The notes beneath the pieces were generated by a model. It saw only the letters and a program-made list of their open reading frames with translations. It made no database searches and was not told where the DNA came from. The position numbers and the translations under genes were made by a program. A DNA stretch of 64,000 bases from Bacteroidales bacterium (lineage in GTDB: Bacteria > Bacteroidota > Bacteroidia > Bacteroidales > Paludibacteraceae): the NCBI GenBank assembly GCA_012519885.1, contig JAAYPI010000009.1, positions 10,163-74,162 of the forward strand, given 5' to 3'. Of this stretch, positions 1 to 64,000 are shown piece by piece; the stretch's first letter is position 1; every line of letters starts with the position of its first letter.

Positions 1-2
1 AT

Positions 3-1277
3 TTGCTTAAAAACATACCTGGTAAAATAGGGGATGAGAATTTGCATATTTCGATTGAAAGTCTTGAATATGAGTTGACAGATGCTATTCGTAGGTTGGC
101 AAATAAACATACCGCCGAACGTGTGGCGTTTATCGAGGGACATGGCGAATTGTCCGAAATGCAGGTGTTTGACATCACAGCCGCTTTGGCACAGTATTAC
201 CATGTAGATAGAGGGCAAATTGGTGCTGATGTGCGAATTTTAGATGAATATAAGGTGGTAATTGTAGCTGGAGCAACAGAACGTTACACCGAATCAGAGA
301 AATTTATTCTCGACCAATATATTATGAATGGCGGACGCGTACTTTGGTTGCTCGATGGTGTGCGAACATCGCAAGAAGCTCTTACTACATCCGCTACAAC
401 GATAGGGATAGTGAATGATGTGAATTTGGACGATCAGCTTTTTACCTATGGTATCCGTATTGCTCCTATTTTACTAGCTGACAAACAATGTGCTCAAGTG
501 CGTGTTAATGTTGCCACTATGGGGCAAACGCCTCAGTTTGAACTGGCTCCGTGGTATTATTTCCCCTTGTTACAAACATCCCCATATCATGTTATTACCA
601 AAAACCTCTCGCCTGTGCGTGCTGAGTTTGCTTCTGCCGTACAATTTGTAGGCGAAAATAACGCAGTAACAAAAGAATTATTGCTAGCAAGCTCTACTGC
701 TACGGGTATCCAAACGGCTCCCATGGAGTTAAGCTTGTCGATGATTAATAATCCCCCCTCTGACGAGTTTTTTCAGTATAGTTTTGTGCCTGTAGCGGCT
801 ATTATGTCGGGTAGTTTTGAGTCGGTATTTACCAACCGCATGGTGCCCCAAGATGTCATAGTGCCCCAAGTATATAAAATTAGAACAAAGAGCAATAAAA
901 CAAAAATGGTAGTAGTGGCTGATGCTGATATTATTCGTAACGAAGTGCAAGTGTCTGCTAACGATACAGTTGCATTGCCTTTAGGCTACGATAGGCACGT
1001 AAATAAGCAATACGGAAATCGCGACTTTATTTTAAATACCGTGAATTATTTAGCTGACGACGAAGGATGGATGAATTTGCGTGCAAGGGAATTTACATTA
1101 CGTTTGTTAAACAAACAAGCCATTGAATCACAACGTGTTTTTTGGCAGATTATCAATGTAGTGTTGCCATTAGTTTTGCTCATTGTTTGTATCTTGTTGT
1201 ATCAAAGAAGTAGAAAAATGCGTTATGGAAATACGCGAAAATCTTCATCGATAAAAGCATTTTTTACTAAAAAATAA
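3..1277 (+). CDS. gldG: GldG-like gliding-motility ABC-transporter auxiliary protein, N-terminus outside the window
   Basis: The frame is open from the window edge and ends at TAA 1275..1277. A long extracytoplasmic-type domain ends in a single C-terminal TM helix (INVVLPLVLLIVCILLY) plus a basic tail, as in Bacteroidota GldG. Family call is from recall. Confidence 0.6.
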   Translation: MLKNIPGKIGDENLHISIESLEYELTDAIRRLANKHTAERVAFIEGHGELSEMQVFDITAALAQYYHVDRGQIGADVRILDEYKVVIVAGATERYTESEKFILDQYIMNGGRVLWLLDGVRTSQEALTTSATTIGIVNDVNLDDQLFTYGIRIAPILLADKQCAQVRVNVATMGQTPQFELAPWYYFPLLQTSPYHVITKNLSPVRAEFASAVQFVGENNAVTKELLLASSTATGIQTAPMELSLSMINNPPSDEFFQYSFVPVAAIMSGSFESVFTNRMVPQDVIVPQVYKIRTKSNKTKMVVVADADIIRNEVQVSANDTVALPLGYDRHVNKQYGNRDFILNTVNYLADDEGWMNLRAREFTLRLLNKQAIESQRVFWQIINVVLPLVLLIVCILLYQRSRKMRYGNTRKSSSIKAFFTKK

Positions 1278-1279
1278 TG

Positions 1280-1287
1280 TATATTTG
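1280..1287 (+). promoter_or_regulatory. Bacteroidota -7 promoter box (TATATTTG, TAnnTTTG) upstream of mrr
   Basis: Exact TAnnTTTG match 57 nt before ATG 1345. Confidence 0.45.
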
Positions 1288-1344
1288 TCAACTTAAATTT
1301 TATAACACGTCAATTTTAAGTAAAAAAATAGTTTTGAAAAAAAT

Positions 1345-2250
1345 ATGATACCAGACTTTCAATCAATTATGCTTCCGTTCTTAACTATAATTTCTGATGG
1401 GGAAGAGCATTCAACTATTGAGACAAATCAAAAGTTGGCGGAGCATTTTAATTTGACAGCTGAAGAATTAGAAGAATATCTTCCGAGTGGTTCTCAAAAA
1501 ACTTTTCCAAATAGAGTTGCTTGGGCTAAAGCGCACTTGAAAATGGCAGGATTGCTTGAAAATACTAAGCGAAGTTCATTTAAATTAACCGATTTAGGGA
1601 AAGCTCTTCTTGACACCAAACCCCAAGAAATTAATCTTAAATTTTTAAGAACTATTCCGACATATCAAGAAAGAATAGGTAGAACAAGAGATGAAGATAG
1701 CTTGTCTGATTCAGATGTGTCTCAAATATCGGCTACTCCAGAGGAGGTTTTAGAAAATAGTTATTTAGCTATTCGAAAAAGTTTAGCACAAGAACTACTT
1801 TTTAAAATAAAAAGTAGTAGCCCTGTTTTTTTTGAAAATCTTGTAGTAGAATTGTTGGTAAAAATGGGCTATGGTGGTTCAATAAAAGATGCAGGTCGTT
1901 CCATTGGACGTTCAGGAGATGAGGGGATAGATGGAATTATTAAAGAGGATAAACTAGGGCTTGATGTAATATATGTACAGGCTAAAAGATGGGAAAATGT
2001 GGTCGGTAGACCAGAAATTCAAAAATTTGTTGGAGCTTTAGCTGGACAAGGAGCAAAAAAAGGTGTTTTTATTACGACTTCACGTTATACAAACGAGGCA
2101 CGTGAATATCAGCCACGCAATGAGACTAAAATAGTTTTGATTGATGGAGAACAATTAGCAGGATTAATGATTGATCATAATCTTGCAGTATCTACAGTTA
2201 ATACCTTTGAAATAAAACGAATTGATAATGATTATTTTGGTGATGAATAA
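1345..2250 (+). CDS. mrr: Mrr-family type IV (modification-dependent) restriction endonuclease
   Basis: N-terminal Mrr_N-type winged helix (MLPFL...RVAWAKAHLKMAGLLE). C-terminal PD-(D/E)xK Mrr_cat core (GDEGIDGIIKEDKLGLDVIYVQAKRW). Confidence 0.85.
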   Translation: MIPDFQSIMLPFLTIISDGEEHSTIETNQKLAEHFNLTAEELEEYLPSGSQKTFPNRVAWAKAHLKMAGLLENTKRSSFKLTDLGKALLDTKPQEINLKFLRTIPTYQERIGRTRDEDSLSDSDVSQISATPEEVLENSYLAIRKSLAQELLFKIKSSSPVFFENLVVELLVKMGYGGSIKDAGRSIGRSGDEGIDGIIKEDKLGLDVIYVQAKRWENVVGRPEIQKFVGALAGQGAKKGVFITTSRYTNEAREYQPRNETKIVLIDGEQLAGLMIDHNLAVSTVNTFEIKRIDNDYFGDE

Positions 2251-2405
2251 AAGGTTTTGTATATACAGAATAAACAGTTTATTGGTGAATTTTATACCTG
2301 TAATCTGTTGTAACTATAATGCTTTGCAATGATAAATTTATATCAACTACTTTTTAGAACAAACTATACGTACACTATATAAACTAAATTTAAAACTACA
2401 TACAA

Positions 2406-3533
2406 ATGAAATTTGCAGTATCATCTAGCCACCTTTACGAAAGACTAAGTTCAGTTAGTCGCGTTATTAACACTAAAAATACCTTACCAATTCTAAATTA
2501 TTTTTTGTTTTCTATACAAGGCAAAGAGCTTAGTATCACCGCTTCGGATATGGAAACAACCCTTATTACATCAATGGAGTTAGAAGAGGTAGAGGGAGAA
2601 GGGAAAGTAGCCATTTTGGCAAAAAACTTAATAGATATTTTACGCGAATTTGCCGATCAACCACTTACTATTACCATTGATACAGCTAGTTTTTCGGTAG
2701 TGATTACAAGTGCACAAGGTAAATTTAGTTTTATTGGACAATCGGGCGAAGAATATCCTAAGATGCACGAACTGGATGCAGATAATACCGTTTCTTTTGT
2801 TGCTCCAGCTAGCGTTTTGTTAGATGGTATATCGAGTACAGTGTTTGCTACGGCAGATGACGAATTGCGTCCTGTAATGAATGGTATTTGTTTTGATGTA
2901 ACCACTGAGGATCTTACCTTGGTAGGTACGGATGCTCATAAGTTGGCACGTTTTAAAACAACTGCCATCAAAGGCGAAAAAGATGCTATGTTTGTATTGC
3001 CCAAAAAACCAGCCTCATTGCTCAAAAGTATTTTAGTAAAAGAAACAGCACCAGTAAACGTATCGTTTGATACAAAAAATTCAATTTTTACCTTATCAAA
3101 TTACAAAATGGTGTGTCGCCAAATAGATGCTCGTTACCCGAATTACAATGCTGTTATACCCAAAAGCGGACCTACCAAGATTATTGTTGATAGATTGGCG
3201 TTGCTTTCTGGTGTAAAAAGAGTATCTGTATGTACTAATCAAGCCAGTAGTTTAATCCGTTTTGCTATCTCTGACAATCAAATTTATTTATCGGGTCAAG
3301 ATATTGATTTCTCTATTTCAGGAGAAGAATATATCCCTTGTCAATTCCAAGGAGAAGCTATGGAGATTGGGTTCAAAGCCAGTTTTATTATCGAATTATT
3401 GAGCAATATCAATGCTTCGGATGTTGAATTTACGCTTATTGACCGTACACGTCCTGGTATTTTTACACCAGCCGAACAAGATGATAATAAAAATATATTG
3501 ATGTTGTTGATGCCAATGATGCTAAACGATTAA
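2406..3533 (+). CDS. dnaN: DNA polymerase III beta sliding clamp
   Basis: 375 aa with a typical DnaN N-terminus (MKFAVSSSHLYERLSSVSRVINTKNTLPILNYFLF) and three-domain length. Confidence 0.9.
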   Translation: MKFAVSSSHLYERLSSVSRVINTKNTLPILNYFLFSIQGKELSITASDMETTLITSMELEEVEGEGKVAILAKNLIDILREFADQPLTITIDTASFSVVITSAQGKFSFIGQSGEEYPKMHELDADNTVSFVAPASVLLDGISSTVFATADDELRPVMNGICFDVTTEDLTLVGTDAHKLARFKTTAIKGEKDAMFVLPKKPASLLKSILVKETAPVNVSFDTKNSIFTLSNYKMVCRQIDARYPNYNAVIPKSGPTKIIVDRLALLSGVKRVSVCTNQASSLIRFAISDNQIYLSGQDIDFSISGEEYIPCQFQGEAMEIGFKASFIIELLSNINASDVEFTLIDRTRPGIFTPAEQDDNKNILMLLMPMMLND

Positions 3534-3552
3534 ACAATAACAGAAAAGTAAT

Positions 3553-4755
3553 ATGTCAAAAGTAGTAATTATAGGAGCAGGCGGTGTAGGTACTGTAGTA
3601 GCACACAAAGTAGCTCAAAATAGTAAGGTGTTTACAGAGGTATTGTTAGCTAGCCGCACCAAATCAAAATGTGATGCCATTGCTGCCGATGTGCAATCGC
3701 GTTATGGTGTAACTATGCAAACTGCACAAGTAGATGCCGATAATGTGCCCGAATTAGTCGCTTTGTTGCGTTCTTTTCAGCCAAAATTAGTCATTAATGT
3801 TGCTCTTCCATACCAAGATTTAACTATCATGGATGCGTGTTTGGAAGTAGGTGTAAATTACCTAGATACAGCCAACTACGAACCCAAAGACGAGGCTCAT
3901 TTTGAGTACTCGTGGCAATGGGCTTACCAAGATAAATTTAAAAAAGCGGGTTTAACTGCCATTTTAGGTTGTGGTTTCGACCCTGGTGTAACAAGCGTAT
4001 TTACTGCCTATGCAGCCAAACATCATTTCGATGAGATGCATTATTTAGATATTGTCGATTGCAATGCTGGCGACCATGGCAAAGCATTTGCTACCAATTT
4101 TAACCCCGAAATCAATATCCGTGAAGTGAGCCAACGAGGCAAATATTGGGAAAATGGCAAATGGGTAGAAACAGAACCACACGAAATTCATAAACCACTG
4201 AATTATCCAGAAATTGGTCCAAAAGAATCTTACGTTATCTACCACGAAGAGTTGGAGTCGCTGGTAAAGAATTTTCCGACCCTGAAAAGAGCCCGTTTTT
4301 GGATGACATTTGGACAAGAATATTTAACTCACTTACGTGTGATTCAGAATATTGGTATGGCTCGCATCGATGAGGTGGAATACAATGGACAGAAAATTGT
4401 GCCAATTCAATTTTTAAAAGCTGTATTGCCTAATCCAGGCGATTTGGGCGAAAATTATACAGGATGGACATCTATCGGTTGTCGCATTAAGGGTATTAAA
4501 AATGGAGAAGAAAAAACGTATTACATCTATAATAATTGTAGCCACGAAGAGGCATACAAAGAAACAGGCACACAAGGGGTAAGTTATACCACAGGTGTAC
4601 CAGCCACAGTAGGTGCTATGATGTTTTTAACTGGCGAATGGGGTGGAGCAGGTGTATTTAATGTAGAAGAGTTTAACCCAGATCCATTTTTGCACGAATT
4701 AGCACAGCAAGGCTTGCCTTGGCACGAATTACATAACATTGATTTAGAATTATAA
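3553..4755 (+). CDS. Carboxynorspermidine dehydrogenase (saccharopine dehydrogenase family)
   Basis: Rossmann motif IIGAGGVGTVVAHK. Conserved blocks GCGFDPGV, DCNAGDHGKAFATNFNPE and YTTGVPA match recalled Vibrio/Bacteroides CANSDH sequences along the full length. Confidence 0.8.
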   Translation: MSKVVIIGAGGVGTVVAHKVAQNSKVFTEVLLASRTKSKCDAIAADVQSRYGVTMQTAQVDADNVPELVALLRSFQPKLVINVALPYQDLTIMDACLEVGVNYLDTANYEPKDEAHFEYSWQWAYQDKFKKAGLTAILGCGFDPGVTSVFTAYAAKHHFDEMHYLDIVDCNAGDHGKAFATNFNPEINIREVSQRGKYWENGKWVETEPHEIHKPLNYPEIGPKESYVIYHEELESLVKNFPTLKRARFWMTFGQEYLTHLRVIQNIGMARIDEVEYNGQKIVPIQFLKAVLPNPGDLGENYTGWTSIGCRIKGIKNGEEKTYYIYNNCSHEEAYKETGTQGVSYTTGVPATVGAMMFLTGEWGGAGVFNVEEFNPDPFLHELAQQGLPWHELHNIDLEL

Positions 4756-4780
4756 CGCCAATAAGGGTTTACATTTTATA

Positions 4781-4815
4781 AACAGCACGATAAATTACTA
4801 CGTGCTGTTTTTTTG
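4781..4815 (+). terminator. Rho-independent terminator after the CANSDH gene
   Basis: AACAGCACG (4781..4789) pairs with CGTGCTGTT (4801..4809), followed by a T7 run. Confidence 0.8.
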
Positions 4816-5023
4816 CTCTGGAGTATTTGTTATTCGTGTTGGTTGCAATATAGTTAATATTCGATAAAAATTTGGGTAATCTGTTGTAAATATAAATAAT
4901 TAGATAGATTTTTGTTATAAATTTTATAAAACCAGTATGTGGTAGGTCGTCTACTTAATGGTATATATGACGTATGTAAATGTTTAATAGCCATAAGCCT
5001 ACATAATTAAAAAATAAGAATAT

Positions 5024-6028
5024 ATGAAAATATCAATACACCTTACGTTGATTCTACTTCTATTTTTCGGAAGTTTTCATCTTACTGCCGGAACTTATTC
5101 TGGAGGCAATGGCACAGTAAATGACCCTTACCAAATTGCCACATATGCCGATTTACTTGAGCTCTCTGCTACCTCTGCCGATTGGGCAACAGGCAAGTAT
5201 TTTATACAAACTGCACATATTGATGCCAGTGCTACTGCTACATTGAATGGGGGTAAGGGTTTTGTACCTATTGGAAATTTAGAGTATAAATTTCAGGGGA
5301 GCTACGATGGTCAACACTATACCATATCTAATTTGTATATCAACCGAAGTGATGAAGATAGAATTGCCATGTTTGGTTATCTATGGGGAACGGGTATTAG
5401 CGTTCAAAATCTGGGTCTAACCAATGTTTCTATAACAGGGAAAAACTCCGTGGCAGCTTTAGCGGGATATAATCGTGATGGTATTATAAACAACTGCTAT
5501 TCTTCAGGTAGTATAACTGGTTATTCTTCTATAGGAGGATTAGTGGCAACAAACTACATGGCTACTATAACAAATAGTTATTCTACATGCAGTGTCAGTG
5601 GCACGGGTACAATGGGTGGATGTGTAGGTGTAAATAATCAAAGTGTTATTTCACGTTGTTATGCAACAGGTAGTGTTACTGGATTAAGTGTGCTTGGCGG
5701 ATTTGTTGGTAGTAACAAAGCAAGTGATACCAAGGCGGCAACCATTAGTCATTCGTATAGTACAGGCAATGTGGTTCGAACTGCTGCACCCAATGTGAAA
5801 ATTGGTGGATTTTGTGGTACTAACGAACTGAAAGGAGCTATTCAGAATTGCTATTCTACTGGCTCGGTAAATTTTGGCACAGCACAAGGCTTTTTGGGTG
5901 AGAATATAACCAATGCAACTTTTTCGGGTAATATTTACGATTCACAAACAAGCAAACAAACTACGGGTACTGGTGCTACAGCACGCACTACGGCTCAAAT
6001 GAAAACTGAATCTACTTTTACTAATTAG
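5024..6028 (+). CDS. N-terminal fragment: signal peptide plus GLUG-motif repeats
   Basis: Signal peptide MKISIHLTLILLLFFGSFHLTAG. Repeated GG(L/F/C)VG motifs (IGGLVATN, MGGCVGVN, LGGFVGSN, IGGFCGTN). Confidence 0.7.
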   Translation: MKISIHLTLILLLFFGSFHLTAGTYSGGNGTVNDPYQIATYADLLELSATSADWATGKYFIQTAHIDASATATLNGGKGFVPIGNLEYKFQGSYDGQHYTISNLYINRSDEDRIAMFGYLWGTGISVQNLGLTNVSITGKNSVAALAGYNRDGIINNCYSSGSITGYSSIGGLVATNYMATITNSYSTCSVSGTGTMGGCVGVNNQSVISRCYATGSVTGLSVLGGFVGSNKASDTKAATISHSYSTGNVVRTAAPNVKIGGFCGTNELKGAIQNCYSTGSVNFGTAQGFLGENITNATFSGNIYDSQTSKQTTGTGATARTTAQMKTESTFTN

Positions 6029-6091
6029 GATTTTACGCCTACTACAGGTGTTTGGAATATCCAAAGTGGAACTTATATTTCGTATCCTTAT

Positions 6092-7396
6092 TTGCAAGTC
6101 TTTACGTATGATACGCCTGGGGCAACGCCTGCTGTACAGCCTATACCCGGTTTATGTGGTATTATTGGGAATGCAGGAACCATTACAGGCGAAACCGTCG
6201 TTTGTCAGGGGCAACAGTCTGTAGTATATACCGTGCCTGAAATTACCCATGCTACATCATATACTTGGACATTACCGAGTGGATCTACTGGTAGTAGTAC
6301 AAGCAATAGCATCACTGTAAACTATGGAACATCAGCTAAGTCGGGTACTATTAGTGTAAGAGGCGTTAATGCTTGTAGTCAAAGTGAAACCTCTAGCGTA
6401 TCCATTACCGTCAATCCACTGCCTACCAATGCTGGAGTGATTACGGGCGAGTCGTCTGTTTGTCAAGGTGAAACCGCTGTTACTTATACAGTCCCAACCA
6501 TTACTCACGCTACTGAATATGTATGGACCTTACCTACTGGTGCTACTGGTAGTAGTACTACGAATAGTATTACAGTGGATTATGGATCTTCGGCATTGTC
6601 GGGCGATATTACCGTAAAAGGCACTAATGCTTGTGGTGATGGGGTAAGTGCCACTTTACCTATTACGGTTAGCACACCCTTATCTGCCATTGGTGCTATT
6701 AGCGGACCAGCAAGCGTATGTGTGGGACAAACCGCTGTAACGTATCAAGTGCCTGAAGTTGAGCATGCCACATCGTATAGTTGGACATTGCCTACAGGTA
6801 TTACTGGCAGTAGTACTACCAATAGCATTACTGTAGATGTTGCAATAGATGCTGTTGATGGAGAAATTACCGTAAAAGCTACAAATCTATGTGGAGATAG
6901 TCAAACGGCTACCTTGCAACTAACGGTCCATCCATTGCCTAGCACGCCAATTATAACACAAGATGGTGCAAACTTACAATCAGATGCCACAAGCGGCAAT
7001 CAGTGGTACAACCAAAATGGCATTATAATGGGTGAAACAAATCAATTTTATGAGCCCGTTAGCAATGGCGATTATTATGTAATTGTGTCTTCGATGGGTT
7101 GTCAATCTGCTGCATCCAATACCATCAATATTACTTTTACACAACTACACGATACCGATGCACAACATTCAATTGTGCTGTATCCAAATCCTGTAGTTGA
7201 CGAACTGAAGTTGGTTAATACTAGCCCAAAAGCCGCAATACGTATTCAAATTTACGATACTAACGGAAAACTAATGTACCAAGGTATATTGCATGATAAA
7301 CTTTCTGTACCTACTACCCAGTTTGAGCCCGGAACCTATCTTGTACGCTATGGCAACGAAGATGCTAATTTGGTGCAGAAGATAATTAAGAAATAG
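6092..7396 (+). CDS. C-terminal fragment: three PKD-like repeats plus a T9SS C-terminal sorting domain. The track start is a TTG and probably not a real start.
   Basis: Three 86-aa repeats with C.G....Y.VP...HAT.Y.WTLP.G.TGSST.NSITV. The C-terminus (YPNPVVDELKLVN...YLVRYGNEDANLVQKIIKK) is a Por/T9SS CTD. No signal peptide of its own. Confidence 0.7.
   Translation: MQVFTYDTPGATPAVQPIPGLCGIIGNAGTITGETVVCQGQQSVVYTVPEITHATSYTWTLPSGSTGSSTSNSITVNYGTSAKSGTISVRGVNACSQSETSSVSITVNPLPTNAGVITGESSVCQGETAVTYTVPTITHATEYVWTLPTGATGSSTTNSITVDYGSSALSGDITVKGTNACGDGVSATLPITVSTPLSAIGAISGPASVCVGQTAVTYQVPEVEHATSYSWTLPTGITGSSTTNSITVDVAIDAVDGEITVKATNLCGDSQTATLQLTVHPLPSTPIITQDGANLQSDATSGNQWYNQNGIIMGETNQFYEPVSNGDYYVIVSSMGCQSAASNTINITFTQLHDTDAQHSIVLYPNPVVDELKLVNTSPKAAIRIQIYDTNGKLMYQGILHDKLSVPTTQFEPGTYLVRYGNEDANLVQKIIKK
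6170..6943 (+). repeat. Three tandem in-frame 258-bp repeats (6170..6427, 6428..6685, 6686..6943)
   Basis: The three 86-codon units align without gaps and share long identical nucleotide stretches (for example ggtagtagtac.a..aatag.attac.gt). Confidence 0.85.
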
Positions 7397-7517
7397 CGGA
7401 TTGGTGGGTGGCGTTGCTCGTTGCTCGTTTAGCGTGTAATGTGTAATGTAGAACGTTTCTCCTCCAATCTGGTCAATTATCAACGACGCCATACAAAACA
7501 TTGCTAATCAGTTGTTT

Positions 7518-8174
7518 TTAATCAAACCATAACTCCTCAAATTTCACACTATAGTGATGCATATTCTTGTCGTAGTTTTTGTTTTCCACATAATATTTAA
7601 ATGACGTAAACGGTGACTTTACAAATAACTTGATTGCGAATGCTAATTTCCAACATCGTAACTTGAGATAATTTTTATGCACTCTTAGCATTTGACTTTT
7701 TTTTCTTATGTCGTTGAAAAAGTTTTTATTCAATCGCCATTTAAATTTGCAGTATATTTTTGCGTGATTTTCATATTCATCGCCAAAAACATTCAACTCA
7801 ATGTTTTCAATGTTTTCATAAGGTATTACACCAAAAATATAAGTGTCTTTATGATTCTTATAAATTTTATCAATACCCCAATAGAATTCTACACCCTTAT
7901 AGCCTTGCCTTTCAATTTCTGAATTGAAATAACCACTTTGAGGAAATTTTTTAATCTTACTTATATCAACAATCGTTACTTTACTACTTCTTCTTCTGGA
8001 GTCTTTATGATATATTTCATCAAGTAATTTATCTACTTCTGAAATGATTTTCGCTCTGTGTTCAGATTCGGTTTTAAACGAAATTTTAATTGTAAGCCTA
8101 TAAATAACAACAGTTAAAATTGTGCTTAACACAAAAGTAATCAACCAATTCCACTCTTTTAGGATGTCTATCAT
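7518..8174 (-). CDS. Hypothetical membrane-anchored protein (orphan)
   Basis: ATG start and 218 aa. One N-terminal TM helix (WNWLITFVLSTILTVVIYRL) followed by a Lys/Tyr/Asn-rich soluble part. No recognisable family motif. Confidence 0.55.
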   Translation of the reverse strand: MIDILKEWNWLITFVLSTILTVVIYRLTIKISFKTESEHRAKIISEVDKLLDEIYHKDSRRRSSKVTIVDISKIKKFPQSGYFNSEIERQGYKGVEFYWGIDKIYKNHKDTYIFGVIPYENIENIELNVFGDEYENHAKIYCKFKWRLNKNFFNDIRKKSQMLRVHKNYLKLRCWKLAFAIKLFVKSPFTSFKYYVENKNYDKNMHHYSVKFEELWFD

Positions 8175-8226
8175 TTTATTGAATTGTTTTTTTATATATT
8201 TATTTTAATCTGTTAGTTTTGGATTT

Positions 8227-8261
8227 TTCACATCCCCTTTCTCATCCCTTCAATAAACGCC
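8227..8261. repeat. Direct repeat copy 1 (35 nt), upstream of orphan gene 7518..8174
   Basis: TTCACATCCCCTTTCTCATCCCTTCAATAAACGCC matches 8931..8965 at 29 of 35 positions. Confidence 0.7.
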
Positions 8262-8320
8262 ACATCTTCCTCACTCAACCCATATTTTGCATACAGCTGG
8301 CGGTCGATATCCGCTACCAT
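8228..8320 (-). pseudogene. 30-codon remnant resembling the C-terminal tail of a restriction-modification type DNA methyltransferase
   Basis: The minus strand reads MVADIDRQLYAKYGLSEEDVAFIEGMRKGM*. The (L)Y.(L)YGL(S/T)EE(E/D)(I/V).(F/I)IE pattern is a recalled hallmark of type IIG/MmeI/PglX-like methyltransferase C-termini. Stop codons lie immediately upstream in frame. Confidence 0.45.
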
Positions 8321-8353
8321 AATATATTATTTTCAATAATTTAAAAGTTATAT

Positions 8354-8905
8354 TTACATTAAACCGCCCCAAATAGCAGGATTTATTATCACATTAGCGA
8401 CAATATTTGTCAATACATTCTCCCCGAAACTCTTCAATTTTTCAATAACCTTACTTTTTGCCTTCTCGGGTTCAGGCTCTTCAGCAATTATTGCTTTTAT
8501 TTCTTTTAGCTGCTTTCCTGTTAATTCATCTTTTATTGCTTCAATAAAAATATGTATTGCTATTTCCTGCGATTGAGATTGTTCCTGTTGTTGAGTTTGA
8601 TGTACATTTACAATAGTTCCTTGCTGATTTTTTTCTGTTTTTGAATGATTAACTACAATTGTTGGTAAATCCCTAAATGCTTCTAAGCAACCAATTAGTT
8701 CATTATGGGTGCTACTATTATCATAAATACTGCAATTTTTTTCAAAATTTTCTATAAACTTATCATCAGTGTAATTCAAATTCAGAAATCGTTTACATTT
8801 TTCTTTCCATTTAGCATAACCTGCACTGTTGTTTATTCCCTCTGTATACTCATTTTGATAAAAACTAAAATTATTCCCCTCCCTTATCAAATCATTAATA
8901 TTCAT
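8354..8905 (-). CDS. Hypothetical protein (orphan), with a Gln-rich linker and a hydrophobic C-terminal tail
   Basis: The track start at 8935 is a GTG inside the repeat. The first ATG is at 8905 (MNINDLIREG...). QTQQQEQSQSQE linker and C-terminal NVLTNIVANVIINPAIWGGLM. No recognisable family. Confidence 0.5.
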   Translation of the reverse strand: MNINDLIREGNNFSFYQNEYTEGINNSAGYAKWKEKCKRFLNLNYTDDKFIENFEKNCSIYDNSSTHNELIGCLEAFRDLPTIVVNHSKTEKNQQGTIVNVHQTQQQEQSQSQEIAIHIFIEAIKDELTGKQLKEIKAIIAEEPEPEKAKSKVIEKLKSFGENVLTNIVANVIINPAIWGGLM

Positions 8906-8930
8906 AGTATTAATTATTATGTTATTAGAT

Positions 8931-8965
8931 TTCACATCCCCTTTATCATTTCCTCAATAAATGTC
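8931..8965. repeat. Direct repeat copy 2 (35 nt), upstream of orphan gene 8354..8905
   Basis: TTCACATCCCCTTTATCATTTCCTCAATAAATGTC. On the minus strand it still reads ..FIEEMIKGM*, compared with ..FIEGMRKGM* in copy 1. Confidence 0.7.
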
Positions 8966-8973
8966 TATATTCG

Positions 8974-8981
8974 CAAATATA
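8974..8981 (-). promoter_or_regulatory. -7 box TATATTTG for orphan gene 8354..8905
   Basis: TAnnTTTG on the minus strand, 69 nt upstream of ATG 8905. Confidence 0.4.
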
Positions 8982-9210
8982 CGCAAGTTTTTCCAAGAAA
9001 AAGAAATTCTTGCTAAAAATGAAACGGAATACATTCCCAACATGATAATTGAATGAGCAAGAAAAACGATGTCTTCCTTTAAACGAGTTAAGCCAAAAAT
9101 AATGTATCTTTGCGATCGATTAAAATACATGCTAGAGATTGATACGATTTATACTTTGTTATGAAAGCTGAGATGAATGCTATGAATGTTAAATTGCCAT
9201 ATACAAAATA

Positions 9211-9621
9211 ATGAAAAATCTTTTGTACATAGTTTTTATTACACTAATGTGGTGTTTGTCTTTACATGCGTATGCTGTTAATTGGGATAAGCTATTAGTG
9301 TCGTATGAAACTGGAGATACCACAAAGATAACGAAAAAATATACGATTGCTATTAGTGGGGTATATGCTTTTGTAGGAGATAAAAAACGCGAAGTAATCG
9401 TGCTAAAAAATGATGGAAATACCTGGAAACCGATGCAAATTCTTAAACCTACTACCAAGAAACGCGTTGAGTTTGGCAAAAAAATTACGATCTGGAATGA
9501 TGTCGTTATCATCGAGGCTCCTAAGGAAAGCAAAAATGGAACGATATATGTGTATCGTATTGTGAATAATAGATGGAGAAGAGTTCAGAAAATAAAAAAC
9601 GCCCTACGCCGTGCAATGTAG
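9211..9621 (+). CDS. Hypothetical secreted protein, possibly a truncated fragment
   Basis: Signal peptide MKNLLYIVFITLMWCLSLHAYA. Only 136 aa with beta-strand-like repeats. The antisense ORF 9189..9533 looks spurious. Confidence 0.4.
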   Translation: MKNLLYIVFITLMWCLSLHAYAVNWDKLLVSYETGDTTKITKKYTIAISGVYAFVGDKKREVIVLKNDGNTWKPMQILKPTTKKRVEFGKKITIWNDVVIIEAPKESKNGTIYVYRIVNNRWRRVQKIKNALRRAM

Positions 9622-9702
9622 CTCTATACGAATGATTGGCATTGTTAATATCTCTGATATTTACGTTTTTATCCTCTATTTTTGTTGTAAATCTATTGAA
9701 AT

Positions 9703-9740
9703 AAAAAAACACCTACAAGTACTTTTGTAGGTGTTTTTTG
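9703..9740. terminator. Bidirectional rho-independent terminator, serving ORF 9211..9621 on plus and tRNA-Arg on minus
   Basis: AACACCTACAA (9708..9718) pairs with TTGTAGGTGTT (9725..9735). It is flanked by an A run on the left and a T run on the right. Confidence 0.75.
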
Positions 9741-9752
9741 TGCTTTTATTTG

Positions 9753-9826
9753 TGACCGCGATAGGATTCAAACCTATAACCTTCTGATCCGTAGTCAGAT
9801 ACTCTATTCAGTTGAGCTACGCAGCC
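9753..9826 (-). tRNA. tRNA-Arg, anticodon ACG
   Basis: Minus strand: GGCTGCGTAGCTCAACTGAATAGAGTATCTGACTACGGATCAGAAGGTTATAGGTTTGAATCCTATCGCGGTCA. It folds as a cloverleaf: 7-bp acceptor stem with 2 GU pairs, anticodon stem TCTGA/TCAGA with loop CTACGGA, T arm ATAGG/CCTAT. CCA is not encoded. Confidence 0.9.
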
Positions 9827-9885
9827 TTGTTCTTTCAAAAAGCGAATGCAAAGATAAGGTGTTTTTTGTTTTTGTGCAAATTTAT

Positions 9886-9934
9886 TTCAAAAAAAGGCTG
9901 TGTTTTTCTTTTGTTTTTATCAAACACAGCCTTT
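9886..9934 (-). terminator. Terminator after htpG
   Basis: A 13-bp stem, AAAGGCTGTGTTT (9893..9905) with AAACACAGCCTTT (9922..9934). A T run follows on the minus strand. Confidence 0.75.
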
Positions 9935-9946
9935 ATTTAAGCGGTA

Positions 9947-12007
9947 TTAAGCTTGTATCATGTCGGCACTGCGTTTTACAAACTTACTCAAGGCTTCGCC
10001 TTTTAGCATATTATTAGCAAGTAAAGCCAAGTCAATCAGTTGTTTCACTACATTATTGCCGTCGGCAAAGTTGGCTAAAATCGCTTTTTGTTGCTCACGC
10101 AATGCATCCATTTCTTTACGCAAAGCGGCTTTCTCATCTTTTACTTCTTGAGGTAATTCATCTTCTTTTTTACCTTCGTTAGCCTTATTGATTTCCGCAA
10201 GTTTTGTGTCAATATCCGCAATGGTCTTGTCAAAATGTCCCATTTCTTTTCCGCAACTTTCTTCTTGTTGTTTGATAATACCTTTTACCAATGCATGGTC
10301 GGTATTTACAACCAGGTTGTACGAGTCGGGCATTTCGCTATAAAAACTCATCATGCCACCTTGCATTGCCGACATTTCTTTCATTCTACGCATAAATTCG
10401 TTTTGCGTAATCATCACTGGCAGTGCATTGGCACCCATGGCATCAAAAGCAACTATGTAGTTGGCTTTTTCTGTTTTGGGGGCTACGGTGCTAAATACAG
10501 TTGTAAGGTTTTGTTGTTGTTTTTCTGACAGTGATGTTTTTTTGCGGTCTTCTTTCTCAATCAAGTTGTCCACGCTATCGCTATCTACACGTACAAAACG
10601 CGATTTCTCCCATTTTTGTTCCAGTTTAGCAATTAAATGCACATCAAGCTGACCATCCATCAATAACACATCGTATCCCTTGTTTTTGGCTGCTTCGATG
10701 TAGCTAAATTGATCGTCCTTGTCGGTTGCATACAAGTAGATAATGTCTCCTTTTTTATCTGTTTGGTTTGTTTCAATCAGTTTTTTGTACTCCTCAGCAG
10801 TATAGCAGGTGTTATCTACATTTTTTAGTAAATTGAATGTTTCGGCTCTTTCGTAAAATTTATCATCAGTAAGCATCCCGTAATTGATAAATATTTTTAG
10901 GCTTTCCCATTTTTCTTCAAATAGAGCACGGTCAGTTTTAAACAAATCTTGCAACCTGTCAGCTACTTTTTTAGATATGTGCGATGATATTTTCTTCACA
11001 TTACCATCGCTTTGCAAGTACGATCGACTTACATTCAGCGGAATATCTGGAGAGTCGATAACTCCGTGCAATAGGGTTAAGAAATCGGGCACAATACCTT
11101 CTACTGAGTCGGTTACAAACACTTGGTTGCAATACAATTGAATTTTGTTTTTTTGCAAATCAATGGTATTTTTTACTTTTGGAAAGTATAATATCCCGGT
11201 TAGGTTAAACGGATAATCCACATTTAGGTGTATATGAAAGAGCGGATCTTCGCTCATAGGATACAAATCGCGGTAAAATTTGTTATAATCTTCGTCTTTC
11301 AAGTCGGCTGGTTTGCGTACCCAAGCTGGTTGTGTGTCGTTTATGATGTTATCTTCGTCCGTATCTACTTGTTTGCCATCTTTCCAATCCTTTTTTTTGC
11401 CAAAGGCAATGGGGATAGGTAAGAATTTGCAGTATTTAGTTAGCAATTCGTTTATTTTGCTTTGTTGCAAGAAGTCTTGGTTTTCGTCATCAATGTGCAA
11501 TACAATATCTGTACCTCTTTCTGCTTTATCGCAATTTTCTAATGTGTAATCGGGGTTACCTTCGCAACTCCATTTTACTGCTTGGCTATTTTCTTTGTAC
11601 GATTTGGTGATGATTTCCACCTTTTTGGCAACCATAAAAGAAGAGTAAAAACCCAAACCAAAATGCCCAATGATAGCGGCGGCATCGTTTTTGTATTTAT
11701 CTAAAAATTCTTCTGCTCCCGAAAAAGCAATTTGGTTGATATATTTATCAATTTCTTCGGCAGTCATACCAATACCTTTGTCAGAAATGGTAATGGTTTT
11801 GTTGGCTTCGTCTCTGGTAACACGCACAGTAATGTCGCCCAATTCACCTTTGTACTCGCCAACTGATGCCAATGTTTTTAGCTTTTGTGTAGCATCAACA
11901 GCATTAGAAACTAGTTCGCGTAAAAAGATTTCGTGGTCGCTGTAAAGAAATTTTTTAATGATAGGGAAAATGTTTTCCGTAGTTACACCAATATTTCCTT
12001 TTTTCAT
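9947..12007 (-). CDS. htpG: Molecular chaperone HtpG (Hsp90)
   Basis: Hsp90 N-terminal ATPase motifs (IFLRELVSNAVDA, GQFGLGFYS-type HFGLGFYS). The track start at 12013 is TTG. ATG 12007 gives MKKGNIGVTTENIF, typical of Bacteroidota HtpG. Confidence 0.92.
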   Translation of the reverse strand: MKKGNIGVTTENIFPIIKKFLYSDHEIFLRELVSNAVDATQKLKTLASVGEYKGELGDITVRVTRDEANKTITISDKGIGMTAEEIDKYINQIAFSGAEEFLDKYKNDAAAIIGHFGLGFYSSFMVAKKVEIITKSYKENSQAVKWSCEGNPDYTLENCDKAERGTDIVLHIDDENQDFLQQSKINELLTKYCKFLPIPIAFGKKKDWKDGKQVDTDEDNIINDTQPAWVRKPADLKDEDYNKFYRDLYPMSEDPLFHIHLNVDYPFNLTGILYFPKVKNTIDLQKNKIQLYCNQVFVTDSVEGIVPDFLTLLHGVIDSPDIPLNVSRSYLQSDGNVKKISSHISKKVADRLQDLFKTDRALFEEKWESLKIFINYGMLTDDKFYERAETFNLLKNVDNTCYTAEEYKKLIETNQTDKKGDIIYLYATDKDDQFSYIEAAKNKGYDVLLMDGQLDVHLIAKLEQKWEKSRFVRVDSDSVDNLIEKEDRKKTSLSEKQQQNLTTVFSTVAPKTEKANYIVAFDAMGANALPVMITQNEFMRRMKEMSAMQGGMMSFYSEMPDSYNLVVNTDHALVKGIIKQQEESCGKEMGHFDKTIADIDTKLAEINKANEGKKEDELPQEVKDEKAALRKEMDALREQQKAILANFADGNNVVKQLIDLALLANNMLKGEALSKFVKRSADMIQA

Positions 12008-12054
12008 ACTCAACTATTTATTTTAAGTTATACATTTGTTTCACTTTAGCTATG

Positions 12055-12062
12055 CAAAAGTA
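12055..12062 (-). promoter_or_regulatory. -7 box TACTTTTG for htpG
   Basis: TAnnTTTG on the minus strand, 48 nt upstream of ATG 12007. Confidence 0.5.
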
Positions 12063-12231
12063 GTGCCAAGTATGTCTGTCTGTCAAAAAGGCATAGTGGA
12101 TGCGTAATTTTAACTAAAAAACATATTGTATAACATATACTACGCTATTTCAGAATTCAAAAAAAAGTATCATCTTTGTAGTGTCTGACATTCGAAATAC
12201 TTGTAGCCTAGGATTTTGTGTCGAGTACCTA

Positions 12232-12272
12232 TGAAAATCACAAAGAGCGGTCAAATTTTGACCGCTCTTTGT
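12232..12272 (-). terminator. Terminator after the PspC-domain gene
   Basis: Perfect 15-bp stem (12240..12254 with 12258..12272) and a 3-nt loop. TTTT follows on the minus strand. Confidence 0.75.
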
Positions 12273-12285
12273 GTTCAAATACATG

Positions 12286-13950
12286 TCATTGTTCGTTATA
12301 GCGTACTACAACCGCAGCATTGTATGCCTGTTGTTTAATGATTGGGTTGCCACGATAGCATACACGTGCAGCATCGTTGGCTTGTATCCACACACTGTCG
12401 CGTACTTGTATATCTGCTTTGGCTGCATTTTGTACATTGACAGTGCCCGTTTTGCTCACTAAATCAACTGTGTTTGCCATGCTGGCATTGCTTACGTTTA
12501 AGTCAAGGTGATGCGTATTGCCCGATAGCTGTACCCGCGATAAGCCAGTACTAATCACGTTTACATTCTTTTCTACATCTAGCAGTAGTTGAGCCTGACT
12601 TAGATCAGCTACTTTCAGTTGCAAATTACTTGTTTTAATGGCTGTGTTTGTCGTAATGCTTGAGCCTCCTTCTACCTCAATGCGTTTTATGGTTGGCGAT
12701 TGTATGTGTATGGCAAAATTTTTAGTAAAGATTGAATTTGTTTCTCCATCAAAATAGATGTTCAATATGCTATCATTTACTTCTGTATGGATGTTTTGTA
12801 AGGTGTAATCGGGAGCCATAATTTGTACTTGTTGTGTAGAGTCTTGTGTGTACTCAGCATGTACGCCATTGTGCAATAAGATGGTATGAAAGCCATCTAG
12901 GGTACGATTTTCGGCAGGGTAATGAGCAAAAGACCTTGTATAGGAGGGTTTATACTCCAGTGTGCCTCTTACTATTACAGAGATGAGTGCTACTAAACTG
13001 ATGACCCATACTGTAAACAAAATCCAACCGAATACACTTTTACCTTTACGAGGTGTTTTGTTTGATAATAAGCGAATGGCTCCGACAAATAGTCCGATAG
13101 TTGGCGTAATAATAAGTAAGAAAATACTCACTATGCCAATAATTGCCAAATACCCTGACCCAACACTAAATGGTAAAAATGCAAGTAATATATCTGCATG
13201 TAGCAATGCTATAACGAATGCTGCTAGCAACGATAAAGATACAAGTAGCAAGGTAAAACCAACAATAGAACTAACGACTATGAATACCGTTTTAACAATA
13301 GGAGAGAGTATTCTTTCAATGCGAGAGCCAATGTTTTTGGCATTGCTTTTAAATTCGTCTGATTGAACATACTCTTGGGCGTTTTTAACTTGCGTTTTAA
13401 TGTTTTCAATCGTTACATCTTCGCCATGCATTTCGAGTCGTTGGGCAGTAGTAGTTGCTTCTGGCACGATAATCCAGATAACGAGGTATAGTAAAAATGA
13501 CCAACCAGCACTGATAAATAGAAATAGCACAAATAGCAAACGTACAAGCAATATGTTCCATTCCAAATAGGCTGCTATACCTGCAGCTACACCGCCTAGT
13601 ATTTTGTTTTCTGGATCACGGTATAAACGTTTGTTAGTTCTTTTTCTTTTATCGTTTTCAGCGTGTTGATTGTCAGTATCATCATTGTCGTTGTCAGCAA
13701 ATTGGCTAGGATTACCAAGCACTTCCATTACCCTTTCTACGTCAGGTTTTTCGACTACATTTTTACCGTTTTGTAATTTTTCGGTAAATAATTCTGCAAT
13801 ACGAGCCTCAATATCGTTGAGAATTTCTTTTTCATCTTCGGCACTAAATTGTTTACTTAATTGCTCTAAGTAATGTTGAAGCAACATGTACGCATCTTCG
13901 TCTATATGAAAAACGATGCCGTTGAGGTTGATTGTTACTGTTTTTTTCAT
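12286..13950 (-). CDS. PspC-domain membrane protein with a C-terminal DUF2807-like beta-helical domain
   Basis: PspC motif LYRDPENKILGGVAAGIAAYLEWNILLVRLLFVLF, several TM helices, and a repetitive C-terminal domain. It follows a PadR gene, as is common in Bacteroidota. Confidence 0.75.
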   Translation of the reverse strand: MKKTVTINLNGIVFHIDEDAYMLLQHYLEQLSKQFSAEDEKEILNDIEARIAELFTEKLQNGKNVVEKPDVERVMEVLGNPSQFADNDNDDTDNQHAENDKRKRTNKRLYRDPENKILGGVAAGIAAYLEWNILLVRLLFVLFLFISAGWSFLLYLVIWIIVPEATTTAQRLEMHGEDVTIENIKTQVKNAQEYVQSDEFKSNAKNIGSRIERILSPIVKTVFIVVSSIVGFTLLLVSLSLLAAFVIALLHADILLAFLPFSVGSGYLAIIGIVSIFLLIITPTIGLFVGAIRLLSNKTPRKGKSVFGWILFTVWVISLVALISVIVRGTLEYKPSYTRSFAHYPAENRTLDGFHTILLHNGVHAEYTQDSTQQVQIMAPDYTLQNIHTEVNDSILNIYFDGETNSIFTKNFAIHIQSPTIKRIEVEGGSSITTNTAIKTSNLQLKVADLSQAQLLLDVEKNVNVISTGLSRVQLSGNTHHLDLNVSNASMANTVDLVSKTGTVNVQNAAKADIQVRDSVWIQANDAARVCYRGNPIIKQQAYNAAVVVRYNEQ

Positions 13951-14003
13951 GGGAGTATATGTTTGTAGTTTGAGGGATTGTTATTGATGATGAAGTGTTC
14001 TGT

Positions 14004-14348
14004 CTATTCGTTGTTGGGTTGTTGTTTGATGTGTTCAACTACATTTTTTATTTCTTGCCAAGCTTCTTCTATTTCGGACAAAAATTGTTTGCCGTTTTCC
14101 GTCAGTTCGTAGTATTTACGGGGTGGACCTTGTAGCGATTCTATCCAGTTATAGTCAAGATACCCACTGTTTTTGAGTCGAGTTAGCAAAGGATACAATG
14201 TGCCCTCTACTACTATTAGTTTAGCGGCTTTAAGTTCGTTGAGTATGTCCGATGCGTAGGCAGGTTTTTTTTCGAGGATAAGTAGAATGCAAAATTCTAG
14301 GTATCCTTTTCGCATTTGCGATTTAATATTTTCCGAATTCATTGACAT
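14004..14348 (-). CDS. PadR-family transcriptional regulator
   Basis: 114 aa winged helix (GYLEFCILLILEKKPAYASDILNELK...GTLYPLLTRLKNSGYL). Confidence 0.85.
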   Translation of the reverse strand: MSMNSENIKSQMRKGYLEFCILLILEKKPAYASDILNELKAAKLIVVEGTLYPLLTRLKNSGYLDYNWIESLQGPPRKYYELTENGKQFLSEIEEAWQEIKNVVEHIKQQPNNE

Positions 14349-14373
14349 AGCGTTTGTATGTAAGTTGATAGTG

Positions 14374-14381
14374 CAAAGATA
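14374..14381 (-). promoter_or_regulatory. -7 box TATCTTTG for the padR-pspC operon
   Basis: TAnnTTTG on the minus strand, 26 nt upstream of ATG 14348. Confidence 0.5.
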
Positions 14382-14453
14382 AGTATACTTATAGTACTAT
14401 GTAATACATACTACTATAAATTAAGAAATATTAACAAAAAAATAGAAAGCAAT

Positions 14454-14822
14454 TTATTTTTTGAAAATAAAATACACAGCCAATACCAAGAACATAAAGC
14501 CTATGGCGTGGTTCCAGCGAAAGGTTTCGGTTTTGAAGAATAAGCTAGAGAAAGCAACAAAAACGACTAAGGTAATTACTTCTTGAATCACTTTGAGTTG
14601 GAGCAGGGTAAAGGGTCCTCCATTTTCGCGAAAGCCAATTTTATTGGCAGGAACTTGAAAAAAATACTCAAAAAGAGCAATCCCCCAACTAAATAAGATA
14701 ACAGCAATAAGAGGCAATGCCGAAAACCATTTAAAATCTTTCAACTTTAAATGACCATACCAAGCAAAAGTCATAAAAATATTGGCAGCAAGCAACAAAA
14801 GAATGGTATAAATGGCTTTCAT
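14454..14822 (-). CDS. DMT-superfamily small membrane protein (DUF486 type)
   Basis: 122 aa, 4 TM helices, N-terminus ...NIFMTFAWYGHLKLK typical of DUF486. Confidence 0.7.
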   Translation of the reverse strand: MKAIYTILLLLAANIFMTFAWYGHLKLKDFKWFSALPLIAVILFSWGIALFEYFFQVPANKIGFRENGGPFTLLQLKVIQEVITLVVFVAFSSLFFKTETFRWNHAIGFMFLVLAVYFIFKK

Positions 14823-14861
14823 ATAGTTCTTTTATTAAAAGAAGATGCACTAAAAATTGTG

Positions 14862-14869
14862 CAAATGTA
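14862..14869 (-). promoter_or_regulatory. -7 box TACATTTG for the DMT gene
   Basis: TAnnTTTG on the minus strand, 40 nt upstream of ATG 14822. Confidence 0.5.
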
Positions 14870-14918
14870 GTACAAAGTTTTTGTATTATTTGTATAATCA
14901 ACCATCATTTTATGATAC

Positions 14919-14964
14919 AAAAAATCCTTTTTTACATGACACGAATATGCCTGTAAAAAAGGAT
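14919..14964 (-). terminator. Terminator after the marR-containing operon
   Basis: Perfect 13-bp stem, ATCCTTTTTTACA (14924..14936) with TGTAAAAAAGGAT (14952..14964). A T run follows on the minus strand. Confidence 0.7.
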
Positions 14965-14986
14965 AGAGTGTGAAACAAATTTCTTC

Positions 14987-15352
14987 TTATTTTTCTTGTA
15001 AGATATCTGATTCAATATTTTTCGCAATACGTTGAATTTCACTTTCCTCACAAAGAAGTTCGTTTACTTTTTGTGTCCCTTGTGGGGTGATTGAAAAAAA
15101 CATTTTTCTTTTGTCAGTATCACCTATTATGCGTGTTACTAGTTGTTTTTTTTCAAGTGCTGCGATTACCTTGGATGTATTAGAATGTGTTAATGATACT
15201 AGATTGGCTATTTCTCCAGAAGAGTAGCTGGCATTTTTCAATTCGCACAATACCATGCCCTCGTTGAGGCTAAGCTCGTGTTTTTGTTGCAACTGTTCTT
15301 CAAATTTGCTAATTAATCGGTAAATATTTCGTATGTAACACAGACTTTCCAT
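14987..15352 (-). CDS. MarR-family transcriptional regulator (short)
   Basis: 121 aa winged helix (LSLNEGMVLCELKNASYSSGEIANLVSLTHSNTSKVIAALEKKQLVTR). Confidence 0.7.
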   Translation of the reverse strand: MESLCYIRNIYRLISKFEEQLQQKHELSLNEGMVLCELKNASYSSGEIANLVSLTHSNTSKVIAALEKKQLVTRIIGDTDKRKMFFSITPQGTQKVNELLCEESEIQRIAKNIESDILQEK

Positions 15353-15357
15353 TTTGA

Positions 15358-15852
15358 TTATTTTTTAAGCAACACTTTGTCAATGGCTTCTTTAAATGAC
15401 GCTTTGGGTAATGCACCTCGAATAATTTGTGGGTTTTCGTTCATAGGTACAAGCAACAAGGTTGGTATTGACTGAATGCCAAATGCAGCTGCCAATTCTT
15501 GTTCTTGTTCTGTGTCTATTTTATAAATGTAAATTTCTCCCGCATATTCTGTTGCCAATTCATCAAGGATGGGAGCTATCATTTTACATGGACCACACCA
15601 TGATGCATAGAAGTCGATTATTGCGGGTTTGTCTCCCAAATATTTCCATTCGTTGGGATTGGTTTCGTAATTAACCACTTTTTTTAAAAACTCTGCTTTT
15701 GTTAAATAGATTGGTTTCATAATTAATGTATTATTAGTTGTTTGTGTTTTTTTTTCAGTTGGTGTTGGTTGTTTTTGTTCCTTGTTCGAGGCTTCGGAAC
15801 AAGATGTAACCAATAAGCCTATGGCTATGGCAAGTAAGGTTAGTTGTTTCAT
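15358..15852 (-). CDS. Thioredoxin-family lipoprotein
   Basis: Lipobox LLVTSC, a Thr/Gln/Lys-rich linker, and the active site FYASWCGPCK. Confidence 0.85.
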   Translation of the reverse strand: MKQLTLLAIAIGLLVTSCSEASNKEQKQPTPTEKKTQTTNNTLIMKPIYLTKAEFLKKVVNYETNPNEWKYLGDKPAIIDFYASWCGPCKMIAPILDELATEYAGEIYIYKIDTEQEQELAAAFGIQSIPTLLLVPMNENPQIIRGALPKASFKEAIDKVLLKK

Positions 15853-16088
15853 TTTTTATATTCTTTTATTTCATTTTTAAAAACTGTATCAGAACTATTA
15901 GAAGGCGTTTTGGAATCGCAACCAGCAGTACCACAACAAGATACATTAAAAAATGCTTGAATCATAAACCATACTCCTAATCCCACAAAAAGATAATGTC
16001 CAGAAAAGTACGCGGCAATGCTCAAAGAAGCACCTAAAAGCAATCTGATTATACGTACAATCGTCCAATTTTTGAGGTACTTATTCAT
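15849..16088 (-). CDS. Small two-TM membrane protein with a C-terminal CCGTAGC motif (DUF2892/YgaP-like)
   Basis: 79 aa. Its start overlaps the upstream stop and its stop overlaps the thioredoxin start (ATGA-type coupling). Cys cluster VSCCGTAGCDS. Confidence 0.55.
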   Translation of the reverse strand: MNKYLKNWTIVRIIRLLLGASLSIAAYFSGHYLFVGLGVWFMIQAFFNVSCCGTAGCDSKTPSNSSDTVFKNEIKEYKK

Positions 16089-16293
16089 CTTGCTTCTCTT
16101 TTTTAAACATGCTTAATAGGAGCGAACCCATAATAGCACCCCATATTACACTGTTGTAGGGCGATGAGGTTATAGGGCATCCGCCTGAATCGCATCCGAT
16201 GAAATACCAGTAGATATATCCACCAATACCTCCTAGTATGCTCCCAACGAAGTACAGCCTATTTTTTTTTATCCAGTTTGTTATTTTTTCCAT
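16081..16293 (-). CDS. Small two-TM membrane protein with a GCDSGGCPI motif
   Basis: The track start at 16323 is a TTG inside the promoter box. ATG 16293 gives 70 aa (MEKITNWIKKN...). Two TM helices flank CDSGGCP. Confidence 0.5.
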   Translation of the reverse strand: MEKITNWIKKNRLYFVGSILGGIGGYIYWYFIGCDSGGCPITSSPYNSVIWGAIMGSLLLSMFKKEKQDE

Positions 16294-16320
16294 GTGTAGC
16301 TTGTTGTTTTTTTTACACTG

Positions 16321-16328
16321 CAAAAATA
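16321..16328 (-). promoter_or_regulatory. -7 box TATTTTTG for the small-membrane-protein / thioredoxin / marR operon
   Basis: TAnnTTTG on the minus strand, 28 nt upstream of ATG 16293. Confidence 0.5.
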
Positions 16329-16426
16329 GGTATTATTTTACAATGAAACAAATTTCCAATGGAAAATATATCAAAAGAAAATAAAATTTAACAATTAGCT
16401 GGAATAGTATTAACAAAAGAATTTGT

Positions 16427-17251
16427 TTACAAACGTTTGTACCAAACGTTCATACTTTGGATACTACCAGAGATTTGGGTATTTTGAATAAGTGTGCCAG
16501 TATATTGATACTGAGCATTGTAAAAAGTTTTGTTCATAGGCATGCACTGCAAACGAGCAATGGTGTATACGGTAACATACTTATCTTTGCGCAAAGCGTG
16601 TTCCATTTCAATAAGCAAATGGCTAGCCAAACACATGCCTCTATGCGAGGGGAGTACAGCAAAATCGGTCATTTCTGCATTTTTATTTTCTGCATCGCAT
16701 TCGGCTGAGCTTATAGCTACCAGCTTGTTTGCTTCAAATACCCCAAAATAACGTGTACCATCTAACATAGATTGTTGCAAAAAGTCTGTTTCAAAAATGG
16801 GGAATGGGTATGTTTCAAATACTTGTTTAAATACGGATATCATGTTTGGGATATCGGTGTTGCAGAGTTCCCGTAGGTGTAATGCTTGGTTGAGAGATTT
16901 TGTACATGTCGAAGGCAAGGTGTTGCACATGTTTTGGAGTAATCCTAAATAATGTTTTTCGGCTTGCTGTCTTTCTTTCTGTGTATACTTACACATAAAC
17001 AGAACATCTGTTTGGTCAGCGAAGTAGGCTGGGATATATGCTTCTAGCTGATAATTATATTGATTAAAAAAAGGACTGTATTTAGTAGGGACTTTAACAA
17101 TGATTTTTGTAGCCCCATTTTTACTCGAGATATCGTCAAGGTATTCAATAATGTGGGGTAAGTCTTGGGTACAAAGCTTAGTTACATAGATACGTTTGCT
17201 TGCTTTGTCTTCTAGTATGTTTGATAGCATGCTGGCTTGTGTTTTATTCAT
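16427..17251 (-). CDS. ablB: Putative beta-lysine N6-acetyltransferase (GNAT, AblB type)
   Basis: C-terminal GNAT fold ([36 protein letters not shown]). It lies immediately downstream of lysine 2,3-aminomutase, with an ATGAATAA start/stop overlap. The track start at 17347 lies inside ablA. Confidence 0.65.
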
Positions 17252-18563
17252 AGCTTGTGTCTCTTCGTTCAACGCGTTCGTTTTCTGACGGAATGAGGGA
17301 GATTGTTTCATCATAATCAGAAAGTAATCGCTCAATTCCGATGGCATTTATTTCGCAAGCTCCATCAATATCTAATTCGAGGTTACATTCCTTGCAATTT
17401 CTATCACAAATTGTCGTTTCGTAATTTGTGGGTTCTTGGTATGAGGTAATTACACCTTCGTAGTTTCGCAGAATAACTTTGTTGGTACTCCACGAAATTA
17501 AGTAGTTTGGCATAACAGGTATTTTACCACCACCACCAGGAGCATCAATTACATACGTTGGCACAGCAAACCCGCTGGTGTGTCCAATCAAACTCTCCAT
17601 AATTTCTATTCCTTTACCAATAGGTGTTCTAAAGTGCGACAGACCCTCAGACAAATCACATTGGTATAAATAATATGGGCGAATACGATTTCGCACCAAT
17701 TCGTGTACCAGTTTTTTCATAATGCGAGGACAATCATTTACATCTGCCAATAATACAGTTTGATTCCCCAGAGGAATACCTGCATTTGCCAATTTATTGA
17801 TGGCTTCTTTAGCTGAGTCTGTTATCTCGCGTGGATGGTTAAAATGGGTATTTAACCAAATAGGATGATGTTTCTTTAGCGTATTGACTAATTCGTCAGT
17901 TACACGGTAGGGTAATACTACAGGTATACGAGAGCCAATACGTATAACTTCGATATGTGGTATTTTGCGTAATTCTGTCAGAATCCAATCGAGGTATTCG
18001 TCTGATAATAATAGCGGATCGCCACCTGACAATAATACGTCTCTAATTTGAGGGGTATTTTTAATATAATCGAGTCCTACTTGTATGTGCGATTTGCTAG
18101 GAATATGGTCGGTGTCGCCTACTTTTCTCTTACGAGTACAATGTCTGCAATACATAGCACATACATTGCTTACCAAAAATAATACCCTATCTGGATAGCG
18201 ATGAGTGATACCAGGCACAGGACTATCATGGTCTTCTGATAGTGGGTCAGACATTTCGCTTGACGATACGATAAGTTCTCTATTGTCCAAAAATGATTGT
18301 TTAAATATGGGATCGTATTGGTAGTTGCTTTTTTTAATTAACGATAGGTAGTAGGGCGTAATCGACAAGGGGAATTTATCTTGTGTGGTTTTAAACAATT
18401 GTTTTTCCTTTTCGGTAAACGTAATTCCAGTTAGTTTTTCAAATTGATCAATTGTTTTGATAGCATTACGCAATTGCCATTTCCAATCTTTCCAATTTTT
18501 TAAATCCGCTGATGGCTGAATTTTTTCGGCAATTTTTTGTTGATGAGATGTATATATATTCAT
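17244..18563 (-). CDS. ablA: Lysine 2,3-aminomutase (radical SAM, KamA/AblA)
   Basis: [11 protein letters not shown] radical-SAM cluster motif, conserved KamA blocks ([31 protein letters not shown]), 439 aa. Confidence 0.85.
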
Positions 18564-18761
18564 ACTATACTATTTTTAGTAGTAAGGTATATACCAACCA
18601 CAAGTATATACTTACTTGTGAGTAACTAATAGAAAATTTGGCTATAACTAATTTTACTCCTATAATTGTTCGTGAGCAGAGTAAAGAGAACCGACAAATG
18701 TGTCAGTGTTATTGTTGAATAAAAAGCCTTTAAAACGTGGTTGTAACAAAAAAAAGATGTG

Positions 18762-18769
18762 CAAATGTA
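18762..18769 (-). promoter_or_regulatory. Candidate -7 box TACATTTG for ablAB, implying a ~190-nt leader
   Basis: This is the only TAnnTTTG match on the minus strand between the ablA ATG (18563) and the upstream terminator. Confidence 0.35.
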
Positions 18770-18841
18770 GCTAAAATTGTGCTTAAAGAGGCTACAAATA
18801 GGCAATAAAAATCAATCTGAGTTAGTTGCTTGTAAACAAAA

Positions 18842-18879
18842 CACGTGTATAATAACCGATATCAGTATCATACACGTGA
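18842..18879 (-). terminator. Probable terminator after the porin-like gene
   Basis: A 9-bp stem, CACGTGTAT (18842..18850) with ATACACGTG (18870..18878), and a 19-nt loop. T-rich afterwards on the minus strand. Confidence 0.5.
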
Positions 18880-18914
18880 GCGTTAAAATAAGTTAATTTA
18901 CATAAGGGATTGTG

Positions 18915-20192
18915 CTAAAATATAAAAGTAGCTGATAAAACCCCTCTTATGTTAGATGTTTCGGTAGCATTTTTTATTTTTCCTTTTTTGCCATAATCAA
19001 CATCTCCGTAGGTAGCCACATTGTAATCCACCTCAGCCCCAAAAACCCAACGTTCTATTTTATATGTAAGCGAAGTAGATGCACGGTAAATATGGTCAAT
19101 GTTTTGCCAGCGACCAAACAAAGCCCCATTGGCAGTTGTATCAAGAATGTTATCAGAGAATCCTAAATTTTTGTGGTAACCTCCAAAAATACCGGCTATC
19201 CATTTTTTACCATACGTAAAGTTTATCCATGACGAAATTGCGTTTGATGGTGTATAGGTACGGTGTCCTGTTGCTACATCGTGTGTTTGTACGGCATAGC
19301 CACCAGGCATAGTTAGTTCGCTTAAATTTTGTCCATATAATATGCTGGCTTTGGCATTAAATAAGTTGAGTTTGTAGTCCACGATACCACCTACTGCATA
19401 CGAAGATACAGTTTCGTTGGTGATAAATGTACCTAAATCACCCTTCCTAAAAGTTGCCGGACGAGTAATTTTATATTCAGAAAGTAAACCTAACATCAAA
19501 TTGTCTGTTTTATGAAATACTTGCAAATGCATATCAGGTATTGGGTTAGCACGTACATCTGCAAAAGCTGTAGAATCTAATGTGCTACGGTGTTCGGTTT
19601 GTATTAAGGCAGCACCTAAAATGCTAATCTTGTCTGTGAGTCTGTAAGTAACTCGTACTTGGTCGCCTCTACCAAACGGACGAAACGGAATGGCTGTGTG
19701 TAATCCCAATACTGATGGAAAATGGATGGCTGCTAAGGGGTTCCACGATTTACCAAATAGAACATCTGTTTTTGTCCATGATAATTGACCATAAGCATGA
19801 CGATAGCGTAGGTTAACGCTATTTCCTCCGGTAAAATCAAATTCGAAAAATGCCGATGATTTTGCATTAAACACCGATGGTCCTGTAAACAAGGCATTAA
19901 AACGTGTAGCTTGTGTGGAGAAATTGTGACGTACTACATTGTTTATATCTTTTCCATTTTTATCATATACGGGTTTTTCAGGAAAAAAGCCAAATAAATC
20001 ATCGAGTGCTCCTGCCATTTCTTTGGAGTCAACATAGTATTCAGCACGCATAAAACCGCCAAATTTTACGTTCACATCTTTGCTTAATGTAACAACGGGA
20101 ATTAGTGGTTTCTCTGTACTTACATTGTCTTGTGCCTGAGCAAAAAATAGGCATCCAATGAGTGATGCTACTAAAAAAGCTGTTTTCTTCAT
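18915..20192 (-). CDS. Outer-membrane beta-barrel (porin-like) protein
   Basis: Signal peptide MKKTAFLVASLIGCLFFAQA, alternating amphipathic strands, and a C-terminal aromatic residue (...SATFIF). Confidence 0.6.
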   Translation of the reverse strand: MKKTAFLVASLIGCLFFAQAQDNVSTEKPLIPVVTLSKDVNVKFGGFMRAEYYVDSKEMAGALDDLFGFFPEKPVYDKNGKDINNVVRHNFSTQATRFNALFTGPSVFNAKSSAFFEFDFTGGNSVNLRYRHAYGQLSWTKTDVLFGKSWNPLAAIHFPSVLGLHTAIPFRPFGRGDQVRVTYRLTDKISILGAALIQTEHRSTLDSTAFADVRANPIPDMHLQVFHKTDNLMLGLLSEYKITRPATFRKGDLGTFITNETVSSYAVGGIVDYKLNLFNAKASILYGQNLSELTMPGGYAVQTHDVATGHRTYTPSNAISSWINFTYGKKWIAGIFGGYHKNLGFSDNILDTTANGALFGRWQNIDHIYRASTSLTYKIERWVFGAEVDYNVATYGDVDYGKKGKIKNATETSNIRGVLSATFIF

Positions 20193-20268
20193 AGTGCTTT
20201 TTATTAGTTATCTGTTATCTTGTTATCGAATTGTGTAAAAAACTGATTAACTGTAAATTTTGTCGCTG

Positions 20269-20276
20269 CAAAAGTA
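20269..20276 (-). promoter_or_regulatory. -7 box TACTTTTG for the porin-like gene
   Basis: TAnnTTTG on the minus strand, 77 nt upstream of ATG 20192. Confidence 0.4.
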
Positions 20277-20357
20277 AGTATTTGTTTTAGGTTATGCAAA
20301 TTTGTTAATAAAATAAAAATAGTTAATAGTATACATAGGAAAAACTATTTTTAGCTA

Positions 20358-20365
20358 TATATTTG
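20358..20365 (+). promoter_or_regulatory. -7 box TATATTTG for the Fur-family gene
   Basis: TAnnTTTG 64 nt upstream of ATG 20429. It overlaps the left arm of the inverted repeat. Confidence 0.5.
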
Positions 20366-20397
20366 CAACAATGATGCAAATAGAGCATTGTTGCAAA
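20362..20397. promoter_or_regulatory. Perfect 12-bp inverted repeat, TTTGCAACAATG-N12-CATTGTTGCAAA (candidate Fur-family operator)
   Basis: Arms at 20362..20373 and 20386..20397 are exact reverse complements. The site lies in the divergent porin / fur-family intergenic region, over the -7 box. Confidence 0.55.
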
Positions 20398-20428
20398 ATT
20401 AACTATTCACGCAAAATAAGTTTATTTT

Positions 20429-20833
20429 ATGAATCCAATTGATATTTTAAAGACACACCAGCTTAAACGAACTGTTTGTAGAGAAGGAATCCTATCTGCA
20501 CTATTGTCAGCCAACAAAGCATTGTCGGAAGAAGAAGTGAAAAGCAAAATTGATGGAAATTTTGATCGGACTACATTTTATCGCTCGTTTAAAACGCTTA
20601 TTGAGCATAATGTGTTGCACAAGATTGTGGTAGATGAGGGCTTGGTGAAATATGCCATTACCATTGTAGGCAAAACCCCCGAGCATCATCATGCTCATTT
20701 TGTGTGTAAGAAATGTCATACCGTTAGTTGTTTAGATGCGTTTACGTTTAAAGTGCCCAATTTGCCCTCTGGTTACCAAACAGAAGATTCTGATTTACTC
20801 ATTAAGGGCGTTTGCAAAATGTGTACTATATAG
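20429..20833 (+). CDS. Fur-family metalloregulator (possibly Zur-like)
   Basis: 134 aa with an N-terminal winged helix, a His cluster (PEHHHAHFVCKKCH) and a C-terminal CKMC. Confidence 0.8.
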   Translation: MNPIDILKTHQLKRTVCREGILSALLSANKALSEEEVKSKIDGNFDRTTFYRSFKTLIEHNVLHKIVVDEGLVKYAITIVGKTPEHHHAHFVCKKCHTVSCLDAFTFKVPNLPSGYQTEDSDLLIKGVCKMCTI

Positions 20834-20900
20834 TTTTGCAAAAACAGATTATCGGTTTTTAGTAAACTATGACTACCCTTATCAAAAAGGATTCTAACGA

Positions 20901-23297
20901 ATGAAACTATTTATATCTCTTTGTTTATTGGTGTTAACACATGCTTTGTATGCCGTACAATTTCAGGTAAAAGGAATTGTGTTGGATAACGAAGGGAAAA
21001 CTGTGCCTGGAGCAATTGTATCAGTATCTACCCCAAATCTATCAACATTAACCAACATTGATGGTTTCTTTCAGTTGGAGGCACCATTAAGCAACAAAAC
21101 GTTGCTACTCACCGTGCAGCATATAGGATATCTACCTTATAAACAAACAATAGAAAGCACGAATAGCGATACGCTTGTCATTGAATTATCATCTTCCAAT
21201 CAGTTGTTGCCAGAAGTGCTTGTTTCAGGAAATGGCTACTTGCTTCAAAAGCAAACTTTTGTTCCGCTAACGGTACAATCAGTTTCGGATAAAGAACTTA
21301 GGCACTATTTGGGAGGTAGCTTGATGCAATCTATAGAACGGATGTCGGGCGTGAGTGCCATGCAGATAGGTTCTGGACAGTCGAAACCCGTAATTAGAGG
21401 CTTGGGTTTTAATCGATTAGTGGTTGTAGAAAATGGGATAAAACACGAAGGACAACAGTGGGCAGCCGATCATGGATTGGAGATAGACCAATTTGCTGTT
21501 CATCATATTGAAATTGTAAAAGGTCCTGCCGCCTTAGGTTATGGAGCCGAGGCTATTGCGGGAGTTATTGCTCTTACGCACGATTCGGTACCAAAAGATA
21601 ATGGCATGCGAGCTACTTGGGATATGGTAGGAAAATCAAATAATCAATTGTTGGGTAGTTCGTTGCAACTAGCTTATAGAAAAAACCGAATATTCTTTAC
21701 ATTGCGAGGTACGCTCATAGATTATGCCGATTTTCGTGTTACTACTGATAGTGTAGCCATGTATTCGTATAAGGTTGGTTTGCACAATAAACAACTGCGT
21801 AATACTGCTGGGAAAGAAAAAAATCTACATACATCAGTTGGTTATACAAGTTCAAACCTAACAACACGTTTTTACGTAAGTAATATGTCGTCAAAGACGG
21901 GTTTTTTTGCCAATGCACATGGTTTAGAGCCACGTAGAGTAAACGAAATTGTACATGATGCATCTGACAGGGACATTTTGTTTCCTTACTCAGAAGTGCA
22001 CCATCTCAAAATAACCAACCAAACAGAATGGCTAAAAGATAATTTTAAAGTACAAGCTCAATTGGGTTTCCAACGAAATTTTAGGCAAGAAATGAGTGCG
22101 TATGTAAGTCATGGCTATATGCCAGCTGTTTTTCCAGATAATATGCCCTTTTCTTCTTCTCTTGAAAGGGAATTTGATAAGTATATTTATACAGCCAATG
22201 TGCGTATGATGTATCAATTTGCCTCGCGTTTTAGCATAGTAGCAGGCAATCAGCTTGATTATCAACACAATGCTATAAATGGAAGGGGATTTATTCTTCC
22301 TGCTTTCACAAAATTTGCAGACGGTCTATATGCCCTGGCTCTATACACACCGTCATCGCACACTACGTGGCAAGGGGGTATCCGGTATGATTATGGCTCT
22401 ATTCGTACTACGGCTTATGCTGATTGGTACAAAAGCCCTACAGTGGAGTCTGCTTCTCTGAATGAGTGGGATTATATAGAAAGAGCTTCGGCTATGTATC
22501 GTCAATTTAATGCGTTTTCGTGGTCGATGGGCTACCGTTATTCCAAAGATATACTAGAACTAAAATGGAATATTGGAAAAAGTTTTCGCATGCCAGATGC
22601 CAAAGAGTTGGCAGCCAATGGTGTTAATTATCATCAGTTTAGCTACGAAAAAGGAGATGCATCTTTACAGCCAGAAATAGCCTATCAATTGGATGGAACT
22701 ATAGGTTTTGCAACGAGCAAATGGGGTATTCAAACTACGCCGTTTATCAATTATTTTTCCAATTATATTTATTTAAACCCTACAGCTAATCACGATTGGC
22801 TATATGGCAATGGCAATCAGGTATTTGAATATTCTCAAGCAGCAGTATTGCGTTATGGCACAGAGCTTGATGCTCATTATCAATTGTTTAAACCATTATC
22901 AGTAGCTTTCACTGCAGAAATGGTAGTCGCTCGTCAGTTATCGGGAGAAAAAAAAGGATATTCGCTTCCATTTTCACCTCCACATTCTGTTATTTTTAGT
23001 GTACAGTATCAACCCGAAAAATGGATGTTTTTTACTAATCCGTATATAGGATTTGATTGGCGATTGGTGGCAACACAAACCCATATTGTGCCTCCTGAGG
23101 AAATTACACAAGGCTACAATACCTTGGATGCTCGTTTGGGGAGCGATTTTAGTTTTTTGCAACGCACGGTTTCTCTATCTATACAAATTCAGAATATGCT
23201 TAATACGAGGTATTTTAATCACGCTAGTTATTATCGTTTAATCAATGTACCCGAACCAGGTACTAATTTAATTGTCAACTTGAGAATGTTTATATAA
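20901..23297 (+). CDS. TonB-dependent outer-membrane receptor with an N-terminal carboxypeptidase-regulatory-like domain
   Basis: Signal peptide, CarbopepD_reg-like start (VKGIVLDNEGKTVPGAIVSV), plug domain (IERMSGVSAMQIGSGQSKPVIRGLG), and a terminal F after a long beta-barrel. Confidence 0.85.
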   Translation: MKLFISLCLLVLTHALYAVQFQVKGIVLDNEGKTVPGAIVSVSTPNLSTLTNIDGFFQLEAPLSNKTLLLTVQHIGYLPYKQTIESTNSDTLVIELSSSNQLLPEVLVSGNGYLLQKQTFVPLTVQSVSDKELRHYLGGSLMQSIERMSGVSAMQIGSGQSKPVIRGLGFNRLVVVENGIKHEGQQWAADHGLEIDQFAVHHIEIVKGPAALGYGAEAIAGVIALTHDSVPKDNGMRATWDMVGKSNNQLLGSSLQLAYRKNRIFFTLRGTLIDYADFRVTTDSVAMYSYKVGLHNKQLRNTAGKEKNLHTSVGYTSSNLTTRFYVSNMSSKTGFFANAHGLEPRRVNEIVHDASDRDILFPYSEVHHLKITNQTEWLKDNFKVQAQLGFQRNFRQEMSAYVSHGYMPAVFPDNMPFSSSLEREFDKYIYTANVRMMYQFASRFSIVAGNQLDYQHNAINGRGFILPAFTKFADGLYALALYTPSSHTTWQGGIRYDYGSIRTTAYADWYKSPTVESASLNEWDYIERASAMYRQFNAFSWSMGYRYSKDILELKWNIGKSFRMPDAKELAANGVNYHQFSYEKGDASLQPEIAYQLDGTIGFATSKWGIQTTPFINYFSNYIYLNPTANHDWLYGNGNQVFEYSQAAVLRYGTELDAHYQLFKPLSVAFTAEMVVARQLSGEKKGYSLPFSPPHSVIFSVQYQPEKWMFFTNPYIGFDWRLVATQTHIVPPEEITQGYNTLDARLGSDFSFLQRTVSLSIQIQNMLNTRYFNHASYYRLINVPEPGTNLIVNLRMFI

Positions 23298-23331
23298 ATC
23301 ATTTTTTTTACTTTTTAAACCTATTTATAAT

Positions 23332-23742
23332 ATGAAAACAAAAATTTTTAGTTTAGTTAGCTTAGTTGCCTTGACCGTATTAGTGGCTTGTAGCACCACA
23401 GAACCAGTATCAAAACCAACAATAAATGCACTAGAGGTAGGTCTTGGTAACTCAAAAATAGCCTATATTGGGGGAGACCTACACATCGAAGCTGAAATTG
23501 AGGCAATGGGAAGAATAGAATTAATTACCATTATGCTTCATCCAGAAGAAGGTGAAGGGGATGAAATTCTTGTATCTTATACTGAATTTGCAGGGTTAAG
23601 AAATACCACATTTCATAAACATATTGATATTCCAGATGGCACTGAGCCTGGAGAGTATCATTTTCATTTAACTGTTACTGATAAAGAGGGAAACCAAACT
23701 GCTGTAGAGTCGGATGTATCTATTCAAGAGCTGATGGATTAA
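23332..23742 (+). CDS. DUF4625-type lipoprotein
   Basis: Lipobox LVACS. Ig-like domain with IGGDLHIEAEIEA...GEYHFHLTVTDKEGN. It follows a TonB receptor, the usual context for this family. Confidence 0.65.
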   Translation: MKTKIFSLVSLVALTVLVACSTTEPVSKPTINALEVGLGNSKIAYIGGDLHIEAEIEAMGRIELITIMLHPEEGEGDEILVSYTEFAGLRNTTFHKHIDIPDGTEPGEYHFHLTVTDKEGNQTAVESDVSIQELMD

Positions 23743-23899
23743 GAAACTCCTGCATTAACAATAATTTCATTCTCTGAGGATAATGACACATATACAGATG
23801 GCGATATCCTATCTATTACTGATAATGATTATAGTTGCTTTATAAAATGGTAAACTAGGTAGCAGGTAAAAAAGCCTGCTACAATATTGAACAGAATTT

Positions 23900-24400
23900 A
23901 TGAAAAAATTTAGAAAAATATCACTATCTCTTTTTTTTGTTTTTCTATTGTTTGCTTGTACACAATCCGAAGGAATTGATATGCAAAAACCAGAGATTGA
24001 CTTAACCATACAAGAGGCTTCTCCTCTCAATTGTAATGTGTTTTATTTTGGAGAAACGATTACGCTACACTCTTTATTAAAAGATAATGTTGAGCTAGGA
24101 ACCTATAGTGTTGAAATTCATCATAATTTCGACCATCATTCTCATAGTACAGATGTGATGAACTGTGATTTATTGCCCAAAAGGAAAGCAGAGAATCCTT
24201 TTGTTTTTATTAAAGGATACGGTATTCCTGTTGGTCAAACCAGCCATCAAACGGCTACAGAAATAGAGTTGCCTACTGGAAATGAATTGGGATTATTCGA
24301 CGAAGGCGATTATCATTTTTTTATATCTCTTACCGACAAGCAAGGATGGTCAACTCAAAAAGGTATATCAATAAAAATTATTCACAAACCAATTGATTAA
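23900..24400 (+). CDS. DUF4625-type lipoprotein with a His-rich segment
   Basis: Lipobox LFACT, DNVELGTYSVEIHHNFDHHSHSTD and GDYHFFISLTDKQG. Confidence 0.65.
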   Translation: MKKFRKISLSLFFVFLLFACTQSEGIDMQKPEIDLTIQEASPLNCNVFYFGETITLHSLLKDNVELGTYSVEIHHNFDHHSHSTDVMNCDLLPKRKAENPFVFIKGYGIPVGQTSHQTATEIELPTGNELGLFDEGDYHFFISLTDKQGWSTQKGISIKIIHKPID

Positions 24401-24531
24401 AAAAACTTGGCAATCTGTTGAGTTTTTTTTTTACAAATTGATAGTTTTATCTGTATTTTTTAGTAGTTTTACACGCTTTTATACTAGTATCGTGTGAGAT
24501 AATAAAATTATATATATCAAATTTCTATTTT

Positions 24532-26736
24532 ATGCCCAAATTGACGATTCTACCATCTAATTCTATTGGTGCAAATTTTATCCCAGCAGAATATTTGCCC
24601 GAAAACCACAATCAATTTACCTTTCGCAATCAACAAGTTAATAAACCACAAGATTATTGGAGACCACTTAAGTCAGAAGAAATTGAAAGGCTAGTTAAAA
24701 ACAACAATGCTGCCACAGATTGGACTCAAGTAATGGTGACAGATGAATTTGACACCGACCAAATTGCCAACAACCGTTTTTTTGGTTTAGTACGTATTGG
24801 TGCTGTACGCGATGTGGTAATAAAACACCACGACTTACAACTACCAGTAGGTATTACCAATAGTATCGTAGTATCGTGTGATATAGGCGATGATGTAGCT
24901 ATTCATAATGTGGGTTATTTATCGTACTATATTATTGGCGATAGGTGCATTATTTCTAATGTAAACGAACTAAATACATGCAACCATGCAAAATTTGGTA
25001 ATGGAATAGTAAAAGAAGGAGAACCCGAAAAAATACGTGTTTGGCTCGAATTAATGAACGAAACTGGGTGCAGAGGAGTAGCTCCCTTTGATGGTATGAT
25101 TGCTGCCGACGCTTATATGTGGGCACGATACAGAGATGATGAGGCTTTAATGAAAGCATTAACGCAGATTACTCAAAATAGCTTTGATACCCGTCGAGGC
25201 TATTATGGTACCATAGGCGATGAGTGCGTAGTGAAAAATTCTTTTGTAATTAAAGATGTAAAAGTAGGAACTCATTGTTATATTAAAGGGGCAAATAAGC
25301 TTAAAAATCTAACCATCAACTCGTCTATTGAAGAACCAACACAAATTGGCGAAGGGGTGGAACTAGTAAACGGTATTATTGGGTATGGCTGTCATATTTT
25401 TTATGGATGCAAAGCGGTGCGTTTTGTTATGGGAAATAACTCAAATTTAAAGTATGGAGCCCGACTAATTAATTCGTTCCTAGGAGATAATTCAACAATA
25501 TCGTGTTGTGAAGTGCTCAATAATCTTATATTCCCAGCACACGAACAGCATCATAACAACTCCTTTTTGGTAGCTGCTTTGGTTATGGGACAAAGCAATT
25601 TGGCTGCAGGGGCAACCATTGGTTCCAATCACAATAGCAGGGCTAATGATAACGAAATACAAGCGGGTAGGGGTTTTTGGCCCGGATTATGCACAAGTAT
25701 TAAGCATTCTTGTCGTTTTGCCTCTTTCGTAATGTTATCCAAAGCCGATTACCCCGCCGAAATGTATATTCCTTTCCCATTTTCGTTGCTCAACAATAAT
25801 GTTTCTAAAGACCAATTAGAAGTTACTCCTGCTTTTTGGTGGATGTATAACATGTATGCCCTAGAACGCAATACATGGAAATTTAAAGGCAGAGATGGTC
25901 GTAAAAGAAAAGTGCAACACATCGAATTAGAAGCCTTAGCCCCCGATTCGGTTGAGGAGATTTTTGATGCCATGTACTTACTCGAACTGTGGGTAGGAAA
26001 AGCGTTTTACCGTAAGCAACAACAAAACCTTAGCCAACTTACCGATGAGGCAATGCAACAAAAAGGAAAAGAATTATTGTTTTCGACTGCCGAAGCTGTA
26101 AATGCCTTAGAGGTTTTAGGCGAAGGAATGGAGAAAACAAAGCGAAAAGTGCTTATCATCAAAGCATATCAATCGTATCATGCCTATAGGGATATGGTGT
26201 ATTATTATGCAGTAAACACTATTTTTAACTGGATGCAACACGATACTTCGCGTACCTTTGCTGATATGGTAGTTGCTTTACAAGGGAATAGAGAAACCAA
26301 ATGGGCTAATTTTGGTGGTCAATTGATGCGAGAACAAGATGTTGACGCTTTGCGTCAAGATATAGGGAATGGCAAACTAACAACTTGGAATCAAATACAC
26401 CAACGATACGATAGTTTGTGGGAGCAATACCCATTACACAAACAGCAACACGCATATGCTTCGTTGTGCTCTGTGTTAGGCGTGAGTAACCTAACTCAAA
26501 AGCAATGGCTAGAAGTATTGGACAAATCGCTTGTGATACAAGAGTTTGTAAAAGACCAAGTGTACTTGTCGCGCAAAAAGGATTTTGATAATCCATATCG
26601 CAGAATGACATTTAGAAACGAAGCCGAAATGACCGCTGCTATTGGAACTATCGAGGACAATGGTTTTGTAAAGGAGGTACGTCAAATGACAGTAAAATTT
26701 AATGATTTAGTAAAAGAAATCAAACAAAGAGGTTAA
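24532..26736 (+). CDS. DUF4954-family protein with left-handed beta-helix (hexapeptide-like) repeats
   Basis: 734 aa. A central run of short repeats is rich in I/V-G-x-x, and the C-terminal region is helical. Family name is from recall of Bacteroidales homologues. Confidence 0.55.
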   Translation: MPKLTILPSNSIGANFIPAEYLPENHNQFTFRNQQVNKPQDYWRPLKSEEIERLVKNNNAATDWTQVMVTDEFDTDQIANNRFFGLVRIGAVRDVVIKHHDLQLPVGITNSIVVSCDIGDDVAIHNVGYLSYYIIGDRCIISNVNELNTCNHAKFGNGIVKEGEPEKIRVWLELMNETGCRGVAPFDGMIAADAYMWARYRDDEALMKALTQITQNSFDTRRGYYGTIGDECVVKNSFVIKDVKVGTHCYIKGANKLKNLTINSSIEEPTQIGEGVELVNGIIGYGCHIFYGCKAVRFVMGNNSNLKYGARLINSFLGDNSTISCCEVLNNLIFPAHEQHHNNSFLVAALVMGQSNLAAGATIGSNHNSRANDNEIQAGRGFWPGLCTSIKHSCRFASFVMLSKADYPAEMYIPFPFSLLNNNVSKDQLEVTPAFWWMYNMYALERNTWKFKGRDGRKRKVQHIELEALAPDSVEEIFDAMYLLELWVGKAFYRKQQQNLSQLTDEAMQQKGKELLFSTAEAVNALEVLGEGMEKTKRKVLIIKAYQSYHAYRDMVYYYAVNTIFNWMQHDTSRTFADMVVALQGNRETKWANFGGQLMREQDVDALRQDIGNGKLTTWNQIHQRYDSLWEQYPLHKQQHAYASLCSVLGVSNLTQKQWLEVLDKSLVIQEFVKDQVYLSRKKDFDNPYRRMTFRNEAEMTAAIGTIEDNGFVKEVRQMTVKFNDLVKEIKQRG

Positions 26737-26777
26737 TCATCTCTAGGTATTTATACGTTAAAAAAACGCAAAAAAAA

Positions 26778-27791
26778 ATGAATTTAACAGACAAAAAGTA
26801 CGCAAACTACGCACTGGTTCAAGAAATGATGGAGACAGTGAAGGTAGTACAAAAATTTAATGCCCAACAAACAAAAAATGTGGCATCAACCATTCAATCA
26901 GTAGGCAAATTATTTTTAACAGGAGAAGGTTCTAGCAGAATTTTTCCAGCCAAAAATGCCATTCGTAAATCTCTAACAAAAGGATTGCCAGTAAGCATAG
27001 CTACCGATGGTTCTCGTCAGTCGGCACAATATGATTTGAGTAAGTTTGCTGTGTTTTGTGCCTCTAATTCGGGCAGAACCAAAGAGGTTGTATTGTTGGC
27101 AAAACAATTAGCTGCTATTGGTAATGTCAACCGTTTTGCATTAAGTGCAAATAGCGGAACATTGTTAGAAGAAGTTTGTACCGAAACATTTGTACTTACT
27201 TGTGGCTGGGAACAAGCTGTAGCTGCAACCAAAAGTGTAGTAGAACAAGCGTTGTTTTATGAGTCAATTTTGTGGCATATCGAACAAACAGGTACTCCAA
27301 ACTTAGCTGATTTAGCTGCAAAAATTGAACAAGCATTAACGTTTACAATTGATTCATCTATTGTGCAAGCTGCGGCAAAAGCACCTACTATCTATTTTGC
27401 TGGTTATAACGATGGTGTAGCCGAAGAACTAACATTAAAAACCAATGAAATTACACGTAAGAAATCCGATTTCCTTGAAGGTACCTATGCTGTACACGGT
27501 ATTGAAGAGGTAATGGAGGCTCAAGATGTGGTATTTTTAATTGACCCAATAGAAGAAGAAATTCAAAAATTTCAAGAAGTATTAGAACAAGGAGTAGGCT
27601 TAAAAATAATTGCAATTGCATCAAGACCTACACCTTTTACTACTATTTTAGTACCAGATGCAGGAGCCTTGTCTCCTTATGTTTATTTGTGTGCTGGTTG
27701 GAATTTATTGGTAGAAATTGGGCTTGCTTTAGGCATTGATTTGGATAAACCAGAACGTGCTCGTAAAGTAGGAAATGAGTTGATTGTGTAA
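26778..27791 (+). CDS. SIS-domain sugar-phosphate isomerase/aminotransferase-like protein
   Basis: Two SIS-type blocks (LTGEGSSRIFPA and CASNSGRTKEVVLL). Confidence 0.7.
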   Translation: MNLTDKKYANYALVQEMMETVKVVQKFNAQQTKNVASTIQSVGKLFLTGEGSSRIFPAKNAIRKSLTKGLPVSIATDGSRQSAQYDLSKFAVFCASNSGRTKEVVLLAKQLAAIGNVNRFALSANSGTLLEEVCTETFVLTCGWEQAVAATKSVVEQALFYESILWHIEQTGTPNLADLAAKIEQALTFTIDSSIVQAAAKAPTIYFAGYNDGVAEELTLKTNEITRKKSDFLEGTYAVHGIEEVMEAQDVVFLIDPIEEEIQKFQEVLEQGVGLKIIAIASRPTPFTTILVPDAGALSPYVYLCAGWNLLVEIGLALGIDLDKPERARKVGNELIV

Positions 27792-27809
27792 GATATGTTA
27801 TATACTGAA

Positions 27810-27846
27810 ATAGGGGTATGTCGATACGTAATACCTCTATTTTTTT
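27810..27846 (+). terminator. Terminator after the SIS gene
   Basis: ATAGGGGTAT (27810..27819) pairs with ATACCTCTAT (27831..27840) with one GU pair, followed by T6. Confidence 0.7.
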
Positions 27847-27924
27847 GTTTTTTGAGGGTAAGCTTTATTCTATAAACAAAAAATCGGTTTAAGCTTGTTG
27901 ATTATTCTGATGATATAAAATGAC

Positions 27925-28884
27925 TTATGATTTATGAATTCCCAAATAATAGTGTATAAAGCCCATTACCTCCATACTTAATGCAATAGCAATATGTATA
28001 ATGACGCCACCCCAAATATGTCGTGTTTGGTAAGCTAAAACTCCCAATATATATCCTCCAAATATCGAAGAAATTGTTTCGCCTATAGGTTTCCCAAAAT
28101 GCAACACACAGTACATAGCCACCATTGGTAATATAGCATGTCTACCTAAAATACTTGCCATGCCAATAATTAATGCACCTCTCATAACTAACTCGGTAAT
28201 GACATAAAATGAGGCATACACACTTTCAAAGATTATGGTATGTTGCCAGTTCTCCCAATGAAATATACCTTCGTACCACCAGTAACGATAGATGGGATAT
28301 GCACGCATAAAATCTGGTGTAAAAGAAATCCATACCAAAAATGGCAAAAGGAATAAGAATAAACTCATATAAGCAGCTATGTGTTTATTCGAAATGGTTA
28401 ATCCATACAATCCTTTTTCTTTTCTATCCCATAAATATTTAGCAATAATAAGCAATGGTAGTGTGGTAATATTAGCTTTGAAGAAGAAAATTAGTCGAAT
28501 TAGAAAATGGTTTTCTAAATACGTAAAGCTTTCAATTTTTAAATCCTGATAGGTGAAATTTCCTACCACTACAGCAAAGCTTACAATAAAAAAGATTGCT
28601 TTTACGTAATATAAAGGTTGTGTTAAAATAGCAGTTTGTTTACGTATAATTAGTACAGGAATGGATACCATAAAGTAAGCAGCCATATAAAATATGCTAA
28701 AATAGAGCATAGACCAACCCGAAGAATAGCTTGGTACCAAAAAGGTGTCATACAAATTATAGGTATAATTAACATAAATACAGATACCACAAAATGTCAA
28801 TGTATAAAGATATGACACAGCGTCAAAGTCTGATTTAATAAAAGAAATAACTTCACGTAGAAGAGCTTTAATTTTTTGTATCAT
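27925..28884 (-). CDS. Polytopic membrane protein, probably a CPBP (CAAX/Abi) intramembrane protease
   Basis: About 8 TM helices, with motifs TELVMRGAL and HFGKP...HIWGGVIIHIAIAL resembling CPBP motifs. Confidence 0.5.
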   Translation of the reverse strand: MIQKIKALLREVISFIKSDFDAVSYLYTLTFCGICIYVNYTYNLYDTFLVPSYSSGWSMLYFSIFYMAAYFMVSIPVLIIRKQTAILTQPLYYVKAIFFIVSFAVVVGNFTYQDLKIESFTYLENHFLIRLIFFFKANITTLPLLIIAKYLWDRKEKGLYGLTISNKHIAAYMSLFLFLLPFLVWISFTPDFMRAYPIYRYWWYEGIFHWENWQHTIIFESVYASFYVITELVMRGALIIGMASILGRHAILPMVAMYCVLHFGKPIGETISSIFGGYILGVLAYQTRHIWGGVIIHIAIALSMEVMGFIHYYLGIHKS

Positions 28885-28947
28885 TCAGGCTAAGGTCAAT
28901 TCATTTTAAAAGTTTGTCAAAAGTACAAAAAAGTGTAAATTATTTGC

Positions 28948-28955
28948 TACTTTTG
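28948..28955 (+). promoter_or_regulatory. -7 box TACTTTTG for guaA
   Basis: TAnnTTTG 22 nt upstream of ATG 28977. Confidence 0.5.
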
Positions 28956-28976
28956 TGGGCAAAATTGTAAAAACTT

Positions 28977-30500
28977 ATGATAGCAGAAAAAATCCTTATT
29001 CTTGATTTTGGTTCACAAACCACTCAATTGATTGCACGCAGGGTGCGCGAATTAAATACGTATTGTGAGATTGTGCCTTATAATAAATTCCCTGTTGGCG
29101 ATACCAATATCAAAGGCGTTATTTTGTCAGGAAGTCCTTTTTCAGTATATGACCAGGCTGCATTTAAAACAGATTTATCGCTTTTTAGAGGACAATTGCC
29201 CGTTTTAGGTATTTGTTATGGAGCCCAGTTTATTGCACAACAATCAGGCGGTAAAGTGCAACCTGCAAATAGTAGAGAGTACGGAAGAGCAAAGTTTTCT
29301 GTCTGTCAATCAAATAATCCGTTATTAAAAGGTATTCAAGAAAAATCGCAAGTATGGATGTCGCACGGTGATACAATTACAGATATTCCTGCCAATTTCT
29401 CAATTATAGCAAGTACACACGATGTAGAAATAGCTGCTTATGCCGTACAGGGAGAGCAAACGTGGGGTGTGCAATTCCACCCAGAGGTGTTTCATACTAC
29501 TGACGGAAGCAAATTGTTAGACAATTTTTTAAACATCTGTGGATGTAAAAAAGATTGGTCAGCTGCTTCTTTTATCGAAACTACTGTGGCAGAGTTAAAA
29601 GCACAATTGGGTGATGATAAAGTAGTTTTAGGTCTTTCGGGAGGTGTTGATAGTTCTGTAGCAGCGGTACTGTTAAACAAAGCCATTGGCAAAAACTTAA
29701 CGTGTATTTTTGTAGATCACGGTTTGTTGCGTAAAAATGAATTCGAAACAGTATTAGATGATTATGCTCATTTAGGTCTCAACGTAATTGGGGTAAATGT
29801 AAAAGACCGTTTTTATGCAAAATTAGCTGGTGTAACTGATCCAGAGCAAAAACGTAAAATAATTGGTAAAGAATTTATAGAGGTATTTGATGAAGAAGCT
29901 CATAAAATACAAGACGTAAAATGGTTGGCTCAAGGCACTATTTATCCTGACTGTATCGAGTCTCTTTCTATCACAGGCACAGTTATTAAATCGCACCATA
30001 ACGTAGGTGGGTTACCAGAGAAAATGAACTTGAAATTGTGCGAACCATTACGTTTACTTTTCAAAGATGAGGTGCGTAAAGTAGGTAATGAGCTAGGAAT
30101 GATGTCGCACCTTATTAAGCGTCAACCATTTCCAGGTCCTGGTTTGGCTGTACGTATATTAGGTGATATTACTGCCGAAAAAGTACGTATATTACAAGAA
30201 GCTGATGATATTTTTATCAAAGGATTGCGTGAATGGAATCTTTACGACCAAGTATGGCAAGCTGGTGTTATCTTATTGCCTGTGCAATCTGTTGGTGTAA
30301 TGGGTGATGAACGTACATACGAAAATGCGGTAGCCTTGCGTGCTGTAACATCTACTGATGCTATGACAGCCGATTGGGCACACTTGCCTTACGAGTTTTT
30401 AGGCAAAATGTCAAACGAAATCATCAATAAAGTAAAAGGAGTAAATAGAGTAGTGTATGATATTAGCTCCAAACCACCCGCAACTATTGAATGGGAGTAA
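28977..30500 (+). CDS. guaA: GMP synthase (glutamine-hydrolysing)
   Basis: GATase block GICYGAQ, PP-loop [12 protein letters not shown]-terminal ...KPPATIEWE. Confidence 0.95.
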
Positions 30501-30550
30501 TATAAGTTTAAAAAAAATTAAAAAAAGAACATTTCTTTGTTTTTTTTACA

Positions 30551-30558
30551 TAGCTTTG
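30551..30558 (+). promoter_or_regulatory. -7 box TAGCTTTG for the first DUF1573 gene
   Basis: It lies inside the track's N-terminal extension, 33 nt upstream of ATG 30591. Confidence 0.45.
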
Positions 30559-30590
30559 TGGCAGTAAATAATAACAAAAAATATACAACT

Positions 30591-31019
30591 ATGAAATCTA
30601 AACTTTTTATCATTGGCGTTTTAGTTAATCTTTTTATTGGTTTTGCAGGTATAGCCTATGCTCAACAAAGTGCAAATAATTCTAATTCAACCTCATCTGA
30701 GGTGTCGGCGATGGCGTTTGAAAAGACCGTTCATGATTTTGGAACTTTTAATGAGGCAGATGGTAAAGTTGAAACTGTATTTGTATTTAAAAATACAAGC
30801 AAAGAGAATCTTGTAGTTAGTAGAGTGCAAGCTTCTTGTGGATGTACTACTCCCGATTGGTCAAAAGAACCTATTGCCCCAGGAAAAAAAGGTTTTGTTA
30901 AAGCATCATACAATCCAGCTGGTCGACCTGGTAATTTTAACAAAAGTGTAACTGTAACGAGCAATCAAGGGACACAAGTTTTATATATCAAAGGACAAGT
31001 TGTGCCAAAAGCCAACTAA
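30591..31019 (+). CDS. DUF1573-domain secreted protein
   Basis: Signal peptide MKSKLFIIGVLVNLFIGFAGIAYA. DUF1573 signature HDFGTF...VFKNTSKENLVVSRVQASCGCTTPDWSKEPIAPG. Confidence 0.75.
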   Translation: MKSKLFIIGVLVNLFIGFAGIAYAQQSANNSNSTSSEVSAMAFEKTVHDFGTFNEADGKVETVFVFKNTSKENLVVSRVQASCGCTTPDWSKEPIAPGKKGFVKASYNPAGRPGNFNKSVTVTSNQGTQVLYIKGQVVPKAN

Positions 31020-31047
31020 GGAACAACAATATTTTTCAAATTTGTTT

Positions 31048-31084
31048 AACCCACATTGAATGCAGTGTGGGTTTTCATTTTTTT
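31048..31084 (+). terminator. Terminator after the first DUF1573 gene
   Basis: AACCCACATT (31048..31057) pairs with AGTGTGGGTT (31064..31073), followed by a T-rich tail. Confidence 0.65.
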
Positions 31085-31087
31085 ATG

Positions 31088-31095
31088 TACCTTTG
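31088..31095 (+). promoter_or_regulatory. -7 box TACCTTTG upstream of the second DUF1573 gene
   Basis: TAnnTTTG 93 nt upstream of ATG 31188. Confidence 0.35.
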
Positions 31096-31187
31096 TACCT
31101 ATATTATCACGTTCTATTTGTTTGCTGTACTATCCAATGGGCAATGCCTCCATTAAATATGCATAACATAGATAATAACCAATAAAT

Positions 31188-32240
31188 ATGAAATATTTTA
31201 CACTACTTTGTTTGACTTTTATCCTTATTTATGGCAAAGTATATGCTATTTCTTTTGATGCACTAACACACGACTTTGGAACAATATACGAAGAAAAAGG
31301 GACTGTGTCAACAACATTTTCTTTCAAAAATAAGTCAAATAAACTACTTGTTATTGAAAGAATTGTGCCAGCATGTGGTTGTAGTAATACTCATATTAGT
31401 AGTAGAAATCTAGCTGCTGGTGAGTCTGGTAATATTGTTGTTGAGTTTGATCCATCAGAAAGACCAGGAAATTTTGATAAAAGCATTTACGTTTATAGCA
31501 ATGACTCTACTGTGCGTTTGTCAATACAGGGAAAGGTAATACCAAGCAAACAAACCATAGCCAAAATGTATCCGTACCGTTTTCAATTTAGCCGTGCTGA
31601 TAAAAATACCTTGAGCTTTGGCACTATTCTTCACACACAGCAAAGTACTCAATATGTGAATTTTATAAATGACTCAGATAAACCTGTAAAACTGACTTTT
31701 TTACAACTCCCTCCATTTATTTCTACTGATTCATTATTTTATAATCTATTACCTGGTAATGAACAGATTATTCCTTTTCATATCTCAGTACTAGGACATA
31801 ATGTGTGGGGAGAAAAAAATGAAAAATTAGTTGTAGTTGAAAATGGCAAACCTTCAAATGCTATACAAATCAATGTAACAGTTAACGAGGATTTTTCTAT
31901 CTTATCCGCCAAAGAACGTTCTCGTATGCCAAAAATAAAGCTATCATCTAACGAAATTATTTTTGGTAAGACAAAACAACCAAGCATTGAAACAAAAGAG
32001 TTAACTATAACCAATATAGGTCATGGGCAATTACTTATACGAAAGATTGAACTAACTGACCCTGCTTTACGTGTTACCATTACTAAAACGAAACTAAATA
32101 GGAATAAACGTGCTCAGGTAAAAATATCGTTGTTGTCTGACAAATCATTGGGCGAAAAAGAACATATCTTTAACATTTTAACCAATGATCCAATACATCC
32201 AGTGCAAACCATTATTGTAAAGTCATCTATATATAAGTAA
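31188..32240 (+). CDS. DUF1573-domain protein (multi-domain, 350 aa)
   Basis: HDFGTIYEEKGTVSTTFSFKNKSNKLLVIERIVPACGCS, followed by further Ig-like repeats. Confidence 0.7.
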   Translation: MKYFTLLCLTFILIYGKVYAISFDALTHDFGTIYEEKGTVSTTFSFKNKSNKLLVIERIVPACGCSNTHISSRNLAAGESGNIVVEFDPSERPGNFDKSIYVYSNDSTVRLSIQGKVIPSKQTIAKMYPYRFQFSRADKNTLSFGTILHTQQSTQYVNFINDSDKPVKLTFLQLPPFISTDSLFYNLLPGNEQIIPFHISVLGHNVWGEKNEKLVVVENGKPSNAIQINVTVNEDFSILSAKERSRMPKIKLSSNEIIFGKTKQPSIETKELTITNIGHGQLLIRKIELTDPALRVTITKTKLNRNKRAQVKISLLSDKSLGEKEHIFNILTNDPIHPVQTIIVKSSIYK

Positions 32241-32244
32241 AGCC

Positions 32245-33339
32245 ATGAATCACATAGAAAACAATGAAGAATATGGAGGCTTGGTAGTAAACAAGGGAAT
32301 TGCTCAACCACCAACTGTAAATCCAAATTTGGCTAGTTCGCGAAAAAAACGTACTATTTACACAGCTAACGATTACCTAGATGGTATAATTAAGGGCAAC
32401 AGAACTATATTGAGTCAGGCTGTTACTTTAATAGAAAGTACAAAGCCGGAACACTATGCTATGGCTCAAGAGTTGATAGAAAAATGTTTGCCATATGCCA
32501 AAAAATCTGTGCGTATAGGTATTACAGGTGTGCCAGGAGCAGGGAAAAGTACATTTATCGAAGCATTGGGAATGTATGTCGTAAATCAGCACAAAAAATT
32601 GGCAGTATTAGCTATTGATCCAAGCAGTCAGCGAACTAAAGGAAGTATTTTGGGTGATAAAACGAGGATGGAAGAGTTGTCAGTACACGAAAATGCCTTT
32701 ATACGCCCTTCACCATCTGCTGGTTCTTTAGGCGGAGTAGCACGTAAAACGCGTGAAACCATCGTGTTGTGCGAAGCCGCTGGATTTGATACTATTTTTG
32801 TAGAAACAGTAGGTGTAGGACAATCTGAGATTGCTGTTCATTCTATGGTAGATTTCTTTTTGTTACTTCAAATTACGGGTGCTGGTGATGAGTTGCAAGG
32901 TATCAAACGTGGAATTATGGAAATGGCTGATGGAATAGTAATCAACAAAGCGGATGGGGCAAATGTGGATAAAGCCGAAATGGCAAAAACACAATACAAA
33001 ACGGCACTGTCTTTGTTTCCAATGCACGAATCAGGATGGAAACCCCAGGTAGTAACCTGTTCCGCATTCTACAAAACAAATATTGATGCTATTTGGACGA
33101 TGTTGATGCAATATATTCAATTTACCCAACAATCAGGATATTTTGAAACAAAAAGGCATCAGCAAGCCAGTTACTGGATGTATGAAAGTATCAATCAAGA
33201 ATTAAGAAGTAGTTTTTATGCCCACTCAGAAGTGAATGCATTACTAAAAGAAATGGAGGTAAAAGTTACAAATGGAGAAATTAGCTCCTTTATTGCTGCC
33301 AAACGTTTACTTGATGTATATGACAAAATCCGGAAATAG
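32245..33339 (+). CDS. meaB: MeaB/ArgK-type G3E GTPase (methylmalonyl-CoA mutase-associated)
   Basis: P-loop GITGVPGAGKST, then ETVGVGQSE and INKADG motifs. Confidence 0.85.
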   Translation: MNHIENNEEYGGLVVNKGIAQPPTVNPNLASSRKKRTIYTANDYLDGIIKGNRTILSQAVTLIESTKPEHYAMAQELIEKCLPYAKKSVRIGITGVPGAGKSTFIEALGMYVVNQHKKLAVLAIDPSSQRTKGSILGDKTRMEELSVHENAFIRPSPSAGSLGGVARKTRETIVLCEAAGFDTIFVETVGVGQSEIAVHSMVDFFLLLQITGAGDELQGIKRGIMEMADGIVINKADGANVDKAEMAKTQYKTALSLFPMHESGWKPQVVTCSAFYKTNIDAIWTMLMQYIQFTQQSGYFETKRHQQASYWMYESINQELRSSFYAHSEVNALLKEMEVKVTNGEISSFIAAKRLLDVYDKIRK

Positions 33340-33357
33340 ACAAATACAACTTTCTTT

Positions 33358-33972
33358 GTGAAATCATTTGGTAATTATATTTTCATCCTTGTTATGTTGG
33401 TGGCTTGTTCTCAATATAAAAGTAAATCTATACTTCAAGGTACAATCACTGATAGTCGGTATAAAAAAGTATATTTATTGCAACAAATAACGCCTACATC
33501 ATGGGAAATGTTGGACTCTACTTCTATTGTTGATAATCATTTTATGTTTGCTGATTTACCTTCTGAATACAATCAACTATTTGTTCAGTTGGATAATACA
33601 ATCCCTTTTGTAGTATTTGTTGATAAGGGAACTATTGAGTTAGCTATACCAGCCCAAAATGTACATGAAACAAAGGTAAAAGGATCTTCTTTACATGATG
33701 AATACATGATGTTACAAGATAGTATTGATTTTTTATTGCATCAACGTTTGTTGTTTTATAAAGATGCTATTGTTGCACAAAATGATGGAAGACAGACAGA
33801 TGCAACAATACTTCAACAAAAATATATCCATAGCAAAAATAATGTATTTCATTTTCTTCAGAAACAAAAAGGAGCAAATCCTACTTCTGCTCCTTTGTTA
33901 TATATAATTAAAACATATAAACCGTATTTTACCGACACGGAATATCGAACATTATCTGCTTCTTTAGAGTAA
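33358..33972 (+). CDS. DUF4369-like lipoprotein with no thioredoxin domain attached
   Basis: A GTG start gives lipoprotein signal MKSFGNYIFILVMLVACS. N-terminal ILQGTITDSRYKKVYLL resembles the DUF4369 domain of TlpA-like proteins. Confidence 0.45.
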   Translation: MKSFGNYIFILVMLVACSQYKSKSILQGTITDSRYKKVYLLQQITPTSWEMLDSTSIVDNHFMFADLPSEYNQLFVQLDNTIPFVVFVDKGTIELAIPAQNVHETKVKGSSLHDEYMMLQDSIDFLLHQRLLFYKDAIVAQNDGRQTDATILQQKYIHSKNNVFHFLQKQKGANPTSAPLLYIIKTYKPYFTDTEYRTLSASLE

Positions 33973-33973
33973 T

Positions 33974-34453
33974 TTATTCTTTATCGGCAACTCCTTCAAC
34001 GGTAATTTGACGTTTGAATGTTTCACCTAGTGACATCAATGTTTCTGTGCTAGCTATTCCTTTTATACTTTGTAGTTTGTCATGAATAATGCTCAAAAAA
34101 TCACTATTATTGCGTGCATAAATTTTAATAAACATCGCATATTTTCCTGTTGTATAATGACATTCCACTACTTCTGGTATTTTTAGTAGTTCGTCAACTA
34201 CTTCTTTAAAGAAATTAGCATCTTTCAAAAATATTCCCATGTATGCACATGTATTGTAACCAATTTTGACTGGGTCAATTATAAATTCGGAACCTTTTAT
34301 TACACCTACTGAAATTAATTTTTGCACACGTTGGTGAATAGCCGCACCAGATACATTGCATTCACGAGCAACTTCTAAAAAAGGCGTGCGTGCATTTTTG
34401 GAAATTAATTGAAGGATTTTTTCGTCTAAACTGTCTAATTGATACTGTGCCAT
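33974..34453 (-). CDS. Lrp/AsnC-family transcriptional regulator
   Basis: HTH LDEKILQLISKNARTPFLEVARECNVSGAAIHQRVQKL plus a C-terminal RAM domain. Confidence 0.9.
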   Translation of the reverse strand: MAQYQLDSLDEKILQLISKNARTPFLEVARECNVSGAAIHQRVQKLISVGVIKGSEFIIDPVKIGYNTCAYMGIFLKDANFFKEVVDELLKIPEVVECHYTTGKYAMFIKIYARNNSDFLSIIHDKLQSIKGIASTETLMSLGETFKRQITVEGVADKE

Positions 34454-34478
34454 GCGTATTTTGCTTTTAAATTATATG

Positions 34479-34486
34479 CAAAAATA
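34479..34486 (-). promoter_or_regulatory. -7 box TATTTTTG for the Lrp/AsnC gene
   Basis: TAnnTTTG on the minus strand, 26 nt upstream of ATG 34453. Confidence 0.5.
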
Positions 34487-34659
34487 CTATTTTTATTTCA
34501 TATTACGTATTTTGTTATCATTTTTTAGTATTAAAATTATATATACCAATGGGTTACTTTTTTGTTGTCTATCTTACGATTTGTTACTCTAATTGAGTTG
34601 CTCGGCTTCAAACTTCCTAATCTTTTTTTAATTAATTGCATTTATTTTGGTAAAAAATG

Positions 34660-34667
34660 TATCTTTG
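34660..34667 (+). promoter_or_regulatory. -7 box TATCTTTG for the Crp/Fnr gene
   Basis: TAnnTTTG 34 nt upstream of ATG 34701. Confidence 0.5.
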
Positions 34668-34700
34668 TGCCTTGAAATATTGTTGTAAAGTATTATTTAT

Positions 34701-35402
34701 ATGGCAACTAAGCGTTTAAAGGAAATTAAACCTATTGAGGAGACCGCCGATATTTGGACACTGTTAAGCTCAGACCAAGCCCATTATTTGCAAAGTAACT
34801 TACAGGTTATAAGTGCCAAAAAAAATGAAGTAATTTATTCAGACGGTGAAATTCCTTCTCATTTATTTTGTCTTGTTAGTGGCAAGGTTAAAGTGTATAA
34901 ACAAGGCATAGGAGGACGTAATCAGATTGTCCGTGTTATAAAATCCAATGAATTATTTGGGTATAGGGCAATGTTTGCTCACGAAGCTTATGTAACCTGT
35001 GCTTCTGCTATTGAGCCTTGTGTTATTTATGCTATTCCAGAGGATGTTATTGTTTCTATTATAAAAAATAATGCTCAACTTGCGTTTGCCTTTATCCAAT
35101 TTTTAGCTGTTGATTTGGGAATTTCTGATTCAAGAACAGTAACCCTTACTCAAAAACATATTCGTGGTCGATTAGCAGAATCATTGCTGTTTTTACGTGA
35201 TAATTATGGCGTTGAATCTGATGGTATCACTCTATCTATTTATCTTTCTAGGGAGGATTTAGCAAGCTTGTCAAATATGACCACTTCCAATGCTATTCGA
35301 ACGTTATCGTTATTTTCAAACGAAGGAATGATTGTTGTAGAGGGTAGAAAAATTAAAATAGTAGATGTAGAGTCTCTTGTAAAAATCAGTAAATTTGGTT
35401 GA
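34701..35402 (+). CDS. Crp/Fnr-family transcriptional regulator
   Basis: cNMP-binding beta-roll (HLFCLVSGKVKVYK...LFGYRAMF) and a C-terminal HTH (SREDLASLSNMTTSNAIRTLS). Confidence 0.85.
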   Translation: MATKRLKEIKPIEETADIWTLLSSDQAHYLQSNLQVISAKKNEVIYSDGEIPSHLFCLVSGKVKVYKQGIGGRNQIVRVIKSNELFGYRAMFAHEAYVTCASAIEPCVIYAIPEDVIVSIIKNNAQLAFAFIQFLAVDLGISDSRTVTLTQKHIRGRLAESLLFLRDNYGVESDGITLSIYLSREDLASLSNMTTSNAIRTLSLFSNEGMIVVEGRKIKIVDVESLVKISKFG

Positions 35403-35403
35403 T

Positions 35404-37143
35404 TTATTCTTTTCGTAACGTAAAAACAAATTCTAATCCCCCTGTTTCGTGTGGTTTTGCTGAAATTCTACCCTGATGAAATGCAATAGCATTTTTAACA
35501 ATAGCTAAACCCAATCCTGTTCCTCCCATTTTACGAGAACGTCCTTTGTCAATACGATAAAAACGGTCAAAAATACGGGTTAAATGGTTTTCAGATACCC
35601 CCACTCCTGTGTCAGCATACGAAAAATAGTAGAAATCCTTGTCTGTTCGGTAACAATTAATGATAATACTAATGTCGTTGCCAGCATAATGTAGGCTATT
35701 ATCAATAAAATTTCTAAAGATGGAATATAGTAACGAATAGTTGCCCATTATTGTCATATTGTGCTTTAGAAACATTTCTACTCGAATGTTTTTTTGTTCT
35801 AACTCGAGCGAAACATCTTTTAGTACTCCTTCAATAATCTCATTTAATACAATTTTCTCTTTTTCAAATGTGTAAGAACCTTCGTCGAGTTTGTTGAGTA
35901 ACGAAATGTCTCGTAACAAATAGCTTAAACGAACAGCTTGAGCATGGCAACGTTGAATAAAAAAATCTTTTTTTTCTTGTTCCATGTCGGGATTTTCTAT
36001 CAATGTTTCCATAAAACCCTGAATACTACTAACAGGCGTTTTCAGTTCGTGAGAAATATTTTGTGTGAGTTGCTTTTTTATTAAGTTGTTTTGAACTTGT
36101 TTGGAGATGTCATTAATTGAAATCTCAAAGGTTTTATCTTGGAAAATAATACATCGAACGAGCAAGGTATAATCGTTTTTGTCTATTTCTACAATTTTGT
36201 CTGTTACCTCATTGGGATTATTTTGATTGTATTGGTTTTCATTTAAGAAACTAGTGATAGGGGAAAATTCGGCTAATGAAAAAATACTATCTGATGTGCT
36301 GATTTTTTTGTTTGAAATCAAATTAATGTATTGTATGAAATTTTCGTTTGCCAAAATTTCTTTTCTATCAAAAGTGTAAATCGCTAAGCCTTCTTGCGAT
36401 ATTTGAAGATGTTTAAAAAGTTTTTCTTTTTCTAACGATAAGGCATCTTTGGTGGCTGTAAGGTTTTTATATGTGTTTACGATAAAACTAGATATCTCTT
36501 TAAATTCTTTGTTTAAAAAAAGTAAATCGTCATCAAAATCTTCTTTGTTTTCCATTTTTAAAATTACCTTTTTGAGGTTTTTTACGGTATGCAATAGCTT
36601 ATTGCTTACAAAATAAAACGCTAAGCTTGATAAACTTAGTACAAAAAACATAAAGAATGAAGCCGTAAAATTACGAATCTTCCAAACGTCGCTTATAATA
36701 TATTCGTATGGAATTGAGGCTAAAATCGTGTGTGTATCATATTTTTTTCCATAAAAGAAGTAGGAGGATTTTGTTTGGTCGTAACGTACAACTAATGTAT
36801 GTTCTGGTGTGTTTTTTTCTGTAATCATTCCGAATGCACGTTCAGATACATTGTAAATAACCGAATCATTCATTGGTGTGGAATAAATACATTCGCCACT
36901 GGTATTATAAATAGAGATGTATACATCTTTTTTTTGCAATTCATCTACCAGTGCGTTGGGAATTTCAGTTTTTCTAGCAGTCTTTGTATTTAAATCAATT
37001 ATCTCGGTATAAAATTGTAATGTTTCTGTATAACGTGCCTTTACCATGTGTTTTTCGTATTGCACATTGATAATAAAAATAATAGCGGCAAAAAACACAA
37101 AAATACCAACGAATGATAATAATAGTTTTTTAAACAAAATCAT
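35404..37143 (-). CDS. Sensor histidine kinase
   Basis: N-terminal TM helix, sensor domain, second TM helix, H-box ISHELKTPVSSIQGF, and G-boxes DTGVGV and GGTGLGLAIVK. Confidence 0.9.
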   Translation of the reverse strand: MILFKKLLLSFVGIFVFFAAIIFIINVQYEKHMVKARYTETLQFYTEIIDLNTKTARKTEIPNALVDELQKKDVYISIYNTSGECIYSTPMNDSVIYNVSERAFGMITEKNTPEHTLVVRYDQTKSSYFFYGKKYDTHTILASIPYEYIISDVWKIRNFTASFFMFFVLSLSSLAFYFVSNKLLHTVKNLKKVILKMENKEDFDDDLLFLNKEFKEISSFIVNTYKNLTATKDALSLEKEKLFKHLQISQEGLAIYTFDRKEILANENFIQYINLISNKKISTSDSIFSLAEFSPITSFLNENQYNQNNPNEVTDKIVEIDKNDYTLLVRCIIFQDKTFEISINDISKQVQNNLIKKQLTQNISHELKTPVSSIQGFMETLIENPDMEQEKKDFFIQRCHAQAVRLSYLLRDISLLNKLDEGSYTFEKEKIVLNEIIEGVLKDVSLELEQKNIRVEMFLKHNMTIMGNYSLLYSIFRNFIDNSLHYAGNDISIIINCYRTDKDFYYFSYADTGVGVSENHLTRIFDRFYRIDKGRSRKMGGTGLGLAIVKNAIAFHQGRISAKPHETGGLEFVFTLRKE

Positions 37144-37158
37144 GGTTGTGGAGGCTTG

Positions 37159-37857
37159 TTAGTTTGATGTTTCAAAACAATATCCATATCCTAGCCGAGT
37201 AACAACATTTTTATCATAAGGTTCTATTTTTTTTCGTAGTCGAGTAATGTTTACATCAATAGTTCGGTCGGTAACATCAGCGTTATTCCATACTTGTTGC
37301 AAAATGTCCTCTCGAGAAAAAACATTGTTGGGTTGGCTCATTAATAAGCTTAAAATTTCAAATTCTTTTTTTGTTAAATTTATTTCTTGTTTATCAATGA
37401 GTGTTGTTTTAGTAGTTAAGTTCACAAACAATTGCTCAAAACGCAAAATTTTATCTTTCGACATGGGGGTTCCGTCTTTTTGCTCCGTAGTTCGTTTTAA
37501 TACAACTCGCACTCTAGCAACTACTTCTTTCACTGAGTAAGGTTTTGTAATATAATCATCAGCCCCTATTGTAAAACCAGTTAAGGTGTCTGTTTCTGTA
37601 TCTTTAGCTGTAATGAAAATGATTGGAATATGCGAGGTTGTTTCGTCCTTTTTGAGCATAGAACCGAGTTTAAAGCCCGACATAGCTCCCATCATTACAT
37701 CCAGTAAAAATAGATTGTACTGTGTTAGGTCTTTTTTTAATGCGTCTTCGGCAGAATAAGCAATGTCTACGATATATCCGTCTTTTTCTAAATTGTATTG
37801 TAGTATGTCGCACAAATCTTCTTCGTCGTCTACTACCAAAATTCTAAATGTACTCAT
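37159..37857 (-). CDS. OmpR/PhoB-family response regulator
   Basis: Receiver domain (ILVVDDEEDL...LLDVMMG...ITAK) plus a winged-helix output domain (VNITRLRKKI...GYGY). Confidence 0.9.
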   Translation of the reverse strand: MSTFRILVVDDEEDLCDILQYNLEKDGYIVDIAYSAEDALKKDLTQYNLFLLDVMMGAMSGFKLGSMLKKDETTSHIPIIFITAKDTETDTLTGFTIGADDYITKPYSVKEVVARVRVVLKRTTEQKDGTPMSKDKILRFEQLFVNLTTKTTLIDKQEINLTKKEFEILSLLMSQPNNVFSREDILQQVWNNADVTDRTIDVNITRLRKKIEPYDKNVVTRLGYGYCFETSN

Positions 37858-37875
37858 AGTGCATAGGTTTTTTTA

Positions 37876-37883
37876 CAAAGATA
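37876..37883 (-). promoter_or_regulatory. -7 box TATCTTTG for the two-component operon
   Basis: TAnnTTTG on the minus strand, 19 nt upstream of ATG 37857. Confidence 0.45.
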
Positions 37884-38098
37884 TTTATTTTATTGCTATT
37901 TTGCACGTTAAGCGATAATATTTTCTTGCTGAATATGTTTTAGTATAGATTCCATAGAGGTATATGAGTCGTAGGATACATATAATCAGATGATTTTGTG
38001 GTGTTAGTATTCATTTTGGCAACATGTAGAATGTTATATAATTGTAATATGGCATAGTAATTTGCTTTTTTTATAGTATAATGTACGCAAATATAGTG

Positions 38099-38106
38099 TA
38101 TTTTTG
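38099..38106 (+). promoter_or_regulatory. -7 box TATTTTTG for the patatin gene
   Basis: TAnnTTTG 22 nt upstream of ATG 38128. Confidence 0.5.
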
Positions 38107-38127
38107 TACCATTAAATATATTGTGCG

Positions 38128-38895
38128 ATGAATAGAAAATACCGATTGGGACTTGTATTGAGTGGTGGTGGAGCAAAGGGTTTTGCTCATTTGGGCGTGT
38201 TAAAAGCCATCGAAGAAAAAGGACTGAAGCCCGATATTATTGCTGGTGTAAGTTCAGGTGCTTTAATGGGGCTATTGTATGCTGATGGTAAAAGCTTAGA
38301 TGAAATTATGAAATTTTTCGAGAAAGCCTCCTTGTTTGACTCCATATCGCCAACCCTGCCTAAATTGGGTTTAATGAATCCTTCAAAATTTAAACGTCAG
38401 TTACGCAGTTTTTTAACGGCAAAGTCATTTGAAGAGCTTGCTATTCCTTTTGTAGTGAATGCAACGAATCTTACTGACGGCAAAATGACGGTGTTTCGTA
38501 CAGGTGAATCTTTAGTAGAAGCAGTTATTGGCTCTTCGAGTGTTCCGTTATTATTTACTCCCCAGATTATCGAAGGGAAACAATATGTGGATGGAGGTGT
38601 TTTTTGTAACATGCCTGTTTCCCCAATTCGCGATGAGTGTGACTATATTATTGGAGTTCATGTTAATCCAATTTGTACCGAAACCAAAGCCGAAAGTATT
38701 ATCGAAATAGCAGAGCGAGTACTTCATTATGCCATACAATCAAGCACGATTAACGAAAAAAAATTATGCGATGTTGTAATTGATGTAAAGGAAGTAAAAA
38801 AGTATGGTATGTTTAATTTAGATAAAAAACAAGAAATTTTTGATTATGGCTATACGAAAGCTAAGGAAGTATTAGAAAATTTCTATATAGAGTAA
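38128..38895 (+). CDS. Patatin-like phospholipase
   Basis: Oxyanion GGGAKG, nucleophile elbow GVSSGA, catalytic DGG. Confidence 0.88.
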   Translation: MNRKYRLGLVLSGGGAKGFAHLGVLKAIEEKGLKPDIIAGVSSGALMGLLYADGKSLDEIMKFFEKASLFDSISPTLPKLGLMNPSKFKRQLRSFLTAKSFEELAIPFVVNATNLTDGKMTVFRTGESLVEAVIGSSSVPLLFTPQIIEGKQYVDGGVFCNMPVSPIRDECDYIIGVHVNPICTETKAESIIEIAERVLHYAIQSSTINEKKLCDVVIDVKEVKKYGMFNLDKKQEIFDYGYTKAKEVLENFYIE

Positions 38896-38897
38896 GA

Positions 38898-39431
38898 CTA
38901 TACACAATATACATGTTCATATAATGCTGTTTTAACAGTCAAAAAATCTTCTTCCGAAAGTGCATGGGGATAGCTCATGATATGCATGGGGACAGCATCT
39001 GTATGTTGATGCAGTGCTGGTTGAAAATAGGGGTATTGGTTGACGTGAAACCCATTACGTACATAAAACTCAATTCTTCGTTTTGAAATGTCTTGTGTAG
39101 CATGTTCTACTTCGAGAATAAGGGGTGTTGTGCTCTCTTTTTTTATTAACTCAAGTACTTTATTCCCTATACCTAATCGTTGTTTTGCAGGCGTAATTGC
39201 TAAATAATAAATAAATACAAAAGAAGTATATTCTACTATACTCAGCATGCCACAAGTTTCATTTTTATCTAGGATTGCATATAGCTTAAAGGCACAGTCA
39301 TCAGTAAATTTATGCGACAATAAAGAAGAAAAATCTACTTTTTCTTCTGGCGGAAAGGCTTCTTCGTAAATAGATTGAATGCTGGGCAAGAGAGGATGAT
39401 TGTTATGAGAGATAAATTCAAGTGAAATCAT
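38898..39431 (-). CDS. GNAT-family N-acetyltransferase
   Basis: 177 aa with an acetyl-CoA binding-type segment (LAITPAKQRLGIGNKVL). Confidence 0.7.
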   Translation of the reverse strand: MISLEFISHNNHPLLPSIQSIYEEAFPPEEKVDFSSLLSHKFTDDCAFKLYAILDKNETCGMLSIVEYTSFVFIYYLAITPAKQRLGIGNKVLELIKKESTTPLILEVEHATQDISKRRIEFYVRNGFHVNQYPYFQPALHQHTDAVPMHIMSYPHALSEEDFLTVKTALYEHVYCV

Positions 39432-39484
39432 AAACTATATAATTTACCGAAAATGTTTACTCTATTATAGTAAGTCTTATATAC

Positions 39485-39511
39485 AAATAGGCTGTCAAAG
39501 ACAGCCTATTT
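39485..39511 (-). terminator. Probable terminator after the EEP-family gene
   Basis: AAATAGGCTGTC (39485..39496) pairs with GACAGCCTATTT (39500..39511) with a 3-nt loop. The U tract is partly within the stem. Confidence 0.55.
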
Positions 39512-39523
39512 GAGATTGTAAAA

Positions 39524-40885
39524 TTATTCAGTATCTACAGCATCTTGAATGCTACATTCAATAAGTATAGGTAAATGGTCAGAGGGGTAAGTGCTATGAC
39601 CAAGTTTCTCGTCTGCTGCAACATAAGAATTAACGTGTACTTTGTCGTTTATAAATATGTAATCAATTCGTTTACTTGATTTGTCACTTGAACTATATAA
39701 TCCTGTATAAGTATGTTCTCTATTTACGTAACCACCTTGACGCAATGTGGGAGCCGTTTCATACGCATCATGCCATTCTCCTGATAATATAGTATATGCA
39801 GGCTCTGTCGGTTCACAATTAAAATCTCCTGTGAAAATTACTGGATAGCCTTCGGTTAAAGCTAATATTTGTTCTTTGGCAATAGTCGCTTGTTGCTCAC
39901 GTGTATTGATGCCTGTTTGTGTAGTGGGGTGGTCGAAATGTGTTGAAAATAAGAAAAATACTTTTTGTGTCTGTTTATCTTCGAGTTTTACCCATACTAC
40001 CATACGATTGAATGTAGAGGAGGAAAGTTTTGAAAGCGAGTCTGGTGTGTTTGATAAAAAGAAACGTCCTTTTTCTAATTCATTAAAACGACTAGTCTTA
40101 TAAATTAAGGCTGTTTGTTCACCAACTCCTCCATCTGTATATTCTTTTCCATTATCTCTTCCATAGCCGATATACGTGTATTCAGGCAGTTGACTTAAAA
40201 AATCAACAGCTTGTGTATTTGTAGTTTCTTGTATGCCACATACATCGTAGTTGTATTTGTTTATTAAATTGAAAACTAACTGTTTGCGGTTGTTCCAGAA
40301 TTTTCCACCCGTATCTCCTGTTGTGTAATAACGAATATTATACGACCCAATAATATATTTTTCTTGTTCATCTATTGCTTCAAAAGATGCTGTAATTGTG
40401 GTGTCTTGTGTTAATACAAAATAAGGTGTTGTATTGATATTGCTAAAAACATGGCTATTATTGCCAAAAGCAATCACAGAAAGTTCCGTGTTTTCAGGCA
40501 CTTGGTCTCCACTATTTACTACATTTCCTTTATTCAGTACCGTAATAGTTCCTTGCTCGTTTTGTTCAATCGTAACCGTATACATAACCATTGGCTCAAA
40601 TACTGCTGTAATTGTGGTATCTTGGGTTAGCTCAAAAGGTGAACTTACGTTTACACTTTCCAAGGTGTAAAATTCATCAGGGGTAGCTGTAACGGTAAGG
40701 CTGGTGCCTTTTATTATTTCAGTTCCGTTTTCAATTACGGTATTTCCTTGTTTTACGGTAATAGTTCCGCCTTCGGGTTGTTCAATAGTAACGGTGTACT
40801 TGATTATTTCTGGTTCTTTTTCCTTAGCACTACATGCTGTTAAAAGAAGAACTGCTGTAAGCAGTAAGTAATTCCATGTTTTCAT
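39524..40885 (-). CDS. Endonuclease/exonuclease/phosphatase (EEP) family lipoprotein with two N-terminal repeat domains
   Basis: Lipobox LLTACS. Two ~70-aa repeats (YTVTIEQ.E.GTITV...LTQDTTITA.FE). The EEP catalytic end has ...GDFNCEP... and SDHLPI. Confidence 0.8.
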   Translation of the reverse strand: MKTWNYLLLTAVLLLTACSAKEKEPEIIKYTVTIEQPEGGTITVKQGNTVIENGTEIIKGTSLTVTATPDEFYTLESVNVSSPFELTQDTTITAVFEPMVMYTVTIEQNEQGTITVLNKGNVVNSGDQVPENTELSVIAFGNNSHVFSNINTTPYFVLTQDTTITASFEAIDEQEKYIIGSYNIRYYTTGDTGGKFWNNRKQLVFNLINKYNYDVCGIQETTNTQAVDFLSQLPEYTYIGYGRDNGKEYTDGGVGEQTALIYKTSRFNELEKGRFFLSNTPDSLSKLSSSTFNRMVVWVKLEDKQTQKVFFLFSTHFDHPTTQTGINTREQQATIAKEQILALTEGYPVIFTGDFNCEPTEPAYTILSGEWHDAYETAPTLRQGGYVNREHTYTGLYSSSDKSSKRIDYIFINDKVHVNSYVAADEKLGHSTYPSDHLPILIECSIQDAVDTE

Positions 40886-40917
40886 ACGTATAGGTTATTA
40901 ATTGATTAAAAAGTTAT

Positions 40918-42810
40918 TTAATTGTTGGTGTATTCGCTTAGCTCTAACCATCGCATTGTTTTATCGTCAATTAGTTCTATCACTTCAGCAATACGTTCAG
41001 ATGCTTTTATAAGCTCTTGTTGAGGAATATTTCCTCCTGATAACATTGTTTCAAGGTCTTTTTTTTCAGTTTCCAAATTTTCTATGTCTGATTCCAGCAA
41101 TGAATATTCACGTTGTTCGGCAAAACTCAACTTTCTTGTACGGTTAACAGAGCGTTTGGGTTCTTCAACTTTATTTTTTTGTTTAATTTCTGCTTGTTTG
41201 GCATCAATAGCATTTTGTTGCTCTTTCCATTCTCGGTAATCGGAGTAATTACCAGGAAAATCTTTGATAACAGCATTGCCTTGAAATACCAATAAGTGAT
41301 CAACTACCTTGTCGGTAAAATACCTATCGTGCGAAACGACTATCACGCAACCCTTAAAATTAGCTAAATATTCTTCCAATACATTTAGGGTAACAATATC
41401 CAAGTCGTTGGTAGGCTCGTCGAGCACCAAAAAATTGGGGTTTTTCATCAAAACAGTACATAGGTAAAGGCGGCGTTTTTCTCCTCCACTAAGTTTGTAC
41501 ACATAATTATGTTGTGTTTCGGGTGTAAACAAAAAATGTTGCAAAAATTGGGATGCACTTAGTTTTTTGCCGTTTCCTATATTTATTTCTTCGGCAATGT
41601 CGCGTACTACATCAATCACTTTCATTTGTTCATCAAACGTTAACCCATCTTGACTGTAGTAGCCAAAAGAAACGGTTTCGCCAATATCAAATGAGCCACT
41701 GTCGGGTTTAATAATTCCTAAAAGCAATTTTAAAAAAGTAGATTTTCCTGTACCATTTTTACCAATTATGCCCATTTTCTCGTATCGGGAAAAATTATAG
41801 TAAAAATCTTTTATCAACACAAAATCGTCAAATTGTTTGCTAATATACTTGGCTTCAAAAATTTTTGAACCCAAATAAGTGGCGTTCATTTGCAGTTTTA
41901 CCGATTCATCTTGACGTTTTTGTGCCACTTTTTTTTCTAAATCATAAAAACTGTCAATTCTGCTTTTTGCCTTCGTTGCCCTTGCTTGAGGTTGTCGTCG
42001 CATCCAATCTAATTCTTTTCTGAATAAATTGTTTGCACGTGCTAACTCAGCATTTTGGGCATCAATGCGGTCTTGTCTTTTTTCTAAATAATAGCTGTAA
42101 TTGCCTTTGTATGCGTATAACTGTTTTTGGTCTATTTCTATAATGTCAGTGCACACACGGTCTAAAAAATACCTATCGTGAGTTACCATCAATAAGGTTA
42201 ATCCCGAACGAATAAGGTACTCTTCTAACCATTCGGTCATTTCTAAATCCAAATGGTTAGTAGGCTCATCTAAAATAAGCAAGTCGGGCTCTGTTATCAA
42301 AGCATTAGCCAAAGCTACCCGTTTGAGTTGACCGCCAGATAAGTGTTTAATCTTTTTGTCAAAATCAGTAATCTTGAGTTGTGCTAAAATTTGCTTAATC
42401 TTAATATCATAATCCCAAGCTTTACGAATTTCCATTTGTTCTACCAATTCTTGAAATTCTGGGCTATCTAAATTTTCGTTTTTGCTGATATATGCTTCGT
42501 ATTGTGCAATTAGGCGAATTGTTTCGTTGTTCGACGAAAAAAACGTATCCAATATAGTCTGTTCTGGATTGTAAGATGGGTCTTGCTCTAAAAAAGAAAG
42601 CGTTATATCCCGGCGAAAGGTTATTTTCCCTTCGTCTAAGGATTCTTTCCCCATGATTATATTGAGTAGGGTGGATTTTCCTGTTCCGTTTTTTGCTATT
42701 AGGGCTACACGTTGCCCCTCGCTAATATCCATATTTAGCCCTTCGAAAAGCAGTAAATCGCCAAAGCGTTTACTCACATTTTCAAGTTGTATGTAGTTAA
42801 TTACTGCCAT
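40918..42810 (-). CDS. ABC-F family ATPase (two ABC domains, no TM domain)
   Basis: Two Walker A motifs (GKNGTGKST twice), two LSGG signatures, a linker, and a C-terminal coiled coil. Confidence 0.9.
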   Translation of the reverse strand: MAVINYIQLENVSKRFGDLLLFEGLNMDISEGQRVALIAKNGTGKSTLLNIIMGKESLDEGKITFRRDITLSFLEQDPSYNPEQTILDTFFSSNNETIRLIAQYEAYISKNENLDSPEFQELVEQMEIRKAWDYDIKIKQILAQLKITDFDKKIKHLSGGQLKRVALANALITEPDLLILDEPTNHLDLEMTEWLEEYLIRSGLTLLMVTHDRYFLDRVCTDIIEIDQKQLYAYKGNYSYYLEKRQDRIDAQNAELARANNLFRKELDWMRRQPQARATKAKSRIDSFYDLEKKVAQKRQDESVKLQMNATYLGSKIFEAKYISKQFDDFVLIKDFYYNFSRYEKMGIIGKNGTGKSTFLKLLLGIIKPDSGSFDIGETVSFGYYSQDGLTFDEQMKVIDVVRDIAEEINIGNGKKLSASQFLQHFLFTPETQHNYVYKLSGGEKRRLYLCTVLMKNPNFLVLDEPTNDLDIVTLNVLEEYLANFKGCVIVVSHDRYFTDKVVDHLLVFQGNAVIKDFPGNYSDYREWKEQQNAIDAKQAEIKQKNKVEEPKRSVNRTRKLSFAEQREYSLLESDIENLETEKKDLETMLSGGNIPQQELIKASERIAEVIELIDDKTMRWLELSEYTNN

Positions 42811-42833
42811 TAAGTCTTTTTATAAATAACTAG

Positions 42834-42841
42834 CAAATGTA
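42834..42841 (-). promoter_or_regulatory. -7 box TACATTTG for the ABC-F gene
   Basis: TAnnTTTG on the minus strand, 24 nt upstream of ATG 42810. Confidence 0.5.
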
Positions 42842-42925
42842 CATATAAAACTCTAAAGTAGCAATACTCCAAAAACGATACATGCAAATCTTGTCTAAAA
42901 AATAGCCTTATTGGTTAATTTTTAT

Positions 42926-42933
42926 TACTTTTG
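42926..42933 (+). promoter_or_regulatory. -7 box TACTTTTG for proS
   Basis: It contains the GTG that the track used as a start. ATG 42957 follows 24 nt later. Confidence 0.5.
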
Positions 42934-42956
42934 TGGCTCAAAATTTGAGTGTAAAA

Positions 42957-44438
42957 ATGGCAAAAGAATTAAAAGATTTGACCAAACGTAGCGAAAATTA
43001 TTCGCAGTGGTACAACGATTTAGTAGTTAAAGCTGATTTAGCTGAACAGTCAGCAGTGAGAGGTTGTATGGTAATTAAGCCCTATGGTTATGCTATTTGG
43101 GAAAAAATGCAACAAGAATTAGACCGTATGTTCAAAGAAACAGGTCATGTGAATGCATATTTTCCATTATTAATTCCCAAATCTTTTTTAAGTAAAGAAG
43201 CTGAGCACGTAGAAGGTTTTGCTAAAGAATGTGCTGTAGTAACTCATTATAGATTAAAAAATGCTGAAGATGGATCGGGTGTAGTGGTTGACCCAGCTGC
43301 CAAGTTAGAAGAGGAATTAATTATTCGTCCAACCTCCGAAACTATTATTTGGAATACTTACCGCAATTGGATACAATCGTACCGCGATTTACCCATTTTA
43401 TGTAATCAATGGGCAAACGTATTTCGTTGGGAAATGCGTACACGTATGTTTTTGCGTACAGCAGAATTTTTGTGGCAAGAAGGGCATACTGCTCATGCTA
43501 CTAAAGAAGAGGCTGAAGAAGAAGCATTAAAAATGCTGCACGTATATGGCGATTTTGCAGAGAATTTTATGGCAGTTCCTGTTGTAAAAGGCATAAAAAC
43601 AGCCAACGAACGTTTTGCTGGAGCCCTCGAAACCTATACCATCGAAGCTATGATGCAAGATGGAAAAGCCTTACAATCGGGTACCTCGCACTTTTTAGGA
43701 CAAAATTTTGCGAAAGCTTTTGATGTGCAGTTTATTACCAAAGAAAACAAACAAGAATATGTGTGGGCTACTTCGTGGGGTGTTTCTACCCGTTTGATGG
43801 GAGCATTGATAATGACACATAGCGATGATAATGGATTGGTATTGCCTCCAAAATTAGCCCCTATTCAGGTGGTAATTGTACCTATTTATAAAGGAGAAGA
43901 ACAATTACAAGCCATTAACGAAAAAGTAGATGGTATCGTAAAAAAATTGAAAGCACTGGGCATAAGTGTAAAATACGACAATGCTGACAACAAACGACCA
44001 GGATTTAAGTTTGCCGAATACGAACTCAAAGGAGTGCCTGTACGATTGGTAATGGGTGGTCGCGATTTAGAAAGCAATACCATAGAAGTTACTCGTAGAG
44101 ATACCTTTGAAAAACAAACACGTAGTTGCGATGATATAGATACTTTTGTGAAACAATTGTTGGATGATATGCAGCAAAATATTTTGCAAAAAGCACTTGA
44201 TTTGAGAACATCTCTAACTTGCACTGTGGAAACGTACGACGAGTTTAAAGAAAAAATTGAAGAAGGTGGTTTTATACTTGCTCATTGGGATGGTACATCC
44301 GAAACTGAAGAAAAAATTAAAGAAGAAACCAAAGCAACAATTCGTTGTATTCCGTTAGAGGGAGATAAAACTCCTGGAGTGTGTATGGTTACAGGAAAAC
44401 CTTCTGCACAAAGGGTATTGTTCGCACGTTCGTATTAA
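42957..44438 (+). CDS. proS: Proline--tRNA ligase (archaeal/eukaryotic-like type)
   Basis: N-terminus [30 protein letters not shown]..., class II motifs ([25 protein letters not shown]), ~493 aa. Confidence 0.92.
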
Positions 44439-44456
44439 TCAAAATATTGTGGCGTA

Positions 44457-45764
44457 ATGCTTAAAAAATACATCTCTTTTGATTTGCGAAAAGTATTTTC
44501 CCAACCCTTAATGGTAAATGTGGCCTCTTTGGGGATTTTACAACTGGCAAATTATATAATTCCTATTATTATCATTCCTTTTGTTGTAAGAGCTTTGGGT
44601 GTTGAAATTTTTGGAAAAGTTTCTTATGCTCAAAATATTATAACATATCTAACTATTGTGGTAAATTATGGATTTGAGTATTCGGCTACACAAGATGTTG
44701 CCATCAATAGAGATGATAGAAATAAATTAAGCACTGTATTTTGGACTACTATTCGATTTAAGTTTTGTTTACTTTTAATTACTTTTTTGCTTCTTCTTAT
44801 TCTGTTTTTCACTTTTGACAAGGTGAAAGAAGATGGATTGCTCTATTTTTATGCAGCTTTGGTAAATATTGGTTTTGTCCTTTTCCCTACTTGGTTTTTT
44901 CAAGGTATGGAGAAAATGTTTAAAATGGCAATGTTTAATTTTATTTTCAAAGCATTAGGAGCTGTTTTGGTTATATTGTTAATACAAAGTCCTTCGGATT
45001 ATCGTATTTATCTACTGTTGTTGTCCCTTTCCTATATAGTAATATCCATCTTTGTGTTTTTTTATGTTATTAAGCACTATCAATTATTACCCAACTCCAA
45101 AAATAAAGAGTTATCAACTAGTGTTATAAAAAAAGGCTTCCCAATTTTTATTAATAATATTTTTGTGAGTTTGTATACAACAGCGGGTTTAACGATTATT
45201 GGGCTCTATTTAACGAATACCGAGGTTGGTCTTTATGCTGCTGCTTATAAAATTGTATTTGCAGTTTTAATGCTTACGAGCATGCCTGTCAATACTGCTC
45301 TTTTCCCCATTATGAGTAGAAGGTTTAATGATTCATTTGTTGATGGATGGGCTTTTTTTAAACGAAGTTTACTTATAGTAGGCGTTTTGTCTTTACTTGT
45401 TTGTTTTGTTTTTTATTTTTCTACACCGCTTATTGTAAAAGTGTTTTTAGGTACTGAATTTTTGAGTGTAATTCCGCTTTTACAAGTATTATCTATCATG
45501 CCTTTTCTTGTTGTAATGGCAAGTATGTTTACGGTTCAAGGTTTGTATGGGTTACAATTACATAAGTACGCTCCATTTATTGGAGCATTACTAGGAGTTA
45601 TTAGTTTAATTGTTTATTTTATTTTTATACCTTTGTATGGAGTTTATGGTGCTGCTTATGCTTGGATACTTGCTCAAACACTAGAAATTGTTTTTGTGTT
45701 GTTATTTTTGGTAATTAAAAAAAGAGAACTATTAAGTAAAGAAAGGGAAAATAATGAAAATTAA
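44457..45764 (+). CDS. wzx: Wzx-type (MOP superfamily) polysaccharide flippase
   Basis: 435 aa, roughly 12 TM helices, polysaccharide-biosynthesis-protein N-terminus (LQLANYIIPIIIIPFVVRALGVEIFGKVSYAQ). Confidence 0.7.
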   Translation: MLKKYISFDLRKVFSQPLMVNVASLGILQLANYIIPIIIIPFVVRALGVEIFGKVSYAQNIITYLTIVVNYGFEYSATQDVAINRDDRNKLSTVFWTTIRFKFCLLLITFLLLLILFFTFDKVKEDGLLYFYAALVNIGFVLFPTWFFQGMEKMFKMAMFNFIFKALGAVLVILLIQSPSDYRIYLLLLSLSYIVISIFVFFYVIKHYQLLPNSKNKELSTSVIKKGFPIFINNIFVSLYTTAGLTIIGLYLTNTEVGLYAAAYKIVFAVLMLTSMPVNTALFPIMSRRFNDSFVDGWAFFKRSLLIVGVLSLLVCFVFYFSTPLIVKVFLGTEFLSVIPLLQVLSIMPFLVVMASMFTVQGLYGLQLHKYAPFIGALLGVISLIVYFIFIPLYGVYGAAYAWILAQTLEIVFVLLFLVIKKRELLSKERENNEN

Positions 45765-46824
45765 TATATTCCTTCCAGGATTACCAATTACACCTGGTGG
45801 CGGTTATAAGATAATGTACGAATATGCTAATCAATTTGTAAAACTGGGACATGATGTCGTGATATACAATGTTATAACAAATTCAATTTTTGAATATCCT
45901 CATCCTCATTGGTTACGCTATTTGTATTACTCGTATAAATATCCACACTTTAGACCTTCATGGTATCCATTATTGCCACAAATTGTATGTCGGAATATTC
46001 CACGATTGCATAACAAATTTGTACGAAATGCAGACGTGGCATTTTCTACTAATTTTGCTTTAACGTTTGAATTAACTAAATTATCCAAAAATAAAGGAGC
46101 CAAATACAATTTGATTCAAGGGTATGAAACTTGGATTCCAAATTCTGATAATAATTTACACGCATCCTATCATTTGCCTCTTTATCATATATCTATTGCC
46201 GATTATTTGGCTGATATAGTTGAAAAAGAGACAAATAACAGACCTCCGATTGTATATAATGGAATTGATAATAACGTGTTTAAGTTGCAAATCCCAATTG
46301 AACAGAAAAATCCATTTTCTGTTTCCATGTTGTATTCCGAAGAGTTGCATAAGGGTTCTCTTATTGGATTGGAAGCTTTACGTATGTGTAAAAAAGAAAT
46401 TCCCAATTTACACGTAGAACTATTTAGTGTGTACGAAAAACCCAATCATATTACTGAAGATTGGATTAACTTTACACGTAAACCCTCTAATTTAGCTGAA
46501 TTGTATAATTTAACTGCTATTTTCTTATCCCCTAGTAATACAGAAGGTTGGGCATTGCCTCCTGCGGAAGCTATGTTTTGTGGATGTGCTTTGGTTTGTA
46601 CAAATATTGGAGGACATGCTGCTTATGCTAAGAATAATGAAACTGCATTATTAGTAAGTCCTCAAAAAGCAGAGGATATAGCAGAAAAATTACTTATCCT
46701 GTTGAAAGATAATAACCGAAGAGTAGAAATTGCAAAAAAAGGAAATGTATTTATTCAACAATTTTCTTGGGATACTGCCGTGCATAAAATGTTAACGATT
46801 TTTGAACAAAATGGAAATAATTAG
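45754..46824 (+). CDS. Glycosyltransferase family 4 (GT-B)
   Basis: C-terminal motif SPSNTEGWALPPAEAMFCGCALVCTNIGG. Its start overlaps the wzx stop. Confidence 0.75.
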   Translation: MKINIFLPGLPITPGGGYKIMYEYANQFVKLGHDVVIYNVITNSIFEYPHPHWLRYLYYSYKYPHFRPSWYPLLPQIVCRNIPRLHNKFVRNADVAFSTNFALTFELTKLSKNKGAKYNLIQGYETWIPNSDNNLHASYHLPLYHISIADYLADIVEKETNNRPPIVYNGIDNNVFKLQIPIEQKNPFSVSMLYSEELHKGSLIGLEALRMCKKEIPNLHVELFSVYEKPNHITEDWINFTRKPSNLAELYNLTAIFLSPSNTEGWALPPAEAMFCGCALVCTNIGGHAAYAKNNETALLVSPQKAEDIAEKLLILLKDNNRRVEIAKKGNVFIQQFSWDTAVHKMLTIFEQNGNN

Positions 46825-48007
46825 TTTGGTTTATACTATACCTTATTTACTTTTTCTGCTATTTCTTATTTTATTGATGTTTCTCGAATTTTATCAATTA
46901 AAATACAATAGGGAAATTACAGGTATTCGGTTAATCGTAATGATTTCTTTTTTGCTTTTCTTTGGACTAAAAGGGTTTGTTGGTCGCGATGTGTTTTTGT
47001 ATTACGATCTTTTTTCTAACTTACCAACAATTAATCATTGGAATTCAGATTTTTTTAAGTTGAACGATTATGAAGTTGGATTTAAAATGCTTATGTCTGT
47101 AAGTAAAACGATTGTTCCCAATTTTTTCTTTTTTGCTTTTCTTTCTGTTTTTATTGATGCGATGATTTTACATTTCATTATTAAAAGATATTCAAGATAT
47201 TATGTTTTAGCATTTATTATTTATATCGTTTTTTACGGGTATATTTTTGAGATGGACCAAATTAGAAATGCAAAAGCTGTGATGTTATTTTTGCTTTCAC
47301 TTAGGTATGTTTTAAATAATAAATTTTTATCCTATTGCTTATTAAATCTTATTGGATTTACATTTCATTCAAGCTCTATATTATTCCTCTTTATCTATCC
47401 GTTCTTAAAAAAACGTTTTTCACTCACCTTTTATGCAGTTGTGTTTATTATTGGAATTGTTTTATTTGTTTTGCAAATAGAATATATTAAGCCTATGGTA
47501 ATGTATGTAGCGTCCAAAATGGGTGGAGTTTTTCAAACAAAAGCAGAAATATATATAGCGTCACCCATATATGCGAAAGATATGTTTGGAATTACACTTG
47601 GCTTTTTTGAGCGAATAGTGTCTTATTGTTTATTCTGTTTTATTTACTATAAAAAATTGATTGATAGAGATAAAGAAAATCTTTTATTCATTAATTTGTA
47701 TGTTTTATTTTTTATTTTTTATTTCTATTTTGCCGAATTTATGGTTCTTGCAGTACGAACATCTGCTCTTTTTATAGCAGCCTACTTTGTATTGTATCCG
47801 AATGTATTATTTGAAATAAACAGAAAGCTAACTAGACAACTTGTAGTTATTATGTTAACTATATTTATGTTTTTTCGTATGGCTACTTACGTGAAATATA
47901 TAGAATATAAATATGAAAATATTCTTTTTGACACATCATCATACAAAATAAGAAAATCGTATGCCGATGAGTCTGCTAATTATTTACAAGAATTAGATAA
48001 AAAATGA
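46811..48007 (+). CDS. wzy: EpsG/Wzy-like polysaccharide polymerase
   Basis: Extremely hydrophobic, about 10 TM helices, very AT-rich. The track start at 46802 is TTG, and ATG 46811 overlaps the upstream stop. Confidence 0.6.
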   Translation: MEIISLVYTIPYLLFLLFLILLMFLEFYQLKYNREITGIRLIVMISFLLFFGLKGFVGRDVFLYYDLFSNLPTINHWNSDFFKLNDYEVGFKMLMSVSKTIVPNFFFFAFLSVFIDAMILHFIIKRYSRYYVLAFIIYIVFYGYIFEMDQIRNAKAVMLFLLSLRYVLNNKFLSYCLLNLIGFTFHSSSILFLFIYPFLKKRFSLTFYAVVFIIGIVLFVLQIEYIKPMVMYVASKMGGVFQTKAEIYIASPIYAKDMFGITLGFFERIVSYCLFCFIYYKKLIDRDKENLLFINLYVLFFIFYFYFAEFMVLAVRTSALFIAAYFVLYPNVLFEINRKLTRQLVVIMLTIFMFFRMATYVKYIEYKYENILFDTSSYKIRKSYADESANYLQELDKK

Positions 48008-48879
48008 TATCCATAATCATCGTAAATTATAATACCGCTTTATTTGTAAACAAAGCAATTGAATCCATATTGCTACATACAAAGGATATATCATACGAAA
48101 TTATTATTGTAGATAATAATTCTTCTCAAGATTTACAATCTCATATTTCTGTTTTTAAAGAAAAAGTTTCAGTAATTTATCTTGCTGAAAATATTGGCTT
48201 TGGAAGGGCAAATAACGAAGGGTTAAAAATTGCGACTGGTCGTTATGTATTTTTTCTAAATCCGGATACGATATTACTCAATAATGCGATTAATATATTA
48301 GCTGATTTTTTAGATCAACATCCTCATGTAGGTGTTTGTGGGGGCAATTTATATGATGCAGATGGTATGCCCAATCATTCATATATGCCTTCGTTACCAT
48401 CTCCCATATGGGAATTAAATTCTTTGTTTGGAAATATCCTTTTTAAGTTGAGGTATGGAAAAAATATTCAATTTAATTTTACTGCTAACCCTTTACCTGT
48501 TGGTTATATTACAGGAGCAGACATGATGGTCAGAGGGAGTGTGTTAGAGCAGTGTGGGGCTTTTGATCCTGATTTTTTTATGTATTACGAGGAGACAGAG
48601 TTAACATATCGTATAATCAAAGCTGGATTTAGTATAATGTCTGTCCCCAATGCAAAAATCATACATTTAGAAGGTCAAAGTTTTGCGACCAATGACAATA
48701 GAGAAAATTTAAAATCTATTTCAAGAAAATTATATTATAAAAAAACACAACCTGCAATAGCCTTATTGCTTTCAAATATCTTATTAAGATTAAATTGCTT
48801 ATTACGAATTGTTCTTTTTTCTATCTTGTTAGAATCGAATAAACAAAAATATTGGAAATTAATATATAAAAATATATGA
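48004..48879 (+). CDS. Glycosyltransferase family 2 (GT-A)
   Basis: ISIIIVNYN...VDNNSS...GFGRANNEG...NPD. ATGA overlap with the upstream gene. Confidence 0.8.
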   Translation: MISIIIVNYNTALFVNKAIESILLHTKDISYEIIIVDNNSSQDLQSHISVFKEKVSVIYLAENIGFGRANNEGLKIATGRYVFFLNPDTILLNNAINILADFLDQHPHVGVCGGNLYDADGMPNHSYMPSLPSPIWELNSLFGNILFKLRYGKNIQFNFTANPLPVGYITGADMMVRGSVLEQCGAFDPDFFMYYEETELTYRIIKAGFSIMSVPNAKIIHLEGQSFATNDNRENLKSISRKLYYKKTQPAIALLLSNILLRLNCLLRIVLFSILLESNKQKYWKLIYKNI

Positions 48880-49895
48880 TTATACTAACAGGAACATATC
48901 CGCCAGAAAAATGTGGAGTAGGAGATTATTCCTACCAATTGTTGCATACTACAGTAGCAAAAGAAAATAAATGGCAAGTGTATCATGCTAGAAAGAATTC
49001 TATAGGTAAGTTTTTTGCTACCATAAAAGAAATCAATGCTATGGGAGATGATTCCATTAATTTGCAGTATCCATCAATGGGATTTCTTAACTCTTTAATG
49101 CCTCACTTATTTTGTCTATATTTTCGTATTTTTTCAAAGAAAAAAATATCGGTTACCATTCACGAATACACGCAATTGGGATGGAAAGGTAAGTTTTGTA
49201 CCTATATTTTCTTGATATTTGCACACAAATTGATTTTTACAAATGAATTTGAACGTCATGCAGCAATTCGGAGTTGGTATAAAACCGCCCCCAAAAGCAC
49301 CGTAATAAAAATATATTCAAATATTATTGCCCAAGATAATCTAAAAAAGATTGAAAATAGACAATACGATATAGGATATTTTGGTTATATTCGTCCAGAG
49401 AAAGGATTGGAAGATTATATCACAGTAATAGCCAACATGAAGAAGAAAAATACTCAGCTTAAAACATATATATTGGGACAAACGCAACCTGTATATAAAC
49501 AATATTATGAGGACGTTTTAAAACAAGCTACCGCAGTAGGTATAGACATAATATTAAATAAGGATGACGTATTTGTAAGTAATGTATTGGCAGAAACAAA
49601 AATAGCCTATTTACCTTTTCCAGATGGTGTCTCTGAGCGTAGAGGATCTTTTTTGGCATGTGTAAAAAATAAAATGTTAGTTGTTACAACCGAAGGTTTA
49701 TTTACCACGAATGCACATCGCAATTTATTAGATATTGCAACCAAAGATAATGCTGAAAATGTTATTCAAAGATTATTGTCGTTATCAACATACGAATGGG
49801 CTGAAAAACAACAACAAATAGAAAAATTTATTGATTCAGAAATGCCTGCTTCATGGGACGAAGTGGCACAGCAATACCACACATATTTACTATGA
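48876..49895 (+). CDS. Glycosyltransferase, GT-B-like
   Basis: N-terminal ILTGTYPPEKCGVGDYS is typical of GT4-like enzymes. ATGA overlap at both ends. Confidence 0.55.
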   Translation: MIILTGTYPPEKCGVGDYSYQLLHTTVAKENKWQVYHARKNSIGKFFATIKEINAMGDDSINLQYPSMGFLNSLMPHLFCLYFRIFSKKKISVTIHEYTQLGWKGKFCTYIFLIFAHKLIFTNEFERHAAIRSWYKTAPKSTVIKIYSNIIAQDNLKKIENRQYDIGYFGYIRPEKGLEDYITVIANMKKKNTQLKTYILGQTQPVYKQYYEDVLKQATAVGIDIILNKDDVFVSNVLAETKIAYLPFPDGVSERRGSFLACVKNKMLVVTTEGLFTTNAHRNLLDIATKDNAENVIQRLLSLSTYEWAEKQQQIEKFIDSEMPASWDEVAQQYHTYLL

Positions 49896-50635
49896 TATCA
49901 GTATGTATCGCCACATATAATGGCTCAAAATATATCAAAGAACAATTGCAGTCAATTTTAAAACAATTGGGTGAGGAGGATGAAATTATTATTTCTGATG
50001 ATGGAAGTACTGATGATACCGTTAATATTATTAGAGGAATGTCTGATAATAGAATTAGAGTAGTAAACCATACGAAAGATGCTTCTTACAAAAACCTATC
50101 TGTTGCATCATTTTTGTTTGCGTCATATAATTTTGAAAATGCAATTATGCATGCCCGAGGTAATATTATTTATCTTTCAGATCAAGATGATGTGTGGGCT
50201 CCGGATAGGATAGAAAAAACGCTTCCATTGATGGAAAATAATGATTTGGTAATGTGTAATTTTTCTCTTATCGACGAGAATAGTACAAAGGTGTTAGAAA
50301 AATATTTATCAAAAGATCCAGCTGGGAAAACTTTATTTTGGAATTTATGGAAAATTCCTTTTAGAGGCTGTTGTATGACGATCAAACGTGAAGTCCTTTT
50401 ACAAAGTATGCCATTGCCTCCTCAATGTGTGTGTCATGATATATGGATTGGAACTTATTTGGTTCACAAAGGGTATAAATACACCTTTATTAATGAACCA
50501 TTACATTACTATCGAAGTCATACTACGAATGTATCACCTGTAGTTGGAAAAAGTCCTAATAGTTTATGGTTTAAACTAGCATATCGGTTAAGATATTTAA
50601 TACAAGTATTTACTCATAAATCCCTTGTTCAATAA
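49892..50635 (+). CDS. Glycosyltransferase family 2 (GT-A)
   Basis: ATG 49892 gives MISVCIATYNGSKYI...ISDDGSTD...DQDD. The track extension from 49853 overlaps the previous gene. Confidence 0.8.
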   Translation: MISVCIATYNGSKYIKEQLQSILKQLGEEDEIIISDDGSTDDTVNIIRGMSDNRIRVVNHTKDASYKNLSVASFLFASYNFENAIMHARGNIIYLSDQDDVWAPDRIEKTLPLMENNDLVMCNFSLIDENSTKVLEKYLSKDPAGKTLFWNLWKIPFRGCCMTIKREVLLQSMPLPPQCVCHDIWIGTYLVHKGYKYTFINEPLHYYRSHTTNVSPVVGKSPNSLWFKLAYRLRYLIQVFTHKSLVQ

Positions 50636-51804
50636 TGAAAATATGTTTGTTAACGCCCCGTTTCCCATTCCCTGAAAATGGAGGAGATGTGTTACGAATC
50701 AATAATATCGCACGTTATCTCAAATCGCAATCACATCAGTTGGTGTTAGTATCGTTTTATGATAACGAAATCGAAATCAATGACGAATGCAAAAGATTAT
50801 ATGATACTATTTATACTGTTCCTCGTAGTAATATAGTGTCAGCGATTAATTCTTTGCGTTTCTTGATGAGTGGTAAGCCTATACAATGTGGTTATTACTA
50901 TTCTGCACAATTATTAAGAATTTTTAAAAAAGTAGTTGAAACTGAGAAATGTGATTTATATATATCTCACTTGCTACGCATGACTCCTTATTTAGAAAAA
51001 TTAAATTTGCAAGATAAATCTATCGTCGAAATGACTGATGCTTTATCAAAAACCTATCAACGATCATCTGAAATAAAAGGAATTTCACTGAAAAAGATAA
51101 TATATAAATTTGAACAAGAATTCATTTTTAGGTATGAACAAAAAATTGTATATACTTTCAAAAAAGTAGTTTTAGTTTCTCGAAACGATATTCAGTATTT
51201 GAGTAAAAAAATAAAAAATAATACGAGTTTAAGCTTTCATACCAATGGGGTAGATTGTATCAATACCCATTTGTTGTCATATCAAAAAAACAAAATATGT
51301 TTTGTAGGTAATATGAGAACCATACAAAATCAAGATGCTGTTAAGTTTTTTGTAACTAGTATTTTGCCTTTAATAATGGAATCAGTGCCTGATGTGCGTT
51401 TTTATATCATAGGGGCTGAACCTCCAACAAGTATACGCAATTTAGCAGATGGTAAAAATATTTTTGTTACTGGATTTGTCGAATCTTTAGTTGAGTTTAT
51501 ACAAGATTCTTGTGTTGCAGTAGCTCCAATACGCATTGCTGCGGGTATTCAAAATAAAGTTTTGATTTCAATGGCTAGTGGTGTACCAATTGTTTTGTCA
51601 GAATTGATATCCAAAGCTATACCAGAATTAACTAATGGAACTAACTGTTTTATTGCAAATGATGCTATGGCGTTTGCAGATGCATGTATTAGGCTAATAA
51701 CAAATTCAGAGTTACGTAATCAGATTTCAACTGCTGGATACAATCTAGTTTTGAATAATTATTCATGGCAAGCATGTTTGGCTAATTACGAACAAATGAG
51801 ATAA
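50635..51804 (+). CDS. Glycosyltransferase family 4 (GT-B)
   Basis: MKICLLTPRFPFPENGGDVLRI... and C-terminal AAGIQNKVLISMASGVPIV. TAATG overlap with the upstream stop. Confidence 0.75.
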   Translation: MKICLLTPRFPFPENGGDVLRINNIARYLKSQSHQLVLVSFYDNEIEINDECKRLYDTIYTVPRSNIVSAINSLRFLMSGKPIQCGYYYSAQLLRIFKKVVETEKCDLYISHLLRMTPYLEKLNLQDKSIVEMTDALSKTYQRSSEIKGISLKKIIYKFEQEFIFRYEQKIVYTFKKVVLVSRNDIQYLSKKIKNNTSLSFHTNGVDCINTHLLSYQKNKICFVGNMRTIQNQDAVKFFVTSILPLIMESVPDVRFYIIGAEPPTSIRNLADGKNIFVTGFVESLVEFIQDSCVAVAPIRIAAGIQNKVLISMASGVPIVLSELISKAIPELTNGTNCFIANDAMAFADACIRLITNSELRNQISTAGYNLVLNNYSWQACLANYEQMR

Positions 51805-51917
51805 ACTGAATTGATATAATTTGGACATTTTGTAAAATTTATGTTAGATTATTGATCAATTAATATGGAATTTTGAAAAAAATAGGCTTACTTCTATTGT
51901 TTGTTAAAAAAAAACTG

Positions 51918-51925
51918 TATTTTTG
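51918..51925 (+). promoter_or_regulatory. -7 box TATTTTTG upstream of the phe/tyr leader
   Basis: TAnnTTTG 19 nt upstream of leader ATG 51944. Confidence 0.5.
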
Positions 51926-51943
51926 TGCCAGAATAATATTGAA

Positions 51944-52000
51944 ATGAGAAATTTTACTTTTACATACTTTTACTTTTATTTTTACTTTAGCAAAAAGTAA
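51944..52000 (+). CDS. Candidate 18-aa leader peptide, MRNFTFTYFYFYFYFSKK (Phe/Tyr regulatory codons)
   Basis: ATG to TAA, with 6 Phe and 4 Tyr codons including an uninterrupted YFYFYFYF run (51965..51988). It lies just upstream of the terminator and the aromatic amino-acid operon. Confidence 0.6.
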   Translation: MRNFTFTYFYFYFYFSKK

Positions 52001-52001
52001 A

Positions 52002-52076
52002 ACGGGGTTTGGTATGAAAAATGTAAACAATAACATAATAAGTAAGTAAATCCCGTCAAAATTGATGGGATTTTTT
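52002..52076 (+). promoter_or_regulatory. Attenuator RNA. Antiterminator helix: 52002..52010 with 52048..52056. It competes with the terminator helix: 52048..52057 with 52064..52073, plus a U tract.
   Basis: ACGGGGTTT is complementary to AAATCCCGT (8 Watson-Crick pairs and 1 GU). AAATCCCGTC pairs with GATGGGATTT (9 Watson-Crick pairs and 1 GU), with a 6-nt loop, followed by TTT then AATTTT. Confidence 0.55.
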
Positions 52077-52116
52077 AATTTTAAGCTACATAGATAACGA
52101 AATATAAACTAAAAAT

Positions 52117-52953
52117 ATGAAAACAGTTGCTATACAAGGTGTCGCAGGTTCTTTTCACGATATTGCAGCCCGCAATTTTTTTAAAGAACAAGAAATAAAG
52201 TTAGTGCCATGCGATTCGTTTAAAGAATTATTTGCGGTTATTAAAAAAGATAATTCAATTATAGGAGCAGTGGCAATTGAAAATACCATTGCAGGAAGTT
52301 TGTTGCCTAATCATACCTTGTTGCGCGAAAGTGGCTTTAAGATTGTTGGTGAATATAAATTACGTATAGAACATCAATTGGTGGCGATGCCAGGCCAAAC
52401 AATAAAAGATATTGAAAAAGTATATTCGCATCCTATAGCATTAATGCAGTGTGAGGATTTTTTAGTAGAACACCCTCATTTAGAGCCTGTTGAGAGCGAA
52501 GATACGGCGGCAAGTGCTAAATTAATAGCAGAAAAAAAGATTATGGGCAGAGCAGCGATTTGTAGCCGTTTAGCCGCTGAAATATATGGATTGGAAGTGT
52601 TGGCTGAAGGCATTGAAACAAACAAACGCAATTATACTCGGTTTTTAATTATAGCCGATTCGTGGTTAGCTGATGAAATGCTCAAGAATATAAAAGCGGA
52701 TAAATCATCCTTAGTTTTTTCATTGCCTCATGAGGAAGGTAGCCTAGCTAAAGTTCTATCCATTTTGTCGTATTATCACGTTAACTTAACCAAAATTCAG
52801 TCATTGCCTATTATTGGGAGAGAATGGGAATACATGTTTTATATCAATTTAACATTCGATAATTACATGCGTTATCGACAAGCATTAGATGCTATTCGTC
52901 CATTTACCAAAGATCTACAGTTATTAGGAGAATATAAAGCTTTTGAAGGATAA
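52117..52953 (+). CDS. pheA: Prephenate dehydratase with a C-terminal ACT domain
   Basis: 278 aa, PDT domain (IQGVAGSFHD...ENTIAGS), TRF motif (NYTRFLII), and ACT (SLVFSLPHEEGSLAKVL). Confidence 0.88.
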   Translation: MKTVAIQGVAGSFHDIAARNFFKEQEIKLVPCDSFKELFAVIKKDNSIIGAVAIENTIAGSLLPNHTLLRESGFKIVGEYKLRIEHQLVAMPGQTIKDIEKVYSHPIALMQCEDFLVEHPHLEPVESEDTAASAKLIAEKKIMGRAAICSRLAAEIYGLEVLAEGIETNKRNYTRFLIIADSWLADEMLKNIKADKSSLVFSLPHEEGSLAKVLSILSYYHVNLTKIQSLPIIGREWEYMFYINLTFDNYMRYRQALDAIRPFTKDLQLLGEYKAFEG

Positions 52954-52957
52954 AAAT

Positions 52958-54127
52958 ATGATGAAGATACAACCAGCCAATCGATTAAATGAAGTATCAG
53001 AATACTATTTCTCACGTAAGTTAAAAGAAATAGCCCAAATGAATGCAGCAGGCATGAATGTTATAAGTTTGGGAATTGGTAGCCCCGATATGCCACCATC
53101 AGAAAGCACGATTGAAACCTTAGCCCAGGTAGCAAAAATGCCCAACACCCATGGCTACCAGCCAACAATAGGTATCCCAGAGTTAAGAAAAGCCTTTGCT
53201 GATTGGTATGTACGTTGGTATGGAGTGCAACTAGATGCAAACAGCGAGATACAACCGCTAATTGGATCAAAAGAAGGTATTTTGCATGTTACTTTGGCGT
53301 TTGTTAATCCAGGCGAAAAAGTACTAGTGCCAAACCCTGGTTATCCAACCTATACTTCGCTTAGTAAATTGTTGGGTGCAGAGGTTGTACAATACGATTT
53401 ATGTGAAGATAAAGGCTGGGAACCCGATTTTGAAGCATTACAAAAAATGGACTTATCAAATGTAAAACTCATGTGGACAAATTATCCAAATATGCCAACA
53501 GGAGCCAACGCAAGTATAAGTTTATACCAGAAAATTGTAGATTTTGCCAAAAAGAATGCTATTGTAGTAGTAAACGATAATCCATACAGTTTTATTTTAA
53601 ACAACAAACCGCTAAGTATTTTACAAATAGAAGGGGCAAAAGAATGTTGTATAGAATTTAATTCGTTGAGCAAAAGTCATAATATGCCTGGTTGGCGTAT
53701 TGGTATGATTGCTGCAAATCCAACGTTTATCGAATGGATTGTACGGGTGAAAAGTAATATAGATTCTGGAACATTTAGAGCAATGCAATTGGCTGCAGTA
53801 CAAGCACTTTCTAATACAAACGATTGGCATAAAGAAATGAATATTGATGTATATCAGTCGCGTAGAGATATTGCTGGAAAAATTATGAATGCTCTTAATT
53901 GTAGTTATGATGATACGCAAGTAGGAATGTTTTTATGGGGAAAAGTGCCTGATAATGCCCTATCGGCTGAAGAAATTACAGAAAAAGTATTGCATGAAGC
54001 CAAGGTTTTTATTACTCCTGGGTTTATTTTTGGAAGCAATGGCGAACGATATATACGTATTTCCTTGTGTGCTACACAAGCCATGCTCGAAGAAGCATTA
54101 AATAGAATTCAATTAATAATCAAATAA
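52958..54127 (+). CDS. Class I/II pyridoxal-phosphate aminotransferase (probable aromatic/prephenate aminotransferase)
   Basis: PLP-lysine motif NSLSKSHNMPGWRIG. It sits in the phe/tyr operon. The track start at 52943 is TTG. Confidence 0.8.
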   Translation: MMKIQPANRLNEVSEYYFSRKLKEIAQMNAAGMNVISLGIGSPDMPPSESTIETLAQVAKMPNTHGYQPTIGIPELRKAFADWYVRWYGVQLDANSEIQPLIGSKEGILHVTLAFVNPGEKVLVPNPGYPTYTSLSKLLGAEVVQYDLCEDKGWEPDFEALQKMDLSNVKLMWTNYPNMPTGANASISLYQKIVDFAKKNAIVVVNDNPYSFILNNKPLSILQIEGAKECCIEFNSLSKSHNMPGWRIGMIAANPTFIEWIVRVKSNIDSGTFRAMQLAAVQALSNTNDWHKEMNIDVYQSRRDIAGKIMNALNCSYDDTQVGMFLWGKVPDNALSAEEITEKVLHEAKVFITPGFIFGSNGERYIRISLCATQAMLEEALNRIQLIIK

Positions 54128-54140
54128 AAAATATAAAAAC

Positions 54141-55208
54141 ATGAACGATTTACAATCAATATTATTACCTGGTATTGAGTCGAAACGACCGATAGTAATA
54201 GCCGGACCTTGCAGTGCCGAAACAGAAGAGCAAGTAATGGATACAGCCAAACAATTGGCGAAAAATGGGATAAAAATATACAGAGCAGGAATATGGAAAC
54301 CTAGAACAAAACCTGGAGGATTTGAAGGTATAGGAGAAATTGGTTTACCTTGGTTACAAAAAGTAAAAGAAGAAACAGGTATGTATGTATCTACCGAAGT
54401 AGCTACTGCCAAACACGTAGAAGCTGCATTGAAAGCTGGTATTGATATACTCTGGGTAGGTGCACGAACTTCTGCTAATCCTTTTGCTGTACAAGAAATT
54501 GCCGATTCATTGAAAGGAGTGGATATACCTGTGTTGATAAAAAACCCCGTTAATCCAGATTTAGATTTATGGATTGGTGCTATTGAACGTATTTATAATG
54601 CAGGAATTAGAAAATTAGGAGCTATCCACAGAGGATTTAGTTCGTATGATAAAAAAATATACCGTAATTTACCTCAATGGCATATTCCAATCGAACTACA
54701 TCGCCGTTTGCCTAATATGCCAATTATTTGCGATCCAAGCCATGTTGGAGGAAGAAGAGAATTGATTGCATCGATTAGTCAACAAGCTATGGATTTAAGT
54801 TTTGATGGTTTAATTATTGAATCACACATTTGCCCTGATAAGGCATGGAGCGATGCTTCGCAACAAATAACGCCAGATATTTTACAATTTATAATCAATA
54901 AATTGGTAATTAGAGAGGGTGTTCAAACAACGGAAAGTTTGGCCGATTTACGTTTGCAAATAGACAATATTGATAATGATTTATTAGAAATGTTATCTAA
55001 ACGTATGCGTATATCGCGTGAGATAGGCACATTTAAAAAAGAGCATAATATGCCTGTATTACAAGCCAATCGTTACGATGAGATTATGCAAAAACGTGTA
55101 ATTCTTGGTGAGTCAATGGGTATGTCCCCCGAATTTGTAACTAAAATATTGGAAGCAATACACGAAGAATCAGTGCGTCAACAAATAGATGTGATTAACT
55201 CTAAGTAA
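54141..55208 (+). CDS. Bifunctional 3-deoxy-7-phosphoheptulonate (DAHP) synthase / chorismate mutase type II
   Basis: N-terminal type I-beta DAHPS (IAGPCSAE...KPRT...CDPSH) and C-terminal CM_2 (LRLQIDNIDNDLLEMLSKRMRISREIGTFK). Confidence 0.88.
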   Translation: MNDLQSILLPGIESKRPIVIAGPCSAETEEQVMDTAKQLAKNGIKIYRAGIWKPRTKPGGFEGIGEIGLPWLQKVKEETGMYVSTEVATAKHVEAALKAGIDILWVGARTSANPFAVQEIADSLKGVDIPVLIKNPVNPDLDLWIGAIERIYNAGIRKLGAIHRGFSSYDKKIYRNLPQWHIPIELHRRLPNMPIICDPSHVGGRRELIASISQQAMDLSFDGLIIESHICPDKAWSDASQQITPDILQFIINKLVIREGVQTTESLADLRLQIDNIDNDLLEMLSKRMRISREIGTFKKEHNMPVLQANRYDEIMQKRVILGESMGMSPEFVTKILEAIHEESVRQQIDVINSK

Positions 55209-55228
55209 TTTAATAAATCCATAAGTAT

Positions 55229-56002
55229 ATGAAAATTCTCATATTAGGTGCAGGTAAAATGGGTACATTCTTTTGTGATGTATTATGTACCCAACACAAA
55301 GTTGCTATTTTTGATACTAATCCTAAAAATTTACGTTTTGTATTTAATACCTACCGCCTTACACAATATGATGAAATTGCGGAATTTGCCCCAGAACTAG
55401 TTATTAATGCGGTAACACTCAAACATACCATTGATGCATTTCAAGCAGTAATTGCTTATTTGCCAAGTACGTGTATTTTGTCGGATATCGCGTCTGTAAA
55501 AACAGGTTTGCAGGAGTTTTATGCATCTACTGGTATGCGATATGTATCCACTCATCCAATGTTTGGACCCACATTTGCAAATTTGGAAGATTTGAGTGCG
55601 CAAAGTGCCATTATTATTTCCGAATCCGATCACATGGGAAAAGCATTTTTTAAAGACTTATATCAAAGTTTAAAATTGCAAATTTTTGAATATACGTTTT
55701 TAGAACATGATGAAACCATTGCCTATTCGTTGTCTATCCCCTTTGCATCTACCATTGTATTTGCTGCAGTAATGAAACATCAAGATGCTCCAGGTACAAC
55801 GTTCAAAAGACACTTAGCCATTGCAAGAGGATTATTTGCCGAAGATGATTATTTGCTTTCAGAAATTTTGTTTAACCCTTTTACACCTTCGCAAGTAGAG
55901 AAAATTCGTGGCGAATTGAAGTTTTTACTAGAAATTATTGAACAAAAAGATTCAAAAGCAATGCATTCATATTTGCAGAAATTGCGAGAAAATATTCAAT
56001 AA
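55229..56002 (+). CDS. tyrA: Prephenate dehydrogenase
   Basis: Rossmann ILILGAGKMG, catalytic region SVK...VSTHPMFGP. Confidence 0.82.
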   Translation: MKILILGAGKMGTFFCDVLCTQHKVAIFDTNPKNLRFVFNTYRLTQYDEIAEFAPELVINAVTLKHTIDAFQAVIAYLPSTCILSDIASVKTGLQEFYASTGMRYVSTHPMFGPTFANLEDLSAQSAIIISESDHMGKAFFKDLYQSLKLQIFEYTFLEHDETIAYSLSIPFASTIVFAAVMKHQDAPGTTFKRHLAIARGLFAEDDYLLSEILFNPFTPSQVEKIRGELKFLLEIIEQKDSKAMHSYLQKLRENIQ

Positions 56003-56057
56003 ATGAATTAGTAAGTATTTTTTTTATAAAAAATTTGTATATACTCAAAAAATCATA

Positions 56058-56065
56058 TATATTTG
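56058..56065 (+). promoter_or_regulatory. -7 box TATATTTG for small ORF 56083
   Basis: TAnnTTTG 18 nt upstream of ATG 56083. Confidence 0.5.
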
Positions 56066-56082
56066 CAAAAATATACTAACCT

Positions 56083-56379
56083 ATGAAAAAATTACTACTC
56101 TACATATTGCTCTCTTTTGCGGTGGTTGGGGTGTATGCTACTACCGAAAAAAAGCCCGTAAATACGGTGCAAGAAACGCAACAAGAAGTTGTTTCAGTAG
56201 TGGGTAATAAGGTATATATTACAGCTAAGGCAGGAGAAGAAATAAACATATTTGCTCTTACTGGTCAAAATGTATATCGTACTCTTTCCGAAGGAGGGGT
56301 GTTGGTGGTCGAAGATTTACCTACAAACCAAATTTTAGTAGTACGTATTGGAGCCAAAGCTTATAAAGTGAAATTATAA
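56083..56379 (+). CDS. Small secreted protein consisting of little more than a T9SS-CTD-like beta-sandwich
   Basis: Signal peptide MKKLLLYILLSFAVVGVYA. The remainder (VVGNKVYITAKAGEEINIFALTGQNVYRTLSEGGVLVVEDLPTNQILVVRIGAKAYKVKL) resembles a Por C-terminal sorting domain. Confidence 0.5.
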   Translation: MKKLLLYILLSFAVVGVYATTEKKPVNTVQETQQEVVSVVGNKVYITAKAGEEINIFALTGQNVYRTLSEGGVLVVEDLPTNQILVVRIGAKAYKVKL

Positions 56380-56407
56380 AGATAAAAGATTTGTTGTTAG
56401 TTTTATG

Positions 56408-56438
56408 GGAGATGCAATTTTGTGTCTCCTATTTTTTT
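56408..56438 (+). terminator. Terminator after small ORF 56083..56379
   Basis: GGAGATGC (56408..56415) pairs with GTGTCTCC (56422..56429) with 2 GU pairs, followed by TATTTTTTT. Confidence 0.6.
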
Positions 56439-56439
56439 G

Positions 56440-57432
56440 TTAAGCAAGCATGTTGCGTAAACTTATTTCGATATCCGTTTTCGGTATCGATGTGCCTATA
56501 AATACAAGTTTTGAGCTTGTGTTTTTTTCGGTATCATCTGGCAATGATTCAAATGTAACAATATCCCCCACCACCTGTAGTATAAACTTTCCAGGTAAGT
56601 TTGCAAAACACAAAATCCCTTTTATTCTAAAAATAGTTTGTTGGTTGAGTGTAACAAACATCCGAATCCAACTACTAAATGTATCCACGTCAAAGGCTGT
56701 TTCGTATTCAAATGCTACCGATTCTATAGTATGAGAGAGCGTAGTAGGTTGTGTAATGAGTTGGCTGTCGTTTTTATGCTCAGTATGGTTTGGTGTATAT
56801 GAAAATATAGATGAAGCTATCTGTTGTTCTCTGTAAGAATAGGCTTGAAGTATTTTTCTTGTATCGATAGAGTTATATGAATTTGGGAAGATGGTTGCCA
56901 TTGGATTTTTTGTATGCAAAATCTTTGTCAACGAATTAAGTTCTTCTTGTGTAATTAAATCAGTTTTATTGATGATGAGGGTGTCCGACATGGCTATTTG
57001 TCGATGAATTTCATGAAAATTGTTGCTTTTATTCTTATAGTTGTTTGCATCAATTAAACATACTACTGCGTTTAATTCAAACAAAAATGGAAATTTGTCT
57101 CCTTCTAAAAAAGGTCTTATTACCGTTGCAGGATTGGCTATGCCTGTTGTTTCGATGAGTAGGTGGTTAAACGGATACGGACTAGAAAGCAATCGATCAA
57201 TAACGGTAGAAAATTCTGATTGTAACGAACAACAGATGCATCCGTTGCTCAATTCAAAGATATTCTCTTTGGCAGTAGCTAATAAACCTCCATCCACGGA
57301 TAGTTCGCCAAATTCGTTTTCGATAATTGCAAATTTGGTAAACGGGTGTTGTTTGATAAGCATGTTTAGCAAACTTGTTTTGCCAGCTCCCAAAAATCCA
57401 GTAACAATGGTAACAGGTATTTTTTCTTTCAT
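56440..57432 (-). CDS. COG0523 / CobW-family G3E GTPase (putative metal chaperone)
   Basis: P-loop VTGFLGAGKTSLLN, metal motif GCICCS, and a C-terminal CobW_C-like domain. ATG 57432 gives MKEKIPVTIV. The track extension to 57507 is unlikely. Confidence 0.8.
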   Translation of the reverse strand: MKEKIPVTIVTGFLGAGKTSLLNMLIKQHPFTKFAIIENEFGELSVDGGLLATAKENIFELSNGCICCSLQSEFSTVIDRLLSSPYPFNHLLIETTGIANPATVIRPFLEGDKFPFLFELNAVVCLIDANNYKNKSNNFHEIHRQIAMSDTLIINKTDLITQEELNSLTKILHTKNPMATIFPNSYNSIDTRKILQAYSYREQQIASSIFSYTPNHTEHKNDSQLITQPTTLSHTIESVAFEYETAFDVDTFSSWIRMFVTLNQQTIFRIKGILCFANLPGKFILQVVGDIVTFESLPDDTEKNTSSKLVFIGTSIPKTDIEISLRNMLA

Positions 57433-57536
57433 ACGTATAAATAAGCATGCGAAAATACATATTTTTGCTTGATATACCATACTTGTGGTATGTAAAATCC
57501 CACACAAAAGCTATTGTGTATGCATTTATTACCAGT

Positions 57537-57544
57537 TATCTTTG
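57537..57544 (+). promoter_or_regulatory. -7 box TATCTTTG for cysK
   Basis: It lies inside the track's N-terminal extension, 31 nt upstream of ATG 57575. Confidence 0.5.
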
Positions 57545-57574
57545 CATCAGTTAAACATTAAAAAAATACATGGT

Positions 57575-59942
<2,368 letters not shown>

Positions 59943-59964
59943 GCTATCATTTTGCGTTATAATG

Positions 59965-59996
59965 AAGGCTGTCTTGAGAAAAGACAGCTTTTGTTA
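59965..59996 (+). terminator. Terminator after metY
   Basis: GGCTGTCTT pairs with AAGACAGCT around loop GAGAA, followed by TTTTGTTATTTT. Confidence 0.75.
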
Positions 59997-60120
59997 TTTT
60001 TAAAAGTAGAGGGCTGTGCATTCTTGTAAATACATACATACATGCTACTACTTTACTGTTAAGTATTTGTAAAATACAATTATATTTTATTCAATAGTTG
60101 TCAACTTGTTTAGGAAATTG

Positions 60121-60128
60121 TATCTTTG
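60121..60128 (+). promoter_or_regulatory. -7 box TATCTTTG for the FKBP cluster
   Basis: TAnnTTTG 40 nt upstream of ATG 60168. Confidence 0.5.
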
Positions 60129-60167
60129 CAGAGTTTTTATTAAAAAAATAGCAATCAGAAAAGAAGT

Positions 60168-60755
60168 ATGGAAAAAGTAAGTTATGCCTTGGGTTTGAGT
60201 ATAGGTAACAACCTAATAGGTAGTGGTATTACGGGAGTGAACCTAGATAAATTTGTACAAGGTGTACAAGATGTATTAGAGCAAAAAACAGCTGAAATAT
60301 CGTATGATGAAGCTAAAATTGTGCTTGATGAGTATTTTCAAGATTTAGCAAATAAAATGCAGGCATTAAATAAGCAAATTGGTGCTGAATTTTTAGCACA
60401 AAATAAACAAAAAGAAGGTGTAATAGAACTTGCAAGTGGATTACAATACCAAGTGTTAACAGCAGGTACAGGAGCAAAACCATCGGCTACCGATCAAGTT
60501 CAATGTCATTATCATGGCACTATGCTTGATGGTCAGGTGTTTGATAGCTCTGTGCAACGTGGCGAACCTGCAGTATTTGGGGTGAATCAAGTAATTGCTG
60601 GATGGGTAGAAGCTTTGCAATTAATGCAAGAAGGTGCTAAATGGCGTTTGTTTATCCCATATCAATTGGCTTATGGAGAAAGAGGTGCTGGTCAATCTAT
60701 TCCTCCTTTTGCAACGTTGATTTTTGATGTTGAACTTTTAAAAGTAATAAAATAA
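60168..60755 (+). CDS. FKBP-type peptidyl-prolyl isomerase (no signal peptide)
   Basis: N-terminal FKBP_N helix and C-terminal FKBP core (GLQYQVL..G.G..P...V.CHYHGTMLDGQVFDSS...GWVEALQLM). Confidence 0.88.
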   Translation: MEKVSYALGLSIGNNLIGSGITGVNLDKFVQGVQDVLEQKTAEISYDEAKIVLDEYFQDLANKMQALNKQIGAEFLAQNKQKEGVIELASGLQYQVLTAGTGAKPSATDQVQCHYHGTMLDGQVFDSSVQRGEPAVFGVNQVIAGWVEALQLMQEGAKWRLFIPYQLAYGERGAGQSIPPFATLIFDVELLKVIK

Positions 60756-61465
60756 TGAAATACATTGTAGTAGCATTGTCCGTTTTAGTCTTATCTTCGT
60801 GTGCTATTTTTGCACCAAAGAATAAAACAAAAGTAGAGCAAAAACCTGCTTTAGTTCTTACAAATACTATTGATTCTGTTAGTTATGCTGTCGGGGTGAA
60901 TGTAGGGACAGCTTTTAAGCAACAAATGTTGCAGTTTCCTGGAGGAGATTATGATGTAACTATTTTGGCTGAAGCATTTTCTGTAGCATTAAAAGGCGAT
61001 ACAACGTTATTGTCATACGATCAGGCAAATGCATTTTTAGATGCCTATTTATCAAAAATACAAGAAGCAGAAACACAAAAGTCGAAAAGTGAAGGAGAAA
61101 CGTTCTTAGAAGAAAATAAAAAAAGAGAAGGAGTTGTAACCTTGCCAAGTGGATTACAGTATCAAATTGTAAAACAAGGTGATGGTCCAAAACCTAAAGA
61201 AACAGATAAAGTAAAAGTACATTACGAAGGATTTTTATTGAATGGTAAAAAATTCGATAGCTCATTGGATAGGGGAGAACCAATCAGTTTCCCTTTAAAT
61301 CAAGTAATACAAGGTTGGACAGAAGGTTTGCAATTAATGCCTGTTGGATCTAAATATACCTTGTATATTCCTTATCAATTAGCATATGGAGAACAAGGAG
61401 CAGGGCAATTTATTCCACCTTTTGCAACCTTAATATTTGAAGTAGAATTATTAGGAATAGAATAA
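60755..61465 (+). CDS. FKBP-type peptidyl-prolyl isomerase, lipoprotein
   Basis: Lipobox VLSSCA with the same FKBP core. Its start overlaps the upstream stop (TAATG). Confidence 0.88.
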   Translation: MKYIVVALSVLVLSSCAIFAPKNKTKVEQKPALVLTNTIDSVSYAVGVNVGTAFKQQMLQFPGGDYDVTILAEAFSVALKGDTTLLSYDQANAFLDAYLSKIQEAETQKSKSEGETFLEENKKREGVVTLPSGLQYQIVKQGDGPKPKETDKVKVHYEGFLLNGKKFDSSLDRGEPISFPLNQVIQGWTEGLQLMPVGSKYTLYIPYQLAYGEQGAGQFIPPFATLIFEVELLGIE

Positions 61466-61493
61466 TTAATTATAAATAATAGAAAAAAATTGT

Positions 61494-62369
61494 ATGAAAA
61501 GAACACATGTTTTAGCAATGCTATCAGTATTGTTGTTGGCTATTTTTTCAGTTTCCTGTACGAATGAAAAAACTGTAAAAATTGAAAGTGATATGGATTC
61601 ATTATCGTATGCCTTTGGTATTTCTACCACTGCTGGATTGATGGATTATTTAGGGGCACAAATGGGAGTAGATTCTACTCAGATGGAATCTTTCATTAAG
61701 GGTGTTAAAGATGCAGCAGGAGAGCAAAGTGCTGAAGAAAAAGCTTATATGGTTGGTTTGCAGATTGGTAGTCAAATTAAGGAGCAAATGATTCCTAATT
61801 TAAATAATGCTATTTTTGGTGAAGACTCTACCAAAACAATTAACAAAGATTTATTTTATAAGGGTTTCTATGAGGCAATGTCTGCAAAAGCAGGCATGAC
61901 AGTAGAAGATGCTTCGAAGTTTACCGAAACTAAAATGGAGGTAATAAAAAACAAAATGCTGGAAGAAACTTTTGGAAAAAATAAAGTAGAGGGGATAGAG
62001 TTTCTTGAGAAAAATAAGAAAGAAGAAGGAGTACAAGTTACTGAATCGGGTTTACAATATAAAGTTATTACACAAGGAACATCTAAAAGAACTCCTTTAG
62101 CAGGTGAAAAAGTAAAAGTGCACTATGAAGGAAAATTGATTAATGGCGAAGTATTTGATAGTTCCATTAAACGTGGCGAACCAGCGGAATTTCCACTAAA
62201 TCAAGTGATTCCTGGATGGACAGAGGGCTTACAATTAATGACTGTAGGATCTAAATATATTTTATATATTCCTTATGAACTGGCATACGGAGAAAAAGGT
62301 GCAGGACAGATTATTCCTCCTTTTGCTACATTGATATTTGAAGTAGAATTATTGGATATTATAAAATAA
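61494..62369 (+). CDS. FKBP-type peptidyl-prolyl isomerase, lipoprotein/periplasmic (FkpA-like)
   Basis: Signal FSVSCT, a longer FKBP_N dimerisation region, and the same FKBP core. Confidence 0.88.
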
Positions 62370-62373
62370 TACG

Positions 62374-62381
62374 TATTTTTG
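62374..62381 (+). promoter_or_regulatory. -7 box TATTTTTG for the second Lrp/AsnC gene
   Basis: TAnnTTTG 24 nt upstream of ATG 62405. Confidence 0.5.
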
Positions 62382-62404
62382 CTTCGTAATCTTAATACAA
62401 TCAC

Positions 62405-62860
62405 ATGGAAAAACTGGATAGCCTTGATAAAGAGATACTAAAAATTATTGGTAAAAATGCCCGTAAGCCATTTATAGAAGTAGCAGAATTGTGTGGTGTA
62501 TCGCGTGCTGCTGTACATCAACGTGTACAAAAGCTAATTGATATGAAGGTAATTGAAGGGTCTGGTTATCATGTAAATGCTCAAAAGGTTGGTTATAATA
62601 CATGTACGTATATTGGTATTAAGTTGGAGAAAGGCTCTATGTATAAAAATGTGGTGCCAGAGCTGAAGAAAATACCTGAAATTGTCGAATGTCATTTTAC
62701 TACTGGACCGTATACTATGTTAATAAAATTGTATGCGGCAGATAATATGCATTTAATGGATTTATTAAATAATAGAATTCAAGAAATAAAAGGAGTTACT
62801 GCAACTGAAACTCTTATTTCATTAGAAGAAAGCATAAAAAAAGAAGTACCAATTTATTAG
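62405..62860 (+). CDS. Lrp/AsnC-family transcriptional regulator (paralogue of 33974..34453)
   Basis: LDKEILKIIGKNARKPFIEVAELCGVSRAAVHQRVQKL. Roughly half the residues are identical to the other copy by eye. Confidence 0.9.
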   Translation: MEKLDSLDKEILKIIGKNARKPFIEVAELCGVSRAAVHQRVQKLIDMKVIEGSGYHVNAQKVGYNTCTYIGIKLEKGSMYKNVVPELKKIPEIVECHFTTGPYTMLIKLYAADNMHLMDLLNNRIQEIKGVTATETLISLEESIKKEVPIY

Positions 62861-62888
62861 GTATAAATTTATATTTCAATGTATTGTT

Positions 62889-62923
62889 AAGTAGCTATTT
62901 TGTAAAATAGCTACTTTTTTTAT
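62889..62923 (+). terminator. Terminator after the second Lrp/AsnC gene
   Basis: AAGTAGCTATTTT (62889..62901) pairs with AAAATAGCTACTT (62904..62916), followed by T7. Confidence 0.8.
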
Positions 62924-62988
62924 TTTGGCATTATTCCTTTTTTTAAGAATACATTGAAAAACATATAAGATGTATAAAGAGAATATAC

Positions 62989-63023
62989 AATGAGTGGAAA
63001 TATATTGATTGTTTCCACTCATT
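62989..63023. terminator. Second hairpin in the convergent intergenic region (possible terminator for the OmpA-family gene)
   Basis: AATGAGTGGAAA (62989..63000) pairs with TTTCCACTCATT (63012..63023). The T tract is better on the plus side than on the minus side. Confidence 0.45.
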
Positions 63024-63045
63024 ATTTTATACATATAATTTCTTT

Positions 63046-64000
63046 TTATTCTCTACATTTCCCGAAGAACCCTTCGGGGAAGTCGGATGTTTTGAGTATG
63101 TCTCCTTTTTTAAATTTGTTAGGGTCAAGCGTATGAGCAGGCTCTGGGTTATGTGTAACCTTTATTTCTGTACGTCTGTTTGCTTGGTGTTGCTCTTCGG
63201 AACAGTTTACGCCGTTTTTACATTCGTTGGTTGGTTGTGTTTCGCCATACCCTTTGGCTGTAATACGTGAGCGAGAAATTCCTTTGCTCACGATATAATC
63301 GACCGCCGATTGAGCCCTGCGTTGGGATAAACGTTCGTTGTACGTATCGGACCCACGACTGTCAGTATGCGAACCCAGTTCTACAAAAATGGGGTATTTT
63401 TTCATAATAGCCACCACACTGTCCAAAGGAGCTTGTGCATCTTTGCGTATGTTCCATTTATCGAGGTCGTACAATAGATTTTCTAACACCCATTTTTTAG
63501 GTACTTGCAACTCGAGCAAAATATCTTTTGCCGCATATTGATTTTGTTTGTAAGCAGGAGCCGGCACGTTAATGTCGATGCAATCTTCAAAATAGTTTTC
63601 TTCTAATCCCTTTAGCGTAAACTCGCCATGATTTTTTATCTCAAACGTGAAACGACCATCCTTGTCCGCTTTGTCCACGTACACAATCTGTTTTTCTTTG
63701 TCCACCAAAAATACAGTAGCCCCAGGCAATAAATCGAGTGATTTTTTCTCTTTCACTAATCCTGACACAAACATACTTTTAGGAATAGGTAAGTAGGCGT
63801 ACGAAAAAATATTATCTGCATTGGCATACCTATTAGAGGAGAAGAAGCCAGCCCTTTTAGTGGTATCCTGAGCCCACCCAAAATCATCAGCAGCAGAGTT
63901 AACAGGATATCCGAGGGATTCAATAGTACCGGTTTTATTGATAGCTTGTTGTAAGTCTATTTTAAATAAATCCAATCCCCCTAATCCAGGATGCCCGTCT
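63046..64000 (-). CDS. OmpA-family outer-membrane/peptidoglycan-associated protein, N-terminus outside the window
   Basis: C-terminal OmpA_C motif (ELGSHTDSRGSDTYNERLSQRRAQSAVDYIVSKGISRSRITAKGYGETQP). The frame stays open to the window end (..DGHPGLGGLDLFK..), and the track M at 63975 is a TTG. Confidence 0.85.
   Translation of the reverse strand, partial: DGHPGLGGLDLFKIDLQQAINKTGTIESLGYPVNSAADDFGWAQDTTKRAGFFSSNRYANADNIFSYAYLPIPKSMFVSGLVKEKKSLDLLPGATVFLVDKEKQIVYVDKADKDGRFTFEIKNHGEFTLKGLEENYFEDCIDINVPAPAYKQNQYAAKDILLELQVPKKWVLENLLYDLDKWNIRKDAQAPLDSVVAIMKKYPIFVELGSHTDSRGSDTYNERLSQRRAQSAVDYIVSKGISRSRITAKGYGETQPTNECKNGVNCSEEQHQANRRTEIKVTHNPEPAHTLDPNKFKKGDILKTSDFPEGFFGKCRE

Follow-up and report, generated by a model that had tools for sequence, protein, structure and literature searches.

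A probable leader-peptide attenuator with alternating Tyr and Phe codons ahead of the pheA operon in Bacteroidales

The pheA operon encoded in the 64,000-nt stretch of Bacteroidales DNA analysed here (the window) is preceded by a short leader that most probably acts as a ribosome-mediated transcription attenuator, reading the charging of Phe-tRNA and Tyr-tRNA through a leader peptide. Judging from the sequence, we place the probability of this reading at about 85%. The leader displays the set of features that characterizes the trpL, pheL and hisL class: an open reading frame between the promoter and the first gene, a cluster of cognate codons, an intrinsic terminator, an antiterminator exclusive with it, a geometry suited to the ribosome, and a helix between segments 1 and 2. 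The element lies beyond chance and is strongly conserved in Bacteroidales. As a switch it is of an ordinary type, and what is mildly new is confined to the bivalent run of Phe and Tyr codons and to the fact that no curated family covers it. The positions and counts proposed for the open reading frame, the -7 box, the terminator and the antiterminator in the first-pass annotation all agree with the sequence (Table 1).

Table 1. Features of the pheA leader and of the operon downstream, in window coordinates.
Feature	Position	Strand	Basis
Possible -33 element TTGTTTG, Bacteroidota sigma-A-type promoter	51897..51903	+	sequence; relatives
-7 promoter box TATTTTTG (matches TAnnTTTG, Bacteroidota type)	51918..51925	+	read from sequence
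Leader ORF MRNFTFTYFYFYFYFSKK, 18 codons + TAA	51944..52000	+	read from sequence
Segment 1:2 hairpin (putative anti-antiterminator, possibly pause hairpin)	51953..52027	+	minimum-energy folds
Regulatory codon run YFYFYFYF, codons 8-15 (presumed ribosome stall sites; part of the 5' arm of the 1:2 helix)	51965..51988	+	
Segment 2, antiterminator 5' strand ACGGGGTTT	52002..52010	+	complementarity; covariation with 52048..52056
Segment 3, terminator 5' arm and antiterminator strand AAATCCCGT	52048..52056	+	complementarity; covariation
Intrinsic terminator, segments 3:4	52048..52076	+	terminator scan and energy calculation
pheA, prephenate dehydratase (PDT), first regulated gene	52117..52953	+	Pfam PF00800, E = 6e-57
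Class I/II aminotransferase (hisHb/aspC type)	52943..54127	+	Pfam PF00155
DAHP synthase-chorismate mutase fusion	54141..55208	+	Pfam PF00793 + PF01817 (CM_2)
tyrA-type prephenate dehydrogenase	55229..56002	+	Pfam PF02153, E = 1.4e-7

Pfam assignments for all four genes bear out the operon identity that had been proposed for them. The aminotransferase gene overlaps pheA by 11 nt, and an aminotransferase follows pheA in 77 loci. The enzymes of the operon serve the synthesis of both Phe and Tyr. The genes upstream differ between loci, while the promoter, the leader and the terminator always accompany pheA. With a 99%-identical strain, homology sets in at the promoter, at 51892, a short distance before the -33 candidate. 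The promoter-leader-terminator unit belongs to pheA. A role of the hairpin in terminating the glycosyltransferase gene upstream was also considered and rejected, the upstream genes being unrelated between loci and the homology to the near-identical strain starting at the promoter. A broader version of the same idea takes the hairpin as a plain terminator of that gene or as a constitutive insulator, and the mini-ORF as a product of chance or a small hydrophobic peptide with a function of its own. The genome is AT-rich, short T-rich reading frames are common in it, and a same-strand gene does lie upstream of the hairpin. This reading is nonetheless hardly credible: besides the variable gene neighbourhood, the leader is separated from the upstream gene by a promoter box, the covariation of the antiterminator described below would have no role, and the conservation of the peptide is confined to the F/Y run. 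The ends of the peptide, its length (16-31 aa) and the position of its stop codon vary, with the underlying RNA motif kept.

The -7 box is separated from the leader ATG by 18 nt. In 71 of the 75 leaders analysed (74 loci and the window), a TAnnTTTG box occurs in the 80 nt that precede the mini-ORF, against a chance expectation of about 5%. The -33 candidate is spaced from the -7 box imperfectly, by 14-18 nt, and TTG or TTTG is present in the corresponding zone of most relatives. By analogy with the mapped start site of pheA in F. psychrophilum, transcription would start near 51930-51932, leaving a short 5' UTR of about 12-14 nt, which we count against the attenuator reading.

The leader ORF starts with ATG at 51944, ends with TAA at 51998..52000, and contains six Phe and four Tyr codons among its 18. 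Conservation of the mini-ORF had been suggested as a check on its significance, and it holds: an ORF with an ATG start and an F/Y run is kept in 78 of the 79 informative pheA loci, drawn from Bacteroidales and Marinilabiliales genomes. Groups with such a leader include Paludibacteraceae, Parabacteroides, Tannerella, Phocaeicola, Bacteroidaceae, Prevotellaceae and Saccharicrinis. One more leader example, beyond these 78, was located behind a relA/spoT-like gene. The run appears to be read as codons, since both Phe and both Tyr codons occur in it across relatives (TTT 334, TTC 49, TAC 187 and TAT 93) while the amino acids stay fixed. The leaders of relatives carry 5.7 Phe and 4.2 Tyr on average. 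The run can be read from an ATG, with no intervening stop, in the F/Y frame of 73/73 distinct leaders, as expected of a set built on that frame, and in the other two frames of 1 and 0 leaders. At the nucleotide level, the last UAC-UUU-UAC-UUU of the run is nearly invariant. A scan of the window for other mini-ORFs with amino-acid runs returned noise only.

The terminator begins 47 nt past the leader stop codon and ends 40 nt short of the pheA ATG. According to the terminator scan, its stem of 11 bp (4 G-C) with a 4-nt loop ends at 52073, and the U tract occupies 52071..52076; the calculated energy is -13.6 kcal/mol. The hairpin is present in all 75 leaders analysed. Its helix covaries, with 95.9% of alignment cells paired and 95 cells showing double changes, and RNAalifold independently recovers it from the 73-sequence alignment with 8 covarying pairs. 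The U tract is degenerate or weak in five rumen relatives that retain the hairpin, a further point counted against the attenuator reading.

Segment 2, immediately downstream of the leader ORF, is complementary to segment 3, forming a 9-bp antiterminator with one G-U pair. The antiterminator and the terminator are mutually exclusive because segment 3 is common to both. The best duplex between the spacer that follows the ORF and the 5' arm of the terminator reaches -13.9 kcal/mol, compared with -6.8 +/- 1.9 kcal/mol in dinucleotide shuffles, and an equally good duplex appears in 0.05% of 2000 such shuffles. In the alignment, 84.6% of antiterminator cells are paired and 75 show double changes. 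Individual column pairs display exchanges between base pair types: columns 85-154 contain 36 AU, 36 GC and one GU pair, and columns 83-156 contain 55 GC and 18 AU pairs, with no unpaired cells in either. Registers slid from the predicted one are only 34-55% paired, and the 7-bp core of the antiterminator is almost never unpaired. The first-pass annotation had proposed two mutually exclusive helices and suggested a search for compensatory changes in both; such changes are abundant in either helix, and none of 500 shuffles matches the covariation of the terminator or of the antiterminator. The placement of the core relative to the reading frame is conserved as well: its end lies at most 7 nt past the stop codon in 73/73 leaders, and its start lies 10-13 nt beyond the last F/Y codon in 69/73. 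Segment 4 repeats segment 2 in direct orientation.

A further helix joins the F/Y codons to the antiterminator strand. This 1:2 helix was not part of the first-pass annotation, and it completes the classical four-segment design. In the window, the codons at 51953..51988 pair with 51994..52027, a stretch that includes the antiterminator strand. In the folds of leaders cut before the terminator, at least four of the seven nucleotides of the antiterminator core pair with leader codons in 71/73 relatives, and the outer stem of the 1:2 helix is 79% paired vs 29-68% in slid registers. Its covariation is weaker than that of the terminator or the antiterminator. RNAalifold alone, applied to the 73-sequence alignment, returned the terminator and neither the antiterminator nor the 1:2 helix; these two were specified and pair-counted explicitly, or assessed sequence by sequence. 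That RNAalifold alone returns just one of the helices counts against the attenuator reading.

The leader as a whole folds with z = -3.96, and its off state has an energy of -32.0 kcal/mol. The competition between the two folds, which had been proposed as a check, comes out in favour of the antiterminator as long as the transcript ends at 52058, before the 3' arm of the terminator: the antiterminator is then the minimum-energy structure. Constrained folds, with the footprint size of the ribosome taken from the literature, agree with the two ribosome positions envisaged earlier. A ribosome parked at codon 9, within the F/Y run, would leave segment 2 free, and the antiterminator is the minimum-energy structure (-18.4), with an energy close to that of the terminator. 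Placed on the stop codon, where it was suggested earlier to occlude segment 2, the ribosome blocks the antiterminator and leaves the terminator alone. In the full-length leader at equilibrium, the terminator state is about 8.6 kcal/mol better than the forced antiterminator state, so the switch must work kinetically, as in trpL. The equilibrium minimum of the transcript cut at 52058 is the antiterminator also when no ribosome is present, so that termination can be the default only if the 1:2 hairpin folds earlier, while the RNA is being transcribed. Both of these energy results count against the attenuator reading.

Taken together as a leader-peptide attenuator, the elements would operate as follows. 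Transcription would start a few nucleotides past the TAnnTTTG box, and the 18-codon leader would be translated while RNA polymerase moves on. When both Phe-tRNA and Tyr-tRNA are ample, the ribosome would reach the TAA codon and its footprint would cover segment 2; segments 3 and 4 would then pair into the terminator, and transcription would stop ahead of pheA. Shortage of either charged tRNA would make the ribosome stall in the YFYFYFYF run, melting the 1:2 hairpin and freeing segment 2, which would pair with segment 3 before segment 4 is made; the terminator would not form and the operon would be transcribed. In the event of no translation, the 1:2 hairpin would sequester segment 2, making termination the default. 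The helices could be real and yet respond to another sensor—a protein, a small ligand or an uncharged tRNA, as with TRAP, PyrR, riboswitches and T-boxes—with the mini-ORF being incidental. The directly repeated segments 2 and 4 can be read as repeated binding sites, and translation of the leader is itself a prediction. We regard such a sensor as very improbable, given that an incidental ORF would not retain its ATG, frame, F/Y content and stop in 78/79 loci, nor would its stop codon stay at most 7 nt from the core of the antiterminator. Beyond the three helices, the leader displays no conserved aptamer-like structured domain, and no Rfam model, those of T-boxes and riboswitches included, matches it at E <= 10, except for the terminator half of Phe_leader.

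A more specific proposition concerns the alternation of the two codons. The leader might be a bivalent attenuator, in which the (UAC UUU)n run senses Tyr-tRNA along with Phe-tRNA and doubles as the 5' arm of the anti-antiterminator, and might represent a phylum-wide Bacteroidota RNA family absent from Rfam; we give this full set of claims an even chance. If it is true, the choice of codons in the run is constrained by decoding and RNA pairing together. We know of no earlier leader peptide in which tyrosine codons are regulatory, so that bivalent reading, if true, would be the first; literature searches covering leader peptides with tyrosine codons, and Term-seq and ribosome profiling of Bacteroides, yielded nothing relevant. 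The same attenuator could instead sense Phe only, with the Tyr codons (UAC/UAU) retained for structure, as the UUUUAC repeats complement the purine-rich GUAAAA/GUGAGA of segment 2. Two features fit this account: the conserved 1:2 helix uses the run as its 5' arm, and the last four codons of the run are nearly invariant in nucleotide sequence. So does the place of pheA as the first gene of the operon, and two relatives, from Gallipaludibacter, carry a Phe-only leader, MKHFFFTSFCFFFFFFF, which makes the Tyr codons less than universal. We consider Phe-only sensing improbable all the same. Tyr is kept while its codon varies between TAC and TAT, which points to selection on codon identity rather than on pairing alone; the mean of over four Tyr codons per leader and the presence of tyrA in the operon argue in the same direction, and a ribosome short of Tyr-tRNA would stall at any Tyr codon, whatever the selective origin of that codon.

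The analysis adds a regulatory annotation, consisting of a promoter, a leader ORF and an attenuator, to an aromatic amino-acid operon. Operons of this layout occur widely among Bacteroidales of the gut and the environment, whose cis-regulation is poorly charted. The 73-sequence alignment is sufficient to seed an Rfam family, and with it the automatic annotation of such leaders. The leader is a candidate natural Phe/Tyr-responsive switch for synthetic biology in Bacteroides, and it would permit tests of the coupling between ribosome and RNA polymerase in a phylum where translation initiation does not rely on Shine-Dalgarno pairing.

Whether this type of leader had been catalogued was a question left by the first-pass annotation, and the answer is divided: Rfam 15 holds no family for it, yet attenuators or leader peptides ahead of the orthologous operons of B. 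thetaiotaomicron and F. psychrophilum have been predicted earlier. Rfam was searched with cmscan, permissively in 51000..53000 and with gathering scores along the entire window; the latter scan assigned the leader to no family. The T-box, riboswitch and Bacteroid-trp models gave no match in 51000..53000 at E <= 10, and Phe_leader (RF01859) gave a sub-threshold match of 18.5 bits (E = 6.3, gathering score 55) in which the terminator hairpin alone aligns. Elsewhere in the window, cmscan detected one tRNA-Arg.

The pheL-pheA attenuator of E. coli and other gamma-proteobacteria, represented by RF01859, shares with the window leader a short ORF rich in Phe codons before pheA, an exclusive terminator and antiterminator, a 1:2 helix and the ribosome-sensing logic. 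The two leaders display no homology in sequence or structure, and the run of pheL contains Phe only, whereas that of the window alternates Tyr and Phe. The window operon furthermore adds DAHP synthase/CM and tyrA, and its promoter is of the Bacteroidota type. Translation initiation in Bacteroidota is not based on Shine-Dalgarno pairing, unlike in the pheL-pheA system.

Bacteroidota have another leader-peptide attenuator that precedes an aromatic amino-acid operon, Bacteroid-trp, for which Rfam has an entry. It differs from the window leader in its Trp codons, its trp operon and its unrelated RNA, to which the window region has no match. Bacteroid-trp was discovered by comparing genomes (Weinberg et al. 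2010, PMC2864571).

For B. thetaiotaomicron, the Merino attenuator database, as reported by Song et al. (2005, PMC1173090, Table 7), lists an attenuator before pheA>hisHb>aroA(I-beta)-aroQ>tyrA. The genes follow one another exactly as in the window operon, and a terminator and an antiterminator are likewise predicted ahead of them; the entry is a database listing, and a leader peptide is not described in the cited text (PMC1173090). In our sample, the loci of Phocaeicola and Bacteroidaceae carry the leader. The supplements of the B. thetaiotaomicron transcriptome paper yielded neither the leader peptide nor the pheA gene, and its main text speaks of leader-like sORFs in general terms only.

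In F. psychrophilum, a leader peptide has been predicted for the pheA-aspC3 leader THC0290_N_0195 (Guerin et al. 2021, PMC9723704, Table S7). The region 5' of pheA has a mapped start site and shows read-through under specific conditions, maximal in minimal media; the annotation is based on transcriptome profiles and given in a supplementary table, with no covariation or family-level analysis reported (PMC9723704). The conditional read-through there, and an expression of pheA that peaks in minimal media, lend indirect support to the predicted response of the window leader. That leader stands upstream of an orthologous pheA-aminotransferase operon in the same phylum and encodes MNTNNTFYSNNSFYFYWNIGRDCYMVI, with FY repeats (...FYSNNSFYFYW...), followed by a GGGATTG...CAATCCCG...CGGGATTTTTT layout (PMC9723704). 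Its architecture, compared by eye, repeats that of the window leader: a segment 2 of the GGGAT type (GGGATTG), a spacer and a terminator, AATCCCG...CGGGATTTTTT, whose arms AATCCCGTC..GGCGGGATTTTTTT make it nearly identical to the terminator of one of our loci (L003). It has no Rfam match either. It differs in belonging to the class Flavobacteriia as opposed to Bacteroidia, in its 27-aa peptide with a shorter, interrupted F/Y run, and in an ORF that reads through segment 2. Searched with nhmmer, the profile of our alignment A1 matches the published 171-nt leader at 22.3 bits, a score obtained with high compositional bias. Homology between the two leaders is likely on these sequence comparisons. 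The 120 best matches of the protein search are close relatives, and the breadth of the element beyond Bacteroidales and Marinilabiliales rests on the published F. psychrophilum sequence.

Multivalent attenuators are familiar from enterobacteria, where thrL (Thr and Ile) and ilvL/ivbL (Ile, Leu and Val) respond to several amino acids, starvation for any one of which de-attenuates the shared operon. The window leader would extend multivalent attenuation to the Phe/Tyr pair, changing no paradigm. Like these leaders, it combines the codons of several amino acids in one peptide; unlike them, it belongs to another lineage, carries the codons of other amino acids, and displays a strict two-codon (UAC UUU)n alternation that also builds the 1:2 helix.

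The leader of the pheA operon was re-read and found to match the first-pass annotation exactly. Its peptide, MRNFTFTYFYFYFYFSKK, contains six Phe and four Tyr residues, and YFYFYFYF takes up codons 8-15. The only site reported by a terminator scan of 51500..52500 lies 47 nt past the leader stop codon and 40 nt ahead of the ATG at 52117. The proposed antiterminator is borne out: ACGGGGTTT (52002..52010, segment 2) is complementary to AAATCCCGT (52048..52056, segment 3), the 5' arm of the terminator. Since AAATCCCGT is common to both helices, the antiterminator and the terminator cannot coexist. Directly 3' of tyrA, a 98-aa ORF (56083-56379, plus strand) without a Pfam match may be either a fifth operon gene or spurious.

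Leader, terminator and operon genes in the window
Feature	Position	Strand	Details
Bacteroidota -7 box	51918..51925	+	TATTTTTG (TAnnTTTG); 18 nt separate it from the leader ATG
Leader ORF	ATG 51944, TAA 51998..52000	+	peptide MRNFTFTYFYFYFYFSKK
Terminator	52048..52073	+	11 pairs (4 G-C), loop of 4, then T tract (terminator scan)
Prephenate dehydratase (pheA)	52117..52953	+	Pfam
Class I/II aminotransferase	52943..54127	+	Pfam
DAHP synthase + chorismate mutase	54141..55208	+	Pfam
Prephenate dehydrogenase (tyrA)	55229..56002	+	Pfam

A protein search with prephenate dehydratase, taking one genome per GTDB species, yielded 80 pheA loci. The top match, at 99% identity, is in a Paludibacteraceae MAG; the others come from Paludibacteraceae, Candidatus Enterocola, Paludibacter, Parabacteroides, Tannerella, Phocaeicola, Bacteroidaceae, Prevotellaceae and Saccharicrinis. 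With one uninformative locus (L034, which has no upstream sequence) set aside, 79 were counted, and 78 of these carry an ATG-initiated mini-ORF with a Phe/Tyr run immediately 5' of pheA. The one locus without the mini-ORF is L050, whose pheA adjoins another coding region. Its length ranges from 16 to 31 codons, as in MINRFFTYFYFYFYFSR, MKSLFNAYYYFYFYFGNK and MTRFSFTYYFYYFYFYSKVKAGVCM; an additional example, from a sequencing-run assembly, lies behind a relA/spoT-like gene. Codon usage varies across 67 distinct ORFs (TTT 334, TTC 49, TAC 187, TAT 93), and the amino acids remain Phe and Tyr. The 73 distinct leaders aligned from ATG to U tract (alignment A1) were built on the Phe/Tyr frame, where an opening ATG is present by construction; the other two frames give an ATG-initiated, stop-free reading of the run in only 1 and 0 of the 73. 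Two loci have a Phe-only leader with zero Tyr (MKHFFFTSFCFFFFFFF...) ahead of pheA, L035:1351-1483 and L038:1348-1482, from Candidatus Gallipaludibacter and a related MAG. Another MAG, Go_Prim_bin_112, has two contigs (L001 and L002), each with its own pheA and leader; their proteins share 99% and 89% identity with that of the window, and the bin probably mixes two related populations.

The hairpin might instead be the terminator of the gene upstream. The glycosyltransferase gene upstream of pheA in the window has no homologue at any of the loci, and the downstream aminotransferase is present at 77. Strain L001, 99% identical, is homologous to the window from 51892 onward, a point in the -33 region, and has a different gene upstream. 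Because the upstream genes vary and homology starts at the -33 region, promoter, leader and terminator form a unit that goes with pheA, and assignment of the hairpin to the upstream gene is rejected. Among 75 leaders (those of 74 loci and the window), 71 have a TAnnTTTG box in the 80 nt 5' of the mini-ORF, usually 18-38 nt ahead of the leader ATG; its background frequency predicts about 5%. The segments upstream of the pheA promoter (window 50635-51892 and L001:1-1275) hold different, unrelated group-1 glycosyltransferase genes, and their sequences suggest a strain-variable polysaccharide locus ending exactly at that promoter.

Compensatory changes support both helices of the original description. 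In A1 the terminator (columns 148-158 with 173-183) has 95.9% of its cells paired, against 33-55% in slid registers; double changes affect 8 of 11 pairs in 95 cells, a result matched by none of 500 shuffles, and RNAalifold finds the helix unaided. The antiterminator (columns 81-91 with 148-158) is 84.6% paired (34-55% when slid). Its double-change cells number 75; shuffles give 23.5 ± 10.6, none of 500 reaching the observed count. Its 7-bp core is nearly perfect: columns 85-154 are AU in 36 leaders, GC in 36 and GU in 1, columns 83-156 are GC in 55 and AU in 18, three more pairs are invariant, and all five pairs have zero unpaired cells. As the terminator arm changes across relatives from CCCGT to CCTGCTC, CCCGCTC, CCTGCC or CCTGTC, the stop-adjacent segment tracks it as ACGGG, GAGCAGG, GAGCGGG, GGCAGG or GACAGG.

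The minimum-energy fold contains a third helix, absent from the first-pass annotation, in which 51953..51988 (the Phe/Tyr codons) pairs with 51994..52027, antiterminator strand included. Of 73 relatives, 71 have pre-terminator folds in which leader codons pair with four or more of the seven antiterminator-core nucleotides. For the outer stem, formed by UUUACAUA and UAUGUAAA, the paired fraction is 79%, and slid registers give 29-68%. As modelled, this helix is the classical 1:2 anti-antiterminator.

Departures from the common layout were seen in several groups. The leader ORF runs through the antiterminator strand in Parabacteroides/Tannerella (L032, L037, L039, L057, L059, L068) and in Phocaeicola/Bacteroidaceae (L067, L069, L078), ending in ...SKVKAGVCM or ...EVKREVVCVPYK at a stop codon further 3'. 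Even so, GUAAAGGCAGGAGUUUGUAUGUAA is kept as an RNA motif; conservation therefore acts at the RNA level, and the stop codon can vary in position. Five rumen Bacteroidaceae/Prevotellaceae MAGs (L072, L073, L075, L076, L080; leader at about 1345-1490) keep the leader and antiterminator strand; their hairpin is GC-rich (AGCCCCGCTC..GAGTGGGGCT), its U tract is degenerate (CUUAUACAUU), and it ends about 20 nt ahead of the pheA ATG. The terminator of these loci may be weakened or non-canonical, or the read-out may differ. In L061 (about 1350-1500), tandem GCGATT(C/T)A-like units and CGCAGAAA repeats between attenuator and pheA extend the terminator-pheA spacer to about 160 nt.

In the window itself, the most stable duplex that the spacer behind the ORF can form with the 5' arm of the terminator has an energy of -13.9 kcal/mol, against -6.8 ± 1.9 in dinucleotide shuffles, and is equalled by 0.05% of 2000 of them; the full leader folds at -32.0 kcal/mol (z = -3.96). 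Conservation is the stronger argument against chance than these within-window statistics.

Spacing is likewise conserved. Every one of the 73 leaders has the end of its antiterminator core at most 7 nt beyond the final stop-codon base, the ORF continuing through the core in 18, and in 69 the core starts 10-13 nt past the last Phe/Tyr codon. If a ribosome covers about 12-15 nt 3' of its A-site codon, a footprint assumed from the literature, a terminating ribosome would mask segment 2 and a run-stalled one would leave it free. This geometry is in line with constrained folds of the window leader: with a ribosome on the stop codon the terminator alone remains, and with a ribosome at codon 9 the antiterminator is the minimum-energy structure (-18.4 kcal/mol). 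With the ribosome at codon 11 the terminator comes out at -18.1, which puts the two states at about equal energy. If the transcript is cut at 52058, before segment 4 (the terminator 3' arm), it folds into the antiterminator. At full length, the naked leader prefers the off state (1:2 with the 3:4 terminator helix; -32.0) to the forced antiterminator (-23.4), so the switch must be kinetic, as in trpL. The weak point is that the transcript cut at 52058 folds as the antiterminator at equilibrium also in the absence of a ribosome; default termination thus needs the 1:2 hairpin to form first during transcription.

From the elements, exclusivity, conservation, covariation and spacing, all directly observed, we propose that the element is a ribosome-mediated transcription attenuator, and infer leader translation, stalling, the 3' end and an amino-acid response. 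When Phe-tRNA and Tyr-tRNA are ample, the ribosome would arrive at the TAA and mask segment 2, and the 3:4 terminator would form and halt transcription ahead of pheA. When either charged tRNA is scarce, the ribosome would stall in YFYFYFYF and open the 1:2 hairpin, allowing segment 2 to pair with segment 3 and transcription to read through into pheA, the aminotransferase, DAHP synthase/chorismate mutase and tyrA.

Rfam 15, searched with cmscan, has no family for the element. With the Phe_leader model the score is 18.5 bits, short of the gathering score of 55, and the alignment is limited to the terminator half; the element thus lies outside the proteobacterial pheL family, yet shares its mode of action. 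A gathering-score scan of the whole window returned one tRNA and nothing else; this tRNA-Arg (anticodon ACG, 9752-9826, minus strand) is the only Rfam or ARAGORN match in the 64 kb. The element is already in the literature, in predictions for two other species. Song et al. 2005 (PMC1173090, Table 7) list, from Merino's attenuator database, a putative attenuator before B. thetaiotaomicron pheA>hisHb>aroA(I-beta)-aroQ>tyrA, a gene order identical to that of the window operon. For F. psychrophilum, Guerin et al. 2021 (PMC9723704) mapped transcription of the 5' region upstream of pheA and predicted a leader peptide there. They noted that it is read through in specific conditions, that these operons are expressed most strongly in minimal media, and that the 5' element is conserved in other Flavobacteriaceae and has no Rfam match. 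The F. psychrophilum leader shares the layout of FY run, GGGATTG, spacer and AATCCCGTC..GGCGGGATTTTTTT, and the A1 profile scores it at 22 bits with high compositional bias. An analogous Trp leader is known in Bacteroidetes (Weinberg et al. 2010, PMC2864571). The B. thetaiotaomicron study of Ryan et al. 2020 speaks of leader-like sORFs only in generic terms, and the leader peptide was not found in its supplements.

The first-pass identification of a classical switch type is correct and now well supported, and no part of the finding would surprise a specialist. Added here are evidence at the family level, covariation for terminator and antiterminator, pairing support for the 1:2 helix, the conserved spacing of stop codon and antiterminator, and the doubling of the alternating Tyr/Phe codon run as the anti-antiterminator arm. 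Bivalent sensing of Phe and Tyr is plausible; it would be a case parallel to thrL and ilvL, and may be the first in which Tyr serves as a regulatory codon.
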